Shown one piece after another: positions 1-64,000 of a stretch of DNA of 64,000 nt. Source of the stretch: an uncultured Bacteroidaceae bacterium (GTDB lineage Bacteria > Bacteroidota > Bacteroidia > Bacteroidales > Bacteroidaceae); NCBI GenBank assembly GCA_934271655.1, contig CAKQRW010000006.1, positions 2,604 to 66,603 of the forward strand. Reading direction: 5' to 3'. Both the position numbers and the translations under genes were made by a program. Each line of letters opens with the position of its first letter. Position 1 is the stretch's first letter. The notes beneath the pieces were generated by a model, which was not told the DNA's origin, searched no databases, and saw only the letters and a list, made by a program, of their open reading frames with translations.

Positions 1-1629
1 CAACTTTCCAAATGACGGCCTATCAATATCATGCGCATACGTCAGCTGCATTTGGGTGTTGCCAATCGGAAACGTCATAGATAAGGAAGGAAAAACGTTT
101 GAATAATTTCTGCTCTGTTCCTGAGCGAGTTTGCCCTGCTCATAATAATTAAAGTCCACATATTCATAGCGCACCCCCAACTGTACGCCAAGTTTGCCAA
201 ATTGACGAGCATAATCTACAAAAGTAGATGTCATAGCCTCTTTCGCCTCATCATCCACTGTGCTCACAATAGAAGCGGGCCATCCCTCATAACCAGTCTG
301 GCGGCTCGTATTCGAGTATTCTCCACCAATAGACAACTGTCCTCCAGACAGAGGCGCAGTAAGCACAAGTTTTGCGGCAGCCATACTATTTCTGTTGTCA
401 GATTTTGTCAGCACATCCTGTGTGCTGGATGCGCCAGACTCATAATCTGTATTGTTCTCTTGGTTATCTCTGTCAGATTTTACCTTATTCCAATAGTAAT
501 CAGCATTGAAATCCACGCCAACATTTCCAAATTTTCCTACAAAATAAATATTCGATGAGACATTTGTGTTTTTTCCCGAAGCCACTATATTCGTAATGGA
601 ATTTTCTTTCAATATGCTGTTCATCAACGTCGACATCTCTACAGATCCCTTAAAGGAATTTTTAGTATAGGTGTCATATATGACCTCTGCCCCCCAAGAG
701 CAACTGTCATTAAGAAGATGATTGCCCCTTATGTATACATACGGCTCACATTGGGTTGCTTCCTGCCTTGCCAAGGCTGTCTGCCTATACTTCATGCCAT
801 CATTTTCAATCAGCTGGTCGACACCGTTCGTCTGCGGCAAATGATTATACGACAGGTAAGAATAACATCTCACATCAAATTTCTTCTCACGATAATTCAA
901 ATCCAGCGATTCCCATTCATTAGTGCGTTGCTCCTCATTCATGGAAAAATACGCTGCAGCATCTACTCCAAAGCCCTCACCCTTGGGCTTCTTTGTAGTG
1001 ATACGTATGACACTCTTCACGGAAGCGCTGTAACGAGCACCTGGATTGGTGATAACCTCTACATCTTTCACTTCGTCACTTTTTATATAACGAATATCTG
1101 AAAGACCCGAAACCTTTCTTCCATTCAGATATATTTCTGGAGTTCCCCTGCCGAAGACCTCCACTTTTCCGTTTTGTGCAGACACATTAGGCATGCGATC
1201 CAACAGTTGCTCTATCGTGTTTGTCTTCTCCAACACGCTGCCAGCCACGGTAACGACCATTCCCTCGCCTCGCATTTGAATTTTGGGTCTGTCGCTCTTG
1301 ACAAGCACCTCATTTAGAATGTTAGTATCCTCATCCAGCACTATGCGCAACGTATCCTTGCCATCTATATCAAACATTGATGTCTTGTATCCCATAGAAG
1401 AGCATCGGATAAATCCCTTCTTTCCCTGAGAATTCATTGTGAATCTACCTTCAGCATTCGTACTGACACCATCTATAAACATTGAGTCGACAGACGACAG
1501 CAACACCACATTAACCATCTCCAGCGGTCTGCCTACAGCATCCACCACATGTCCACTCACATTTTGTCCAAAAGATGCGCGTGAGACAAGAGACAGAAAA
1601 AACATAATTATAATTTTATTCTTTTTCAT
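1..1629 (-). CDS. TonB-dependent receptor-like outer-membrane protein, N-terminal 543 codons (gene continues beyond the left window edge)
   Basis: Absent from the supplied ORF track because there is no stop inside the window. Manual minus-strand translation from the ATG at 1629..1627 gives MKKNKIIIMFFLSLVSRASFGQNVSGHVVDAVGRPLEMVNVVLLSSVDSMFIDGVSTNAEGRFTM..., a signal peptide plus a CarboxypepD_reg-like domain. A plug-like segment follows (...GKVEVFGRGTPEIYLNGRKVSGLSDIRYIKSDEVKDVEVITNPGARYSASVKSVIRITTKK...). I checked triplet by triplet that this frame has no stop from 1629 down to position 1. Confidence 0.8.
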   Translation of the reverse strand, partial: MKKNKIIIMFFLSLVSRASFGQNVSGHVVDAVGRPLEMVNVVLLSSVDSMFIDGVSTNAEGRFTMNSQGKKGFIRCSSMGYKTSMFDIDGKDTLRIVLDEDTNILNEVLVKSDRPKIQMRGEGMVVTVAGSVLEKTNTIEQLLDRMPNVSAQNGKVEVFGRGTPEIYLNGRKVSGLSDIRYIKSDEVKDVEVITNPGARYSASVKSVIRITTKKPKGEGFGVDAAAYFSMNEEQRTNEWESLDLNYREKKFDVRCYSYLSYNHLPQTNGVDQLIENDGMKYRQTALARQEATQCEPYVYIRGNHLLNDSCSWGAEVIYDTYTKNSFKGSVEMSTLMNSILKENSITNIVASGKNTNVSSNIYFVGKFGNVGVDFNADYYWNKVKSDRDNQENNTDYESGASSTQDVLTKSDNRNSMAAAKLVLTAPLSGGQLSIGGEYSNTSRQTGYEGWPASIVSTVDDEAKEAMTSTFVDYARQFGKLGVQLGVRYEYVDFNYYEQGKLAQEQSRNYSNVFPSLSMTFPIGNTQMQLTYAHDIDRPSFGKL

Positions 1630-1648
1630 ATTCTTTATTTGATGAGTT

Positions 1649-2980
1649 TTATTTATTGCACAATTTGTAATAATCCTCCAAGCACTTGTCCAATAATCCT
1701 GGAGCCTTCTGCATGCACTGACACAAATTGTATTCGCCTCCATGGTACAGGTTGCGTTCATTGTACCATGCACACTTGCCATTGCATATAGGCAAATAGA
1801 AACAACTGCGGCACTCTGCGTCATTATACCATACACAACCTACATGGTATCTGTAATAAAGCTGCTTGTTCACTATATCATTGCCATCGATACAACCAAC
1901 GATTCTCGTCTTGTCAGACACGTCATTCCAACACTTGTATATCTCTCCCAAAGGACCTATTATAAAAGAGTTGGCACTTGAGGCACAGCATATCCGTGCA
2001 TGGCTCATGCACGGATATACCTCCTTCCCCAACATGCCCTTTGAATATATGTCATAAAATAAATACGACGATTCATAACACCCTAAAGCAGGTTCGACTA
2101 TATTTGTCTTTTCTGCATTGTCCAACCTTATTATTCCAGGATATACTACCACGTTATCAAGACGTTCTTTTTCTTTCATCTCCTTAAACAAAGCATAATA
2201 ATCATCTACATTTCCCTTATCGACATTTACCCTTACGCTCACCCTTGCCCCAGGAAATTCCTTGGAAACATGTGCGATATTTTCAATTATTCTATCATAC
2301 GAAGGAGATTTCGAACCCTTTTGCTTTCTTAACTTATCATGTCGTTCTTTGCGTCCATCCAGCGTAATCTGAATATTATTCAAAGTATACTTCCTAAACA
2401 CATCTATCGCTTTCCCCTCAAAATAATACCCATTTGTTACTATTGAATGGCTTTGCAATTTTATCCCCATATTGTCAATGCCATGCAGTATCTTTTCTAT
2501 AGCGTTTATTGCCAGAAGAGGTTCACCACCATACCACGTAAGACTTGTGTTGTCCTTTCCTTCATTTCCCTCGATAAAATCCAGTAGTTTATCTATAGTA
2601 GAATTACTCATCACGCCGCCATGCTTGTTGCCCTCAAAACAATAAGAGCAGTCAAAATTGCAATCTAATGTTGGAGCCAGCACCAAATTCAATTTACTTT
2701 TATCATGCTGAACTGTCTGTGTCAAGAACTGACTGCTCAATATATAGTCTTCATCATCAGTCCATTTTCCAACAAAACCCTCATTAACAAGTGTCTGCAG
2801 GACATCTTGTTTTACAGAGGATTCATTCAAAGGCATTTTCTCGCTCTGGCACCGCTGCAATAGACTATATATTTGCTCGAACAATTCTATGAAAGAATTT
2901 GTCTTGGAACAATATGCAAGTGGAGTTCCATCTTTCGTACGAAAGAAATGCACAAATCTTGATACAAACAATCTTTCCAT
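1649..2980 (-). CDS. radical SAM/SPASM-domain peptide-modifying enzyme (candidate RiPP maturase)
   Basis: 443-aa ORF. CX3CX2C motif at Cys107/111/114 (LDCNFDCSYCFEG), WYGGEPLL motif, and a Cys-rich C-terminal auxiliary-cluster region (CRSCFYLPICNGKCAW, CQC). About 95 aa precede the rSAM core, the size and position of an RRE/PqqD-like domain. Confidence 0.85.
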   Translation of the reverse strand: MERLFVSRFVHFFRTKDGTPLAYCSKTNSFIELFEQIYSLLQRCQSEKMPLNESSVKQDVLQTLVNEGFVGKWTDDEDYILSSQFLTQTVQHDKSKLNLVLAPTLDCNFDCSYCFEGNKHGGVMSNSTIDKLLDFIEGNEGKDNTSLTWYGGEPLLAINAIEKILHGIDNMGIKLQSHSIVTNGYYFEGKAIDVFRKYTLNNIQITLDGRKERHDKLRKQKGSKSPSYDRIIENIAHVSKEFPGARVSVRVNVDKGNVDDYYALFKEMKEKERLDNVVVYPGIIRLDNAEKTNIVEPALGCYESSYLFYDIYSKGMLGKEVYPCMSHARICCASSANSFIIGPLGEIYKCWNDVSDKTRIVGCIDGNDIVNKQLYYRYHVGCVWYNDAECRSCFYLPICNGKCAWYNERNLYHGGEYNLCQCMQKAPGLLDKCLEDYYKLCNK

Positions 2981-3067
2981 TATAAAATTCTGTGTTTTAT
3001 AAGAGCACGTGCTTCTACTCTATAAGCACGCACTCTTTTGTTTCTCTTATTTTATCAACATTTGTTA

Positions 3068-3247
3068 TTATTTCCCTGATGGTGGTTTGGGATTTGACGC
3101 ATTGTCTTTACATAAATTGATTAAACAGAAATTTCCACATTCAGAGGATTCCTCTGCAACAAGGTTCTCATTCAAGCCACCTCGTATGCTAAGCAAATCC
3201 TCTGGTGAAAGAACATCTTTACTCTTTATGACCTTAATGTCTCCCAT
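3068..3247 (-). CDS. putative 59-aa RiPP precursor peptide (double-glycine leader, three-Cys core)
   Basis: Below the 60-aa cutoff of the ORF track; found by manual translation. Sequence: MGDIKVIKSKDVLSPEDLLSIRGGLNENLVAEESSECGNFCLINLCKDNASNPKPPSGK, with stop TAA at 3070..3068. The leader LSPEDLLSIRGG resembles Bacteroidetes GG-type leaders. It lies on the same strand, 87 nt upstream of the rSAM gene. Confidence 0.6.
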   Translation of the reverse strand: MGDIKVIKSKDVLSPEDLLSIRGGLNENLVAEESSECGNFCLINLCKDNASNPKPPSGK

Positions 3248-3385
3248 ATTCTTTCATTTGTTTACGCCTACTTAATAGCGCATAAGCACTCGCTCCTTTT
3301 TAATAGTAAGGTCTATTCATAACAAGTCGACTGTCTTATGTTGTTTTATAAATCTGGTTATGCATGGCTTATATATCTGACGACA

Positions 3386-3766
3386 TCATAAATCTACAAT
3401 AGTCCAATATATCACATCTCCACACACAAGCTGTATCTCCACTTCCCCCGTGATGCTTCCATGCATGTCCACACATCCTCTTATATCCACCGTTCCTATA
3501 CAAATCGGTATTCCCCCACTTGAGACAATGAAGACAGCATCACCAGCATGCTCTTTCCCTAAGCTCAATACATCTCCATCCATAAAAGCACTTATCATCA
3601 ATATAGGCATACGGCTTGATGGTTTCGAACCATGCTTCGTTGCCACAGGATGGAACACCACTTCCTCTTTTTTTGGTTGCTTGGTTGTGCTGCCATTCGA
3701 CTGCGCTCTTGACTGTACTGCAGATAGCAATAATATCACCATCACCACATACACATTTCTTTTCAT
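3386..3766 (-). CDS. small secreted hypothetical protein (signal peptide; possibly a DUF3244-like beta-sandwich, uncertain)
   Basis: The track ORF is 3386..3811. The likely start is the internal ATG at 3766 (MKRNVYVVMVILLLSAVQSRAQS...), which gives a classical signal peptide. No recognisable catalytic motif. Confidence 0.6.
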   Translation of the reverse strand: MKRNVYVVMVILLLSAVQSRAQSNGSTTKQPKKEEVVFHPVATKHGSKPSSRMPILMISAFMDGDVLSLGKEHAGDAVFIVSSGGIPICIGTVDIRGCVDMHGSITGEVEIQLVCGDVIYWTIVDL

Positions 3767-3862
3767 CTTATATTTTTCTTTGTCTTCCGCAAAGTTACCA
3801 TTATACATCAATATTCACAAATTTGCTACTGTATTTCTTTACATTCATTTTACATTTTCTTT

Positions 3863-4486
3863 TCACACGACAGCTAAACATATGATTATTAGATATAAAT
3901 TATTTTTACATTTTTTTACACTATATGCATTCTGGATATTTTTAAACAATTTTCTTGCATTTTTCTCCCCAAACAACTTTTCGTTGATGTTTGCCTTCAG
4001 GTTTGTAACACGCTGGGAAGACACATCAAGCAGAATAGAAATCTCACCACTGGAAAATCCCATAAACACCAACAGACAGACCCTTATCTCATGAGGACTG
4101 AGTCTGTGCCTACACATGAGTGAGTCCAATTCCGGCAACTGATGACGTAGCGTATCCTGCAACATTTTCCAGTCATCGTCTTTGGGGATATTTGAGTCAG
4201 AGCAAGGATTTACTATATATTTGAACCTTCTCAATGTCGCATCATACAACACCTCATTTTCTCTGACATCTTTTTCAGCAGACTGATACATGGATATTAT
4301 AACATTTTGCTTATCTATTTCCTTATCCTTCTCTTTTATAGCTACTGCTGATGTTGTCTTCACCTGAGAAACTTTTTGAAGAACGCACAAAAGGCTTTGT
4401 CTTAATTCGTGTATTTTCAGATTTCTTGACTCTTTCTCGGCGCTTAGCCGTTCCATCTTCCTCCTATACGATATATATATACACAC
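3863..4486 (-). CDS. C-terminal part of a split regulator: coiled coil plus LuxR/GerE-type HTH
   Basis: HTH segment LSPHEIRVCLLVFMGFSSGEISILLDVSSQRVTNLKANINEKLFG. Overlaps the upstream TPR ORF by 23 nt in a different frame. The track start is a GTG. Confidence 0.65.
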   Translation of the reverse strand: MCIYISYRRKMERLSAEKESRNLKIHELRQSLLCVLQKVSQVKTTSAVAIKEKDKEIDKQNVIISMYQSAEKDVRENEVLYDATLRRFKYIVNPCSDSNIPKDDDWKMLQDTLRHQLPELDSLMCRHRLSPHEIRVCLLVFMGFSSGEISILLDVSSQRVTNLKANINEKLFGEKNARKLFKNIQNAYSVKKCKNNLYLIIICLAVV

Positions 4487-5660
4487 ATGCAGATACCACT
4501 ATTGCAGCAATAAGTGCCAAAATCCAGGCTTGTCGCTCCGCATCATTTTCTTTCTCAAGAATATTCATCTGCAACCTGTGGTAATCATACATAGCAGATG
4601 CCTGCATGACTGCACCTGTGCGTATGTTAGACACATAATTATAAAAAGCTTTTTCCTGAAGCCTTGAGTACTTTCGGACAGAATCAGCATCCTGCCTGTC
4701 TGCATATATAGCCAACAATCCATTATATCCCTCATACTTATACCCATTCTTCGCAAGCACCCTATAATAATATTCCGCAGAATCTTTATCATGAATTCCC
4801 TCATAATACATGGCTTTATAATAACTGTAATATCCGCAAGCCAACGACTCCACACATTCACCAGGCAAGGGAGCCTCCTTCTCGTACACAGTCATGTAGC
4901 TGCGAGCCGTATCATACTCTTTTCTGAAAAGATAGTAATGTATTATCGACTGCATGGCTTTTGCCGCATCCTCTGGCATACCATTTTTTTTGTAAAGACT
5001 GATGCATTCTTTCATAGCCACCAACGATTTGAGGCTGTCCCCCATCTCATTATACTGAAGAGCCACAAGTTCCCGGCCATGTATATACTCATAGAGGTTT
5101 CCTGCCTTCTTTGCATAGTAGCTGTAACGTTCATATGCTTCTAAAGCCTCTTCATCCAAATACTGGTTGCTGTACATATCTGCCATCTGGCCATATATTC
5201 TATAAAGCGTGGCAAAGTCACACATTGCATCAACCGTATCCGTACATTCCGCAGCCTCCTTATAGCATTGGATAGCCTTTGGAGCTTCATTCTGGTCTCG
5301 GTATATGCATCCAAGCAGATACAGAGCCAGCATCTTCTCATTGGATGTGCCACGGGTCCTATAATATTCCACCACTTCATTAAACGCTGAGTCGGATGGC
5401 ATATCACCATAAAGTTTGTTCTGCACCTTTGCGTATAGCATGCGGAATTTCATCTTCTCCCTCTTACTGAATTTGTCAATATCAGCCATGCGCAGCAGAC
5501 TGTCCTTAGCTGCATGAGGATTACTTTCCATGAGAGTGTCTATGAGCCCCAACCTTTCCATCCTTACGCTATTGCCTGTGCAGCTCATCGCAATCATGAG
5601 CAAGATAGGAATTACAAGTATTGTGGACATACCATGAACATATACTCCTCCTATTTTCAT
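4464..5660 (-). CDS. N-terminal part of a split regulator: signal/lipoprotein-like N-terminus, TPR-like repeats, TM helix
   Basis: The track ORF is 4464..5771. The likely start is the ATG at 5660 (MKIGGVYVHGMSTILVIPILLMIAMSCTGN). TPR-like Y/A-rich repeats are present (ALYLLGCIYRDQNEAPKAIQCYKEA..., EALEAYERYSYYAKKAG...). The ORF ends inside a hydrophobic helix, ILALIAAIVVSACVYIYIV*. Confidence 0.65.
   Translation of the reverse strand: MKIGGVYVHGMSTILVIPILLMIAMSCTGNSVRMERLGLIDTLMESNPHAAKDSLLRMADIDKFSKREKMKFRMLYAKVQNKLYGDMPSDSAFNEVVEYYRTRGTSNEKMLALYLLGCIYRDQNEAPKAIQCYKEAAECTDTVDAMCDFATLYRIYGQMADMYSNQYLDEEALEAYERYSYYAKKAGNLYEYIHGRELVALQYNEMGDSLKSLVAMKECISLYKKNGMPEDAAKAMQSIIHYYLFRKEYDTARSYMTVYEKEAPLPGECVESLACGYYSYYKAMYYEGIHDKDSAEYYYRVLAKNGYKYEGYNGLLAIYADRQDADSVRKYSRLQEKAFYNYVSNIRTGAVMQASAMYDYHRLQMNILEKENDAERQAWILALIAAIVVSACVYIYIV
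4471..4481. repeat. (AT)5A dinucleotide run flanked by (AC)3, located at the frameshift between the two regulator ORFs
   Basis: Plus strand cg-atatatatata-cacaca-tg. One extra AT unit would fuse the two ORFs. Confidence 0.9.
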
Positions 5661-5771
5661 GTCAACGCTTTTACCTTTTATATTTTTTACTAAATTATTG
5701 CCTATAAAACCATTACAAGCGACTACTTGTATCATCTGTACACAGCTGACGCCTTCATTACCGTTCCTCAT

Positions 5772-7709
5772 CTACACCAACCGCACTATCATAGCCGTTC
5801 TGTCGTCAAGCTGGTCTGCCTGAGCCGCAAATGTCTGCACATCAGCCAAGACAAAGTCTGCCAACTCAGCAGAGGTCTTGTCGCCATGAGCCTTCAGCGC
5901 CTCCATAAGGCGTTTCTCACCATACATGCTCATGTCTGCATTGACAGCATCAGTCACCCCGTCGCTATAGAGACACAGCGCAGAGCCTTTCTGCATGACC
6001 ACAGACTGGGCTGCATAGACCGTAGCGGAAGATGCTCCCAATGGCATGTTGCGTTCCACCTCAAGCAGAGCGGCCTCGCTATGGGCTGTCAGCATGACTG
6101 GAGCAGGATGTCCTGCGTTGCAATAAGACACACGTCCGGAAGCCAGATTGAGCACGCCGATGAATGCGGGGCAGAACACGAAGTCAGGATTGCACTCAGA
6201 CAAAGCACGGTTGATGATATCTGCAAGCACCTCTGGCTTGTCGGTACGCATAGCCTCAGAACGGAAGATGCGGCAGGCGGCAGACATCAGCGATGCTGCC
6301 AGCGTGCCCCTGGCCGACACGCCCATCATCATGAAATAAAGTTTGCCATCGGCAACAAGATGCTGATACATGTCGCCAGCCGATATCTTGGCAGGCTGTA
6401 TGCGCGCTCCTATATCCACACGGCTTTCACCCTGCTCCATGGAGGAGGAAGCCTGCAAGATGTCATGCCGCATGGCACTGGCCAGGCGCATGTCTGTCTG
6501 TACCACCTCCTCAGCCACTATGTCACGGCGCATCCTGTCGCTCTGGCTGGCAATAGCTTTCTGCATGTAGACGAACGCATTCCTTAGCTGGGCTATCTCG
6601 TCCACACGGTTATATGTCACCAGCTCATTGTCATATCTGCCATGAGCTACGCGGCGCATGGCTGCTGTGATGTTTTCCACAGGATGCACGACAAAACGCA
6701 CAGACAGTTGGCACACCACAACGACAAGAATGACAAACACGACGGCGAGCACCGATGCCCACAAGGCATAGCGCTCCACGCCAACGATGACCTCCTTGGC
6801 CGGACACACTGAGAGAAGGGTCCAGCCTGTCTTTTTCAGGCTTCTGTAGGTGAGGTAATAGTCATCGCCGTTCCATTTGTTGAGGATATAGCCAGAGCGT
6901 CCAGCCGCCATGTCATCCTTCATAGTCTGCAAGGCTTCGTCGCTATGGCCGTAAGCCTCCGCAAAGAAAGCCTCATGAAGCACCATGGCTGAGTCGGGGT
7001 GCGCTATGTGCATGCCTCTTCTGTCGAGCAGCACATTGAAGGAACTGGGGAATATCCTCATGTCGGAGACAATCTTCGCTATGCTGTGCAATGAGACCTC
7101 CACCGCCGCCACAGCATACAGTTTGCCTTCCGGGTCGTACATAGGGCATGAGTATGTCACAACATTCATGTCGGAACCGTCAGTTTCTTTTCCGCCGTGA
7201 TACTCTTTCTTAGGATCGCCCCAATAAGGGGACTTTGTCAGCTTAGGCACGATGAACCAATTGAGGTATTCATATTCATACTCATACTCATTAAGGTTCT
7301 TGGGCACGATGCTGCTGCCCTCTCTCACGGCACATGGAGCGTAGTAGCGTCCCTTGCTTGGGTAGTAGTCTGGCACGAAGGCTATGGTGCAGGCGTGGAT
7401 GAGACTGTTGTCCTCCACTATTGAGCTTACAGCTGAGTAGAGGCTGTCGGGGTTGTCAAGCCTGCTTGCCAGCCTCCATGTGTGGTTGCTCATGGTGACC
7501 TCGACAGAGTGGAGCTCGTCGTCTATATGGAAGGCTATGGCTTCCATCTCCGCCAGCGTGTAACGCGCTGCTCCTGCCTCCAGCTTGTTCTTTTCCATGT
7601 GCAGAAATACCGTGAAGATAATAAGCATGGCCACTATGGAGAAGAGCGCCACGTGCGTCACAACGCGTCCCGTGATGGTGTGCAGCAATGTGATAAATAT
7701 TCGTCTCAT
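5772..7709 (-). CDS. membrane sensor PP2C/SpoIIE-family protein phosphatase (TM, Cache-like periplasmic domain, TM, HAMP, PP2C)
   Basis: 645 aa with two hydrophobic helices flanking a ~280-aa extracytoplasmic region. HAMP-like segment RFVVHPVENITAAMRRVAHGRYDNEL. SpoIIE-type C-terminus (GDMYQHLVADGKLYFMMMGVSARGTLAASLMSAA...DDRTAMIVRLV). Confidence 0.8.
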   Translation of the reverse strand: MRRIFITLLHTITGRVVTHVALFSIVAMLIIFTVFLHMEKNKLEAGAARYTLAEMEAIAFHIDDELHSVEVTMSNHTWRLASRLDNPDSLYSAVSSIVEDNSLIHACTIAFVPDYYPSKGRYYAPCAVREGSSIVPKNLNEYEYEYEYLNWFIVPKLTKSPYWGDPKKEYHGGKETDGSDMNVVTYSCPMYDPEGKLYAVAAVEVSLHSIAKIVSDMRIFPSSFNVLLDRRGMHIAHPDSAMVLHEAFFAEAYGHSDEALQTMKDDMAAGRSGYILNKWNGDDYYLTYRSLKKTGWTLLSVCPAKEVIVGVERYALWASVLAVVFVILVVVVCQLSVRFVVHPVENITAAMRRVAHGRYDNELVTYNRVDEIAQLRNAFVYMQKAIASQSDRMRRDIVAEEVVQTDMRLASAMRHDILQASSSMEQGESRVDIGARIQPAKISAGDMYQHLVADGKLYFMMMGVSARGTLAASLMSAACRIFRSEAMRTDKPEVLADIINRALSECNPDFVFCPAFIGVLNLASGRVSYCNAGHPAPVMLTAHSEAALLEVERNMPLGASSATVYAAQSVVMQKGSALCLYSDGVTDAVNADMSMYGEKRLMEALKAHGDKTSAELADFVLADVQTFAAQADQLDDRTAMIVRLV

Positions 7710-8689
7710 TTTTCTTTGGTAAATTTAGAGTAGTTAGTTTTCTTGTTGACAAAGCCATATTGGTACAGCAGCTCAGACAGCCATTCATACGACTTCTTAT
7801 TAAGCTGGAAAGACGGCTTGGACTCACTCTTTTCCTTCTGCTGCTCTATGATTGAATCGAGCTGCACGCGCTGCAGGGTGCGGCTTGTGCGCACGCCGTC
7901 GCGCTCGGCATATTTCATCACTATGTCCAGAGCCTTCTCCTTGTTGGCCCTCACCCATTTCCATCCTCTGAGCGAGGCGTCGGCAAAGGCCTTGCACTCC
8001 ATGGGATGCTGCTGGTAGTATTCGTATGTGACATAGACACCGTCCTCTGGGATATCATAGCCGCGCCCGCGGAAAGAGAACGAACTGCCGTAGCAGAGAT
8101 TGGACATGTCTATCTGCACTTTCTCATTATACGACTTGACGAGTATGGCGTCTACAGCTCCGCTGGCATATAGCCCAACCACATCAGTCGTCTCTATCCA
8201 TTTGATGCCCGTCTGGTATATATAGTCTACCAGGCGCGGCAGTTCGCTGAAGCCGGATTTCCATGTGCCTACCCTGCAGCCCCTCAGGTCTCTCAGCGAC
8301 TTGACTCCAGGTTTTCTTGCCACGACCATCAGGGTGCAATGCTGCGATGTCTGGAGGATATTGACGAGAGGAGGCATTTTTTCCATTGCCACAAGAGCTG
8401 TGATAGCCTCTGAGGTGACGATGTCGCATCGCCTGTCGTAGAGAGAAGTGACGGACAGGCTGAAAGGGTCGCTGCGCTTAAAGCGCACATTGAGTCCTGC
8501 CTCACGGTAATAGCCCAGTTCGCTGGCTGCATAGTATCCTGCGAACTGGCTCTGCGTGTCAAACTGCGGCATGAACACGACGCGCTGCGCTTCTACAGCG
8601 GCAGAGACGCATGCGAGTGCAGCCACCAGCAGGCAACGCAGGTTACAGGCACGTGTCTTTTTCATATCAGAAAAAAGTTTCATTTCCAT
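7706..8689 (-). CDS. NMT1/THI5-like (ABC-type nitrate/sulfonate/bicarbonate-like) substrate-binding protein with signal peptide
   Basis: 327 aa. Signal peptide LLVAALACVSAAVEAQ, then FMPQFDTQSQFAGYYAASELGYYREAGLNVRF, typical of the NMT1/THI5-like SBP fold. Its stop overlaps the phosphatase start (ATGA at 7706..7709). Confidence 0.7.
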   Translation of the reverse strand: MEMKLFSDMKKTRACNLRCLLVAALACVSAAVEAQRVVFMPQFDTQSQFAGYYAASELGYYREAGLNVRFKRSDPFSLSVTSLYDRRCDIVTSEAITALVAMEKMPPLVNILQTSQHCTLMVVARKPGVKSLRDLRGCRVGTWKSGFSELPRLVDYIYQTGIKWIETTDVVGLYASGAVDAILVKSYNEKVQIDMSNLCYGSSFSFRGRGYDIPEDGVYVTYEYYQQHPMECKAFADASLRGWKWVRANKEKALDIVMKYAERDGVRTSRTLQRVQLDSIIEQQKEKSESKPSFQLNKKSYEWLSELLYQYGFVNKKTNYSKFTKEK

Positions 8690-8728
8690 AAGTCATTTTC
8701 ATAGGTGGTACAACATTTCCGGGCCGTC

Positions 8729-9049
8729 CTACAGCTGACTGTCAGGCGCAGGCTCTATCGACAGCTTGTGCATGAAGCCAAGCGTGTCCAGTTTATTGAG
8801 GATGTTTTTATTCATGCCTCTGATGGTGTACACTGCATGCCGCGCCTTCGACACCCTGTCTGCCACGAGCAGGGCGCGGATACCCTCGTCGCATATGTAA
8901 TCCACATCTGTGCAGTCGAGCACATGGTTGGCTGATGGGGTGATATTGCTGACCAGTATCTCCTGAAGTTTATCAGCATCGTCATAGTCCACTCGTCCCG
9001 TAAGCCTTGCAATAGCTTCTGCCCCGCATCTTGTTAGTTCTGCTTTCAT
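8729..9049 (-). CDS. STAS-domain protein (anti-sigma-factor antagonist, RsbV/SpoIIAA-like)
   Basis: 106 aa with a typical STAS layout (IARLTGRVDYDDADKLQEIL...LDCTDVDYICDEGIRALLVA...IRGMNKNILNKLDTLGF). Confidence 0.75.
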   Translation of the reverse strand: MKAELTRCGAEAIARLTGRVDYDDADKLQEILVSNITPSANHVLDCTDVDYICDEGIRALLVADRVSKARHAVYTIRGMNKNILNKLDTLGFMHKLSIEPAPDSQL

Positions 9050-9319
9050 GTTATTTATTGTTTATGCTGCCTATTGCAAACGCGTCATCTTGCGACGCAG
9101 TGACAACAGGCTGCAGATTTTTCAACATAGGATTAGGTTTTATCTCATAAATGCTATATCCATCCGTTCGGATTGGTGTGACAAATTTAATGCGTTTTTT
9201 CTTACGATATTGACTTTTACATGGAAAATCATGCTCTTTTACTGACAAAAGGCTGCATAACAGCAAAATCAAGCATGCGTGATGACAACGGCGGCATATG
9301 TTGCCTCGCGCAAAGTCTC

Positions 9320-10582
9320 CTATGCCTTGCGGCATTTGATGAGCACATCGCCCTGTTCTCTCACCTTGGCGCCGAAGAGATACACGTCGCCCCCGTCCTT
9401 TATGCCTGTGCGGCTACGCAGTTGGTCGGCCGTGAGAATGAAGTTGCGCGTGGCTATATTGGCCTTCGGAATGGAGCGGCGCAGTTGCTTGAGTGTTCTG
9501 GATGCGTTCGGGATGCGCTCGAGAACTTCAAAGCGTCGTCCCGGGAAATTTTCTATCAGGATGTCGGCTGTCATGAGATGTGTCTCGTAGTCAAGCTGGC
9601 TTACCCCATAGCGCTCGCACAGGCTGCCAAAGGCCTGCGACTTCATGATGGTGACATCTGGCTCATACAGGTAGCGATGCACTCCGCAGTGACTTATCCT
9701 CACAGGGGCTGCGTCGGGGAAGGCGCAGTCAAAGCAGATGACTGTATGCGGCATGAAGTCCACGCAATGCATCTGCACGGAAGAGTCGGCCGCCTCACTC
9801 TCACTATCCTTGCCTTGTGCCTTGACAAGTATCTCTTTGCACTCATTGCGCACCCCTATGACATAGATATCTGTGACCCGCTTAAGCTTTCTCAGCATAT
9901 CAGATATGTCCACCATGGGAGACAGCTTGACGACAAGCGAACAAGCGTGCGCCAGCAGCTCGTCTTGCCACGCTATCACATTAGGTTCGCAATTCTCTAT
10001 GGCATACACGCGGCTTCCATCCACAGCACGGCGCGCAGGGTCGAGATAGATGACATCCACATCGGGCAGAGGCAGGTCACGGCCATCGCCACATCTGAAC
10101 TCATAGGCCGTGGCGGCTGCCGTATGGCCGCAGCAGGCGGCGGACGCGCCACCCCGCGACAGCCGACTCGCCAACGAAGCCATATTGTGCTCCGCCGCCT
10201 CGCAAAGGGCGGCGTTACGCTCCGTATAGATAGCCCGCTCCATGCCCTGCGACATGTACCAGAAGTCGACACCCATTCCTCCCGTGAGGTCGCACAGGCT
10301 GCGCCCCGTGATGATGTTGCGCTTGAAGCGTGCCGTCTGTTCGGAACTGCATTGCTCCGCTGGAACACGTCCGCTCATGATGATGTCGGCGTCAGAGTAC
10401 CACTCTGGCAGCTTGTCCTTCAGTCTGCGCCTTGCCTCTATCTGCTCCGACGCGAAGGGCACATCTATGCCCTGGAAACGCTTGGCCGCAAGAAGAAGAG
10501 ACGAGACATCATCATTGATGTGCTCCTGAATGAAATCCTTCATCTGCGGAGTCCATATTTCTTTTGTGATATTTCTTTCCAT
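9320..10582 (-). CDS. class I SAM-dependent methyltransferase (THUMP-like C-terminal region)
   Basis: 420 aa. SAM-binding motif I, LCDLTGGMGVDF. The antisense 488-aa ORF has no recognisable motifs. Confidence 0.7.
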   Translation of the reverse strand: MERNITKEIWTPQMKDFIQEHINDDVSSLLLAAKRFQGIDVPFASEQIEARRRLKDKLPEWYSDADIIMSGRVPAEQCSSEQTARFKRNIITGRSLCDLTGGMGVDFWYMSQGMERAIYTERNAALCEAAEHNMASLASRLSRGGASAACCGHTAAATAYEFRCGDGRDLPLPDVDVIYLDPARRAVDGSRVYAIENCEPNVIAWQDELLAHACSLVVKLSPMVDISDMLRKLKRVTDIYVIGVRNECKEILVKAQGKDSESEAADSSVQMHCVDFMPHTVICFDCAFPDAAPVRISHCGVHRYLYEPDVTIMKSQAFGSLCERYGVSQLDYETHLMTADILIENFPGRRFEVLERIPNASRTLKQLRRSIPKANIATRNFILTADQLRSRTGIKDGGDVYLFGAKVREQGDVLIKCRKA

Positions 10583-10732
10583 ATAGCTGTACTATTGCAC
10601 TTTTGTTACAAATATACATTGTTTATGCCAAGCGGCAAAGCTTTCATTGCTTTTTTTCATCCCTCATGTCATAGCGGCAACACTTGACTTAGTTTTTTTC
10701 ACATATTACTTGTGACTGTCAAAGAAAAAGAG

Positions 10733-10740
10733 TACTTTTG
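10733..10740 (+). promoter_or_regulatory. Bacteroidetes -7 box TACTTTTG (mnmG)
   Basis: Matches TAnnTTTG, 32 nt upstream of the ATG at 10772. Confidence 0.5.
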
Positions 10741-10771
10741 CATAAAGAAAAAATTCTTCATAAACAAGCAA

Positions 10772-12712
10772 ATGACATTCAATTATGATGTGATTGTGGT
10801 GGGAGCTGGCCACGCAGGATGCGAAGCAGCTGCAGCTGCCGCCAACATGGGAGCGAAGACATGCCTAATAACGATGGACATGAACAAGATTGCGCAGATG
10901 TCGTGCAACCCTGCCATAGGCGGCATAGCCAAGGGACAGATAGTAAGAGAAATTGACGCTCTGGGCGGATATACCGGCATCGTGACCGACAGGTGCAGCC
11001 TGCAGTTTCGCATGCTTAACATGTCGAAGGGACCTGCCGTATGGAGTCCGAGAGCGCAATGCGACAGGGCCAAATTCATCTGGGCATGGAGAGAGATACT
11101 GGAGAACATACCCAATCTGAACATATGGCAAGACCAGGTGAGGGAACTCCTGGTGGAGAACGGAGATGTGGCAGGCGTGAGAACATACTACGATGCCGAG
11201 TTCAGGGCAAAATGTGTGGTGATCACAGCCGGCACATTCCTCAACGGGCTCATGCACATAGGACGCACCAAGATACCAGGAGGAAGGTGCGCCGAGGCTG
11301 CCTCGCTTGAACTGACAGAATCTATCACCAAACATGGCATCAGGGCTGGCAGGATGAAGACTGGCACGCCTGTACGCATAGACAAGCGCAGCGTGGACCT
11401 CTCCCTAATGGAGCGCCAGGATGGCGACCACAGTTTCCACAAGTTCTCTTACATGCCCACGGAACATGCATCCGTGAGCGAGCGCAACAGCCTGCCTTGC
11501 TGGATTTGCTACACTAACAAGGAGGTGCATGAGACGCTGAGGTCTGGCTTTGCCGACTCGCCGCTTTACAACGGACAGATTAAAAGCATTGGCCCACGAT
11601 ACTGCCCAAGCATCGAGACCAAGCTGCACACCTTCCCTGACAAAGACGAGCACATGCTGTTCCTTGAGCCTGAAGGAGAGACAACAAACGAGATGTACCT
11701 GAACGGATTCTCTTCTTCCCTGCCACTCGACATACAGCTGACCGCCCTCAGAAAGATTCCGGCATTCCGCAACTTGCAAATATACCGCCCTGGCTATGCC
11801 ATCGAATACGACTTCTTCGACCCGACACAACTGAAGCACTCTCTCGAGTCGAAGGTCGTGAGAAACCTGTTCTTTGCGGGACAGGTGAACGGAACCACGG
11901 GATATGAAGAGGCGGCTGGACAAGGTGTGGTGGCAGGAATAAATGCAGCCATCAATGCCCAAAACTGCATTTTGGAGTCAGGCGGCAGCCAGAAATCATG
12001 CGACAGCCAGACCCTAAAACCTTTCACGTTAGGACGCAACGAGGCATATATAGGCGTACTCATCGACGACCTCGTCACCAAAGGAGTAGACGAGCCATAC
12101 AGGATGTTTACCTCACGCGCGGAATACAGGATACTCCTCCGCCAAGACGATGCCGACATTCGCCTGACAGAACGCAGCCACAGCATCGGACTGGCCTCCG
12201 ACGAACGCTACGAGATGATGAAGGCCAAAAGAGAAAAAGTAGAAGACATCGTTAAGTTTGTCTCTGGCTTTTCCCTCAAACCAACCCTCATCAACACAGC
12301 ACTTGAGCAACTCGGCACCACTCCACTCCGCCACGGATGCAAGCTTGAGGAACTCCTCGGACGCCCTCAGATAAGCATCAACAACATCATCAGCCACATC
12401 ACACCGTTTGCAAAAGAGGTAGACCGGATAATAGGCACCGACAACCGCAGGGCCGAGATAATAGAGGCAGCTGAGATTCTGATAAAGTACAAAGGCTACA
12501 TAGCCAGGGAGAAGCAGATGGCCGACAAGATGCTGCGTCTGGAGAACATCAGGATACAAGGCAAATTCGACTATCCCAACATGACGCAAATCTCTATCGA
12601 GGCAAGACAGAAGCTGGAGGCCATACAGCCAGAGACTCTCGCACAGGCATCACGCATTCCTGGAGTCTCGCCGTCAGACATCAACACGATGCTTGTACTG
12701 ATGGGCAGATAA
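10772..12712 (+). CDS. mnmG: tRNA uridine 5-carboxymethylaminomethyl modification enzyme MnmG (GidA)
   Basis: MTFNYDVIVVGAGHAGCEAAAAAANMGAKTCLITMDMNKIAQMSCNPAIGGIAKGQIVREIDALGG is a classical GidA N-terminus. The start is moved to the ATG at 10772, 32 nt downstream of a -7 box. Confidence 0.95.
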   Translation: MTFNYDVIVVGAGHAGCEAAAAAANMGAKTCLITMDMNKIAQMSCNPAIGGIAKGQIVREIDALGGYTGIVTDRCSLQFRMLNMSKGPAVWSPRAQCDRAKFIWAWREILENIPNLNIWQDQVRELLVENGDVAGVRTYYDAEFRAKCVVITAGTFLNGLMHIGRTKIPGGRCAEAASLELTESITKHGIRAGRMKTGTPVRIDKRSVDLSLMERQDGDHSFHKFSYMPTEHASVSERNSLPCWICYTNKEVHETLRSGFADSPLYNGQIKSIGPRYCPSIETKLHTFPDKDEHMLFLEPEGETTNEMYLNGFSSSLPLDIQLTALRKIPAFRNLQIYRPGYAIEYDFFDPTQLKHSLESKVVRNLFFAGQVNGTTGYEEAAGQGVVAGINAAINAQNCILESGGSQKSCDSQTLKPFTLGRNEAYIGVLIDDLVTKGVDEPYRMFTSRAEYRILLRQDDADIRLTERSHSIGLASDERYEMMKAKREKVEDIVKFVSGFSLKPTLINTALEQLGTTPLRHGCKLEELLGRPQISINNIISHITPFAKEVDRIIGTDNRRAEIIEAAEILIKYKGYIAREKQMADKMLRLENIRIQGKFDYPNMTQISIEARQKLEAIQPETLAQASRIPGVSPSDINTMLVLMGR

Positions 12713-12774
12713 GTGCCTCCGCACGATGCGCCCATATACATCCTTCCAAACTGGAGCGCAAGAGCCGCGGCGCA

Positions 12775-12790
12775 TGTTTCACGTGAAACA
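12775..12790. repeat. 16-bp perfect palindrome TGTTTCACGTGAAACA (downstream of mnmG)
   Basis: Read directly. It has the same core as the 36-bp palindrome at 13625..13660. Confidence 0.85.
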
Positions 12791-12921
12791 ACTTCGTCTT
12801 ATCGATTGTCAAATCAACAAAATAGAGAAAGCTGTTAAACCATTAAAACATGTGCATAACACCAGGCGGCTACATCAAACGAACAATAAACCATAAAACA
12901 ACATAACACTCACACAACAAC

Positions 12922-13461
12922 ATGAACAACGCCAACAGACAATACTTGACAGAGCATCTGAGAAGCATCTATGATTTCCCAAAGAAGGGCATCAACTTCA
13001 GAGACGTCACCACTCTCTTTAAGGACGCAAAGAGTCTGGAGATAATGGAACATGAGTTATACGAAATCTACAAAGACAAAGGCATCACAAAAGTGGTCGG
13101 ACTGGAGACACGCGGCTACATCATGGGTGCCATACTTGCCAGAAAACTCAACGCAGGCTTCATCCTCGCCCGCAAGCCAGGCAAACTCCCTGCCGACACC
13201 ATAAGCGAGGAATACAGCAAGGAATACGGCACAGACCACATCGAGATGCACAAGGACGCCATTAGCGAGGACGACGTGGTGCTCATCCACGACGACCTGC
13301 TCGCCACAGGCGGCACAGCCAAGGCAGCCTGGAAACTTGTGGAGAGGTTCAAGCCTAAAGCCTGCTACATGAACTTCCTTATCGAAATCCGAGACGAGGG
13401 TCTGAAGGGAAGAGAATTCATAGGCGACGGCATAGAGATCACCACCCTGCTGAATGTATAG
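12922..13461 (+). CDS. apt: adenine phosphoribosyltransferase
   Basis: 179 aa. IYDFPKKGINFRDVTTL and the PRPP motif VVLIHDDLLATGGTA. Confidence 0.9.
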   Translation: MNNANRQYLTEHLRSIYDFPKKGINFRDVTTLFKDAKSLEIMEHELYEIYKDKGITKVVGLETRGYIMGAILARKLNAGFILARKPGKLPADTISEEYSKEYGTDHIEMHKDAISEDDVVLIHDDLLATGGTAKAAWKLVERFKPKACYMNFLIEIRDEGLKGREFIGDGIEITTLLNV

Positions 13462-13624
13462 AAAGAGCGGTATGTAAAAAAATGGAGACCGGACTCTCCA
13501 TTCATAGAACACATCCGCCTCCCGCACGTTCCTGCAAGACCAGGAACACGCCTGTTGCACAAGTTTGCGCGCTTGACGAAGAGGTATAGCGCACGACTTG
13601 TTACAGGCTGATTTTTGAAGGTTT

Positions 13625-13660
13625 AGCGTTGCTTTGTTTCACGTGAAACAAAGCAACGCT
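13625..13660. repeat. 36-bp perfect palindrome AGCGTTGCTTTGTTTCAC|GTGAAACAAAGCAACGCT (between apt and uvrC)
   Basis: All 18 base pairs were checked position by position. The core is TGTTTCACGTGAAACA. Confidence 0.9.
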
Positions 13661-13749
13661 TAAACTAAGGCACTCAACAGACCAGCATGATGCTCTGGCT
13701 GAACACCTGCAGAAGAGGCACAAACCACAGAAGCACAGATATAGCAAAA

Positions 13750-15573
13750 ATGACCAAAGACAGCGAGCGACTAAAAAGACTCAAGACCATCGTGAACAGC
13801 CTATCCGAGGAACCTGGATGCTACCAGTATCTCGACAAGAATGGCGTGATCATCTACGTGGGCAAAGCGAAAAACCTTAAACGCAGAGTCAGCTCATATT
13901 TCAACAACTCTCCCAAGAACCGAAAGACACAGATTCTTGTAAGCAAGATTGAGGACATCAAATATATCGTGGTGCCTACCGACGAGGACGCTCTCATCCA
14001 AGAGAACAATCTCATCAAGGAGCACCAGCCGTTCTACAACATCCTGCTCAAGGACGGCAAGACCTACCCTTCCGTATGTGTCACCAACGAATATCTGCCG
14101 CGCGTGATCAAGACACGCAACATAGACAAGGGCCTGGGCACATACTACGGTCCCTTCAGCCACCAGGGCACACTCAACGCCATGCTTGAACTTATCGACA
14201 AACTCTATAGCGTAAGGCTATGCCACACAGACATCACAGAGGAGAAGATAAGGGAGAAGAAAGTGAAAAGCTGCCTGTACTACGACATAGGCAAATGCCA
14301 GGCTCCTTGCATCGGACTACAGTCAAGAGACAACTACATAGAGCAAATAGACGAAATCAAAGACATCCTGAGCGGCAACACACGGGCGCTATGCAAGAAG
14401 CTGCTTCAGGAAATGGAGGAGCTGGCTGAGCGCGAAGAGTTCATACAAGCCGAAGCCGTAAAGCAGAAATACATCATGGCCAAAGATTTCGACAGCAAGA
14501 GCCGTGTCATCACAAGCACCAACCAAAACATCGATGTGTTCAGCATCGAGGACGATGAGAACAAGGCATGGGTGAACTACATGCACGTAGTGAACGGCTG
14601 CATCACAAGAGTGTTCACAAACGAATACAAGAAGAGGCTGGACGAGACAAAGGAGGAAATCCTGGCTCTTGCCATCGTGAGCATGAGAGAGAAATACGGC
14701 AACAGTTCCAAGGAAGTTGTAGTTCCATTTGAACAGGACTTCCATCTCAACGGCGTTGAATTCATCGTGCCAAAGGCTGGCGACAAGAAGAAACTGCTCT
14801 TTCTCTCCGAATCCAACGTGCGCCAGTACAGGATAGACGCACTGAAGCAAGAGGACAAGCTCAACCCGGAGCAGAGAAACATCAACATACTGAAGGAACT
14901 CCAGCGCAAGCTCAAGTTGCCCAAGCTGCCCATGCGCATCGAATGCTTTGACAACTCCAACATCATGGGCCAAGACGCTGTGGCTGGCTGCGTCGTATTC
15001 ATCGGCGGAAAGAAGTCGAAAGAGAACTACAGGAAATACAACATAAAGACAGTTGTGGGTCCCGACGACTATGCCTCGATGAGCGAGGTAGTATTCCGCA
15101 AATACAGCCGTGCCGTCGACGAAGGCACGACGCTGCCAGACCTTATCATCACGGATGGTGGCAAGGGACAGATGGAAGTGGTGAGGAAGGTTATCGAAGA
15201 CAAGCTGCATCTCGACATCCCGATTGCCGGTCTTGCCAAAGACAGCCATCACAGGACCAACGAGCTGCTATTTGGCTTTCCGCCCATGGTGGTTGGCGTG
15301 GAGATGGACAGCCCCCTATTCCGTCTGCTCACGCAGATACAGGACGAGGTGCACAGATTCGCTATAACATTCCACAAGAACAAGAGGGCCAAGCACAACA
15401 CAGAGTCGGAACTTGACAGCATCAAAGGCATCGGCGACGCCACAAAGAAGACATTGCTCAAGGTGTTCAAGAGTCTGAAGCGCGTGAGAGAGGCTAGTCT
15501 GGAAGAACTGACAGAGGCAATTGGAGCCAGCAAGGCTAAGCTGATACAGGAGCACTACGGGCAGCGTTCATGA
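13750..15573 (+). CDS. uvrC: excinuclease ABC subunit C
   Basis: GIY-YIG N-terminus (GCYQYLDKNGVIIYVGKAKNLKRRVSSYF), UvrC length, and a C-terminal HhH region. The start is chosen at the ATG at 13750 (MTKDSERLK...). Confidence 0.93.
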   Translation: MTKDSERLKRLKTIVNSLSEEPGCYQYLDKNGVIIYVGKAKNLKRRVSSYFNNSPKNRKTQILVSKIEDIKYIVVPTDEDALIQENNLIKEHQPFYNILLKDGKTYPSVCVTNEYLPRVIKTRNIDKGLGTYYGPFSHQGTLNAMLELIDKLYSVRLCHTDITEEKIREKKVKSCLYYDIGKCQAPCIGLQSRDNYIEQIDEIKDILSGNTRALCKKLLQEMEELAEREEFIQAEAVKQKYIMAKDFDSKSRVITSTNQNIDVFSIEDDENKAWVNYMHVVNGCITRVFTNEYKKRLDETKEEILALAIVSMREKYGNSSKEVVVPFEQDFHLNGVEFIVPKAGDKKKLLFLSESNVRQYRIDALKQEDKLNPEQRNINILKELQRKLKLPKLPMRIECFDNSNIMGQDAVAGCVVFIGGKKSKENYRKYNIKTVVGPDDYASMSEVVFRKYSRAVDEGTTLPDLIITDGGKGQMEVVRKVIEDKLHLDIPIAGLAKDSHHRTNELLFGFPPMVVGVEMDSPLFRLLTQIQDEVHRFAITFHKNKRAKHNTESELDSIKGIGDATKKTLLKVFKSLKRVREASLEELTEAIGASKAKLIQEHYGQRS

Positions 15574-15729
15574 TAAGAGCACACGCCACGATTCCATCAA
15601 TACATTTATTCAAGAACACAAATATTCATTATTCATACAGACAACAAGAATACATAGATTCAAGCTACACGAACATTCAAACCACACGTACATACAAGCT
15701 ACACATACAACAACCATACATACATTCAA

Positions 15730-16182
15730 ATGAGAGCAGTTATACAAAGAGTGACACACGCTTCTGTCACTATAGGCGACGAAGTGAAATCAAAGATAGG
15801 CAATGGCTATCTCATCCTGTTGGGATGTGAGAATGCCGATACAGAAGAAGACATACAATGGCTGGCAAAGAAGATTTGCGGATTGAGAGTCTTTGACGAT
15901 GACAACGGAGTGATGAACAGGTCTATCATGGAAACAGGCGGAGACGCCATTGTAGTGAGCCAATTCACCCTATGGGCGAGCTATAAGAAAGGCAACAGAC
16001 CATCGTATCTGAGAGCTGGCAGCCATGAAGTGACCAAGCCTCTCTACGAGCGTTTCTGCGCCGTGCTGTCAGAACATCTTGGCAAACCTGTAGGCACAGG
16101 GGAATTTGGAGCATACATGAAGGTGGATCTGCTCAACGACGGCCCTGTCACCATATGCATGGACACGAAAAACAAAGAATAA
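15730..16182 (+). CDS. dtd: D-aminoacyl-tRNA deacylase
   Basis: 150 aa. MRAVIQRVTHASVTIG...ILLG...SQFTLWA...GNRPSY, the typical Dtd signature. Confidence 0.92.
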   Translation: MRAVIQRVTHASVTIGDEVKSKIGNGYLILLGCENADTEEDIQWLAKKICGLRVFDDDNGVMNRSIMETGGDAIVVSQFTLWASYKKGNRPSYLRAGSHEVTKPLYERFCAVLSEHLGKPVGTGEFGAYMKVDLLNDGPVTICMDTKNKE

Positions 16183-16188
16183 ATAACT

Positions 16189-17076
16189 ATGGAAGAAAAC
16201 AAGTATTTTAAAGCCCTAAGCCAGTATGATACTGACCTGGACGACGACAAGGTGAAAAGACAGACAGAGCTCCTGCTCAGCAAGCACCTCAAGGAGAATG
16301 ACACAAGAGACGTGAAGCTTTTTCTCCTCAACAGCGTTGAATTGACTTCCCTAAAGACAACAGACAATGAAGACAGCATACTGCGCTTTGTAGAGAAGGT
16401 GAACAAGTTTGACGACGTTTACCCAGAATTAGGACACGTGGCTACCGTATGCGTCTATCCCAACTATGCAAAAGTATGCCATGACGCACTTGAAAACGAG
16501 GATGTAGAGATAGCATGCGTGGCAGGCTCATTCCCTTCGTCACAAACATTCATGGAAGTGAAGGTAGCCGAGACAGCACTTGCCATCAGCGAGGGCGCCA
16601 CAGAGATTGACATCGTGATGCCTGTGGGCAAGTTCCTCAATGGCGACTATGAGGGCATGTGCGATGAAATCGAAGAAATAAAGAACGTGTGCGGCGAGAA
16701 GCCTCTGAAAGTCATTCTGGAGACAGGATGCCTGAAGACTGCCTCCAACATCAAAAAAGCCAGCATACTGGCCATGTACGCTGGAGCAGACTATATCAAG
16801 ACATCAACAGGCAAACTCAATCCTGCAGCCACTCCAGAGGCCGCCCTGGTGATGTGCCAAGCCATCAAGGAGTATTACGATACTACTGGCATACAGATAG
16901 GATTCAAGCCTGCAGGTGGACTGAAGACTGTAGAGGACGCACTCGCCTACTATACCATAGTAAAGCAGGTGCTTGGAGAGAAATGGCTCACGAATAAGTG
17001 GTTCAGACTGGGCACAAGCTCGCTTGCCAACAAGCTCCTCTCAGATATAAAGGGAGAAGAAGTGAAATTCTTCTGA
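16189..17076 (+). CDS. deoC: deoxyribose-phosphate aldolase (long form)
   Basis: 295 aa. DeoC-like TIM-barrel motifs (ATVCVYPNY, EIDIVMPVG, ADYIKTSTGK containing the Schiff-base Lys, FKPAGG). Confidence 0.85.
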   Translation: MEENKYFKALSQYDTDLDDDKVKRQTELLLSKHLKENDTRDVKLFLLNSVELTSLKTTDNEDSILRFVEKVNKFDDVYPELGHVATVCVYPNYAKVCHDALENEDVEIACVAGSFPSSQTFMEVKVAETALAISEGATEIDIVMPVGKFLNGDYEGMCDEIEEIKNVCGEKPLKVILETGCLKTASNIKKASILAMYAGADYIKTSTGKLNPAATPEAALVMCQAIKEYYDTTGIQIGFKPAGGLKTVEDALAYYTIVKQVLGEKWLTNKWFRLGTSSLANKLLSDIKGEEVKFF

Positions 17077-17233
17077 TGGCCAGCCGCAAAAGAACTCAGC
17101 TTCGCCCTACCGTTATACTTTTCATAAGAAACGCAAGACTGTTTCGCTTGTCTATTGTAAGAGACAAGCATCCTACCGTTATACATTTCAGAAGAAATGG
17201 CAACCGCCATTTCCATACTGTCCATAAAATCAA

Positions 17234-17264
17234 ATTCCCCTGGCAGCATGGCTGCCAGGGGAAT
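17234..17264. terminator. bidirectional hairpin terminator between convergent deoC and the polyprenyl synthase gene
   Basis: ATTCCCCTGGCAGC-ATG-GCTGCCAGGGGAAT, a 14-bp perfect stem. Confidence 0.6.
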
Positions 17265-17276
17265 CTGCATATTGTG

Positions 17277-18254
17277 CTATAGTATTCTTTTTATCGCATA
17301 ATCAACATATAATAAGAGAGAAGCCTTTGCCTCCGAATCAGGATAGCCCTCAAGCAGAGACTTGGCCTTCATAGCGTAATCATCCATCACCTTAACAGCA
17401 TACTCTATGCCGCCATTGACCTTGGTGAAAGCCACAAGCTCATCAATCATGTCTTGTGACGCATCGCCCATCTTCACCTTGTGCGCTATATCCATCATAC
17501 GCTCGTCATCAGCAGTAAGAAGAGCGTATATGACAGGAAGAGTAAGCTTGCCCTCCTTCATGTCGTTGCCAGTAGGCTTGCCTATAGAAGCGTCATCACT
17601 GTAGTCAAAGATGTCATCACGTATCTGGAAGCATATGCCTATGTACTCACCCAGCATTTTCATGCGCTCCGCATCGGTTTCATCAGCAGAAACAGACAAT
17701 GCCCCAGCCTCTGCACATGCCGAGAAGAGAGCCGCTGTCTTATTCCTTATTATGTCAAAATACACAGCCTCTGAGATGTCCTGATTGTTCACATTGTCAA
17801 GCTGAAGAATTTCCCCGCTTGCAAGATTCTGCGCCGCCCTTGACACGATGCCCACAAGGCGCAGACTTCCTGCTCTTGAAGCGCACAAGAGGGCATTGGC
17901 CAACAGATAGTCTCCCACCAGCACAGCCACCTTGTTGCCATAAGCGCAATTGACCGACTTCTGCCCTCTGCGCTCCTCACTTTCGTCGACTATGTCGTCG
18001 TGAACCAGACTGGCCGTATGGAAGTACTCGAAAGTGGCTGCTGTATAAAGAGACTTTTCCGCAATTTCGCCACCCAGCAGCTTAGACACAAGAAGTGTGA
18101 GCATAGGCCGCATCATCTTCCCCTTCCTTTCGCTGATAGCCTTGAACACCTCACGCAACAAAGGATCTGAGTGGTTCAGGTAACTGTCAAAGAGTACTCT
18201 GTACCTCTCCATATCAGCCTCTATCGGCTTTCTTATTTGACGAATGATTTCCAT
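17277..18254 (-). CDS. polyprenyl diphosphate synthase (octaprenyl/IspB-like)
   Basis: 325 aa. Both aspartate-rich motifs are present (LVHDDIVDESEERRG and FQIRDDIFDY). Confidence 0.9.
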   Translation of the reverse strand: MEIIRQIRKPIEADMERYRVLFDSYLNHSDPLLREVFKAISERKGKMMRPMLTLLVSKLLGGEIAEKSLYTAATFEYFHTASLVHDDIVDESEERRGQKSVNCAYGNKVAVLVGDYLLANALLCASRAGSLRLVGIVSRAAQNLASGEILQLDNVNNQDISEAVYFDIIRNKTAALFSACAEAGALSVSADETDAERMKMLGEYIGICFQIRDDIFDYSDDASIGKPTGNDMKEGKLTLPVIYALLTADDERMMDIAHKVKMGDASQDMIDELVAFTKVNGGIEYAVKVMDDYAMKAKSLLEGYPDSEAKASLLLYVDYAIKRIL

Positions 18255-18411
18255 TACCGTAATGATTGCAAATTCTATGCAAAGTTAGTGCAAATCAAGA
18301 GTTATACAAAATAAAAAAGCCAAATTTAGCTTAAATGCCACAGTATCTCTGGAATTATGCTTCCTAATTGGGAAAATTTTCGTAAGTTTACAATCAAAAT
18401 GACAAACATAC

Positions 18412-21279
18412 ATGAATAAACTTTTTTTACTCGACGCATATGCTTTAATCTATAGAGCATACTATGGATTTATAAAGAACCCTCGCATCAACAGCAAGGG
18501 AGAGAACACCTCTGCCATATTAGGCTTCGTAAACACGCTGGAAGACCTGCTCGGCAGGGAGAACCCTGAATACATAGGCGTGGTCTTCGACCCCAGCGGC
18601 CCTACATTTCGCCATGAGGCATACAAGCCATATAAGGCGCAAAGGGAGGAGACGCCAGAAGCGATACGGTTTGCTGTGCCCATCATCAAGGACATCCTGA
18701 ACGCATACAACATTCCTGTCATAGAGGTGAAAGGCTATGAGGCAGACGATGTCATCGGAACACTTGCCAAGCAAAGCGAGAGCATCGGAGACATAGAGAC
18801 CTACATGATGACACCCGACAAGGACTATGGCCAACTTGTGTCGCCCAGCGTGCGCATATATAAGCCACGCCACGATGGAGGTTTTGACATCATTGGCGAG
18901 AAGGAGGTCATAGAGAAGTATGGCATCAGCTCTACAGACCAGGTGGTCGACCTACTTGGCCTTATGGGCGACTCGGCCGACAACTACCCTGGATGTCCTG
19001 GCGTGGGAGAGAAAACTGCCGTCAAACTCATCAATCAGTTCGGTTCCACCGAAAATATGCTGGAGCATACAGACGAGATAAAGGGAGCATTGAGAAAGAA
19101 AGTGGAGGAGCATGTGGAGGAAATCAAGATGTCGAAGTTTCTAGCTGCCATCAAGACTGACGTGCCAGTCACACTCGACCTCAGTAGCCTGAAGAGAGAA
19201 GAGAAGAATGAAGCCGAACTGAGAAGCATCTTCGAGCGACTGGAGTTCCGTACCGTTCTGCAACGAATATTCGGTTCGGCTCCCGACAGCGTCAAAACAA
19301 AGCAAGCGCCTGCTGGCAAGACCAACAGCCACCTCTTCACAGGCGACCTCTTCGGAGGAGAACCTTCAAAGGACAATCTTGCAAAAAATAAGGGTGATGA
19401 GAATAGCCTTTTCTCGGGAAATTCCACGGGAGACTTATTTTTTGCGAACCTCGAAGACATAAAATCAGTCAATCACTCGTACTATCTTGTTGATAATGCG
19501 GATGAAATAGACAAGCTTATTGCAAAAATACTTACAAATAAGCTTGTAAGCATAGACACAGAGACCACCTCCGTCGATGCAATGGACGCAAAACTCGTTG
19601 GAATGAGCTTCTCCGTGACCGAAAACGAGGCTTACTACGTTCCTGTACCGGCACACGATGACTGGAAAGGCAAAAAGTATGAGGAGGCTCTCTCAATTGT
19701 TAATAAATTTAAAACGATCTATGAGTCGGAAGAAATAGAGAAAGTGGGGCAAAACATCAAGTACGACATGCTCGTGCTCTCCAACTACGGCGTGCACGTG
19801 ACAGGCAAGATGTTCGACACGATGATAGCCCACTATGTCATCGCACCAGAACTGCGTCACAACATGGACTACCTGGCTGAGGTGTATCTCAAATACAAGA
19901 CTATCCACATCAACGAACTCATTGGCTCGGGCAAGAAACAAAAACTGATGAGCGAGCTGACTCCAACAGAAGTGTATGAATATGCAGCAGAAGATGCCGA
20001 CGTGACTCTGCGCCTGAAAAACGTGCTGGAAAAGGAACTTGAGGAAAAAGGACTCACAAAGCTCTTCGAGGAAATAGAGATGCCACTAGTACCAGTGCTG
20101 GCGCACATGGAGGAAAACGGCGTGAGAGTGGACACCCATTCACTTGCCGAGACATCCAAGACATTCACCGACAGGATGCAAAGCATAGAAGCCGAGATAA
20201 GGGAAATAGCTGGGGCCGACCTCAACATCAGCTCTCCAAAACAGATTGGCGAACTGCTCTTCGACAAGCTCCAGCTTGACAGCAAGGCCAAGAAAACCAA
20301 GAAAGGGCAATACGTGACCGACGAGGCTACCCTTCTCGCCCTCAAGTCAAAGCATCCTATCATAGAGAAGATACTCGACTACAGAGGTTACAAGAAACTG
20401 CTGAGCACATACATAGACGCGCTGCCACAATTGGTCAACAAACGCACAGGCCACATACACACATCTTATAATCAGGCCGTCACGTCTACCGGACGTCTCT
20501 CTTCAAGCAATCCGAATCTGCAAAACATACCCGTTAGGGACGAGAACGGCAAAGAGGTAAGAAAAGCCTTCATCCCCGACGACGGAGAGACATTCTTCTC
20601 TGCCGACTACAGCCAGATCGAACTGCGTCTCATGGCACATCTCAGCCAAGACAAGAACATGCTCGAAGACTTCAACTCAGGCCATGACATACACCAGGCC
20701 ACAGCAGCCAAGGTGTTTAAGGTGCCAATGGAAGAGGTCTCACCAAGCATGAGAAGAAAAGCCAAGACAGCCAATTTCGGCATCATATACGGCATCTCAG
20801 CCTTCGGTCTCGCAGAGCGCATGGAAGTGAGCCGCAGCGAGGCCAAACAGCTCATAGATGACTATTTCAGCACCTATCCCATGGTGAAGGAATATATGGA
20901 CAAGAGCATAGAGACAGCAAGAGAGAAAGGCTATACGGAGACACTCTTCGGCCGCCGCTGCCAACTGCCCGACATCAACTCAAGAAATGCCGTGGTGAGA
21001 GGATATGCGGAAAGAAACGCCATCAATGCCCCCATACAGGGCACAGCAGCCGACATCATCAAGATAGCTATGATAAACATAGACAAGAGGATGAGGGCCG
21101 AAGGCATGAAATCGAAGATGATACTGCAAGTGCACGACGAACTCAACTTCTCTGTGGCGCAGGAGGAGAGAGAACAGCTGCAAGCTCTCGTCACCCAAGA
21201 GATGGAAGCTGCCGCCAAGCTCTCTGTGCCGCTCATAGCAGAATGCGGTTGGGGCGACAACTGGCTCATGGCTCATTGA
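18412..21279 (+). CDS. polA: DNA polymerase I
   Basis: 955 aa. 5'-nuclease N-terminus (LFLLDAYALIYRAYY), 3'-5' exonuclease region, and the pol A motifs DYSQIELRLMAH and QVHDEL. Confidence 0.97.
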   Translation: MNKLFLLDAYALIYRAYYGFIKNPRINSKGENTSAILGFVNTLEDLLGRENPEYIGVVFDPSGPTFRHEAYKPYKAQREETPEAIRFAVPIIKDILNAYNIPVIEVKGYEADDVIGTLAKQSESIGDIETYMMTPDKDYGQLVSPSVRIYKPRHDGGFDIIGEKEVIEKYGISSTDQVVDLLGLMGDSADNYPGCPGVGEKTAVKLINQFGSTENMLEHTDEIKGALRKKVEEHVEEIKMSKFLAAIKTDVPVTLDLSSLKREEKNEAELRSIFERLEFRTVLQRIFGSAPDSVKTKQAPAGKTNSHLFTGDLFGGEPSKDNLAKNKGDENSLFSGNSTGDLFFANLEDIKSVNHSYYLVDNADEIDKLIAKILTNKLVSIDTETTSVDAMDAKLVGMSFSVTENEAYYVPVPAHDDWKGKKYEEALSIVNKFKTIYESEEIEKVGQNIKYDMLVLSNYGVHVTGKMFDTMIAHYVIAPELRHNMDYLAEVYLKYKTIHINELIGSGKKQKLMSELTPTEVYEYAAEDADVTLRLKNVLEKELEEKGLTKLFEEIEMPLVPVLAHMEENGVRVDTHSLAETSKTFTDRMQSIEAEIREIAGADLNISSPKQIGELLFDKLQLDSKAKKTKKGQYVTDEATLLALKSKHPIIEKILDYRGYKKLLSTYIDALPQLVNKRTGHIHTSYNQAVTSTGRLSSSNPNLQNIPVRDENGKEVRKAFIPDDGETFFSADYSQIELRLMAHLSQDKNMLEDFNSGHDIHQATAAKVFKVPMEEVSPSMRRKAKTANFGIIYGISAFGLAERMEVSRSEAKQLIDDYFSTYPMVKEYMDKSIETAREKGYTETLFGRRCQLPDINSRNAVVRGYAERNAINAPIQGTAADIIKIAMINIDKRMRAEGMKSKMILQVHDELNFSVAQEEREQLQALVTQEMEAAAKLSVPLIAECGWGDNWLMAH

Positions 21280-21300
21280 CATAAGGTTACATACTTTTTT

Positions 21301-22257
21301 ATGAGATATATCCACACACTCATTCTGACTACATCTTTGATGTGCTCTGTCTTTACACAAGGACAGAGCACATTCAGTATCATGTCATACAACATAGAGA
21401 ACGCCTTCGACACCATACACGACGAAGGCAAGAACGACTACGACTATCTGCCTGGCGGTGAGAAAGGCTGGAGCACTTACAGGCTGTTCAGAAAACTGAA
21501 GAGCGTGGGCAAAGTCATAGCAGCAGCCAACGAGAACAGACCCATAGACCTGATAGGACTGTGCGAGGTGGAGAACGAAAACGTGATGGACGGCCTCACC
21601 AAGCACACACCGTTACGAAACATGGGATACAGATACGTCATGACCTCGTCTGAAGACGAACGCGGCATAGACGTGGCCCTGCTCTACTCGCCATACACCT
21701 TTCACATAAAAAGCCATCATGCTATAAATGTGAGCATTCCAAACAAAAAAACAAGAGACATACTGCATGCCACAGGAACCATCGTTTCGGGCGACACACT
21801 CGATGTATATGTGGTTCACCTGCCATCCAAACTGGGCGGAGCCGAGTCAAAAGCGCTAAGTCTGCGCGCCACTTCAATACTGCGCAGCCATGTTGACTCT
21901 GTCATCCACCAGCGGCAGCATCCCAACATCATCGTGATGGGCGACTTCAACGCAGACGACAACTCCAAACAGATAAAGATGCTGACCAGCGAGGGATGCC
22001 TTGACAACATGACCAGAGGAGCCAGTCCTGGCACTTACTATTTCCAGGGACGATGGTCGTGCATAGACCACATACTTTGCCGCACCACCACCCTCAGTTC
22101 CATCACGTCAAAAGCATTGGCCCTACCCTTTCTGCTTGAGACAGACAACATAAGGCGCAATGTGAAGCCCTTCCGCACATATTTAGGACCTGCCTATCAC
22201 GGAGGCGTGAGCGACCACCTGCCACTGGCTGCCTTTTTCAATATCATCAGGCAATAA
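21301..22257 (+). CDS. endonuclease/exonuclease/phosphatase (EEP) family protein, secreted
   Basis: 318 aa with a signal peptide. EEP motifs (IMSYNIEN, GLCEVEN, IVMGDFN, SDHLPL). Confidence 0.8.
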   Translation: MRYIHTLILTTSLMCSVFTQGQSTFSIMSYNIENAFDTIHDEGKNDYDYLPGGEKGWSTYRLFRKLKSVGKVIAAANENRPIDLIGLCEVENENVMDGLTKHTPLRNMGYRYVMTSSEDERGIDVALLYSPYTFHIKSHHAINVSIPNKKTRDILHATGTIVSGDTLDVYVVHLPSKLGGAESKALSLRATSILRSHVDSVIHQRQHPNIIVMGDFNADDNSKQIKMLTSEGCLDNMTRGASPGTYYFQGRWSCIDHILCRTTTLSSITSKALALPFLLETDNIRRNVKPFRTYLGPAYHGGVSDHLPLAAFFNIIRQ

Positions 22258-22368
22258 GTAACCATCTGCACACCATTCATGTCCACGAAAACAAGTACCA
22301 GAATGCTTTTTCTGATGCTATTACTATAAAAAAACGGCCCATAATTTTACAGTCTATCATTATTTCCT

Positions 22369-22376
22369 TATATTTG
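22369..22376 (+). promoter_or_regulatory. -7 box TATATTTG (lipoprotein gene)
   Basis: Matches TAnnTTTG. Confidence 0.5.
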
Positions 22377-22410
22377 CATCATGACAACAACAAATAAGAA
22401 CATTACCAAA

Positions 22411-23064
22411 ATGAAAAAATCAGCATTACTATTCAACGCCATGCTTATAGCAGGCGCAGCCACAATCGGTTTCACATCATGCGGCGACGACGACAACGAC
22501 TCTCCTAAGACTGACCCCGTGAAGAAAGCTACCACAGCCACCGTGCAAGGAGGCTTCTACGTGACCGCAAGCGAGATGAAATACATGGACATCTATGTCA
22601 TAGATGCCAACGGCGACTCTACCCTGCTCACCACAAGCAACACTACTGTGAACAACAACATGTCATTTGGTAATGTGTACAAAATGAGTTACACCACTTC
22701 TGCTTCAGCTATAGCAAACAATGGCGACGAAGCCAGACTGTACACTTTCAGCGTAGAGACCATCAAGACATTCCCAAAGAAACTGACATATGAGGTGGCA
22801 GCCAAACCTAACGGCAACCAGCCATCCGACAACGAGAATATAGTGATACTCTACGCTCCTGCGCTAAATATCCAGAATGACGCTGAGGGCTTCACCAGTT
22901 TCAACTCACACCTCAGCAGCTCCACACTTGTCATCAATGGCGCAAAATGGACTACATATATAGAAAAGGCAGGCGCAAAGAAAGGCATGAAGATAGAGCT
23001 CAACTTCACATCCGCATCCGACCTGGACAACCAGCTCACAGAAACATTCCTGAACAAAAAATAA
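22411..23064 (+). CDS. hypothetical lipoprotein
   Basis: MKKSALLFNAMLIAGAATIGFTSCGDDDND is a lipobox followed by an acidic linker. A -7 box at 22369..22376 argues for the internal ATG at 22411 rather than 22381. Confidence 0.6.
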   Translation: MKKSALLFNAMLIAGAATIGFTSCGDDDNDSPKTDPVKKATTATVQGGFYVTASEMKYMDIYVIDANGDSTLLTTSNTTVNNNMSFGNVYKMSYTTSASAIANNGDEARLYTFSVETIKTFPKKLTYEVAAKPNGNQPSDNENIVILYAPALNIQNDAEGFTSFNSHLSSSTLVINGAKWTTYIEKAGAKKGMKIELNFTSASDLDNQLTETFLNKK

Positions 23065-23150
23065 CAGGACAACACACACGTGGAATGAAAAGAGAGCCTA
23101 CACCACAAGACAGACTCCCTCCTTACATCCACACACACTATAAGCTAAAA

Positions 23151-23201
23151 AGCGAATAAGCCAAAAGGAGAACTCTCCACATGGCTTATTCGCTTCTTTT
23201 T
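23151..23201. terminator. hairpin plus T-run terminator between the lipoprotein gene and the convergent metallophosphoesterase gene
   Basis: AGCGAATAAGCCA...TGGCTTATTCGCT followed by TCTTTTTA. Confidence 0.7.
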
Positions 23202-23221
23202 ATGACCCATACGGCCTCTTC

Positions 23222-23722
23222 TCAGTGTCTCTCGTCATTCAGTTCGATGACCTCAAGATCCTTAATATCCTTGCCGTCAATATTGAACCTGACAAGCGTG
23301 CGCACAGCATGAAAACCGCTCATGCCAGCCGCTCCAGGATTGATGTGCAGCAAGTCCAGCACAGGGTCATATTTCACCTTGAGCAAATGAGAATGGCCCG
23401 ATATGAACAGCTGCGGAGGATTGGCAACAATATCCTTCCTGACACTTGCGTCATACTTGCCAGGATAACCGCCTATATGCTTCATCATCACATCCACCTC
23501 CTCACACCGCCACCTCAGCACAAGAGGAAACCTGTAGCGGAAATCGCTGCTGTCTATATTGCCATACACAGCCCTAAGCGGAGCTATCTTCTCCAGGCGG
23601 TCGGCCACTTCCATAGTGCCAATGTCGCCCGCATGCCATATCTCATCACACTCCTTGAAGTATTTCACATACCGCTCGTCCCACCATCCGTGAGTGTCTG
23701 AAAGTAAACCTATCCTCTTCAT
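23222..23722 (-). CDS. metallophosphoesterase (YfcE/MJ0936-like phosphodiesterase)
   Basis: 166 aa. Motifs LSDTHG, HAGDIG and GHSH. Confidence 0.85.
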   Translation of the reverse strand: MKRIGLLSDTHGWWDERYVKYFKECDEIWHAGDIGTMEVADRLEKIAPLRAVYGNIDSSDFRYRFPLVLRWRCEEVDVMMKHIGGYPGKYDASVRKDIVANPPQLFISGHSHLLKVKYDPVLDLLHINPGAAGMSGFHAVRTLVRFNIDGKDIKDLEVIELNDERH

Positions 23723-23737
23723 ATACGTCCCTGTTGA

Positions 23738-25201
23738 TCATTCCCTGTTCCACACGTCAGCACACCTTGCATCCTTCACTCCATAAGGGTGCACATACTT
23801 CCTGACGAATCCTTCCTTTGAAACCCACGTGGTGTCGCTGAGATAATAATACTCAGTACATTGGCTATAGGACAGGTATGTGGTAAACGAATACACATCA
23901 GTGTTGTCCACCTGCTCCATAGGCAAAATCTGCCATTCGCCAGCACCGTTGTCTGTGAACGAACCAGCTATATAGCCCTTCCTACCTTCTCCCGCGCCGC
24001 TCATGTCGACCGTGAAAGTGACTCTGCCGTTGTCTTCATTCATGAAATCCATACCTCCATGAAGAAGAACTTCATTGTTGAAGTCAAAGAACGCAGCGTT
24101 CTCCCAGCTTGAGCCCTTGCCCCATCTGGTCTGCTTGTCGGAAGAGACCCACTCAGGCTCCCATGCCAGCACACCATAGCCGAAGTTTTCACGCACCACA
24201 CGCTTCAGCTCCATGAAGAAGTCTTTCTGCAACTGGCTGCAAGCCACATCAGGAGCACCTATAGGCATGGAATTTAGCTTGTTGGAACTGTTATCTTTCC
24301 ATAGCTTAGTCCATATGCAGCCTGTGTCTGCTATAAGCAGACGCACCCCATACTTCTTATACACATCTGTAGCCACGCGGCGCAGCTTGTCAAGAGAATA
24401 GACATACTGCTGTGGATAGTATGACACGCCAAGCACATCAAACTGGCACAGGCCTCCCCTCGCATATTCCTCCATCAGCTTCAGTACGTCAGCATTTTCC
24501 AGCGACATGTTGAGCACCGCCTTCACGTCAAGGTCATACTTGTCATTGAAGTCTCTCACAGCCCTGATGCCTGCGTTTAGCAGCAGCACATTGCGCTCTA
24601 TGTCAAGAGAATGCTTGTCATTGCCATTCAGCACAAGCACATTGTCGTTGGCCTCATTGCCTATCTGCACGGCTACAGGCACCACATCGCTGTCGCGAAG
24701 CACAGAGAGCGTGTTGTATGTATACTGATACACCGAGTCGGCCAACTCTCCAGGCACATTGACGATAGAAGTCCATGCCGCAGGAGCCGTGTTTTTCTCC
24801 GTGACAGTCCACGAATCCGAGTAATACAGATCGAGCAGCAGGCTCATGCCCGCATCTTTCACACGCTTGGCACTCTCCACAAACGTGATTAAGTTTGAAT
24901 ACTCTTCACGCGTGGGACTGTTCCACAGGCGCAGCTTGACCATATTGGCTCCATATGTACTGAATATGCCAAACAGATCTGTCTCTCTACCCCCAAGCGT
25001 GTATTTCACTCCTGCCTTCTCAAGCTCTGCCGTATAGGACAAGTCACCTCCTACATAGAAATCTGACATATACACGCTGTCGGCCATAGGATTGCCCTGA
25101 CGGTCGCCCAGCATCTCCTCTTTAGTCTCGCAGGCATTAAATGTTATGGCGAGCAAAGTTGTGCATAGACAAGCACATATTGCAGTTTTTTTCTTCTTCA
25201 T
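23738..25201 (-). CDS. GH53-like arabinogalactan endo-beta-1,4-galactanase lipoprotein with a C-terminal extra (CBM-like) domain
   Basis: Start chosen at the ATG at 25201 (MKKKKTAICACLCTTLLAITFNACE, a lipobox). GH53-like segments GGDLSYTAELEKAGVKY, VQIGNEAN and LGVSYYPQ. About 120 extra C-terminal residues. Confidence 0.75.
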   Translation of the reverse strand: MKKKKTAICACLCTTLLAITFNACETKEEMLGDRQGNPMADSVYMSDFYVGGDLSYTAELEKAGVKYTLGGRETDLFGIFSTYGANMVKLRLWNSPTREEYSNLITFVESAKRVKDAGMSLLLDLYYSDSWTVTEKNTAPAAWTSIVNVPGELADSVYQYTYNTLSVLRDSDVVPVAVQIGNEANDNVLVLNGNDKHSLDIERNVLLLNAGIRAVRDFNDKYDLDVKAVLNMSLENADVLKLMEEYARGGLCQFDVLGVSYYPQQYVYSLDKLRRVATDVYKKYGVRLLIADTGCIWTKLWKDNSSNKLNSMPIGAPDVACSQLQKDFFMELKRVVRENFGYGVLAWEPEWVSSDKQTRWGKGSSWENAAFFDFNNEVLLHGGMDFMNEDNGRVTFTVDMSGAGEGRKGYIAGSFTDNGAGEWQILPMEQVDNTDVYSFTTYLSYSQCTEYYYLSDTTWVSKEGFVRKYVHPYGVKDARCADVWNRE

Positions 25202-25722
25202 CCCGTATTTAAAGTTAGTCATAAATAAATCAATCAGTTTACAAAGATACAACTTATATTCACACCCTCCAAACTTTACATGACAAATAATAAGCATGCT
25301 GCGCCTTTATCCCCCTACAGAAATGGATTTGACAAATATCAATGACATCAGCAACCCACAATCTGCACCTCGCGGCTCTAGCGCACACACAGCCACAACA
25401 CGCCAAGCAGACCACTCGTCATCATCGGCAGGTATCAGCTCACCTCTCCACCAATCCACCCTCTCGCACATGACAAATTTTCACCTTTCCCATAGCATCC
25501 ATACCTTGAAGGCAGTCCATGCATAACCTGATGATTAACGAAGTTTAAAGAAAGGGGCACAAGTTTAATGGAGATTAAAAATATTGACAATATGGCAGTT
25601 AGGCATAATAATTGTCTTATCATAAGGCAGAACGGCAAAAGAGAAAAGCCCAAGAGGGGCTGGCATCCATAGCCATTCGAATACAAACAAACGAAATAAA
25701 AACAACTTAATAATAGGAGGAT

Positions 25723-26169
25723 ATGATTATGATGCCTACAGTTTATTCTAATCGCAATCAGGGATGGTTCCCAGCTTTATTCAACGACATGCTCAACGAC
25801 AGTTGGTTTCCATCAAAAGCTTTCAGCAACACACCAGCCGTGAACGTTTCTGAAACAGCAACCGAATACAAGATTGAAGTAGCTGCTCCAGGCATGACAA
25901 AGGAAGACTTCAACGTCCATCTCACACACGACAACTGCATCGCCATCAAGATGGAGAAGAAGACCGAATCTGACAACAAGGACGACAAGAAGAACTACTT
26001 GCGCCGCGAGTTTGGCTATAGCCAGTTCGAACAGATGTTGTCTCTGCCAGACAATGCCGACAAGCACGCTATATCAGCTAAGATGACCAACGGTGTGCTG
26101 GTCATCGACATTCCTAAAGTCAAGGAAGAGGAAAAAGCTAAAAAGAACACCAGCATAGAAATCAAATAA
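25723..26169 (+). CDS. Hsp20/alpha-crystallin family small heat-shock protein
   Basis: 148 aa. PAVNVSETATEYKIEVAAPGMTKEDFNV...GVLVIDIPK, a typical ACD pattern. Confidence 0.9.
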   Translation: MIMMPTVYSNRNQGWFPALFNDMLNDSWFPSKAFSNTPAVNVSETATEYKIEVAAPGMTKEDFNVHLTHDNCIAIKMEKKTESDNKDDKKNYLRREFGYSQFEQMLSLPDNADKHAISAKMTNGVLVIDIPKVKEEEKAKKNTSIEIK

Positions 26170-26187
26170 ACTATATGCTTGAACTGA

Positions 26188-26228
26188 GTTTCCCTGAGAG
26201 CCCCGCGCCCTCAGGGAAACTTTTTTTT
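26188..26228 (+). terminator. rho-independent terminator of hsp20
   Basis: GTTTCCCTGAG-N11-CTCAGGGAAAC followed by T8. Confidence 0.85.
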
Positions 26229-26485
26229 GTAATTATGTGCTCATGACAATTCTTATATCTGCGTGCTCTATCTTAAAGCAGAATTTCCTATGTTTGAAGG
26301 AACCATGTGCATCTCACCACCTGCACCCACCACAATCGAGTACCTCTACATATACGCATCGTCCTACTTGTCCCTCACGTTGCCATTTATCTCCACACCA
26401 TTATTTTCACACATCGTTCCACGCCTATTCACAGCCCAACATGCTGATTTTCCCTCATATATTTTCTGTTATCACATATTTTCCT

Positions 26486-26493
26486 TACCTTTG
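26486..26493 (+). promoter_or_regulatory. -7 box TACCTTTG (rfbB)
   Basis: Matches TAnnTTTG, about 50 nt upstream of the ATG at 26544. Confidence 0.5.
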
Positions 26494-26543
26494 TGCCACA
26501 TTTTAAATGTGCAACACATAAAAGAATTAACTCAACAGTCACT

Positions 26544-27686
26544 ATGGGAACAAAAAGAAACATTGTCATCACAGGCGGCGCAGGCTTCATCGGAAGCCAT
26601 GTGGTGCGTCTTTTCGTAAACAAATACCCTGAATATAACATCATCAACCTCGACAAGCTCACCTATGCCGGCAACCTCGCCAACCTCAAGGACATAGAGG
26701 ACAAGCCCAACTACAAGTTTGTCAAGATGGACATATGCGACTTCGACGCCTTCTACAAGCTCATGCAAGACGAGCATATCGACGGCATCATACACCTTGC
26801 AGCCGAGAGCCACGTGGACCGTTCCATCAAGGATCCTTTCACCTTTGCCAGGACAAACGTGATGGGCACACTCTCCCTGCTCCAGGCCGCCAAGCTCTAC
26901 TGGGAAAGCCTGCCAGAGAAATATGAGGGCAAGCGTTTCTACCACATATCCACAGACGAAGTCTACGGAGCCTTGCAGATGACCAACCCTGAGGGCATCA
27001 AGCCTCCATTCACTACCACAGCGTCATCGGGCAAGCACCATCTGGCCTACGGCACAGACTTCTTCTACGAGACAACAAAGTACAACCCTCACTCTCCATA
27101 CAGTGCGTCAAAAGCCAGCTCCGATCATTTTGTACGCGCTTTCCACGACACTTACGGCATGCCAACCATCGTGACCAACTGCTCCAACAATTACGGTCCG
27201 TACCAGTTTCCAGAGAAGCTCATACCTCTATTCATCAACAACATACGCCACCGCAAGCCTCTGCCAGTCTATGGCAAGGGAGAGAACGTGCGCGACTGGC
27301 TCTATGTCGTAGACCATGCGCGCGCCATAGATGTCATCTTCCACAACGGCAAAGTGGCTGAAACCTACAATATAGGCGGCTTCAACGAGTGGAAAAACAT
27401 CGACATCATTAAGGTTGTCATCAACACCGTCGACCGTCTGCTCGGACGCAAGGAGGGTGAAGACATGGATCTCATCACACACGTGACCGACCGCCTCGGA
27501 CACGATGCACGCTATGCCATCGACTCCACAAAGCTCCAAAAGGAACTCGGCTGGGAACCATCGCTGCAGTTTGAGGAGGGAATAGAGAAGACCGTGAAAT
27601 GGTACCTTGAGAACGAGGCTTGGATGGACAACATCACCAGCGGAGAGTATGAGAAATACTATGACGACATGTACAAGAACAGATGA
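26544..27686 (+). CDS. rfbB: dTDP-glucose 4,6-dehydratase
   Basis: MGTKRNIVITGGAGFIGSHVV (Rossmann motif), catalytic YSASKASSDH, and the correct length. The start ATG at 26544 lies downstream of a -7 box at 26486. Confidence 0.92.
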   Translation: MGTKRNIVITGGAGFIGSHVVRLFVNKYPEYNIINLDKLTYAGNLANLKDIEDKPNYKFVKMDICDFDAFYKLMQDEHIDGIIHLAAESHVDRSIKDPFTFARTNVMGTLSLLQAAKLYWESLPEKYEGKRFYHISTDEVYGALQMTNPEGIKPPFTTTASSGKHHLAYGTDFFYETTKYNPHSPYSASKASSDHFVRAFHDTYGMPTIVTNCSNNYGPYQFPEKLIPLFINNIRHRKPLPVYGKGENVRDWLYVVDHARAIDVIFHNGKVAETYNIGGFNEWKNIDIIKVVINTVDRLLGRKEGEDMDLITHVTDRLGHDARYAIDSTKLQKELGWEPSLQFEEGIEKTVKWYLENEAWMDNITSGEYEKYYDDMYKNR

Positions 27687-28175
27687 TGTAAACCATAGAT
27701 GACACAGCCATGGGTGCGAAGACGCACAGCACATGCACGCCTGAAGGCAGCTATCAGCTGTCTTATCTTCCACGGCGCATGTGCTATGCGACTACGCACC
27801 CATCTCATATTTACAGACGTATCGGAGGAGTACATTGACCTTGACCAACAGCAAGTGACGACAATGAGCGAGCGGAAGATAGAAGTGGAAGACAAGAACA
27901 CAGAGGTTGACCCTATGCCAATGGGAACAGGCAAAGGAGGCAAGAAAGAACCATAAATGACTAAATTATTTTTCTATTGTAAAGAAATTCTTTATTAGTG
28001 TCCCCCAAAAACGTACAGCTTGAAATGGTCTTCTCCCTGCCCTTTCTGCAAACTCACTTTATTAGTGTCCACAAAAACGTACAGCTTTAAATAATATTGA
28101 ACACCTGCCGAAACAATATTGAACACCTCCTTATAAAAATACCCATGAGCCCCACTCAATTCGGGATTTTTTAGC

Positions 28176-28183
28176 TATATTTG
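28176..28183 (+). promoter_or_regulatory. -7 box TATATTTG (C_GCAxxG_C_C gene)
   Basis: Matches TAnnTTTG, with a 92-nt A/C-rich leader. Confidence 0.5.
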
Positions 28184-28275
28184 CACTTAAAAGCGCAAGC
28201 CTGAAGTAGCTATCCCATAGCAACGGGACAGGCTAAGCACAACGACAAGAACAAAGCACAACAGCAATACAAAAG

Positions 28276-28767
28276 ATGCAAAGAGTAAATACAGAAGAGC
28301 GAGTGGCAAAAGCCGTGGCACTCTTCAAGCAAGGATACAACTGTTCGCAGTCTGTAGTAGTGGCATTCGCCGACATATACGGCATGGACGCTGACTTTGC
28401 CGCACACGTGTCAGGCTCATTCGGCGGAGGCATAGGCCGCATGAGAGAGACATGCGGAGCGGCCTGCGGCATGTTCATGCTGGCAGGACTGGAGGTGAAA
28501 GGCGACTACCCCGACATAGAGCTGAAGAAACGCAACTATGAGGTGGTGCAGGCACTCGCCGCAGAGTTTCGCGAGGCGACAGGCTCGCTTATCTGCAAGG
28601 AACTGCTCGGACTCAACAAGAAACGCGCCGACGGCACCTTGCCCGAGATACAGATTGTGGCCACACCAGAGGCACGCACAGACGAGTATTACAAGAAGCG
28701 TCCCTGCGTGCGCATGGTCGAGCTTGCCGCGCGCATCTATTGCAACTACCTCAACAAAGAGGCATAA
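28276..28767 (+). CDS. C_GCAxxG_C_C family putative redox-active protein
   Basis: 163 aa. GYNCSQSV...GGGIGRMRETCGAACGMFM, the characteristic family pattern. Confidence 0.8.
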   Translation: MQRVNTEERVAKAVALFKQGYNCSQSVVVAFADIYGMDADFAAHVSGSFGGGIGRMRETCGAACGMFMLAGLEVKGDYPDIELKKRNYEVVQALAAEFREATGSLICKELLGLNKKRADGTLPEIQIVATPEARTDEYYKKRPCVRMVELAARIYCNYLNKEA

Positions 28768-28911
28768 CCTCGGCTCCAAAAAGAGCCTGGCATAGCCAAA
28801 AACCTTATTATATAGAAAAAAAACAACCGTCATTCCGCCTCTCACGCCACATAGTCGAGCAGCGGAATGACTTGCGATTAACAACGGCACAAAAGCAGAC
28901 AAAAGAGAAAG

Positions 28912-31542
28912 ATGGCAAAGAAAGAGGAACTCACCCCGATGATGAGACAGTTCTATGATCTGAAGGCAAAGCACCCCGGAGCCTTGCTGCTGTTTCGCTG
29001 TGGCGACTTCTACGAGACATACAATGACGATGCAGTGGTGGCATCCGACATCCTCGGCATCACCCTCACCAAGCGGAGCAACGGAGCAGGAACCAGCGGC
29101 AACAGCACAGCCATGGCAGGATTCCCCTACCATGCACTCGACACCTACCTTCCCAAGCTGGTGAGGGCTGGCAAGCGTGTTGCTATATGCGACCAGCTGG
29201 AAGACCCCAAGACCACAAAAAAACTTGTGAAGCGAGGCATCACAGAACTCGTCACGCCGGGCGTGGCCATGTCGGATAACATACTCAATACGAAGGAGAA
29301 CAACTTCCTTGCCGCTGTCCACTTCGGCAAAGCCTCTTGCGGACTCGCCTTTCTCGACATCTCCACGGGCGAGTTTCTCTGCGCAGAAGGCACGGCAGAC
29401 ACCATCGGCAAACTGCTCACCTCTTTTGCGCCGAAAGAGGTGCTCTTCGAGCGCGGCAAGAAAGACATGTTCACAAACTGCTTCGGCGACCGCTACTTCA
29501 CCTTCGAACAAGACGACTGGGTGTATACCGATGACTTTTCACGCAAGACACTCCTGCAGCATTTCGGAGTGAAAAACCTCAAAGGCTTCGGCATCGAGCA
29601 CCTCAAGAACGCCACCGTGGCCGCAGGAGCCATACTTGAGTACCTCAAGCAGACGCAGCACACACATCTCTCACACATACACAACATACAGCAGATAGAG
29701 GAAAACCGCTATGTGCGGCTCGACAACTTCACCGTGCGCAACCTGGAGCTTGTCTACTCCATGAATGAGGGAGGCAGCAGCCTCTTCTCCGTCATAGACA
29801 AGACCGTCAGCCCTATGGGAGCCAGGCAGATGCGCCGCTGGATACTCTTTCCGCTCAAGGATGTGAAGACCATCACAGAGCGGCAAGACGTGGTGGAGTC
29901 ATTCTTCCGCCATCCAGACATGCGCAATGTCATAGCAGACAATCTCAGAGAGATAGGCGACATGGAGCGCATAGCCAGCAAGGTGGCTGTGGGACGTGTC
30001 ACTCCGCGCGACCTGCTGCAGCTCATGCAGGCCCTCAAAGCCATAGAGCCTATCAAGAGCACCTGCGCCGCAGCCGACAACGAGAGCCTGAAAGCCATAG
30101 CCAGCCATATTGACCTCTGCGCCGAACTGCGCGACAGGATAGAGCATGAGATAAGCCCGTCTGCCCCACTCCTCCTCGCCAAGGGCGACGTGATTGCAGA
30201 CGGAGTGAGCCCTGAGCTCGACGACCTGCGCCAGATGGCATACTCAGGCAAGGACTATCTCATCAAGATACAGCAGAGGGAAGCCGAGGCCACAGGCATA
30301 CCGAGCCTGAAGATAGGCTTCAACAACGTGTTCGGCTACTATATGGAAGTGCGCAACACCTACAAGGACAAGGTGCCGGAGGAATGGATACGCAAGCAGA
30401 CCCTTGCGCAGGCAGAGCGATACATCACCCAGGAACTCAAGGAATATGAGGAGAAGATACTCGGAGCGGAGGACCGCATACGCGTCCTTGAGGCCGAGCT
30501 CTACGCCAGCCTCATCAAGTGGGCCGTCGACTTTGTGCCCAAGCTTCAGGAAAACGCCACTATGATAGGCCACATAGACTGCCTCCTATCCTTCGCCACA
30601 GCTGCGCAGGAATACCGCTACAACCGCCCCATGGTGGACGACAGCATGGTCATAGACATCAAGCAGGGACGCCATCCCGTCATAGAGCGGCAGATGCCCG
30701 TAGGCGAGCAGTATGTGGCCAACGACGTGTATCTCGACTCCGACACGCAGCAGATAATCATCCTCACAGGACCTAACATGGCAGGTAAGTCAGCCCTGCT
30801 ACGCCAGACAGCCCTCATCACGCTCATGGCGCAGATAGGCTGTTTCGTGCCGGCAGACAGTGCCAGGATAGGCGTGACAGACAAGATATTCACACGTGTG
30901 GGGGCATCAGACAACATATCCGTGGGCGAATCGACCTTTATGGTCGAGATGAATGAGGCCGCAAGCATACTCAACAACCTGAGCGCGCGCTCGCTTGTGC
31001 TCTTCGACGAACTGGGACGAGGCACATCCACCTACGACGGCATCTCCATAGCGTGGGCTATAGTGGAATACATCCACGAGAATCCCAAGGCCCACGCCCG
31101 CACACTCTTCGCCACCCATTACCATGAACTCAACGAGATGGAGAAATCGCTTCAGAGAGTGAAAAACTTCAACGTGAGCGTGAAAGAGGTCAACGGCAAA
31201 GTCATCTTCATGCGCAAGCTGGTGCCTGGTGGCAGCGAGCACTCCTTCGGCATTCATGTGGCCAAGATAGCAGGCATGTCGCCCGTCATCATAAAGCGAG
31301 CCGAGCAAGTGCTCAAGGAACTGGAGCAGAACAACTCTGGAGACGGCGTGAGCCGACCGAATCCCGAAGGCATCCCTACCGCCTCCTCACAGGCTGGCGT
31401 ACAGCTCAGCTTCTTCCAGCTCGACGATCCTGTGCTATGCCAGGTGCGCGATGAGATTCTCAATCTCGACATCAATGCCCTCACGCCTCTTGAGGCTCTC
31501 AACAAGCTCAACGAGATAAAGAAGATAGTCAAGGGCAAGTAG
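28912..31542 (+). CDS. mutS: DNA mismatch repair protein MutS
   Basis: 876 aa. [29 protein letters not shown]-terminus, Walker A GPNMAGKS, and [12 protein letters not shown]. Confidence 0.97.
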
Positions 31543-31564
31543 AGCCTGCATACATGAAGTTCAG

Positions 31565-31599
31565 AAGATAGCAACATGCACGGTTGCTATCTTTTTTTT
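31565..31599 (+). terminator. rho-independent terminator of mutS
   Basis: AAGATAGCAAC-ATGCACG-GTTGCTATCTT, with the T-run continuing to 31599. Confidence 0.85.
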
Positions 31600-31943
31600 G
31601 GATATTGCTGACTGGGCTGTGACTCTTTCCAACATACAGGTCAAATAATAGCGTAAGCGCTACTGAGAAGTCAATCGCCCCGCAAGCTTGGAAGCAGGTA
31701 CAGACCGTACCACACAACTCAGCGCTACTGAAACGCCAATCGCCCTGCAAGAGCGCAAAAGTCCTGATAACAATAGAACTTTTGCCCTTGCAGGGCGACT
31801 TGCTTATTTTGCAGATTATATCCCAGGGTCTCGCTTCGCTCACCCTTGGCAATATGCTCCATTGTGCTTACAGCCCATATGACACTTGGCTATAGCAACG
31901 ACAGAAGCATGCTATATGCTACATCAGGCTTGCTGCCCGATGG

Positions 31944-33317
31944 TTACTTGTTTTCGTATGTCACGACAATCTTGCTGCCATATGTGCCCGTGATATTCTC
32001 CAGATCCTTGAAGCTGAGGAAATCAATGGTGAGCACGTTGTCTGAGAAAGAAGCGTTGAGGTTGACATCAGCCACCTTGTTCTCATAATCACCTGTGTCA
32101 GTTGGAACCATGTATGCGATATGCTCCATAGCAGGGAAGTAGGATGAAGTCTTCACGCTGCTGTTGAGCAACATGCCCACAAAGATGTCCTCACCCTGGT
32201 AGATGTAAGAGAACATGTCAAGGAGATAGCGCACATCAATAGTGCCAGGAACGGCGTGCACCTTAGCTGGGCTGAATGTCACATCGCCGCCAAAAGACAA
32301 AGATGAGAGACTCTTGTCGCTGTATTCAGCCGACGTGAGCTGAAGGCCACGATACCAATTGTCCTTATTCAATACAGAGGCAAGCGTGTTGTCATCATTA
32401 TAAGTCCAGTAATCATACTTGGTCGTAGGATATTCGTCCTCTGCGTATGCAGCGAGGCTCTTGACCACCTTGCCATTCTCCATAGTGAACTCAAGCGGCT
32501 TGTCGGAGAGCGGGCTTGTGGCAGAGACTGTGTTGCCAGAATAAGAGAAGCTATAAGAGAGGCCTTCCTGAGAGTCAATGGCCTTGAGAGTGCCATCCTC
32601 ATTATAAGAGAAGTTCATTGTGACACTTGTCGCGCCAATCATAGCCAGCAGTCCATTCTCGAAATACACGCTCTTTATGCGCTTTGGCTGATAGACATAA
32701 GCAGAGCCAAGGTCCCACATGTTTGCGCCACGATGCAGTACCACCTCATACTCGCCCTCAGCTATGCTTGGCATATCAAAAGAGGCACCATCGGCAGTCA
32801 CATTGACTGCGACAAAGTTTGGACGCTTAATCACATCCATTCTGCTCTTAGAGGCATTGTCGGCATCAGCAAACTCCAGCACATCGCCCTCACGGAAACC
32901 GATGCCGCTGACGCTTACCTTGCCAGCAGCAAGAGCCATCTCGTCAGGCACAGCCACAGCTGTCACAGGTACGGCAGGGGCAGTCAGCGCCACGGTGCCA
33001 ATAGGCCAGCTGTTCTTGCCGTCGCTCAGCACTACGCTTGCCGTGCCCTCGGTGAGAGTGTATGGCACCTCAAAAGTAGCTCCGTTGGCAGAAAACTTTG
33101 CGCTGACGACAACAGGTGTCCCGTCAACAAGCTGGAGCTGGATAGACTGTCCGTCAGCAAAGCCCTGTCCCTGGATAGTCATCTCTGAGCCTATCTGGGC
33201 TGTTGCTGGGATGACCACACCTGTCAATGGGTTCTTTACTGGATCATCGTCTGATGAACATGCTGAGAAGGTGATGATGGCACACAACATCAGCATCAAT
33301 GAAATCACTTTTTTCAT
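31944..33317 (-). CDS. hypothetical surface lipoprotein with two IPT/Ig-like N-terminal repeats
   Basis: MKKVISLMLMLCAIITFSACSSDDDP (lipobox). Two similar ~90-aa beta-rich repeats (...MTIQGQGFADGQ... and ...VSVSGIGFREGD...). It is the last gene of the SusC/D-type locus. Confidence 0.6.
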   Translation of the reverse strand: MKKVISLMLMLCAIITFSACSSDDDPVKNPLTGVVIPATAQIGSEMTIQGQGFADGQSIQLQLVDGTPVVVSAKFSANGATFEVPYTLTEGTASVVLSDGKNSWPIGTVALTAPAVPVTAVAVPDEMALAAGKVSVSGIGFREGDVLEFADADNASKSRMDVIKRPNFVAVNVTADGASFDMPSIAEGEYEVVLHRGANMWDLGSAYVYQPKRIKSVYFENGLLAMIGATSVTMNFSYNEDGTLKAIDSQEGLSYSFSYSGNTVSATSPLSDKPLEFTMENGKVVKSLAAYAEDEYPTTKYDYWTYNDDNTLASVLNKDNWYRGLQLTSAEYSDKSLSSLSFGGDVTFSPAKVHAVPGTIDVRYLLDMFSYIYQGEDIFVGMLLNSSVKTSSYFPAMEHIAYMVPTDTGDYENKVADVNLNASFSDNVLTIDFLSFKDLENITGTYGSKIVVTYENK

Positions 33318-33395
33318 GATTCTTCTTTTTAGGGGTTAAACATATAAGTTGATTGATTATAATCTTCGTGTTGCCTGCGGCTGTCACTTCTTGGC

Positions 33396-34754
33396 CTACA
33401 GTCCCTTCAGGCTGTCAAGTATCTTCACCGTGTCGTCGCTCGAAGGGCGAGTCATGTCAGGATTGACTATGCGTCCGTCAGGACCAATGAGAATGAAGCG
33501 CGGGATGCCGTTGATGCGGTAGTCAGCCTGAAACTGCGAGCCTGTGCCTATGTGCAACTGTGTGCCCGCCAGCTCGCCACTCTTCACGCGCGCTTCCCAC
33601 TTAGACTTATCTTTGTCAATAGACAGCCCCACAAAAGCTATGTTCCTGCCATCATACCTCTTCTCCAGATTCTTCAGGTAAGGCAGCTCCTTCTGGCAAG
33701 GGCCGCACCATGTAGCCCACATGTCTATGTAGACATACTTGCCGCGAAACTCACGCAGCGACATCTCCCTGCCGCTGATGTCTACGCCCTTGAAGTCGGG
33801 CGACTGACGGCCCACGGCAGCCTTGTCCCATTTGGCGCAAGCCTGCTTGAATATTTCATTCAGCCGAGGCGAGGTGACATAAGCGTAATACACGTTCTGC
33901 AGGTCTGTGATGTTGTCTGTGCCGTTGCCCTCCACATAAGTGAAAGCCACATGATGAATGAGCGACTCGCGCACCTTCTCGTTCTCAAAGTGCTCACCCA
34001 TATAGTTCATCTCAGCCACCACCTTCTGGTAGTACTGGCGCACATCCTTATTCTCCTCATCGAGCACATGTGAGGTCTCAATCATGTAGTTGCGGTACTC
34101 GTCAATGTCGGCCAAGTCGGCATCTTCACGCACATACTGCCTCAGCGTCTTGTAGTAGTCATCGCCAAGCACCATGGTGGTGTCCTGCGTGAGATAAAGA
34201 TGGCTGACAGGATACATCAGCATGGCGTTGGCGTAGAAATACGTGATGCGCCCCTCTTCCATCTTCACAAACTTGTCATCAGCGGCAAACTTGCGCGCCT
34301 TCAGCAGACGCTTCATAGAGGCCATCTTGGCCTCCACGGCCTTGCGGAATTGCTCCCAGGGCAGCGAATAGTTGTCATCGGGCAGTCCCACCACCTGAAT
34401 CTTGTTGAGATAGTCCACCGCCTTCTCATTGCCACCCTTCACAGAGAAGGTGTTGTCGAAGTCGGCAGCATCAAACGAGATAGTCATCTCGTCACCTTTA
34501 TGCAAATATATATTCTTGAATTTCTCGCCATAATACACCTTGGCATAGAGGGCGTCCATGCCCTCAATATCTGCCGTGGCCTTGCCTTCCACAAGCGGAA
34601 ACTCATTCACACTCATGTGATAGACCAGCACTACCGAACCAGCCACAGGGTTCTTCACATCGAAATGTACCTTGAAGCCCTCTGCTGCCCTTATGCCAAC
34701 TGCCAGTGTCAGGAGCAGCAGCATATATGCCATCCTTCTTTTCATCATAGTCAT
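33396..34754 (-). CDS. TlpA-family thiol:disulfide oxidoreductase (thioredoxin fold) with a long N-terminal domain
   Basis: WATWCGPCQKELPYL CxxC active site near the C-terminus. Signal peptide MTMMKRRMAYMLLLLTLAVGIRA. Start chosen at the ATG at 34754. Confidence 0.85.
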   Translation of the reverse strand: MTMMKRRMAYMLLLLTLAVGIRAAEGFKVHFDVKNPVAGSVVLVYHMSVNEFPLVEGKATADIEGMDALYAKVYYGEKFKNIYLHKGDEMTISFDAADFDNTFSVKGGNEKAVDYLNKIQVVGLPDDNYSLPWEQFRKAVEAKMASMKRLLKARKFAADDKFVKMEEGRITYFYANAMLMYPVSHLYLTQDTTMVLGDDYYKTLRQYVREDADLADIDEYRNYMIETSHVLDEENKDVRQYYQKVVAEMNYMGEHFENEKVRESLIHHVAFTYVEGNGTDNITDLQNVYYAYVTSPRLNEIFKQACAKWDKAAVGRQSPDFKGVDISGREMSLREFRGKYVYIDMWATWCGPCQKELPYLKNLEKRYDGRNIAFVGLSIDKDKSKWEARVKSGELAGTQLHIGTGSQFQADYRINGIPRFILIGPDGRIVNPDMTRPSSDDTVKILDSLKGL

Positions 34755-34918
34755 TTTTCTTCTTTTATGTGCTTTTAACAACAAACAATTAAATGCTTTT
34801 ATAATAAACAATCCTCATACCATTGCAGGCAGAATCTGAAAAGTATCTCTCATCGGCAAAACTTATTGTCATGATTCACGATATTGCCATGAATCGTGGA
34901 AATGATCAGCCATACCCA

Positions 34919-36496
34919 TCAGTTGGTGCGCTCACGGTAAGTAGCGTCAACAATCTTCGCAAAACCAGTGTACACCTTAGGCTTCACAGAAGAGAAATCG
35001 CCCTCCGTCACTATGCCGTTATAGATGCGCAGAGTGCCTTCGCCACCCTTCTCCGATGCCACCACCAAGTCGTAGTCGTGGATAGACGCGGCATTCTGGT
35101 AGAGGTTGAACTTCATCATTGTGACTGTCTCACCAGCAAGCTCAAATTGCTCCTCCGCCTTCAGCGGCTTCTCCGACAGGTTGACACGGTAGACAGTGCC
35201 ACCGACAGAGTAGTACATGTAGTTTCTCAACGAGCTAAAGGCGAAGTGCTCAGCCTCCGAAATGCCCTCACAGCCGCTCATATCGCCATAATAAGCCTTG
35301 CCAATAGCGAAAGTGCAGTCAGCGTAGCATAGCATGTCGCCGAGCTGTATGCCATACAGAAGAAGCTTCTGCCCATCCCTCAGCAGCGTGTATGTCACAC
35401 CCATCTTAGCGTTGCCAGGGTCATAGCATGTATTCTCCATATACACAAAGTCGAGTCCTTCGGGATATTCATCAAAAGCGGAACCTGTGACCATGTCGCT
35501 GCCCTTATAGCCTGTGGCTATGCTCTCCATCTCCTCCATGGTGTGGCAAGACTTGTCAGAAAGCGAGAGTCCCATCAGAAAGGGGCAGCACGACATGAAT
35601 CGCCTGTTCTCCTCGTCATATAAAAGATATATTGAGGCATATGATGTGGCTCCCACATTAGAACCCACATACGGAGCCATACGCCCTGTCTTGCTGGCAG
35701 AGGCGAAGAGTCCCTGTATGCCCATGTTAGCCGCCGTGTAAGCCACGCCATCGCTCACGCACACTCTCATCATGCCGCTTTGGTCGCTCACCATGCCATG
35801 AGGGTGCAGCTCCAGCGACTTAGCCACCTCATACTTGAAGGAATATTCCTTCTTCCACGCAAAATTGTTCTTCGACAGCCTCGTAGCCCCATCTGCGGTA
35901 AAGAGGTAGAAAGGTGAGTCGCTGTTGCCATTGCGCGGCACATACTGTATGGCATATGGATGGTTCAGCTCAGGCATTCCGCTGCCGCTGAGCACATCAG
36001 CGTAAGTCTTTCCTGTCACGTCAGAGATGATGTCCAGCCGCGCCTTCCCATCAGCGTCACACAACACCATCCATCCCTCCGACGAGGAGTCGCTGACTGT
36101 GAGCGAGCAACTCTTTCTCCAGAACAGTCCCGACTTCTTTTCCGTCATAGTGAAATAGAGTTTGTACTCACCAGCGTTGAGTGTCACTTCCTCGCGCAGA
36201 TGCTTATCATTACTGAGCGTCGTCACCTCGTTGTCACCCGCATTATTTATCACTTTCCACTCGTAAGTGTAAGCATCAGCGTCTGTGATGTTATCGCCAA
36301 GTGATGGATCCAGACTCAGCTCATCATGTATAAGCACAGATATCTTATCTGGCAGGCCTGTGATGTCAGGCTCATTGAGAGAGTGGTAGTCGTAGTTGCC
36401 CTCGTCTTGCGAGCATCCTGCCGCCAGCAGCCCCATAAGCACGGCTATCACCATAGCCATGTTTTCTATTGTTTTGCGTATCATCAACTTATTCAT
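34919..36496 (-). CDS. PKD-like family lipoprotein (SusC/D-locus associated)
   Basis: 525 aa with lipobox LLAAGCSQDE. Ig-like N-terminal segment (YTYEWKVINN...GEYKLYFTMTE), then EGWMVLCD and a large beta-rich domain. Its position after DUF4843 and before TlpA matches the conserved Bacteroidetes locus architecture. Confidence 0.65.
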   Translation of the reverse strand: MNKLMIRKTIENMAMVIAVLMGLLAAGCSQDEGNYDYHSLNEPDITGLPDKISVLIHDELSLDPSLGDNITDADAYTYEWKVINNAGDNEVTTLSNDKHLREEVTLNAGEYKLYFTMTEKKSGLFWRKSCSLTVSDSSSEGWMVLCDADGKARLDIISDVTGKTYADVLSGSGMPELNHPYAIQYVPRNGNSDSPFYLFTADGATRLSKNNFAWKKEYSFKYEVAKSLELHPHGMVSDQSGMMRVCVSDGVAYTAANMGIQGLFASASKTGRMAPYVGSNVGATSYASIYLLYDEENRRFMSCCPFLMGLSLSDKSCHTMEEMESIATGYKGSDMVTGSAFDEYPEGLDFVYMENTCYDPGNAKMGVTYTLLRDGQKLLLYGIQLGDMLCYADCTFAIGKAYYGDMSGCEGISEAEHFAFSSLRNYMYYSVGGTVYRVNLSEKPLKAEEQFELAGETVTMMKFNLYQNAASIHDYDLVVASEKGGEGTLRIYNGIVTEGDFSSVKPKVYTGFAKIVDATYRERTN

Positions 36497-36608
36497 TCTG
36501 CAAGCCGTTGTTAATAATGTTAATATCTTTTCATACTGTTCACAACTCCATACACGGCCGCTTATGTTTTCCGCAGCTCCGTGTCATGCAGTCGTTCTTT
36601 CCACTCGC

Positions 36609-37391
36609 TCATTTGGCAGCAAACAGGAGAGCATTGCCATTGCTGTCGAAAGCGTCTGTGTCATACTTCTCCCCTTTGTTGCGGAGAGCCTGCTGCTCGT
36701 TCACATAACTCTGCATCTCCGAACTTACATAAGACTGCATGGCAAGCGTCATCTGGCTCTCGTCATTGAAAGCAGCAGGGTCGAGGTCAAGCACCTTGCA
36801 GGCCAGTTCAAACTTCTGCTGCGTGAAGTCTCCCAGCAAGTCTTCCTCCCAAGCCTTCGGAGCTGCTGTAAACTGGTCGGAAAAGACTATCGTGTAGGCA
36901 AGCGTAGTCACCTCCACGCCATTGGCATTGTCTTCCTTTGTCACAGGCAAAGAGAAATTATCATTGCTTATCAAAGCCACCCTGACATGCTTCTTCTGGC
37001 TTTTCAGAACCTGAGTGCGCTTCAGCGTGACAGTATAGTCCACCGTTGTGGCTCCAGCAGGCATCTCCGCCTTGGCAGGCAACACATAGTCTGTGCCCTC
37101 TTGGGCATCCTCCGAATAGACCGATATGCCTATCTCCCTGTCCTCATCTGCCGGACGTCCCACCAGCTGCACCCTGACAGGCACCTGCATCTCGTCTCCC
37201 TTCTGATATACAAACGTCACATCAGTAGAGTCTTGCAGCACATTGGTGTTGGTGCGGTTATTCAGATAGACGCCGCTTATGTCCTGAAAGTTATCTGGCG
37301 TCTGCTCGCTGCAAGCCGTCATCAGCGGCACAGCCAGCACAAAAGCCATGAGCGGCATCACAAAACAATATCCTATCTTATTCTTCATCAT
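36609..37391 (-). CDS. DUF4843-like lipoprotein
   Basis: 260 aa with lipobox PLMTACSEQ. Calx-beta-like segment (DREIGISVYSEDAQEGTDYVLPAKAEMPAGATTVDYTVTL). Located directly after SusD. Confidence 0.65.
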   Translation of the reverse strand: MMKNKIGYCFVMPLMAFVLAVPLMTACSEQTPDNFQDISGVYLNNRTNTNVLQDSTDVTFVYQKGDEMQVPVRVQLVGRPADEDREIGISVYSEDAQEGTDYVLPAKAEMPAGATTVDYTVTLKRTQVLKSQKKHVRVALISNDNFSLPVTKEDNANGVEVTTLAYTIVFSDQFTAAPKAWEEDLLGDFTQQKFELACKVLDLDPAAFNDESQMTLAMQSYVSSEMQSYVNEQQALRNKGEKYDTDAFDSNGNALLFAAK

Positions 37392-37480
37392 GTCTTATTC
37401 TTTATTAAGCGTTCACTTTTTCAAGAACCGCACTCTTGCCTCATCGCCAGCAAGCACAGTTCTGCTATCCACTTGCCGAT

Positions 37481-38935
37481 TCACCTGTTGTCAGTCTCAG
37501 AGTCTGGCAGCGGCACCACAAACACAAGATCGCTCGCCTTGGTGTTCTTGCTGCTTGACGATGACGATATGATGTCGCTGTAGAGCCTCTTGTAGAGATA
37601 GAATAGCTGTCCCTCTCCATAAAGCTCGCGTATGTACTCATACTTCAGCAGGTCTGGGGTGAGTGTCTGCAAGCCAGCCACGCCACGGTTCTTGCGCAGC
37701 AGATTGACATACTGCACGCCAGCCGACAGTTGGTCACCCTGGCTCTCCGCTGCAATGAGCAACATCTCTCCGAGACGCAGCATAGGAATCATAGTGTTCT
37801 GTATGCTTCCATCTGCCACCATGTCACTATACTTATAGAAGTACCTGTTGCTTCCGGTAGCTATCCAGTTGGCACGGTATCTGTAGTCATCAGGATAACC
37901 TCCTGTCTGCGCTGCGCCTCCATACACTATATTGTCCATCAGTCCGTTGTCCATGCGAAACACATAGTTAGGCAGGCGCGACGGGTCATAATAGCTTTTG
38001 AAGATATTGCCACGTTTTGTGTTGCTCAAGGCAAAGATGACCTCTGATGAGAAAATGCGGTCAGGGTCGGCAGGCGAACCCACCACCAGACTCTTGTCCA
38101 CAAACGAAAAGATGCCTGAGTCCACTGTCTTTATCACATCCGTGGCATATTTCAAGGCCTTCTCCTTATCTCCCACATAGAGATAAGCCCGCGCCAAGAG
38201 AGCCTCAACAGCGTAGTAGTTGAGCCGCAAGGCGCGGTAGCGCGTGAAATTGCTGGTGCCGTCAGCAGCCCCGCTCATCATGGTGCCCTCCGTCTTCACA
38301 GGGTCGTTGGCCAGGAGCACACGCGCATTCTCAAGGTCATCTATCACCTTCTCAGCCACATCAGCGGCGGAAAGCAGCGGCTCAGGCGTGTTGGTCACCC
38401 TTGTGTAATAAGGAATGGCCGTAGCCTCGCTGTCCTTCGAGTATACCGGGCCGAAGAGACGCAGCATGTCAAAGTGCAGCATGGCACGCAGAGCCATGGC
38501 CTCCCCCTTCACCATGTAGTAGTTGCCGCTGGAGAAGAGGCTGCTCTTGTCGTCTATGCTCTCAAGAATCTTGTTGCAGTTGAGTATGAGCGCATAAGCC
38601 TTGTTCCATGTCTGGTCGAGGCGTCCGCGCCAATACTCTGTGCCATATTGGTAGGAGGCAAGGTCCTTATAGTTGCCCCACACGCTGTTGTCAGAGCCTA
38701 TGGCATATGCTCCGCCCATCACTTCCAGCATCTCCACCGAGAGAGTCTTGCCATAGAGAGCCTCGTCATTGAGGTCTATGTATATGCCATTCAGCATCTT
38801 CTGGTAGCCCTCCTCACTTTTCATGAGTTCGTTCTCTGATATTTTGTCGTATGGCTTTACGTCCAGCCAGTCGTCGCACGACATGAGCGCAAGGCAGAAT
38901 GCCGCCATCAGCATAGTATAGATTTTTTTCTTCAT
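37481..38935 (-). CDS. RagB/SusD-family nutrient-uptake outer-membrane lipoprotein
   Basis: Start chosen at the ATG at 38935 (MKKKIYTMLMAAFCLALMSCDDWLDVKPYDKISENE), the canonical SusD N-terminus. TPR-like helical body. Confidence 0.9.
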   Translation of the reverse strand: MKKKIYTMLMAAFCLALMSCDDWLDVKPYDKISENELMKSEEGYQKMLNGIYIDLNDEALYGKTLSVEMLEVMGGAYAIGSDNSVWGNYKDLASYQYGTEYWRGRLDQTWNKAYALILNCNKILESIDDKSSLFSSGNYYMVKGEAMALRAMLHFDMLRLFGPVYSKDSEATAIPYYTRVTNTPEPLLSAADVAEKVIDDLENARVLLANDPVKTEGTMMSGAADGTSNFTRYRALRLNYYAVEALLARAYLYVGDKEKALKYATDVIKTVDSGIFSFVDKSLVVGSPADPDRIFSSEVIFALSNTKRGNIFKSYYDPSRLPNYVFRMDNGLMDNIVYGGAAQTGGYPDDYRYRANWIATGSNRYFYKYSDMVADGSIQNTMIPMLRLGEMLLIAAESQGDQLSAGVQYVNLLRKNRGVAGLQTLTPDLLKYEYIRELYGEGQLFYLYKRLYSDIISSSSSSKNTKASDLVFVVPLPDSETDNR

Positions 38936-38955
38936 GTAACGCTTCTTTTGTAAGT

Positions 38956-41900
38956 TTAGAATGTTGCGCCAAGAGAGAACGACACCGTTCGGGCAAACGG
39001 ATAGTCTATGCCTCGCTCTGCCTTGATGGTAGACCAGCGGAAGATGTCGTTCATGCATGCCTGCACAGTGAGGGCCTGCACGCCCAGCCGCTTGGCCACG
39101 GCGAGCGGAAACTCATACCCCACGTTGAGCGATTCGAGAGTGAGCGTGTTGTCGTCCATCACGAAACGCGATGACTTGTCGGTCTTCTGCACCATAGAGA
39201 TGCCCTTATAGAGAGCTTCGCGGTTGCCTGCGCTCCATCGGTCATAAAGGGCCCGCTTGTCCTGGTTGTTGTACACGTCGGCCGTACTTATATTCTCCAC
39301 CTTGTCGAAGAGCGAGCTGTTGAACTGCTGTCCGCCCACCTGGTAACGGAAATAGCATCCGAAAGAGAATCCCTTGTAATAGAAGGTGGTGCCTATCAGT
39401 CCCTCCACGTCTGGCTCTGTGTCGCCGCATACCACCTCATCGCTCGCATCGTATGTAAATGAGTAGCTGCCGTCTTTCTTGATGAAAAGTTCCTTTCCCG
39501 TGGCAGGGTCAATGCCGGCAGAGCGCACAGCCCATATGGCAGTAGGGCTGCCTCCGTCATAGTATCGTGTGGTGCTGTGTAGCTCAGCCTTTCCACTCTC
39601 ATTGAGCGCGCTGAAGGCGTTGCCTATATTGGCATACTCCGACTTGGAGTGTGTGGCGCTCACAGAGATGTTCCAGTTGATGCGTCTCTCAGGCATATAT
39701 ACTGGTGAGTACTTCACAGTCGCCTCCCATCCGTGAGTCTTCTGCTTGCCTGCATTGAGAGCCTCACTTGTCACACCCATAGACCCAGGTGTGGTTATGA
39801 TGGCAAGCAGCGGGTCTGTATTCTTTATGTAGTAGTCGAGAGTGACATTGAGGCGGTTGCCAAGGGTGGTCACGTCTGCCCCTACATTATAGTTTATTGT
39901 CTCTTGCCATGCCAGCTGCTTGTTGCCCAGTCCGCTCACCACCACTCCTGTGCCAAACACATTGGTCATCAGACTATTGAACATGTAAGTGGTGTACGCC
40001 TGATAGGCAGAGAAGTTCTGGTTGCCCGGATTGCCCACAGAGGCACGCAGCTTCAGCAGCTGAAAGAGTCTGTTGCGCTGCATCCATTCCTCATTGTGAA
40101 TGTTCCATCCCAGTCCAACAGACCAAGTGGTGCGGAACCTGTTGTCTGTGCCAAACATCGAGGCACCGTCGCTGCGTAGATTGACATCGGCCAGATAGCG
40201 GTTGTCGTAAGCATATCCTCCATTGAGATAGAAGCTTGACGCGTGCTTCACGCTCTCCGTATAGCTTGGCTTGCCTCCAGATGGATAGCTGTTGGCGAAA
40301 GATGGGGCTGCAAACATGTCATCGGTGAAGCCTGTGGCTGAATAGCCGTTAGACTTGCTTGCCGTGTTGCTGAAATTGAATCCTGCCACAGCGTTCACCT
40401 GATGTTTGCCTGAGAACAGGCGGCCATATGTGGCAGACACGTCACCCTCGTAGTACAGATACTTCTGCAGGGTATGAGTGAAGAGCCCCTTTTGCGTCTC
40501 ATCTTTATCGTCAAACTGCGTATGCTCCGGTGAGAGGCGTGTGTCTTGCGTGTCATCATACTTGGTGATTCCAAACTTTCCGCGCAGACGGAGGTCGTCT
40601 GTGGCAAACCACTCTGCTATGAAGTTGTTGGTGAATCCGGTGCGCTGCCCCTTGTCATAGTTGTTGAGATGGGCATTCCACAGAGGGTTGGACACAGGAT
40701 TGTCGTTGAGCCCGTCTGCCGGATAATACAGGTATTTATTCACCTTGCCATCGGCTCCATACTTGCGGTAGTAAGGATTGGCAAGAGCATACTCGCTGAA
40801 AGAGACAGCCGGGTCGTTGGTCTCCAGATAGTCGACAGAGAGCTTGTTGCTGAACTGGAACTTGCCCGTGCGGTACACAAGGTCGATGTTTCCTCCGAGA
40901 GTCTCACGGTCCGAGCCCTTCATCACTCCGTTCACCATGCCATAGTTAAGTCCTATGCCATAGCGTATGTTCTGCTCGCCTCCCTCCGCGTATATGTTAT
41001 GCTTATGGGTGAAACCCGTGCGCAGAGGCACTGAAAGCCAGTAGGTGTCTACGCCCTGCTCTATCTCACGCAGCCTGGAGTTGTAAAGATCGTCGAGCTT
41101 GATCTGGTTGAAAGGGTCATTGGTGTTGTCGCGATACACGCCTGCCAGCCTCTCAAACTCCAGTTTCTCACGGGAGTTCATCAGGTTGTAGTCCGTCAGG
41201 TCAGCAAAATCCAGAGAGTAGTCTCCCTTATACGACACCTGCAGCTTGCCCTTCTCCGGCACCTTCGTCTCGATGACCACCACGCCATTGGCCGCCTTCG
41301 AGCCATAGATGGCTGTGGAAGCGGCATCTTTCAGAAGGGTGACAGATGCCACACGGTTCATGTTAAGGTTCATCACAGTCTCAAGCGTTGTCTCGAAGCC
41401 GTCAAGGATAAACAGCGGCTGGTTGGGGTCGGTGCCATACTCTTCCTTGAATCCCACCACGCTCGACTTGCCCCTTATCTCCACATCAGGCATCTTGTTA
41501 GGATTGGATCCTGTCAGGTTATTGTCCATTATCTTGAACGAGGGGTCGAGTGTCTTCAGGCTCTGCAATATGTTTTGTGCTCCCACACTCTTCAGCTCCT
41601 CTATCTTGAAGGTGGTGGAAGAGCCTGTGAAACTCTCTTTCTTGCGGCGGTAGACACCAGTCACCACCACATCCTTTATATCCTGTGCCTCCACCTTCAT
41701 CACTACCTTGGCAAATGCCGCGCCGTTCTTTCCGTCATAGCGCACAAGCATCTTTTTGTAGCCGATGAAGGAGAAGACGATGTTGCATCCAGCCTTTTCG
41801 ACAGGCAGGGAGAAACGGCCATCCACATCGGTAGCCACGCCCTGCGATGTGCCCTCTATATAGACAGCCACACCTGGCATAGGCTGGCCGTCCACCTCAT

Positions 41901-42075
41901 CATACACCCTGCCCTTCACCACAGCAGGCTTGGCATCGGCTGCATGGAGCGCATGGCCAGGAGCAGAAGTATCTGTCTGGGCACAAGCATCGCTTACATC
42001 AAGCGGCGACAGGCAGGCAAGCGCCATAAGCCACCTGGCTGTGAGGATGCTCATATTACCTTTATCCATAAACAT
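38956..42075 (-). CDS. SusC/RagA-family TonB-dependent receptor
   Basis: 1039 aa. CarboxypepD_reg domain (VKGRVYDEVDGQPMPGVAVYIEGTSQGVATDVDGRFSL), a plug, and a long barrel ending in ...FSLGATF. Confidence 0.93.
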   Translation of the reverse strand: MFMDKGNMSILTARWLMALACLSPLDVSDACAQTDTSAPGHALHAADAKPAVVKGRVYDEVDGQPMPGVAVYIEGTSQGVATDVDGRFSLPVEKAGCNIVFSFIGYKKMLVRYDGKNGAAFAKVVMKVEAQDIKDVVVTGVYRRKKESFTGSSTTFKIEELKSVGAQNILQSLKTLDPSFKIMDNNLTGSNPNKMPDVEIRGKSSVVGFKEEYGTDPNQPLFILDGFETTLETVMNLNMNRVASVTLLKDAASTAIYGSKAANGVVVIETKVPEKGKLQVSYKGDYSLDFADLTDYNLMNSREKLEFERLAGVYRDNTNDPFNQIKLDDLYNSRLREIEQGVDTYWLSVPLRTGFTHKHNIYAEGGEQNIRYGIGLNYGMVNGVMKGSDRETLGGNIDLVYRTGKFQFSNKLSVDYLETNDPAVSFSEYALANPYYRKYGADGKVNKYLYYPADGLNDNPVSNPLWNAHLNNYDKGQRTGFTNNFIAEWFATDDLRLRGKFGITKYDDTQDTRLSPEHTQFDDKDETQKGLFTHTLQKYLYYEGDVSATYGRLFSGKHQVNAVAGFNFSNTASKSNGYSATGFTDDMFAAPSFANSYPSGGKPSYTESVKHASSFYLNGGYAYDNRYLADVNLRSDGASMFGTDNRFRTTWSVGLGWNIHNEEWMQRNRLFQLLKLRASVGNPGNQNFSAYQAYTTYMFNSLMTNVFGTGVVVSGLGNKQLAWQETINYNVGADVTTLGNRLNVTLDYYIKNTDPLLAIITTPGSMGVTSEALNAGKQKTHGWEATVKYSPVYMPERRINWNISVSATHSKSEYANIGNAFSALNESGKAELHSTTRYYDGGSPTAIWAVRSAGIDPATGKELFIKKDGSYSFTYDASDEVVCGDTEPDVEGLIGTTFYYKGFSFGCYFRYQVGGQQFNSSLFDKVENISTADVYNNQDKRALYDRWSAGNREALYKGISMVQKTDKSSRFVMDDNTLTLESLNVGYEFPLAVAKRLGVQALTVQACMNDIFRWSTIKAERGIDYPFARTVSFSLGATF

Positions 42076-42125
42076 TTTTCTTTTTTATCTGCGATATATA
42101 CTAATGTAAAGCAAGCTTTCACATG

Positions 42126-42133
42126 CAAATTTA
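42126..42133 (-). promoter_or_regulatory. -7 box TAAATTTG (SusC operon)
   Basis: Plus strand CAAATTTA, about 50 nt upstream of the ATG at 42075. Confidence 0.45.
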
Positions 42134-42315
42134 AGCATTATTATCATATAGTCGGCCCTACCGATGGATATATTTAAGCTACCGCAGTCTTTTTGGGCAT
42201 TTTAAAAGATTTCCATATGATTGTTCGAGCCATCCACACCGCATGCAGAAGCCGCTCTCCGCCATGGCTTTCCATCTTCCAGCCACATGCGACAACAAAA
42301 AAAGGAAGAAGAGCC

Positions 42316-43452
42316 TCAAAGGCTCTCCTTCCATTGTTTGGGCGACATGTTTGTTCTCGCCTTGAATATCTTGTAGAGGTGGGCATGTGATGAGAAGCCA
42401 CACTCTGATGATATCTTCTCATTCTTGACATCTGGTGTTTCCCTGAGTAGGCGCTGGGCCTCCGTGAAACGCACATCGCTGAGCCATGTGCGGAAGCTGC
42501 GGTGCACGTGTTTCTCAAAATAGACAGAAAGCTCCTTGCGCGGCACATTGATGCGGCTTGCCAGCGTCACTATGTCGATGGCGCTGTCGCGGAATCCGCC
42601 CGACTTGCACCATATGTCAAGCCGCATGCCTATTTCCTTGGCCCTTTCATCACTTAGGCTGTCGGTGCTGAAGATGGAAAGCAGTCCCTTGCTCTCGCCT
42701 GAAGAGAGCACCCTCTTTGTCACGTCGGGCGAGCCGTAATCGCCAACCAGTTCGTCTGAGGGAATGATGTTGAAGCCTAAGGCAACAAAGCTTATCACAT
42801 AGAAAGCCAGGCAGACCAGCACCGCCGGACCCACTATCAGGAGCATGCCGCGGTTGGTCAGGGAGAGGGCGAGCATGATGCTTGAGCCTGCCATAAGCAG
42901 ATAGCTTGTGCCTATATAGCGGTTGTATGGCAAGATGTCGGAACCTGTCACCGACTCGAATATCTTTCTGCGCCGCCATATCTCCCTAACTGGGGATATG
43001 CACAGATAGACCACATACAGCATGAAGATGCCAACCATGACATGCTGCATCCAGCCTATGCGCAGGCTGCCATTCCGCCAGCATCCCAAGCCAAAGACGA
43101 TAGCTATGAGCGCATAGACCAGAAATCCGAGCTCAAGAAACTTCAGCGATGTGTTTTGCGAGCATTGCAGGCTTAGGATGGAATAGAAGATGGTGAAGGC
43201 CACAGGCACGTATATCATGATGTTGATGGCTCCGCCCACCTCGTCTCCTGAGTTGTAGAAGCAATATTTGAGTTGGAAGAAGAAATGGGCTGACAGTATC
43301 AGCATCGTGGCAAACAGCAACCATCTTGACCGCTCATACCTGTGATTGACCCATCGGATCTGCAGGCGTGAGAAGGCAAGTATAAGTGCCATCAATAGCG
43401 TGCTTCCGAAACAGCTCATGTGCAACAGAAACATTGAATCGAAACTATCCAT
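42316..43452 (-). CDS. membrane-embedded AraC-family transcriptional regulator
   Basis: 378 aa. About 6-7 hydrophobic helices in the first 230 aa. C-terminal AraC HTH (FTEAQRLLRETPDVKNEKISSECGFSSHAHLYKIFKARTNMSPKQW). Confidence 0.8.
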   Translation of the reverse strand: MDSFDSMFLLHMSCFGSTLLMALILAFSRLQIRWVNHRYERSRWLLFATMLILSAHFFFQLKYCFYNSGDEVGGAINIMIYVPVAFTIFYSILSLQCSQNTSLKFLELGFLVYALIAIVFGLGCWRNGSLRIGWMQHVMVGIFMLYVVYLCISPVREIWRRRKIFESVTGSDILPYNRYIGTSYLLMAGSSIMLALSLTNRGMLLIVGPAVLVCLAFYVISFVALGFNIIPSDELVGDYGSPDVTKRVLSSGESKGLLSIFSTDSLSDERAKEIGMRLDIWCKSGGFRDSAIDIVTLASRINVPRKELSVYFEKHVHRSFRTWLSDVRFTEAQRLLRETPDVKNEKISSECGFSSHAHLYKIFKARTNMSPKQWKESL

Positions 43453-43724
43453 TCCAAAAAACTTCTTTCTTCTTTACTTATTCGTGAATTATTTCATTGA
43501 TTTCACGGTACAAAGGTACGGCATATTTCCCATACGCACAACTTATAATGTTTTTATTTATTAAAACACATAAAAAAAGGCATGAAAATGGTATATTCAC
43601 ACACAAACGAAAACAAACAGAACAAAAAAGGAGCATGACTGCATTCAGCCATGCTCCCCCAACATATCTATGTGGTTTTTACTATTTTCTTGCTGTCGGG
43701 CAGGGTCACCGCCTGATGCAACTA

Positions 43725-45392
<1,668 letters not shown>

Positions 45393-45457
45393 TCACATTT
45401 TATTATATTATTATTGATGCAGAGTGTTATGATTGAGCTGAACAGAACGCCAGGACA

Positions 45458-45730
45458 CTACTTGATGATGGCCAGCACATCGCTTTGGCGCATCATGAGA
45501 TATTTCTCTCCTTCGTATTCTATCTCTGTGCCAGAATATTTGCCATAGAGCACCTGGTCGCCAACCTTGAGAATCATGTCCTCATCTTTTGTGCCATTGC
45601 CTGTGGCTACTACCTCGCCCTGAAGCGGCTTCTCTTTGGCTGTATCTGGGATGATGATACCGCCTACAGTCTTTTCTTCTGCAGGCTTTGGGAGTACGAG
45701 TACTCTGTCTGCTAATGGTTGAATGTTCAT
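45458..45730 (-). CDS. groES: co-chaperonin GroES
   Basis: 90 aa. [14 protein letters not shown]...[13 protein letters not shown]. Confidence 0.97.
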
Positions 45731-45957
45731 AGTCTTTATGTTTTTAAGTTTTTTACTTTGACAGTCTGGACTGGCGTCTTAGCGTCATGTGTCCGGTTTT
45801 ACAGAATAGCAAATGTTGTACCAGCGTGGAGCGGCTGACAAAGAGTCCAGCAGACTGTGACAACGTGTCATGTGCATTGGCAGTAGCGGCGCTTGGCCTT
45901 CGAGGCATGGACACGCCTGCATCGAAAGCCTATTAGTGCCATGCTCTCATTGGCATA

Positions 45958-46068
45958 CTTAGGATTGCTGATGCTTTTCCTTAGGATTGCATGTGCTTTT
46001 CCTTAGGATTGCATGTGCTTTTCCTTAGGATTGCATGTGCTTATCCTTAGGATTGCTGAGTGCTTACC
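45958..46068. repeat. tandem repeat, 5 copies of a 22-nt unit CTTAGGATTGCATGTGCTTTTC
   Basis: Unit boundaries are 45958, 45980, 46002, 46024 and 46046. Copies 2 and 3 are identical. Lies in the divergent groES/GH43 intergenic region. Confidence 0.95.
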
Positions 46069-46189
46069 ATCTGGGGCTCTTTTCATATATATAGCAGAGA
46101 CTTAGTTTATTCTCAATGCCAACAGCAGGTCTACAGAGATTTTCTTACAGTTTTTCGCAGCAACAGATGTACAACTCAGTATTTTTTCT

Positions 46190-46197
46190 TAATTTTG
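46190..46197 (+). promoter_or_regulatory. -7 box TAATTTTG (GH43)
   Basis: Matches TAnnTTTG, about 110 nt upstream of the ATG at 46306. Confidence 0.45.
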
Positions 46198-46305
46198 CAG
46201 TCTTATTGCTTATCACTAGCATTCTGACACACTGCTATGCACACGGTGAAATAAGCTGTCATTTCAATACCAATTATATTAACTAACAAACCATTTTTTT
46301 AACTT

Positions 46306-49191
46306 ATGAAGAAAATATCTTTATTGCTGCTTATCGCACTCGCGCTTACCATGCAGGCGTTTGCCCAGAAAAAGAAAGCGGACAAAGCAGCCTTCACAGG
46401 CTACCTCTTCGCCTACTTCGAGGGAGGAGGCGATGCCAAGCAACAGGAACAACTTCGTTTTGCCATCAGCGAAGACGCAAAGAACTGGTATGCGCTGAAC
46501 GGCAACCGCCCTGTCATCGCAAGCGACACCATAAGCAACAGCGGAGGCATACGCGACCCGCACATACTGCGCGGCGATGACGGATGCTACTACATCGTGG
46601 CCACGGACATGATGGTGGCCAAGAACGGATGGAAGGACAATCCTGGAATAGTGATGCTCAAGTCTAAAGACCTGGTCAACTGGACACACGGCAAGGTGCA
46701 TCTCGCCAAGGACTGGCCTGCCTTCAGCGACGCATACTGGGTGTGGGCACCGCAGACCATCTACGACCGCAAAGCTAAGAAATACATGGTGTATTTCACG
46801 CTGCAGCGCACAGGCGACGGACGCAAGAGCCTCATCACATATTACGCCTATGCCAACAAAGACTTCACTGGTTTCGAGAACGAGCCTAAGCCTCTCTTCG
46901 CAGCCAAGTACGGCTCTATCGACAACGACATCATACTCAAGGACGGCACCTATCACCTGTTCTACAAAGGCAACACCAAGGATGAGAACGGCAAGGAGGT
47001 GAAAAACGGCATACAGCAAGCCACTTCCAAACGGCTCACAGGCCCATACAAGGAAGACTTCAAGTATCTTGACGCCTATGCTGACACAAAGACTGGCGTG
47101 GAAGGCAGCGGAGTGTTCAAGCTCAACGACAAGGATGAGTATGTGCTCATGTATGACCTCTATGGCTCGGGACGCTATGAGTACCAGACATCAAGAGACC
47201 TCATCACATTCACGCAGAAGCCGCAGTCGTTCCGCAAAGACTTCTTCCCGCGTCACGGCACCGTCATGTCTGTCACATCCGATGAACTGGAGAGGCTGCA
47301 GAACAAATGGGGACACGTGCTGAAGCATGACTTCGTGAGCGACGGCAATCCCATCATACGCGACAAGCACACGGCCGATCCTGCAGTGATGGTTGAGGGA
47401 GACACGCTGTGGCTCTTCGCAGGACACGACATGGAGGGCGGACAGAAGGGCTACGTCATGAAAGACTGGCTGCTATACTCCACCACAGACATGAAGCACT
47501 GGACCGAATATCCCTCACCGCTGCACATAGACGATTTCAAATGGGCTAAAAGCAAGCAGGCCTACGCTGGACACGTGGCCAAGCGCAACGGAAAATACTA
47601 CTGGTACGTGTCGACCAACTGGTGCGGCATCGGTGTCGCTGTGAGCGACAACATCACAGGCCCATACAAGGATGCCATCGGCAAGCCGCTCCTCACCAAC
47701 GAAGACTGCTTCGCCTCCAAGCACAACTGGGCATGCATCGACCCTGCCATCTTCACCGACGATGACGGCACACCATACATCATATGGGGCAACAGGGAGT
47801 GCTATTACGCCAAACTGAAGGACAACATGACAGAGATAGACGGTGAGGTGCACCGGATAGACGTGCCAAACTTCACAGAGGCGCCATGGGTGCACAAGCG
47901 CAACGGCAAGTATTATCTCACTTATGCCTCTGAATGGCCAGAGAAGATTGCCTACGCCATGAGCGACAACATAGGAGGACCCTACACGCCAATGGGCATC
48001 ATCAGCGAGATAGCAGGCAATTCCAACACCACTCATCCGGCCATCGTACAGTTTAAAGGACAGTGGCTCTTCTTCTCACACAACGGAGGCCTGCCCGACG
48101 GCACAAGCTACAGCCGAAGCGTCATCGCCGAGCCTATGGGCTACGACAACGACGGCCGCATCAACCCTATCCCAGCCACAGCCAAGGGCGCTGCCGGCAT
48201 ATTTGACTCAAGCAAGCAGGAGTTGAGCGCATACCTGATGGTGTACCATAAAGACCAAGACCACGGACTGCATATGGCCATCAGCCGCGATGGCTACACA
48301 TGGACAGCGCTCAATGGCGACAAACCCATCTTTGATGGCGACACCATAGCCACACAGCATGGCATACGCGATCCCCATATCTTCCGCGGGCCCGACGGAG
48401 CTTTCTATCTCTCAATGACTGACCTGCACGTGTTTGGCCAAAGAGACGGAAAGCGCAAGACGGAATGGGAGCGCGACGGCAAGAAATATGCGTGGGGCAA
48501 CAACCACTGCCTCGTGCTGATGAAGTCATATGACCTCATCAACTGGACACGCGCCAGCATCGACTTCCTCACCCTGCCAGACCAAGAGGACATGAAATGG
48601 TCGGAGGTGGGATGCACGTGGGCTCCGGAGACTGTCTATGACGATGAGAAAGGCCAACTGATGATTCATTTCACCACACGCCAGGGAAACGGCAAGAACA
48701 AGATTTACTACGCATACGTGAACAATGACTACAATGCCATCATCGGCCAGCCAAAACTGCTGGCAGAAGCTCCAGGACAGGCGTACAACATCATAGACAG
48801 CGACATCATACGAGTGGGCGACACTTACCACCTCTTCTATGTGAGCCACGAGAAAGGCGCTACACCTAAGCACGCCACATCAAGGCACCTGACAGGTCCT
48901 TACACGTTTGACAACACATACCAGGACGGCGAGCGACGCGGCCATGAGGCTCCCAACTGCTGGAAGAGACTTGGCACAGACACTTATGTGGTGATGTATG
49001 ACAACTACAGCGTGAAGCCTATGAACTTCGGCTTCGTGGAGACACGCGACTTCTTCACATACACTCCCGTCGGCTATTTCGACGCTCCAGGCTCACCGAT
49101 GAAGCGCACCAACTTCAGCGAGCAAAAACATGGCGCTGTCACATACATCACGGAGGAAGAAGCTGAAAGGCTGGAAAAAAGATGGAAATAA
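46306..49191 (+). CDS. secreted multi-domain GH43-family glycoside hydrolase (three beta-propeller-like modules)
   Basis: 961 aa with a signal peptide. The central module has GH43 hallmarks (HTADPAVMVEGDTLWLFAGHD, YWYVSTNW..GIGVAVSDNITGPYKD). The first and last ~300 aa are paralogous to each other (GGIRDPHILRGDDGCYYIVATDM vs HGIRDPHIFRGPDGAFYLSMTDL). Confidence 0.8.
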   Translation: MKKISLLLLIALALTMQAFAQKKKADKAAFTGYLFAYFEGGGDAKQQEQLRFAISEDAKNWYALNGNRPVIASDTISNSGGIRDPHILRGDDGCYYIVATDMMVAKNGWKDNPGIVMLKSKDLVNWTHGKVHLAKDWPAFSDAYWVWAPQTIYDRKAKKYMVYFTLQRTGDGRKSLITYYAYANKDFTGFENEPKPLFAAKYGSIDNDIILKDGTYHLFYKGNTKDENGKEVKNGIQQATSKRLTGPYKEDFKYLDAYADTKTGVEGSGVFKLNDKDEYVLMYDLYGSGRYEYQTSRDLITFTQKPQSFRKDFFPRHGTVMSVTSDELERLQNKWGHVLKHDFVSDGNPIIRDKHTADPAVMVEGDTLWLFAGHDMEGGQKGYVMKDWLLYSTTDMKHWTEYPSPLHIDDFKWAKSKQAYAGHVAKRNGKYYWYVSTNWCGIGVAVSDNITGPYKDAIGKPLLTNEDCFASKHNWACIDPAIFTDDDGTPYIIWGNRECYYAKLKDNMTEIDGEVHRIDVPNFTEAPWVHKRNGKYYLTYASEWPEKIAYAMSDNIGGPYTPMGIISEIAGNSNTTHPAIVQFKGQWLFFSHNGGLPDGTSYSRSVIAEPMGYDNDGRINPIPATAKGAAGIFDSSKQELSAYLMVYHKDQDHGLHMAISRDGYTWTALNGDKPIFDGDTIATQHGIRDPHIFRGPDGAFYLSMTDLHVFGQRDGKRKTEWERDGKKYAWGNNHCLVLMKSYDLINWTRASIDFLTLPDQEDMKWSEVGCTWAPETVYDDEKGQLMIHFTTRQGNGKNKIYYAYVNNDYNAIIGQPKLLAEAPGQAYNIIDSDIIRVGDTYHLFYVSHEKGATPKHATSRHLTGPYTFDNTYQDGERRGHEAPNCWKRLGTDTYVVMYDNYSVKPMNFGFVETRDFFTYTPVGYFDAPGSPMKRTNFSEQKHGAVTYITEEEAERLEKRWK

Positions 49192-49337
49192 AGAGCAGGT
49201 GACCTTAATTATTCACATACCTGACGTGCCTCGGCAGGGGACATGCTGGATAGGTGCGCCTGCTTAGCACTTTTATTTAAATTAGCACCTATGGTCATAA
49301 TAGAGGCATCGTGTTCAACACAGCTTGCCTGCAACAA

Positions 49338-49378
49338 AGAGAATGCCTGAAAGCAATAATTGCTTCCAGGCATTCTCT
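49338..49378. terminator. hairpin downstream of the GH43 gene
   Basis: AGAGAATGCCTG..AAGCAAT / ATTGCTT..CAGGCATTCTCT, a long imperfect stem with no clear T-run. Confidence 0.5.
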
Positions 49379-49718
49379 CTGTTCGGTAGCATCAATGAAC
49401 TATTATATTCATTTAATTAGTTCTTATTCTTTTAAAAACTCTATGTTGATATTTATAGCCAGTTGACAATGTGTGCAAATAGGTTATCTATGCTTATATT
49501 CAATAGATTACGTATGTCAAGAATGTGGCAATAACCTATTGAAACATTGATGAAAAGAAATAATAACTTTTCTTTGATATATGAAAAGCTATTGCACTAA
49601 AATAAAATTCAAATATGCAAGGAAAGTTATTAAAAGTTGTTTGTGACTTATAATGCAGATATTAACAGGATTATCAATATAGTTATCAACAACAAAGGCT
49701 TGCCCATCGTTGCCATCA

Positions 49719-49910
49719 CTATCTGAGTAACTCTGCAAACCTCTGTTTGATAGCAAGTTTCACACTATCACTCTCCCCTTTCAAATACGTGTCGAGAATC
49801 TCCTCCAAGGCCTTCTCAGCCTTCATCCTCATTTGGGCTTTTCCAGCCCTCAATCCTGAGGACAACTCTGTTTTTGGCAGGAGTTGCCTGTTGAAATTAC
49901 CATCGCTCAT
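49719..49910 (-). CDS. small hypothetical protein (63 aa, helical and charged)
   Basis: The ORF sits as a G+C-richer block inside an AT-rich gap (by eye). A perfect 8-4-8 palindrome lies 27-46 nt upstream of its ATG. No recognisable family. Confidence 0.4.
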   Translation of the reverse strand: MSDGNFNRQLLPKTELSSGLRAGKAQMRMKAEKALEEILDTYLKGESDSVKLAIKQRFAELLR

Positions 49911-50099
49911 GGGTACTTGTCTTTATTTGCCATATATGTCAACAATACTGTTGACAGAATGTTCACAGTTGTTATTGATATTTGTGGATAAGTATGTTGA
50001 TACTGTTCTAATGTGATGCAAATATAGTAAAATTAAATGATATAGCAAAGAATTGATAATTAAATCTTTTCTGAGTTTGGTTCATTGGAATAATTTCAC

Positions 50100-50107
50100 T
50101 ACTTTTG
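50100..50107 (+). promoter_or_regulatory. -7 box TACTTTTG (ribD)
   Basis: Matches TAnnTTTG, 47 nt upstream of the ATG at 50154. Confidence 0.5.
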
Positions 50108-50153
50108 CAATTGTTGATAAGTAATAATAAGTACTGATGATAAACATATCAAT

Positions 50154-51125
50154 ATGATGTTGACAACAGATGAAAAATACATGTCGAGGTGCATTCAGCT
50201 GGCTCGAAATGGAATGAAAAACGCGCAGCCCAATCCCATGGTCGGAGCTGTGATAGTGTATGAAGGCAGGATAATAGGCGAAGGATACCATGTGAGATGC
50301 GGTGAGGGGCATGCCGAGGTGAATGCCTGTGCCTCTGTAAGGCCAGAGGATGAGCATCTGCTCCCTGAGAGCACCATATATGTGAGTCTGGAGCCTTGCA
50401 GCCACTACGGAAAGACACCTCCATGCGCCGAACTGCTGGTAAGGAAGCGTTTCAAGCGCTGTGTGGTGGGGTGCATGGACCCTTTTGCCAAGGTGCAGGG
50501 CCGTGGGTTGGCCCGTCTGAGGGAGGCTGGCATTGAGTTGACGGTGGGAGTGATGGAGAAGGAGTGCATGGCTCTTAACTCACGGTTCATAACATTCCAT
50601 TCCGAGCATCGTCCGCATGTCACACTGAAGTGGGCAGAGTCGGCTGACGGATTTATTGACGGACATATTTCCAACACTTATACACAGATGCTCTGCCATA
50701 AACGCAGAGCGGAGAATCAGGCTATTATGATTGGGAAAAATACGTTGATAACTGACCATCCTTCGCTCACTGTAAGGGAGTGGCATGGCGATTCTCCGAA
50801 ACGCTTTGTCGTGTCTTCCAGCAAATTGGACATGCCTGAAGGCTTTGAGCAAATCTTATCAACAGATATCAACAGCATGTTGAAAACCCTGTGGGAGAAA
50901 GGCGTGCAGACAGTGCTTGTGGAAGGCGGGGCGCAGCTTCTCCAGTCGTTTATCAACAGCGGCCTGTGGGACGAGTGCTACGTGGAGCGAGGACTTGTCA
51001 ACATTTGCGGAAAGGTGGCTGCGCCGCATCTCGGAAGCGAAGCCGTGCTTGTGGGCAGGACCACAGCCTTCGGCAACGAGGTGAGCTATTGGAGGAGAAA
51101 CTCCACTTGCCACAGCAATACCTAA
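50154..51125 (+). CDS. ribD: bifunctional riboflavin biosynthesis protein RibD (deaminase/reductase)
   Basis: Deaminase zinc motifs HAEVNA and PCSHYGKTPPC. C-terminal reductase domain. Confidence 0.92.
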   Translation: MMLTTDEKYMSRCIQLARNGMKNAQPNPMVGAVIVYEGRIIGEGYHVRCGEGHAEVNACASVRPEDEHLLPESTIYVSLEPCSHYGKTPPCAELLVRKRFKRCVVGCMDPFAKVQGRGLARLREAGIELTVGVMEKECMALNSRFITFHSEHRPHVTLKWAESADGFIDGHISNTYTQMLCHKRRAENQAIMIGKNTLITDHPSLTVREWHGDSPKRFVVSSSKLDMPEGFEQILSTDINSMLKTLWEKGVQTVLVEGGAQLLQSFINSGLWDECYVERGLVNICGKVAAPHLGSEAVLVGRTTAFGNEVSYWRRNSTCHSNT

Positions 51126-51204
51126 AAATGGGTACAAAAAGATAAATGCGCCTCATAGAGTCTACATTTTTAAAAAAGGCTTTGGTAGTTTGGAAAAATA
51201 AGGG

Positions 51205-51212
51205 TATCTTTG
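51205..51212 (+). promoter_or_regulatory. -7 box TATCTTTG (tail-fiber-like gene)
   Basis: Matches TAnnTTTG. Confidence 0.45.
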
Positions 51213-51297
51213 CACTACGATGCTTAGTCGGATAAAATAGAGAGAATCCGTCAAGTTGAGATGTGTTCAAAAAGTGAAAAATAAGCGTTTTGTAATA

Positions 51298-52173
51298 ATG
51301 AGGAAAATCATATTTGCAATTGTTTTTTTTGCGTGCATTGCAAATGAAGCTGGTGCGCAGCTTTCTGTATACTCAGATGGCAAAGTAGGAATAGGTACGC
51401 CAAGTTCTGTGACACCTGTTTCCACACTCTCTATTGTGGAGGGCAAGGAAGGGTATGAGGCCGCTGTGAAAGGCTCTCGTCGGGGCATCTTTGGCCTGTC
51501 GGAGGGTCAATATCTTAACTGGTCCTACGGCTTGTATGGCAAAAGCCTTTGCAGCCACGCAAATTTTCAGACAGGAGTGGCGGGGGTGTCAGAGATAGAA
51601 AAGGCGCAGTCTTCAGGCAGAACTTATGGGGTGCTTGGAATTGCAGGCAATGCCACTAGTGGATGGAATTATGGTGTATATGGCCAGCTGAATGGCACAA
51701 ACAATGGCGCTGGTGTCTACGGCACTGCTACGCATAGAGAGAATGGCTCATGTGTGGACGGCCGTTACGCGGGCTATTTCAATGGTGCGACAAAAGTGAA
51801 TGGCAACCTCACTGTGACAGGCTCAATAAGCGGTGTCTTAATAAACAAAGCCTCAAATTCCTCAGTTGTGACTGCGCTGTCAGAAGAAAACAACGACAAT
51901 GCTTTCTCCGACAGATTGTCAAAGCTGTCCGCCACATGCTATTACGTTGATGACTGCGCAGGGACTGCAAGTGCTATGAATGCAGCATCTGACACAGCGA
52001 GTGTTGTTTCTCCCGCAAGCGAGATTTTGACATTGGCAGCAGAGCGAAAGCATTATGGATTGGATATAGAAAAATTGAGGGAGTGTTTTCCAGAGTTGGT
52101 TTACGAGCAGAAAGACGGTACTGTTGGCGTCAACTATATAGAAAGGATTAGATGTTGTAGCTCCAGGTGTTAA
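51298..52173 (+). CDS. tail-fiber-domain (Peptidase_S74 intramolecular-chaperone type) secreted protein, apparently 3'-truncated
   Basis: Signal peptide MRKIIFAIVFFACIANEAGAQ and Gly-rich YG repeats. The chaperone-domain start is KHYGLDIEKLRECFPELVYEQKDGTVGVNYIE, after which the frame runs into 8 unrelated codons and a stop. Confidence 0.6.
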   Translation: MRKIIFAIVFFACIANEAGAQLSVYSDGKVGIGTPSSVTPVSTLSIVEGKEGYEAAVKGSRRGIFGLSEGQYLNWSYGLYGKSLCSHANFQTGVAGVSEIEKAQSSGRTYGVLGIAGNATSGWNYGVYGQLNGTNNGAGVYGTATHRENGSCVDGRYAGYFNGATKVNGNLTVTGSISGVLINKASNSSVVTALSEENNDNAFSDRLSKLSATCYYVDDCAGTASAMNAASDTASVVSPASEILTLAAERKHYGLDIEKLRECFPELVYEQKDGTVGVNYIERIRCCSSRC

Positions 52174-52645
52174 CATTTTGTCAACATTGCCTAACAATAT
52201 AACAGGGTACAAAAGTGGTACATCCATGGCCAGCCCTCATGTGGCGGGAATTGCGGCGTTGATATTAGAACGTAATCCAGAGCTGACGGTCAACCAAGTT
52301 GAAGGCATCATATGTAGCAATACAAAGAAACTGCCTGATGTGGATTTTAGTGAATCGGAGACGTATGGTTCTTGGAACACAGGCTATGGGTATGGCCTTG
52401 TCGATGCATATAAATCGGTCATAAACACTCCTACTGTGATTTATGTTCAGAATGAAAAAGTCACAGGCACAAGAGAAATTTATGCCAATAATGTTTATAT
52501 TGGAAATGATGTAACAGATAGGAAAGATAAGGGAGCTGTGGTTATAGGGCCTGGGAATATTACGATTAAGGCAAAGTTTACAGAGATAAAGAATTCTACA
52601 TTCATTCCATTAGGCACTACATTTAAAATAAAAAACGACATATAA
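52142..52645 (+). pseudogene. C-terminal fragment of a subtilisin-like S8 serine peptidase (lacks the Asp/His part of the triad)
   Basis: The open frame begins right after a TAG at 52139..52141. It reads KGLDVVAPGVNILSTLPNNITGYKSGTSMASPHVAGIAALILERNP, the catalytic-Ser motif GTSMASPHVAG. No upstream catalytic Asp or His region exists in any frame. Confidence 0.7.
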
Positions 52646-52666
52646 CATATAAAATCAAGTAAGTAT

Positions 52667-53752
52667 ATGAATAAGTGTATTTTGAGAATGGCTATGTCGC
52701 TTATACTATGTACAAGCACTGCTGTTGTTAATGCTGAAAAATTAACATATGAGGATGAAGATGAGGATGAGTATGCATGGGCAATAGCTACTTTTGATGG
52801 TGAAAAGGAGCCTGAAGTCATAGAGTATTTTGGTGAAAATGAAAAGGGAACCAACGGATTGGAGTATTTAAGAATATTCCGAAGGAACTCTGATGGAAAA
52901 AGATACAGATATAATGAAAAATTAAGTTATGGATTAAGATGGTCTGATAAGAACATTTACATATATGATTTCAATAGGAATGAAGAGCGTTTAGCTTTTG
53001 ACTTTTCGCTATCTGCAGGAAACTGTTTCACAACTTATAATGGAGTGGAGTGGATTGTGGAATCAGTGAAAGACACTCTTGTGAATATTTCATTTATGGG
53101 AGAGGGGGCATTGAGCAAGAAAAAACTCCTCAACGTATGCTCTTTGGATGGATGTTTCCGCGACAAATGGCTTGAGGAATATGGCTCGCTTTCAAATCAC
53201 ATGATGATTCTCCCACTAAATGAGAAGCGGAAATATAAGATGTTATGGATTGCGCATAAGGTAGGTCATAATCTAATAAAGACGCTTGCTTCAGACCCGT
53301 TTTATACTCTTGACACAGGTTACTCAGAAGACTATGATTTGTATTCTGGAAAAGAAATCTTTACTTGTTCATACGAGAACGGGAGGTTGAATGTGGATTT
53401 TGAATGTCGTACATCAAATCGTCTATATTATCTTCTATACAGAAAAAACGATGATTTCCACGTTGTATATAGTCATGAACTCAGTCCTGCAACTGATTGT
53501 GACGAGGGTGGCGTAAAAGGTTCATTTGTTCTCACAGGGGTGCCAGCACCACAATGCGGCAAATACACAATGCACATGACATCGGCTGGCGGCTCTCAAA
53601 ATGATGCAACGGAAATAAGGGATTGGAAAAATGGTATGTCCGGCATGCCAGAGAAGGTTTCCGTGTACGATGCGCAAGGCCGCAAGCAAGCCATCAGCAA
53701 CAAGGGCGGCATCAACATCATAGGAGGACAAAAGGTTTATATGAAACAATAA
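52667..53752 (+). CDS. hypothetical secreted protein (possible T9SS-type C-terminal sorting segment, weak)
   Basis: 361 aa. Signal peptide MNKCILRMAMSLILCTSTAVVNA followed by the acidic stretch EDEDEDE. The C-terminus ...KVSVYDAQGRKQAISNKGGINIIGGQKVYMKQ is reminiscent of T9SS CTDs. G+C is low by eye. Confidence 0.5.
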   Translation: MNKCILRMAMSLILCTSTAVVNAEKLTYEDEDEDEYAWAIATFDGEKEPEVIEYFGENEKGTNGLEYLRIFRRNSDGKRYRYNEKLSYGLRWSDKNIYIYDFNRNEERLAFDFSLSAGNCFTTYNGVEWIVESVKDTLVNISFMGEGALSKKKLLNVCSLDGCFRDKWLEEYGSLSNHMMILPLNEKRKYKMLWIAHKVGHNLIKTLASDPFYTLDTGYSEDYDLYSGKEIFTCSYENGRLNVDFECRTSNRLYYLLYRKNDDFHVVYSHELSPATDCDEGGVKGSFVLTGVPAPQCGKYTMHMTSAGGSQNDATEIRDWKNGMSGMPEKVSVYDAQGRKQAISNKGGINIIGGQKVYMKQ

Positions 53753-53792
53753 AACAAACTCAATTTAATAACTTAAACTTTAAAAACAATTT

Positions 53793-54500
53793 ATGTGGTT
53801 ATGTAATTCTTCAATCGGAAGGAAAGTCATCATGTCTGTATCGGGCATGGCGCTTATCCTCTTCCTGACGTTTCATGGTTGCATGAACGTAGTGGCGCTC
53901 TTCAGCCAAAGCGCGTACAACCAGATTTGCGAACTGCTCGGTTCGAACTGGTATGCCATCGCGGCAACAGCGGCTCTTGCGTTCCTCATGGCAGTCCACT
54001 TCGTCTATGCCCTCATCCTTACTGTCCAGAACAGAAAGGCACGTGGAAACAACAAGTATGACATCACAGTAAAGCCAGAGAAGGTAGAGTGGGCAAGCCA
54101 GAACATGCTTGTGCTCGGCTTTATCGTTCTCGCTGGTCTGCTTCTCCACCTCCACGACTTCTGGGCACACATGATGTGGGCTGAGATAGCTGGCACAGAG
54201 CTCAGCATCGCTCCAACAGACGGTTTCGGATGGATAAAGGCAACATTCGCCAATCCTGTATTCACAATCATCTATCTCGTGTGGATAGTAGCCATCTGGT
54301 TCCACCTCACACACGGATTCTGGTCAGCCATGCAGACACTTGGCTGGAGCGGACACACATGGTTCTGCCGTTGGAAGACTATTGGCTATATATGGTCAAC
54401 AGTGGTGATGGCTCTCTTCGCTATCGTAGCTATCGCATTCGCCCTCTGCCCAGACTGCCTTGGCGGCATTGACGGCAAGGTGCTTCCTTTCTGGATGTAA
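53793..54500 (+). CDS. sdhC: succinate dehydrogenase/fumarate reductase cytochrome b subunit (Bacteroidetes type)
   Basis: 235 aa. MWLCNSSIGRKVIMSVSGMALILFLTFH and five hydrophobic helices. First gene of the CAB operon. Confidence 0.9.
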   Translation: MWLCNSSIGRKVIMSVSGMALILFLTFHGCMNVVALFSQSAYNQICELLGSNWYAIAATAALAFLMAVHFVYALILTVQNRKARGNNKYDITVKPEKVEWASQNMLVLGFIVLAGLLLHLHDFWAHMMWAEIAGTELSIAPTDGFGWIKATFANPVFTIIYLVWIVAIWFHLTHGFWSAMQTLGWSGHTWFCRWKTIGYIWSTVVMALFAIVAIAFALCPDCLGGIDGKVLPFWM

Positions 54501-54531
54501 AATCATAAACAAAACATATACATAGAATATT

Positions 54532-56514
54532 ATGGCTATCAATATAGATTCAAAAATTCCTGAGGGACCAGTAGCTGAGAAATGGTCTAACTATAAGGCA
54601 CACCAGCGCTTGGTGAACCCAAAGAACAAGCTCAAGCTTGATGTCATCGTTGTAGGTACAGGTCTGGCAGGCGCCAGCGCCGCAGCTTCTCTCGGCGAGA
54701 TGGGCTTCAATGTGCTCAACTTCTGTATCCAGGACTCTCCTCGCCGCGCTCACTCTATCGCAGCACAGGGAGGTATCAACGCAGCAAAGAACTACCAGAA
54801 CGACGGCGACTCAGTATATCGCCTCTTCTACGACACAGTGAAGGGCGGCGACTACCGCGCCCGTGAGGCAAACGTGTACCGCCTCGCAGAGGTGAGCAAC
54901 TCTATCATCGACCAGTGCGTGGCACAGGGTGTGCCATTCGCCCGTGAGTACGGCGGCACATTGGCCAACCGCTCATTCGGTGGAGCGCAGGTGTCTCGTA
55001 CATTCTACGCTAAGGGTCAGACAGGTCAGCAGCTCCTCCTCGGCGCTTACTCAGCCCTCTCAGCACAGGTGAAGGCTGGCAAGGTGAAGCTCTACACTCG
55101 CTATGAGATGCTTGATGTTGTCATCGTTGACGGCAAGGCTCGCGGCATCATCGCAAAGAACCTCGTGACAGGCAAGCTGGAGCGTTTCTCTGCCAATGCT
55201 GTCGTGATAGCTACAGGCGGATACGGAAACACATACTTCCTCTCAACAAATGCCATGGGCTGCAACGTCACAGCTGCAATGTCATGCTACCGCAAGGGCG
55301 CTTACTTCGCTAACCCATGCTACGTGCAGATACACCCTACATGTATACCTGTTCACGGTGACAAGCAGTCTAAGCTCACACTCATGTCAGAGTCTCTCCG
55401 TAACGACGGACGTATCTGGGTGCCAAAGAAGCTTGAGGACGCTAAGGCTCTCCAGGCAGGCACAAAGCAGGGATATGAGATTCCAGAGGAAGACCGCGAC
55501 TACTATCTGGAGCGCCGCTATCCAGCGTTCGGCAACCTCGTTCCACGCGACGTGGCTTCACGCGCAGCAAAGGAGCGTTGCGACAAGGGCTATGGTGTCA
55601 ACAACACAGGTCTCGCCGTGTTCCTCGACTTCTCTGAGTCAATCCAGCGCCTTGGCCTCGACACTATCCTCCAGCGTTATGGCAACCTCTTCGACATGTA
55701 TGAGGAGATCACAGACGTTAACCCAGGACAGAAGCGCGCTACAGTCAATGGTGTTGACTACTACAACCCAATGATGATCTTCCCAGCTATCCACTATACA
55801 ATGGGCGGCATCTGGGTAGACTATGAGCTGCAGACATCTATCCCAGGACTCTTCGCCATTGGTGAGTGCAACTTCTCAGACCACGGAGCCAACCGTCTTG
55901 GTGCATCAGCCCTCATGCAGGGTCTGGCAGACGGCTACTTCGTTCTTCCATATACAATCCAGAACTATCTCGCCGACCAGGCTATCTGGCCACGCATCTC
56001 AACAGACGCACCTGAGTTTGCTGCTGTGGAGAAGGCTACAGAGGAGCGCATCCAGAAGCTGATGAACATCAAGGGAAAGCGTTCTGTGGACTCTATCCAC
56101 AAGGAGCTCGGACACATCTGCTGGGAATACATAGGCATGGGACGCACAAAGGAAGGCTTGGAGAAGGGCATCAAGCTCATCGACGAGCTTCGCAAGGAGT
56201 TTGACACCAACCTCTTCATCCCAGGAAGCCGCGAAGGACTTAACGTGGAGCTTGACAAGGCTATCCACCTTGACGACTTCATCACTATGGGTAAGCTCAT
56301 CGCTTACGACGCCCTCTCACGTGAGGAGTCTTGCGGTGGCCACTTCCGTGAGGAGCACCAGACAGAGGAAGGTGAGGCAAAGCGTGACGACAAGAACTTC
56401 TTCTATGTCGGCTGCTGGAAGTATGAGGGCACAGACGCTGCCGCTCCATCACTTATCAAGGAGCCGCTCGAGTATGAGGCAATTAAGGTACAAACACGTA
56501 ACTACAAGAACTAA
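54532..56514 (+). CDS. sdhA: fumarate reductase/succinate dehydrogenase flavoprotein subunit
   Basis: 660 aa. FAD motif [32 protein letters not shown]. Confidence 0.96.
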
Positions 56515-56519
56515 TCACC

Positions 56520-57287
56520 ATGGCTGAAAAAGTATTAACATCATTCACAGTAAGATACTGGAAGCAGAACGGTCCTAAGGACACTAATGCTCATTTTGAA
56601 GAGAAGGTAATGAAGGACATCCCTGGTGATACTTCGTTCCTTGAGATGCTCGATATCCTTAACGAGCAGCTTATTGAGGAAGGCAAGGAGCCTTTCGTAT
56701 TTGACCACGACTGCCGCGAGGGCATCTGCGGCATGTGCTCACTCTATATCAACGGTACTCCACACGGCAAGACTGAGCGTGGAGCCACAACTTGCCAGCT
56801 CTACATGCGCAAGTTCAACGATGGCGACACTATCACTATTGAGCCATGGCGCTCAGCAGGTTTCCCTGTAATAAAGGACTGTATGGTAGACCGCACAGCG
56901 TTTGACAAGATCATGCAGGCTGGTGGCTATACTACTGTCCGCACAGGAGCTCCACAGGATGCCAACGCTATCCTTATCCCTAAGAAGGACGCTGACGAGG
57001 CTATGGACTGCGCTTCATGCATCGGCTGCGGCGCATGTGTGGCTGCCTGCAAGAACGGTTCGGCTATGCTCTTCGTCTCTTCAAAGGTGAGCCAGCTGGC
57101 TCTTCTCCCACAGGGACGCGTAGAGGCTGCACGCCGTGCTAAGGCTATGGTGGCTAAGATGGATGAGCTTGGATTTGGCAACTGCACTAACACACGTGCC
57201 TGTGAGGCTGTGTGCCCTAAGTGCGAGACTATCGCCAACATCGCACGTCTCAACCGCGAGTTCATCAAGGCTAAGCTTGCTGACTAA
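56520..57287 (+). CDS. sdhB: succinate dehydrogenase/fumarate reductase iron-sulfur subunit
   Basis: 255 aa. Cys clusters [23 protein letters not shown] and [12 protein letters not shown]. Confidence 0.95.
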
Positions 57288-57316
57288 TATAAGTACATAT
57301 ATTTATTATATACAAG

Positions 57317-57351
57317 AAAAAGGGCATGCGCAAACGCGCATGCCTTTTTTT
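57317..57351 (+). terminator. rho-independent terminator of the sdh/frd operon
   Basis: GGCATGCGC-AAAC-GCGCATGCC followed by T7, with an A-run on the 5' side. Confidence 0.85.
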
Positions 57352-57400
57352 ATTGTAGGTAGTAAATCCCTAATTATGCCTGTTGATGAATGAAATCAAG

Positions 57401-57429
57401 TGCCCAAAATGTGTCTCTCATTTTGGGCA
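57401..57429. other. 11-bp-stem hairpin TGCCCAAAATG-N7-CATTTTGGGCA immediately before the 22-bp array
   Basis: Perfect inverted repeat read directly. It shares the TGCCCAA core with the following repeat units. Confidence 0.8.
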
Positions 57430-57433
57430 TCCG

Positions 57434-57588
57434 TTGCCCAAAGCCTGGGCACTCATTGCCCAAGCCTTGTTCATTCGATGCCCAAGCCTTGTTCACTCGA
57501 TGCCCAAGCCTTGTTCATCCGATGCCCAAGCCTTGTTCACTCGTTGCCCAAGCCTTGTTCATCCGTTGCCCAAGCGCTTGTTCACAGG
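57434..57588. repeat. tandem repeat, 7 copies of a 22-nt unit (A/T)TGCCCAAGCCTTGTTCA(C/T)(T/C)CG
   Basis: Units start at 57434, 57456, 57478, 57500, 57522, 57544 and 57566. The first and last copies are degenerate. All three plus frames are open only because the unit lacks stop codons. Confidence 0.95.
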
Positions 57589-57717
57589 CTGACTGCGTGG
57601 CGTTCTGTCGCAGACCAACTGGCAGACATGCCTAAAGGACGCTGAATGGATGGGCGAACGCTATATATGCTGTGTCAAAATGATGTTTCTATGACATTTT
57701 ATTATGCTTTATAATGC

Positions 57718-57783
57718 TTCTATGACACTTCTATGATACTTCTATGACACTTTTATGATACTTCTCTGTCAATTTTATGAAAA
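57718..57783. repeat. phased 11-bp (22-bp alternating) repeat CTTCTATGACAC/TTCTATGATAC
   Basis: TATGA recurs at 57721, 57732, 57743, 57754 and 57776, with a degenerate copy at 57765. This is exact 11-bp phasing with an alternating GACAC/GATAC tail. Confidence 0.85.
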
Positions 57784-57877
57784 GTATCATTATGTGTAAC
57801 AGCTTGTATATTAGAATGATAAAGTTGAAGATTTGGCCTATAATGATACTTTGACACTTTTTTGTTGAAAAAACATT

Positions 57878-57899
57878 TATACGTGCGCGCGTACGCGTG
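57878..57899. other. 22-nt perfectly alternating pyrimidine/purine tract TATACGTGCGCGCGTACGCGTG (Z-DNA-prone)
   Basis: Read directly from the sequence. Confidence 0.7.
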
Positions 57900-57936
57900 A
57901 GAAGACAAAGCTTATGTCGCACATGCCAAGCTTGCC

Positions 57937-58671
57937 TCACTTTATTATTTTCCTTTTCATCTCCTTTCTTTTCTCAAAGGCTGTGAGCCTTTGTTCCACA
58001 TAGTCTGTAGCATCTTCTTCGTTCCAGTTTCTCAGCCTGGCGTAGAGTCTGATAATCTTATGCAGAGCTTTGCGCTCGTGTGTGATGCGCATGAGAGACT
58101 TCAGGCAGGCTTTTTTTGTAGGTGCCGGACTGAAGGTGGATCGATTGGTGTCGATAGTAGTGACGTGGTAGCCATACTCTGAGTCATCCTCGTGATAAAG
58201 GAAGTTGGACAGGTTGGTGTCGCCATGAATGAAACCTTTCTCGTGCATGTCGATAAGGAAATGCACAAAGGCAAGCATCAGGCGCTCGTGTCCGTCAGGC
58301 TCTTCACGCAGTATGCGCATGTCGGGGTCGCCACAGTAGGTGGAGACGAAATAGCCTTGGAGGAAAAGTCCGTTGGAATAGACTTCGATGCAGGCTATAG
58401 GCTCTGGGGTGCTGATATTCAGTTCGATCAGTCGCATGCCGAAGATGTAGGCGCGTCTGGCTTTGCTCGGACGTATGAAGGTGTAGTCGAAGCGCTGGAA
58501 GAAAAGAGGTGTCTTGAAGCGTTTCACCACGAGTTTCTCGCCTTCTATTGTGAATATTCTTACCTTGTTGCGACTGTCGTAGACCAGTTCGCCAGAGTGA
58601 TCGAAGATTTCTGGAATGCTTTTGACAAACGAACGCAGGTGCTCGTAGCGCGGATTGATTTCTATCTTCAT
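57937..58671 (-). CDS. lipopolysaccharide kinase (InaA/Kdo-kinase-like) family protein
   Basis: 244 aa. Kinase-like core (VVKRFK...; FIHGDTNLSNFLY catalytic loop). Confidence 0.75.
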   Translation of the reverse strand: MKIEINPRYEHLRSFVKSIPEIFDHSGELVYDSRNKVRIFTIEGEKLVVKRFKTPLFFQRFDYTFIRPSKARRAYIFGMRLIELNISTPEPIACIEVYSNGLFLQGYFVSTYCGDPDMRILREEPDGHERLMLAFVHFLIDMHEKGFIHGDTNLSNFLYHEDDSEYGYHVTTIDTNRSTFSPAPTKKACLKSLMRITHERKALHKIIRLYARLRNWNEEDATDYVEQRLTAFEKRKEMKRKIIK

Positions 58672-58775
58672 TTACAATATTGATTTCTTTATGTGTATAA
58701 GCTCAATAGCACATAGTGTAATGTGGTGCATGCTTAATCGTACAGTGATGTGTGTAACCTCGGTTTTCTTTCTCT

Positions 58776-58865
58776 TAAGCAGGTTCTCATGATTATTATT
58801 AGGCTTGCTTCGTTATTATCCGGCTTGCTTCTATACTATAAAAAATAATTTTGAGCACCTGCTTA
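58776..58865. repeat. MITE-like element copy A: 14-bp terminal inverted repeats TAAGCAGGTTCTCA / TGAGCACCTGCTTA around 62 bp
   Basis: The IRs match in 13 of 14 positions. An internal TAATTTTG -7 box at 58846..58853 abuts the right IR. The right IR overlaps the GT90 stop codon. Confidence 0.75.
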
Positions 58866-59834
58866 TCTCTGTCCTGTCATTCTGAAATATTTGTCCAGTA
58901 CGAGAAGGGAGATGAGCTTCTCTCGCTCTTTGTCCTTAAACTGCTCCACATACTCGTGCGCATGTGTGATGATTGCTTCAGCCTCCTCAGGATGTGTGGA
59001 GTAGTGGTTGAGACGTTCCTCCAGGTCGGAGAAGTCGGGCTTAATCTCAATATAGTGGTAATTGGGGATGAGGGTGCCCTCCATGAACCATGTCTCGCAT
59101 GTGGGCTTTGGCATGACCGCCACAGAATTGGACGACATGACCCACTTGAGGTTGCTTGCCACATCGTTGCCCTCAAGAGCGAGTATGAACTTGTATCTCA
59201 GATGGTCGGCTATGGTCATTTTCTCCACATGCCATTCCCTGTGCTCGGGATAGTTGCGGCTTATGTCACCAAGGTCGCATGCAGGATTGCTAAAATACTT
59301 CTCAAAGAAAGCCACTCTTTGTGGCTTGTCCTTTACTTTGCCCCTGAACACGGCCATATCTTTTTTCGCCTTGAAAGGGATTGTGTCTTTGACAAAGATG
59401 AAGTGGCGCACCTTGTTGAGCTTCATGATGACTCCGTTGGCGTTGTCTCCAGCCACAGGCCGGCTCTTCACGATAGAAGGAGTGTCGGGAATGAAGTTGA
59501 TGTCTCCTGGACGGAACACCCAGCGCAGTGCAGGCTTAAACCACCGCGTGTATTCGCGGGTGTCAAACCAGTACACCTTATGCCATCGTTTGTCATGCTT
59601 GCCAATGCAAGGAGCATCAGCCGGCAATTGCGCTCCCGGTGTGAGGCGGCAGTAGTAGTCCACCCGTCTGAGTATATAGTCCTTGTCCTCTCGTGTGTCG
59701 ACACGTTTCAGTGTGCTTTCCAGCCTGCTTCTGTAGAGAGCATCGGGCACAAGAAGCCGCAAGTAGTTTTTAAGGAGATAAGTGAACTTATTGTTTTTGC
59801 CGCTGTGCAGCTTGTAGTATACTTTTGAGAGCAT
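58863..59834 (-). CDS. glycosyltransferase family 90 (CAP10-domain, LPS-modifying) protein
   Basis: 323 aa. YKFILALEGNDVASNLKWVMSSNSVAVMPKPTCETWFMEGTLIPNYHYIEIKPDFSDL, a typical CAP10/GT90 block. Confidence 0.75.
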   Translation of the reverse strand: MLSKVYYKLHSGKNNKFTYLLKNYLRLLVPDALYRSRLESTLKRVDTREDKDYILRRVDYYCRLTPGAQLPADAPCIGKHDKRWHKVYWFDTREYTRWFKPALRWVFRPGDINFIPDTPSIVKSRPVAGDNANGVIMKLNKVRHFIFVKDTIPFKAKKDMAVFRGKVKDKPQRVAFFEKYFSNPACDLGDISRNYPEHREWHVEKMTIADHLRYKFILALEGNDVASNLKWVMSSNSVAVMPKPTCETWFMEGTLIPNYHYIEIKPDFSDLEERLNHYSTHPEEAEAIITHAHEYVEQFKDKEREKLISLLVLDKYFRMTGQR

Positions 59835-59883
59835 AAACGAAATACATGAGGGTTAATTGGTTGCAAAGTTATAAAAAAAATTG

Positions 59884-59891
59884 TACCTTTG
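59884..59891 (+). promoter_or_regulatory. -7 box TACCTTTG (glycosyltransferase 59914)
   Basis: Matches TAnnTTTG, 23 nt upstream of the ATG. Confidence 0.5.
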
Positions 59892-59913
59892 CAGTGAAAC
59901 AAGAAAGAAAAAC

Positions 59914-60945
59914 ATGAGATATTGCTATATTTCCCGCAACTACAAAGACATCACATCGGCTGGCAATAAGGCCAAGACAGACATTGAGACCACGATGCAG
60001 CGCATGGGTTTTGTCAATATAGGCTTGGCTCATACGGTGGGCAAGGGTGTGCTGCGCCATTTCTTCCGCAATCTGTTTGGCATTGTGAAGGCCATGTGTC
60101 TGATAAAGAAGGGCGATGTGCTGGTGCTTCAGTATCCGCTGAAGAAATATTATGAGGCCATGTGCGATGTGGCCCATATGAAGGGCGCCAAGGTCATCAC
60201 CCAGATACACGACCTTAACTCCTTCCGCAGCAAGCGTCTCACACCTGCTCAGGAGATGGCTCGGTTGGGCCACAGCGATGTTGTCATTGCCCACAATGAG
60301 ACGATGAAATCATGGCTTGAGCAGCAAGGCTGTCCTGCCAGGCTCACCACGTTGGGCATATTTGATTATCTCTCTCCTGTGCCTGTGGTGTCAGAGCGCG
60401 CCATGCCTGGCGGCGGATGCAAGACCATGTTCTTTCTTGGCAACATGAATCCCAAGAGCAACATGTTTGTGTATGATTTGTCCAACAGCCTGAGCAAGTC
60501 GTGGCTTTACCTGTATGGCAACCATTACCATGAGGAGCTGATGCACAAGGATGCAAGGGCTGAGTATGAGGGGTATGCTGTTGATGTGGAGTTGATGAGA
60601 ATGAACAAAGGTGATTTCGGGCTCTCGTGGTATGGAGAGTCGCTGACAGAAGGAAAGGGAAAGATAGGCGAATACATGTCGTACAACAATCCACACAAAG
60701 TGTCGCTCTACCTGCGCTGCCATGCTCCTGTCATCATCTCTAAGACAGCCGGACTGGCTTCTTTTGTGGAGGAGAACGGCATTGGCATCACTGTAGACTC
60801 GCTTTGTGACATCGACACCGTGCTGAGCGGCGTGACAGATGGGCAATACCGCCAGATGAAGCAGAATGTGATGAGGGTGAGTGAGAGGATAGCGTCTGGA
60901 TATTATTTCGAGCATGCCTTTAAGAGGGCTGTGGCTCTGTTGTAA
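59914..60945 (+). CDS. putative glycosyltransferase (galactofuranosyltransferase-like; family assignment uncertain)
   Basis: Start at the ATG at 59914 (MRYCYISRNYKDITSAGNKAKTDIE...), 23 nt after a -7 box. Context is an LPS/glycan cluster. No firm catalytic motif recognised. Confidence 0.55.
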   Translation: MRYCYISRNYKDITSAGNKAKTDIETTMQRMGFVNIGLAHTVGKGVLRHFFRNLFGIVKAMCLIKKGDVLVLQYPLKKYYEAMCDVAHMKGAKVITQIHDLNSFRSKRLTPAQEMARLGHSDVVIAHNETMKSWLEQQGCPARLTTLGIFDYLSPVPVVSERAMPGGGCKTMFFLGNMNPKSNMFVYDLSNSLSKSWLYLYGNHYHEELMHKDARAEYEGYAVDVELMRMNKGDFGLSWYGESLTEGKGKIGEYMSYNNPHKVSLYLRCHAPVIISKTAGLASFVEENGIGITVDSLCDIDTVLSGVTDGQYRQMKQNVMRVSERIASGYYFEHAFKRAVALL

Positions 60946-60968
60946 GCGTCTGCTGCGGCGAAGTAATG

Positions 60969-61032
60969 AGACGTTACATTCCGTAGACGTTAGTCACATT
61001 ACATAGACGTTAGTTACATTCCATAGACTTTT
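60969..61032. repeat. tandem repeat, about 3.3 copies of a ~20-nt unit AGACGTTAGTTACATTCCAT
   Basis: Units at 60969 (16 nt), 60985, 61005, and a partial unit at 61025. Confidence 0.85.
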
Positions 61033-61153
61033 GTAAAGGAAAAAACATACTATACATTATGTGGGCGCTCAAGCTTGTCAGCCATGTCTGCTTGTCATAT
61101 TTATGAACACCTATTTGAGACAGGTGTGAGTGCCTAACTTTGATGCTATAAGA

Positions 61154-61161
61154 TAATTTTG
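61154..61161 (+). promoter_or_regulatory. -7 box TAATTTTG fused to the TGAACACCTGCTTA motif (GNAT gene)
   Basis: Matches TAnnTTTG. The ATG at 61173 lies only 12 nt downstream, so the mRNA would be leaderless or nearly so. Confidence 0.45.
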
Positions 61162-61172
61162 AACACCTGCTT

Positions 61173-61703
61173 ATGAATGGCAATAAGATTACGCCTGCCA
61201 TAGAAAAGCTCTATACGGAGGCCTTTCCGGAGAATGAGCGCAGGCCAATGCAGTGGTTTCGCCTGTTGCTGGCCAATGAGCCAGCCATGCATCTTGTCAC
61301 ATATGATGATCAGGCCATGCTGTGCTACTGGCATTTCAGCACATTTATATATGTGGAATATCTGGCTGTAGACGCGTCGCTCAGGGGACAAGGCAAGGGC
61401 GGCAGCATCATCAGTGAACTGGTAGCGAAGAATGATGTGCCTGTCATTCTTGAGGTAGAGCCGCCTGTCGACGAGATCACGAGGCGTCGGGTAGGCTTTT
61501 ACATGCGCATGGGTTTCCGCCTTTTGCCAGACAGGTACATGCAGCCGTCTTATGGAGTGGTGCCAGGCATTGAACTGAGGCTTATGCTTGCCGAAAAGGA
61601 GGAAAAGATGCCCCTGCCTCCTGTAGCAGAGATGGTGCGCACGATACACGAGCGTGTCTATGGAGTGAAAAATGGTGAAATGTGGCCATTGCGGCATGGC
61701 TGA
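61173..61703 (+). CDS. GNAT-family N-acetyltransferase
   Basis: 176 aa. LYTEAFPENERRP N-terminus and the acetyl-CoA motif LRGQGKGGSII. Confidence 0.8.
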   Translation: MNGNKITPAIEKLYTEAFPENERRPMQWFRLLLANEPAMHLVTYDDQAMLCYWHFSTFIYVEYLAVDASLRGQGKGGSIISELVAKNDVPVILEVEPPVDEITRRRVGFYMRMGFRLLPDRYMQPSYGVVPGIELRLMLAEKEEKMPLPPVAEMVRTIHERVYGVKNGEMWPLRHG

Positions 61704-61789
61704 TGGCTGAAAATGGTGAAAAGTCGAAAAAGAAAAGTAAATTGTTGCCATTTTGAACAGCAAATATTTTTTATATTCCAAATAATATA

Positions 61790-61797
61790 TATCTTTG
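61790..61797 (+). promoter_or_regulatory. -7 box TATCTTTG (rubrerythrin)
   Basis: Matches TAnnTTTG, 44 nt upstream of the ATG at 61841. Confidence 0.5.
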
Positions 61798-61840
61798 CAC
61801 AGGTAAAAGAAAAAGTCAAACCTAAAAACGATTTATTATT

Positions 61841-62404
61841 ATGGCAAAGAAATGGGTATGCCCGGTATGTGGCTATGTGTATGAAGGTGAGAATCCACCA
61901 GAGAAGTGTCCTCAGTGCAAGGTTCCTGGATCAAAGTTCAAGTTGAAGGAGGAAACAGAAGGACTCAATTTTGCTTGCGAGCATGAGCTTGGCGTAGCAA
62001 AGGCCATTCCAGAGGGAGAAGATGGTGCATTCGTGCTTCAGGGACTGAAAGACCACTTCGCAGGTGAGTGCACAGAGGTGGGCATGTATCTCGCAATGAG
62101 CCGTCAGGCCGACCGCGAGGGTTATCCGGAAGTGGCAGAGGCCTTCAAGCGTTACGCTCTCGAAGAGGCTGAGCACGCTGCTAAGTTTGCAGAGCTTCTC
62201 GGCGACATGGTATGGGACACAAAGACAAATGTGAAGGCTCGTATGGAGGCTGAGGAAGGCGCTTGCGCAGCTAAGCTCGACATTGCCAAGGTGGCAAAGA
62301 AGCTCAACCTCGACGCAATCCACGACACAGTCCACGAGATGGCTAAGGACGAGGCTCGCCACGGAGCAGGTTTCCAGGGCTTGTGGAACAGGTTCTTCAA
62401 GTAA
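61841..62404 (+). CDS. rbr: reverse rubrerythrin (N-terminal rubredoxin-like CxxC..CxxC, C-terminal di-iron ferritin-like domain)
   Basis: [24 protein letters not shown] at the N-terminus, then di-iron ligand motifs ([25 protein letters not shown]). Confidence 0.85.
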
Positions 62405-62542
62405 GATGGAGCGTCATGTGGCTTGAACAACAAGACATGATGCTTTATGGACAAGACAAGCATCGTCTTGAGGACAAGCCGGAGTTAATAACGCGGAATG
62501 TCTATTCTGCAAGAAAGTAAGTAACTAAAAAAACAGACATAC

Positions 62543-62704
62543 ATGAAAAAATACGTATGCGATGTGTGCGGATGGGTATATGACCCTGAAGTGGGAGTGC
62601 CAGAGGCTGGCATAGCTCCAGGCACAGCATTTGAGGACTTGCCAGATGATTTCGAGTGTCCTCTGTGCGGTGTTGGCAAAGATGAATTTTCTGAGACAGA
62701 ATAA
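62543..62704 (+). CDS. rubredoxin (53 aa)
   Basis: Below the ORF-track cutoff; manual translation gives [53 protein letters not shown]. This is the canonical rubredoxin pattern CxxCGW...PDDFxCPxCG. Confidence 0.9.
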
Positions 62705-62783
62705 GTGAATACATGAGACTACGATGCGATGTGCGGTGAAGGGGCTATAATGCCACCTTCCTCGTGCATCGCATTTGTTTCGT

Positions 62784-62852
62784 TAAGTAGGTGCTCATGA
62801 TTATGAGAGCGGCTTACTTCGATACTATAAAATAATTGTGAGCACCTACTTA
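62784..62852. repeat. MITE-like element copy B: perfect 14-bp inverted repeats TAAGTAGGTGCTCA / TGAGCACCTACTTA around 41 bp
   Basis: The interior aligns with copy A apart from a 21-nt internal duplication in A. A further half-site TGAACACCTACTCA lies at 62864..62877. Confidence 0.8.
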
Positions 62853-62857
62853 TAAAA

Positions 62858-62865
62858 TAATTTTG
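62858..62865 (+). promoter_or_regulatory. -7 box TAATTTTG fused to TGAACACCTACTCA (dusB)
   Basis: Matches TAnnTTTG, 41 nt upstream of the ATG at 62906. Confidence 0.45.
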
Positions 62866-62905
62866 AACACCTACTCATGCATGTTTGTAGGACTTAATCA
62901 TACGG

Positions 62906-63994
62906 ATGAAGATAAGAGACATAGATTTAGGTGACAAACCTGTAGTCCTTGCTCCTATGGAGGATGTGACAGACCAGGCCTTCCGTCTGCTCTGCAAGGA
63001 GTTTGGCGCAAGCATGGTCTATTCTGAGTTTGTGAGCGCTGACGCTCTGATACGCAATGTCAACCGCTCGCTTGAAAAGATACGTGTGGACGATGAGGAG
63101 CGTCCTGTGGCCATTCAGATTTACGGCAGAGATGTGGAGAGTATGGTAGAGGCGGCCAAGATAGTGGAGAGTGAGGCTCATCCCGACATCCTTGATATCA
63201 ATTTCGGATGTCCGGTAAAGAAAGTGGCTGGCAAGGGAGCAGGCTCAGGCATGCTGCGCAATCCTCAGCTCTTGCTGGACATCACACGTGAGGTGGTCAA
63301 GGCGGTGAACCTGCCTGTCACTGTAAAGACTCGCTTGGGATGGGACGTGCCGTCAATGTATGACGTGCCGGATGGTTGGCAACGCCTTGCCGCAAATGCG
63401 GATGGCGCCTCGCCGTTGATACATGAGCTGGCGCTAAGGCTGCAGGATTGCGGAGTGGCTGCGCTCACCATACACGGCAGGACACGCAGCCAGATGTATC
63501 AGGGCGAAGCCGACTGGACTCTTATTGGCGAGGTGAAGTCGGATCTGCGCATCACCATGCCTATCATAGGCAATGGCGACATATGCACGGCAGAACAGGC
63601 GGCCAGCGCCTTTGAGCGCTATGGCGTTGATGCCGTGATGATAGGCCGTGCCACTTTTGGCCAGCCATGGCTGTTCAAGGATGTGCGCTCATACCTTGAC
63701 AAGGGCGTGCATGACGACAGCATGAGCCTGGAATGGAAGATAGGCGTGCTCAAGCGCCAGGTGGCAAAGAGCGTGGAGTATTCTCTGCGTGCTGACAATG
63801 CTCTGAAGGAAAGCAAGCGTACCGAACTCGGAGGCATCATACACGTGAGGAGGCATCTTGCCAACAGCCCCGTCTTCAAGGGAATACCTGATTTCAGGCA
63901 GATGCGCATAAAGATATTGCGCGCCGAGAGCCAGGATGAGCTCTTCAGTCTGCTCGACCAGGCATATGGCATTATCAAGAATAGCCAGAAATAA
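62906..63994 (+). CDS. dusB: tRNA-dihydrouridine synthase
   Basis: 362 aa. LAPMEDVTDQAFRLLCKEFGA, DINFGCP (catalytic Cys region) and TIHGRTR. Confidence 0.88.
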   Translation: MKIRDIDLGDKPVVLAPMEDVTDQAFRLLCKEFGASMVYSEFVSADALIRNVNRSLEKIRVDDEERPVAIQIYGRDVESMVEAAKIVESEAHPDILDINFGCPVKKVAGKGAGSGMLRNPQLLLDITREVVKAVNLPVTVKTRLGWDVPSMYDVPDGWQRLAANADGASPLIHELALRLQDCGVAALTIHGRTRSQMYQGEADWTLIGEVKSDLRITMPIIGNGDICTAEQAASAFERYGVDAVMIGRATFGQPWLFKDVRSYLDKGVHDDSMSLEWKIGVLKRQVAKSVEYSLRADNALKESKRTELGGIIHVRRHLANSPVFKGIPDFRQMRIKILRAESQDELFSLLDQAYGIIKNSQK

Positions 63995-64000
63995 GGTATA

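Follow-up and report, generated by a model that had tools for sequence, protein, structure and literature searches.

We found that genes for a small Cys-rich peptide, an iron-sulfur modifying enzyme and a transporter that cuts and exports form a real gene cluster in an uncultured, Prevotellaceae-like gut bacterium, and we consider it probable that this locus is a RiPP biosynthetic operon, as a preliminary description had proposed. Conservation of the small ORF, RiPP-maturase profile and fold matches, and an RRE-like domain with a full SPASM motif support this reading. The cassette order is conserved: TPR/LuxR regulator, small secreted β-sandwich protein, precursor, rSAM enzyme, TonB-dependent transporter (TBDT) and C39-peptidase ABC transporter (PCAT). 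Features within the 64,000-nucleotide stretch analysed here (the window) are given in Table 1; the rSAM gene, precursor, intergenic gaps and TonB-dependent receptor all lie where they were first placed.

In the pathway we propose, the 59-aa precursor would be translated, and its double-glycine leader would dock onto the RRE-like domain at the N-terminus of the rSAM/SPASM enzyme, which would link the three core Cys to other residues by 5'-deoxyadenosyl radical chemistry involving two auxiliary Fe-S clusters. The PCAT would cleave after Gly24 and take the 35-aa modified core over the inner membrane, and at the outer membrane it would be handled by the co-transcribed TBDT. The regulatory front end would consist of the secreted β-sandwich protein and a regulator that spans the membrane, with its TPR domain in the periplasm and its LuxR-type HTH in the cytoplasm, and a hairpin 3' of the precursor gene probably holds precursor mRNA in excess of enzyme mRNA.

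Table 1. Features of the putative RiPP operon, in window coordinates.
Feature	Position	Strand	Remarks
TonB-dependent outer-membrane transporter, N-terminal 543 of 775 aa	1..1629	minus	rest beyond the window's left edge
RRE-rSAM-SPASM peptide maturase, 443 aa	1649..2980	minus	motifs, NCBIfam, PDB profile search, AF2/Foldseek
Stem-loop, 14-bp stem	3001..3037	minus	between precursor stop and rSAM start
Precursor peptide, 59 aa	3068..3247	minus	leader MGDIKVIKSKDVLSPEDLLSIRGG, core LNENLVAEESSECGNFCLINLCKDNASNPKPPSGK
Small secreted protein, 126 aa	3386..3766	minus	cleavable signal peptide, β-sandwich fold
Bacteroides-type -7 box, TAACTTTG	3790..3797	minus	pattern search; upstream of secreted-protein gene
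Split regulator, C-terminal half, 197 aa	3863..4456	minus	coiled coil and LuxR/GerE-type HTH
(TG)3(TA)5 dinucleotide repeat	4472..4487	minus	inside codons of the regulator's second membrane helix
Split regulator, N-terminal half, 398 aa	4464..5660	minus	signal/lipoprotein-like anchor, TPR domain, transmembrane helix

The precursor ORF reads exactly as first quoted, with GG closing a 24-aa leader, three core Cys (C37, C41 and C46; C-x3-C-x4-C), and 87 nt between its stop and the rSAM start. Its significance stems from conserved position across loci and not from length, as a 59-codon ORF alone is not significant (9 kb contain 90 ORFs of 30 aa or more). A GG-leader, Cys-rich small ORF lies just upstream of the homologous rSAM gene in 29 of 33 Bacteroidota loci, the conservation that the preliminary description had suggested checking. 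Additionally, independent gene callers predict the ORF, and at least 24 metagenome contigs encode the identical peptide, the sole variants differing in the leader. Searches of the peptide against Pfam and NCBIfam models gave no match. Judged by these comparisons, we regard the ORF as a genuine precursor.

The leader is conserved across the family, and the core is hypervariable beyond its richness in Cys and Asn. The window leader carries L-12, L-7, I-4 and GG, in agreement with the family consensus (L-12, L/M-7, I/V-4, GG), and is nearly identical to that of a Segatella copri orthologue whose core is unrelated except for Cys and Asn. Across family cores, Cys is enriched 11-fold and Asn 2-fold, with Asn maxima at +3, +4 and +6 from Cys. 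With Asn making up 20% of the window core, having one at +2/+3 from every Cys is only weakly non-random (p about 0.05, an estimate); the core has one Phe and no Trp. The C-x3-C-x4-C spacing initially noted is present, but it is not conserved: the closest orthologous cores read CxCxC…NxN, and the leader alone is kept. Because the window core departs from its orthologues and has only three near-identical copies among 5.8 billion proteins, its sequence may reflect decay or neofunctionalisation.

The maturase carries the expected CX3CX2C motif (C107-x3-C111-x2-C114, all three Cys invariant in 23 homologues) together with GGEPLL. Its Cys-rich C-terminus, containing CRSCFYLPICNGKC and LCQC and first described as SPASM-like, proved to hold a complete SPASM motif with seven invariant Cys (C331-x13-G345-x4-C350 ... 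C390-x2-C393-x5-C399-x3-C403 ... C420). CteB is the best solved relative in a PDB profile search (E 5e-26, 19% identity) and the top Foldseek match of the AF2 model (pLDDT 89; E 3e-20 over 439 columns); this alignment covers the N-terminal domain and, with the model, supports the RRE proposed there. The top NCBIfam matches (TIGR04463, Clo7bot, CefB, PapB and SCIFF-type models) are all RiPP maturase families, and all fall below cutoff. No curated NCBIfam cutoff was reached, including those for anaerobic sulfatase-maturating enzymes (anSME) and TIGR04148, the best score being 218 bits where 525 are required. Thus, the chemistry of this enzyme is not transferable by homology.

Two known systems resemble the pair closely enough to need separating from it. 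The GG-Bacteroidales system (precursor TIGR04149, maturase TIGR04148) likewise joins a short ...IKGG-leader precursor to an adjoining rSAM gene in Bacteroidales, and 9 of 15 precursors of the window's family match TIGR04149 weakly (best E 3e-5). We rejected this identity, as the maturase belongs to a different rSAM clade and scores 50 bits against 300, and the window peptide has no match at E 10. The enzyme belongs to an unnamed sister rSAM family. CteB/thermocellin and the SCIFF-type ranthipeptide maturases (PDB 5WGG) share the RRE-rSAM-SPASM architecture, two auxiliary clusters and a Cys-rich core. However, the SCIFF maturase model gives only 90 bits against 425, the window precursor is not a SCIFF peptide, and the present system has a GG leader with a PCAT, is found in a Gram-negative bacterium and includes a transporter of the outer membrane.

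By analogy, thioether cross-links are predicted. PapB is reported to form Cys-Asp/Glu and CteB Cys-Thr thioethers (PMC9413430, PMC10352776). In PapB/freyrasin (Cys-x3-Asp β-thioethers) and NxxcB (Cys-Asn β-thioether), small rings join Cys to nearby Asp or Asn, and the present cores are enriched in Asn/Asp at +3, +4 and +6 from Cys. The most likely products, modelled after PapB, NxxcB and CteB, would be thioethers to nearby Asn/Asp: C37 to N39, C41 to N44, and C46 to D48 or N49. The likeness has limits, as motif spacing is C-x1-2-N in the window and CxC-x3-NxN in its relatives. PapB is the highest-scoring model that we take to be biochemically characterised, yet its 102 bits fall short of the cutoff of 340, and its alignment begins at residue 100, leaving out the N-terminal domain.

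Could the enzyme instead make a non-thioether change, such as a DarE/DynA/triceptide-type aromatic-to-Cβ cyclophane or an epimerisation, with the Cys in disulfides or another role? DynA, YhhB (cyclophane) and other non-thioether models do give partial matches, the closest orthologous cores conserve a W-F-S-N-x-N stretch containing Ω-x-N motifs, and rSAM RiPP chemistry is known to be mispredicted by sequence similarity (PMC10288494). We nevertheless think this unlikely, given that Cys is the sole residue enriched in all clades, that many cores have no aromatic residue at all (for example, DCTCGSANSN repeats), that the window core offers a single Phe, and that thioether synthases head the characterised relatives in both score and fold. 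An explanation in which the small ORF is not a real gene and the enzyme, for instance an anSME, modifies a protein or a non-peptide compound is scarcely credible. Among the fold matches are anSME structures (E about 1e-15), and Pfam and NCBIfam do not recognise the ORF; however, the anSME model yields 67 bits against 349 in an alignment that skips the N-terminal domain, and no sulfatase gene lies nearby. We thus rejected the anSME identity, placing the enzyme, as first suggested, with RiPP maturases, and conservation of the precursor-like ORF, hairpin and PCAT effectively refutes the spurious-ORF explanation.

Returning to the proposed thioether RiPP operon, its transport genes are a recurrent part of Bacteroidota loci. 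The TBDT gene begins at an ATG 19 nt after the rSAM stop, bearing out the receptor gene reported there, and encodes in order a signal peptide, a carboxypeptidase-regulatory-like N-terminal domain, a TonB-box-like LNEVLVKS, a plug and a PF14905/PF00593 barrel. Pfam identifies PF14905 (2e-27 for the fragment, 2.9e-57 for the full-length copy in locus L002), CarbopepD_reg_2, Plug and TonB_dep_Rec_b-barrel, and the TonB box and plug are conserved across 25 aligned homologues. The precursor-rSAM-TBDT-PCAT synteny is kept, with a TBDT directly 3' of the rSAM gene in 27 of 41 Bacteroidota loci and a PCAT in 19 of 28 loci; Firmicutes loci have PCATs, with the TBDT essentially absent (1 of 17). The exporter was rightly said to be absent from the window, but some 2.8 kb past its left edge there is a PCAT whose QCGVACL catalytic motif is intact; its gene comes downstream of the outer-membrane gene on the same contig and on sister contigs.

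TonB-dependent transporters are normally importers; MbnT is one that imports methanobactin, and the substrate of Oar is a protein. Oar of Myxococcus xanthus is required for PopC secretion (PMC6434023), a precedent for TBDT export, and Oar/PopC and MbnT each tie a TBDT to one particular secreted product, a likeness by description. We consider export the more likely direction here.

The intergenic stem-loop is strong (free energy -20.8 kcal/mol, z -4.45), and 26 of 28 homologous loci have a comparable hairpin after the precursor stop (median z -5.4), its structure kept and its sequence not. It is probably a leaky terminator or transcript stabiliser setting the precursor-to-enzyme ratio. The -7 box, whose motif is over-represented (45 occurrences in the window by pattern search, 30 expected), is a candidate operon start. 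It precedes ATG 3766, which we favour as the most likely start of the secreted protein over the less likely TTG 3811, amending the small signal-peptide protein correctly noted upstream on the same strand.

This secreted protein has only 4 homologues among 1.84 billion representatives. Its AF2 model (pLDDT 79.5) has an all-β body that matches DUF3244 structures 3SD2 and 4G5A weakly in Foldseek (E 0.06-0.1). Same-position proteins in loci L023 and L040 score above the Pfam DUF3244 cutoff, and hhalign of the window protein against these two was not significant; by position it corresponds to the DUF3244 proteins of other loci. A similar pairing heads the Bacteroides thetaiotaomicron MACPF operon, where BT_3442 (TPR) is followed by BT_3441 (DUF3244, PDB 3D33) (PMC2954219). 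There too, a TPR multi-domain protein and a small Ig-like secreted protein precede secreted/pore-forming factors and an outer-membrane β-barrel (PMC2954219), although the cargo is unrelated (MACPF there, a RiPP here) and the window protein is only weakly DUF3244-like. The TPR proteins are distant relatives, as that of the window scores 57 bits against the BT3442 family cutoff of 940 (E 1.4e-15).

The peptide may act as a bacteriocin or as a signal. The same operon could produce a signal, re-imported to the periplasm by the TBDT, sensed by the TPR domain and auto-inducing via the LuxR-type regulator, making the system one of RiPP quorum sensing and not antagonism. Signalling roles have also been raised in PMC10352776, and this explanation gains from the periplasmic TPR and cytoplasmic HTH predicted from sequence, recurrent upstream TPR proteins (a TPR protein lies somewhere in 15 of 47 Bacteroidota loci), an importer-typical TonB box and plug, and the lack of a recognisable immunity gene. 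Against it, the TPR/DUF3244 module may be a general regulatory front end and not a peptide sensor, because it also heads the unrelated MACPF toxin operon (PMC2954219). A hypervariable core behind a conserved leader is also more typical of antagonistic peptides, and we give signalling a minority share of our confidence. Siderophore and chalkophore loci classically place a TBDT gene within the biosynthetic cluster, and with such extremely Cys-rich cores the peptide could be a metallophore, exported by the PCAT and returned metal-loaded through the TBDT, as with methanobactin and MbnT. We find this quite improbable: genes for a periplasmic binding protein, an inner-membrane importer and a reductase are missing from the conserved cassette, no metal-responsive regulator is present, and the nearest characterised enzymes turn Cys thiols into thioethers, which would leave no ligands for a metal.

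The architecture seen here, with a GG precursor, rSAM enzyme, PCAT, outer-membrane protein (OMP) without membrane-fusion protein, and TPR gene, has already been described bioinformatically in Bacteroidales. In the BAGEL4 survey (Fernandez-Cantos et al. 2023, PMC10352776; 1,340 areas), rSAM-only clusters are the commonest class, GG-motif precursors are paired with PCATs, a PCAT and OMP occur without membrane-fusion protein, and some clusters hold TPR genes. We liken our locus to these by architecture and not by exact cluster or rSAM clade; cores of the CxCxC..NxN family, a hairpin after the precursor gene, the identity of the OMP as a TBDT and a DUF3244 partner are not described in the survey. 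Such clusters are catalogued by computer, with no product characterised (PMC10352776), in line with what was first stated for GG-leader/rSAM pairs.

The membrane TPR/LuxR regulator reported upstream is present, but it lies at 3863..5660, outside the 1..3811 interval given for the locus, and is frameshifted in this strain. Its N-terminal half, included in gene calls in locus L001, has weak TPR Pfam matches and the distant BT3442_fam match, and its C-terminal half matches GerE at E 0.002, below the gathering cutoff. In sister strains the TPR and HTH-bearing segments form one protein of 585 aa, and in locus L053 one of 609 aa. The frameshift arose because the (TG)n(TA)n repeat lost 2 bp, leaving it one unit below sister strains. 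Across 18 loci, the alleles are (TG)4(TA)5 (n = 12), (TG)5(TA)4 (n = 3) and (TG)3(TA)5, the last in this strain's contigs only. The frameshift may silence the operon in this strain.

We consider it likely that the locus as a whole is a RiPP operon, and hold the narrower claim, a modified peptide processed by a C39-peptidase ABC transporter (PCAT), to be more secure still. The features listed in the preliminary description are all present where it placed them, including the ORF of the radical SAM/SPASM maturase (rSAM) with its Cys triad, the 59-codon precursor ORF and the 87 nt from precursor stop to rSAM start. A Prevotella MAG (L053) holds a complete cassette in the order 609-aa regulator, 139-aa secreted protein, precursor, rSAM, TonB-dependent transporter (TBDT) and PCAT.

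Coordinates of the cassette features in the window and of related features in the compared loci (L numbers)
Feature	Sequence	Coordinates	Strand	Detail
TBDT gene	window	from 1629, running off the left end	minus	19 nt after rSAM stop
rSAM maturase ORF	window	1649..2980	minus	443 aa; C107-x3-C111-x2-C114
Stem-loop	window	3001..3037	minus	14-bp stem, -20.8 kcal/mol, z -4.45; within the precursor-rSAM spacer
Precursor ORF	window	3068..3247	minus	59 codons; leader MGDIKVIKSKDVLSPEDLLSIRGG; core Cys at 37, 41, 46
Small secreted protein	window	3386..3766	minus	model is a β-sandwich
Regulator, two ORFs (398 + 197 aa)	window	within 3863..5660	minus	
(TG)3(TA)5 tract	window	4472..4487	minus	codons of the regulator's second membrane helix; site of break
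STAS, NMT1-like and dCache-HAMP-SpoIIE gene string	window	5772..9049	minus	immediately 5' of regulator
TBDT-PCAT spacer	L001	13680..14137		left of window; equivalents in L083 and L085
890-aa ORF	L085	16661..19333		after PCAT, outside window
Relaxase gene	L003	70..1020		8.6-kb contig of Segatella copri HF1825
Longer precursor	L015	7656..7940		three tandem modules
Longer precursor	L016	1566..1817		three tandem modules
Tandem precursors	L004	7452..7936		
Tandem precursors	L005	7515..7888		
Tandem precursors	L020	5300..5690		
Tandem precursors	L023	7557..7933		

As many as 90 ORFs of at least 30 aa are listed in 9 kb of this DNA, so that a 59-codon ORF alone means little and the case for the precursor rests on comparative evidence. 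Scanning one genome per species gave 80 loci that encode relatives of rSAM. Of the Bacteroidota loci, 33 were examined, and 29 of these have one or two same-strand ORFs of 45-95 aa directly 5' of rSAM, with a leader ending in ...L-x4-L/M-x2-I/V-x-GG and then a Cys-rich core, which upholds the proposed GG-leader, Cys-rich precursor; the reading of the 59-aa ORF as spurious is rejected. GG leaders span about 15-30 aa, end in GG (or GA/GS) and carry hydrophobic residues at -4, -7 and -12. The leader in the window has I-4, L-7, L-12, G-2 and G-1, and the same consensus runs through 32 family precursors. The GG-leader call is motif-based rather than HMM-based, as the TIGR01847 HMM matched only one of 15 family precursors, at E 0.1. 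Close relatives, such as L004, carry a pair of precursor genes in tandem 5' of one rSAM gene, and the two cores differ (CTCDC… and CTDCNC…, for example); the window has only one.

The leader is conserved and the core is not. The closest orthologous cassette, in S. copri HF1825 (rSAM 61% identical), has almost the same leader (MDIKVIKNKDVMTTEDLVNIKGG) and a different core (…TTCTCDCWISNSN…); the taxon is deduced from this nearest relative. Among 5.8 billion proteins, a profile search picked out 36 members of the precursor family, with core types CTCDCWFSNEN, CTDCNCWFxNEN, CICKCGTNSA and CKCKCALSNC. The core type of the window, ECGNFCLINLCKDN, occurred there in only three near-identical sequences that differ in their leader; thus the C-x3-C-x4-C spacing singled out in the preliminary description is not a feature of the family. 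A conserved leader joined to a hypervariable core is the classic pattern expected of a RiPP precursor.

The maturase carries both the CX3CX2C motif of the radical-SAM cluster and the SAM-binding GGEP motif. Across 23 aligned homologues (39-60% identity), C107, C111, C114 and G151-G152-E153-P154 (GGEPLL) are invariant, and PF04055 scores 55 bits against a Pfam cutoff of 29.5. The seven-Cys SPASM pattern, CX9-15GX4C - gap - CX2CX5CX3C - gap - C, can be read as C331-x13-G345-x4-C350, C390-x2-C393-x5-C399-x3-C403 and C420; in the same alignment C393 is kept in at least 90% of sequences and C331, C350, C390, C399, C403 and C420 are invariant. Pfam gave no SPASM match at E <= 1. The AlphaFold (AF2) model (pLDDT 89.4) resembles the SPASM enzymes CteB, anSME and SuiB in Foldseek, where CteB ranks first (E 3e-20, 439 of 443 columns aligned), followed by TigE, anSME and SuiB. 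A profile search of PDB sequences likewise returned CteB (5WGG, E 5e-26) and then TigE (8VPO), with whose N-terminus residues 3-92 align. Ahead of the TIM-like core the model places a β-β-β-β-α-α-β-α domain (β4-6, β10-14, β20-24, β29-32, α35-46, α58-66, α75-91; pLDDT >90). A RiPP recognition element (RRE) is a leader-binding, N-terminal, PqqD-like winged helix of three β-strands and three helices; this domain has no PqqD match in Pfam. We conclude that the enzyme, which has about 1,800 homologues, is probably a RiPP maturase of RRE-rSAM-SPASM architecture from a clade that has no name yet, and that its putative RRE would bind the leader.

Every curated NCBIfam cutoff is missed by rSAM, although the scores place it among the rSAM/SPASM peptide maturases: TIGR04463 (218 bits, cutoff 525), Clo7bot (TIGR04334; 195, cutoff 600), CefB (NF038107; 173, cutoff 600), PapB (NF047865; 102, cutoff 340), the SCIFF maturase (TIGR03974; 89.6, cutoff 425), anSME (TIGR03942; 66.6, cutoff 349.45) and the GG-Bacteroidales maturase (TIGR04148; 50, cutoff 300). 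An anSME is among the structural matches; the low anSME score, the N-terminal domain, the lack of an adjoining sulfatase gene and CteB as top match lead us to reject that identity and to retain the RiPP maturase of the preliminary description. The GG-Bacteroidales system (TIGR04148 with TIGR04149), to whose models that description had pointed, does not cover the window pair: the maturase stays far below the cutoff and the 59-aa peptide matches nothing in Pfam or NCBIfam even at E 10. TIGR04149 weakly matches nine of 15 family precursors.

By NCBIfam, PDB profile and Foldseek comparison, the nearest characterised relatives of rSAM are enzymes that form Cys thioethers. In sactipeptides the Cys sulfur is bonded to the Cα of an acceptor residue, in ranthipeptides to its Cβ or Cγ. 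By analogy with these thioether synthases, the same chemistry is plausible here, at somewhat better than even chances. Cys is enriched 11-fold and Asn 2-fold in 32 cores, with Asn most frequent at +3 (0.20), +4 (0.21) and +6 (0.32) from Cys, its overall frequency being 0.11, and several cores are strings of C-x-C-x3-N-x-N modules. In the window, Asn or Asp stands at +2/+3 of each Cys (C37..N39, C41..N44, C46..D48/N49). Cys-Asn links are reportedly made by NxxcB. PapB is reported to form Cys-Asp/Glu links (PMC9413430), and hairpin-type sactipeptides have CxCxC…GxGxG cores (PMC10288494). Because of this Cys/Asn pattern and these three precedents, we infer that the core would carry Cys-to-Asn/Asp thioethers. 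Two longer precursors (L015, L016) contain three tandem DCTCGSANSN-like modules of the C-x-C-x3-N-x-N form, which points to a repeated unit with two Cys and two Asn.

The spacer between precursor and rSAM contains a hairpin, and in 26 of 28 homologous loci the spacer behind the final precursor gene is significantly more stably folded than shuffled sequences (median z -5.4). The stems measure 10-20 bp and share no common sequence. That the structure is kept while the sequence is not suggests a leaky terminator or a stabiliser, which would uncouple precursor and enzyme mRNA levels; the conserved hairpin also supports the small ORF as a probable real expression unit. A scan for sigma-70 and intrinsic-terminator consensus sequences was uninformative for this Bacteroidota genome and missed the hairpin, which is without a U-tract, and promoters were searched for by the TAnnTTTG box instead. 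Neither tRNA genes nor Rfam families above gathering score occur in the 64-kb window.

The preliminary description saw no C39-ABC exporter in the window, which is correct for the window itself; the gene lies past its left edge. On contigs that match the window exactly or almost exactly and reach further left, rSAM is followed by a 775-aa outer-membrane protein gene and, directly after it, a 720-736-aa PCAT gene; this holds for the same contig and for sister contigs. A cognate exporter would be an ABC transporter whose N-terminal C39 peptidase domain bears a catalytic Cys. The N-terminus here, MFRDFPYIRQHDSMQCGVACL, has that Cys, and the protein matches PF03412, ABC_membrane and ABC_tran; it is predicted to cleave the leader. 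The C39 domain of the L004 orthologue scores 118 bits. The TBDT-PCAT spacer is 335 to 496 nt long in sister strains, a difference of about 160 nt; the L001 copy holds two similar ...TTTATCAGTCACTAT... segments, which may be a small element that was duplicated or inserted. An 890-aa ORF follows PCAT in sister strains, with no confident Pfam domain and weak matches to MG2 and SdrD_B β-sandwiches; cassettes that are further removed, L004 and L053 among them, do not have it in that place.

A TBDT combines an N-terminal TonB box with a plug domain and a β-barrel of 22 strands. The outer-membrane protein begins with a signal peptide and a carboxypeptidase-regulatory-like N-terminal domain, which are followed by a TonB-box-like motif, a plug and a PF14905/PF00593 barrel. 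Pfam scores are 195 bits for PF14905, 44 for TonB_dep_Rec_b-barrel and a marginal 21-22 for Plug (cutoff 23.9), and the L-x-E-V-V-V motif (LNEVLVKS in the window) and plug consensus are conserved in 25 homologues. On these sequence features it is a genuine TBDT. Where flanking DNA sufficed, a TBDT directly follows rSAM in 27 of 41 Bacteroidota loci, with PCAT following in 19 of 28. Firmicutes loci have a TBDT in just one of 17 cases, despite PCAT/ABC genes in 16 of 20. Such a distribution ties the predicted role of the TBDT to outer-membrane passage, not to modification.

The direction of that passage is harder to judge. Import through a TBDT, for sensing or re-uptake, is the conventional alternative to export. 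The cassette has no membrane-fusion protein (MFP), a gap also seen in several Bacteroidales clusters (PMC10352776), and TBDT export has one precedent, Oar/PopC (PMC6434023). We regard a dedicated outer-membrane gate for the modified peptide, that is TonB-dependent export, as a tentative reading, somewhat less likely than not. Under TonB-dependent export, PCAT would deliver the RiPP to the periplasm after cleavage, and the peptide would get out when the plug is displaced with TonB power. If true, this would be only the second case of TBDT-mediated export, and a Bacteroidota-specific peptide secretion pathway in which the TBDT replaces the membrane-fusion-protein/TolC route of Proteobacteria.

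Upstream, the regulator is a single 585-aa protein in sister strains and two ORFs in the window; the 609-aa protein of the Prevotella MAG has an N-terminal anchor, TPR, a transmembrane helix, a coiled coil and a LuxR-like HTH. Nine repeat units, (TG)4(TA)5 or (TG)5(TA)4, are present in 15 sister contigs, and eight only in contigs 100% identical to the window; the split is a strain-specific 2-bp contraction. Its outcome could be a regulator that no longer works, one that is rewired, or an on/off switch; AGGAGG precedes the downstream ATG. The evidence for reversible phase variation is weak, and we downgraded that reading because the in-frame alleles differ by point substitution, not slippage, and because the frameshift allele is confined to the contigs identical to the window. 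Next to the regulator, and kept beside the RiPP locus in all sister contigs, lie genes for a STAS-domain protein, an NMT1-like periplasmic binding protein and a dCache-HAMP-SpoIIE (PP2C) sensor phosphatase, which look like a partner-switching signalling module. In S. copri HF1825 a MobA/VirD2-type relaxase gene (Pfam E 1.5e-38) adjoins the cassette, which suggests that it may be carried on a mobilisable element there.

The small secreted protein has only four relatives among 1.84 billion representatives in a full HMMER search, and is apparently evolving fast. A member of DUF3244 (PF11589) should either reach the gathering cutoff of Pfam or clearly share the fold of 3D33, 3SD2 or 4G5A. The protein has no Pfam match; its model has 3SD2 and 4G5A among its best compact Foldseek matches, at a non-significant E of 0.06-0.1 and a target-normalised TM of 0.52-0.58. 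Positional analogues in two compared loci (L023 and L040) exceed the Pfam DUF3244 cutoff. The assignment is tentative, because jackhmmer against all ORFs of the 80 related loci found nothing, hhalign gave no significant match to the DUF3244-like positional analogues (E 0.02 at 2% probability) and the HMMER relatives are so few. In B. thetaiotaomicron, the TPR protein BT_3442 and the DUF3244 protein BT_3441 head a MACPF operon (PMC2954219), and the TPR protein of the window shows distant similarity to the NCBIfam model for the BT3442 family. Thus, the TPR regulator and DUF3244 pair may be a portable regulatory module for secreted-factor operons.

In their survey of 1,136 Bacteroidales genomes, Fernandez-Cantos et al. 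met rSAM-only areas more often than any other class and connected precursors bearing a GG motif with PCATs; they also recorded clusters in which outer-membrane protein genes come without MFPs, and the presence of TPR genes (PMC10352776). They state that characterised class I bacteriocins from Bacteroidales remain elusive, and no Bacteroidales RiPP has been isolated and characterised (PMC10352776). As the window locus fits this picture, it belongs to a kind already defined bioinformatically, and we do not file it as a new one. What the analysis adds is an outline of the rSAM clade and its core families, the Cys/Asn module and the hairpin with its conservation. It also adds the recognition of the outer-membrane protein as a TBDT, which in this comparison of loci is restricted to Bacteroidota, and the candidate regulator/DUF3244 module with the regulator frameshift. 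A literature search on GG-Bacteroidales, OhkG/FlmE/CefB/Clo7bot/TIGR04463 and PF14905 found nothing useful.

The locus is solid and experimentally attractive: the rSAM family is large and easily recognised, and the core cassette of precursor, maturase, transporter and PCAT is widely conserved. Tractable carriers of an orthologous cassette include Parabacteroides distasonis NM39_I3, Bacteroides fluxus YIT 12057 and S. copri isolates. [quoted passage not shown] Additionally, it offers one on regulation, through a TPR/LuxR and putative DUF3244 module that recurs at the head of an unrelated, putative pore-forming (MACPF) operon. The order Bacteroidales is dominant in the human gut. The sister contigs were obtained from Hadza samples; should the mature peptide turn out to be an antimicrobial or a signal, the locus would bear on strain competition among Prevotella and Segatella in non-industrialised gut microbiomes.
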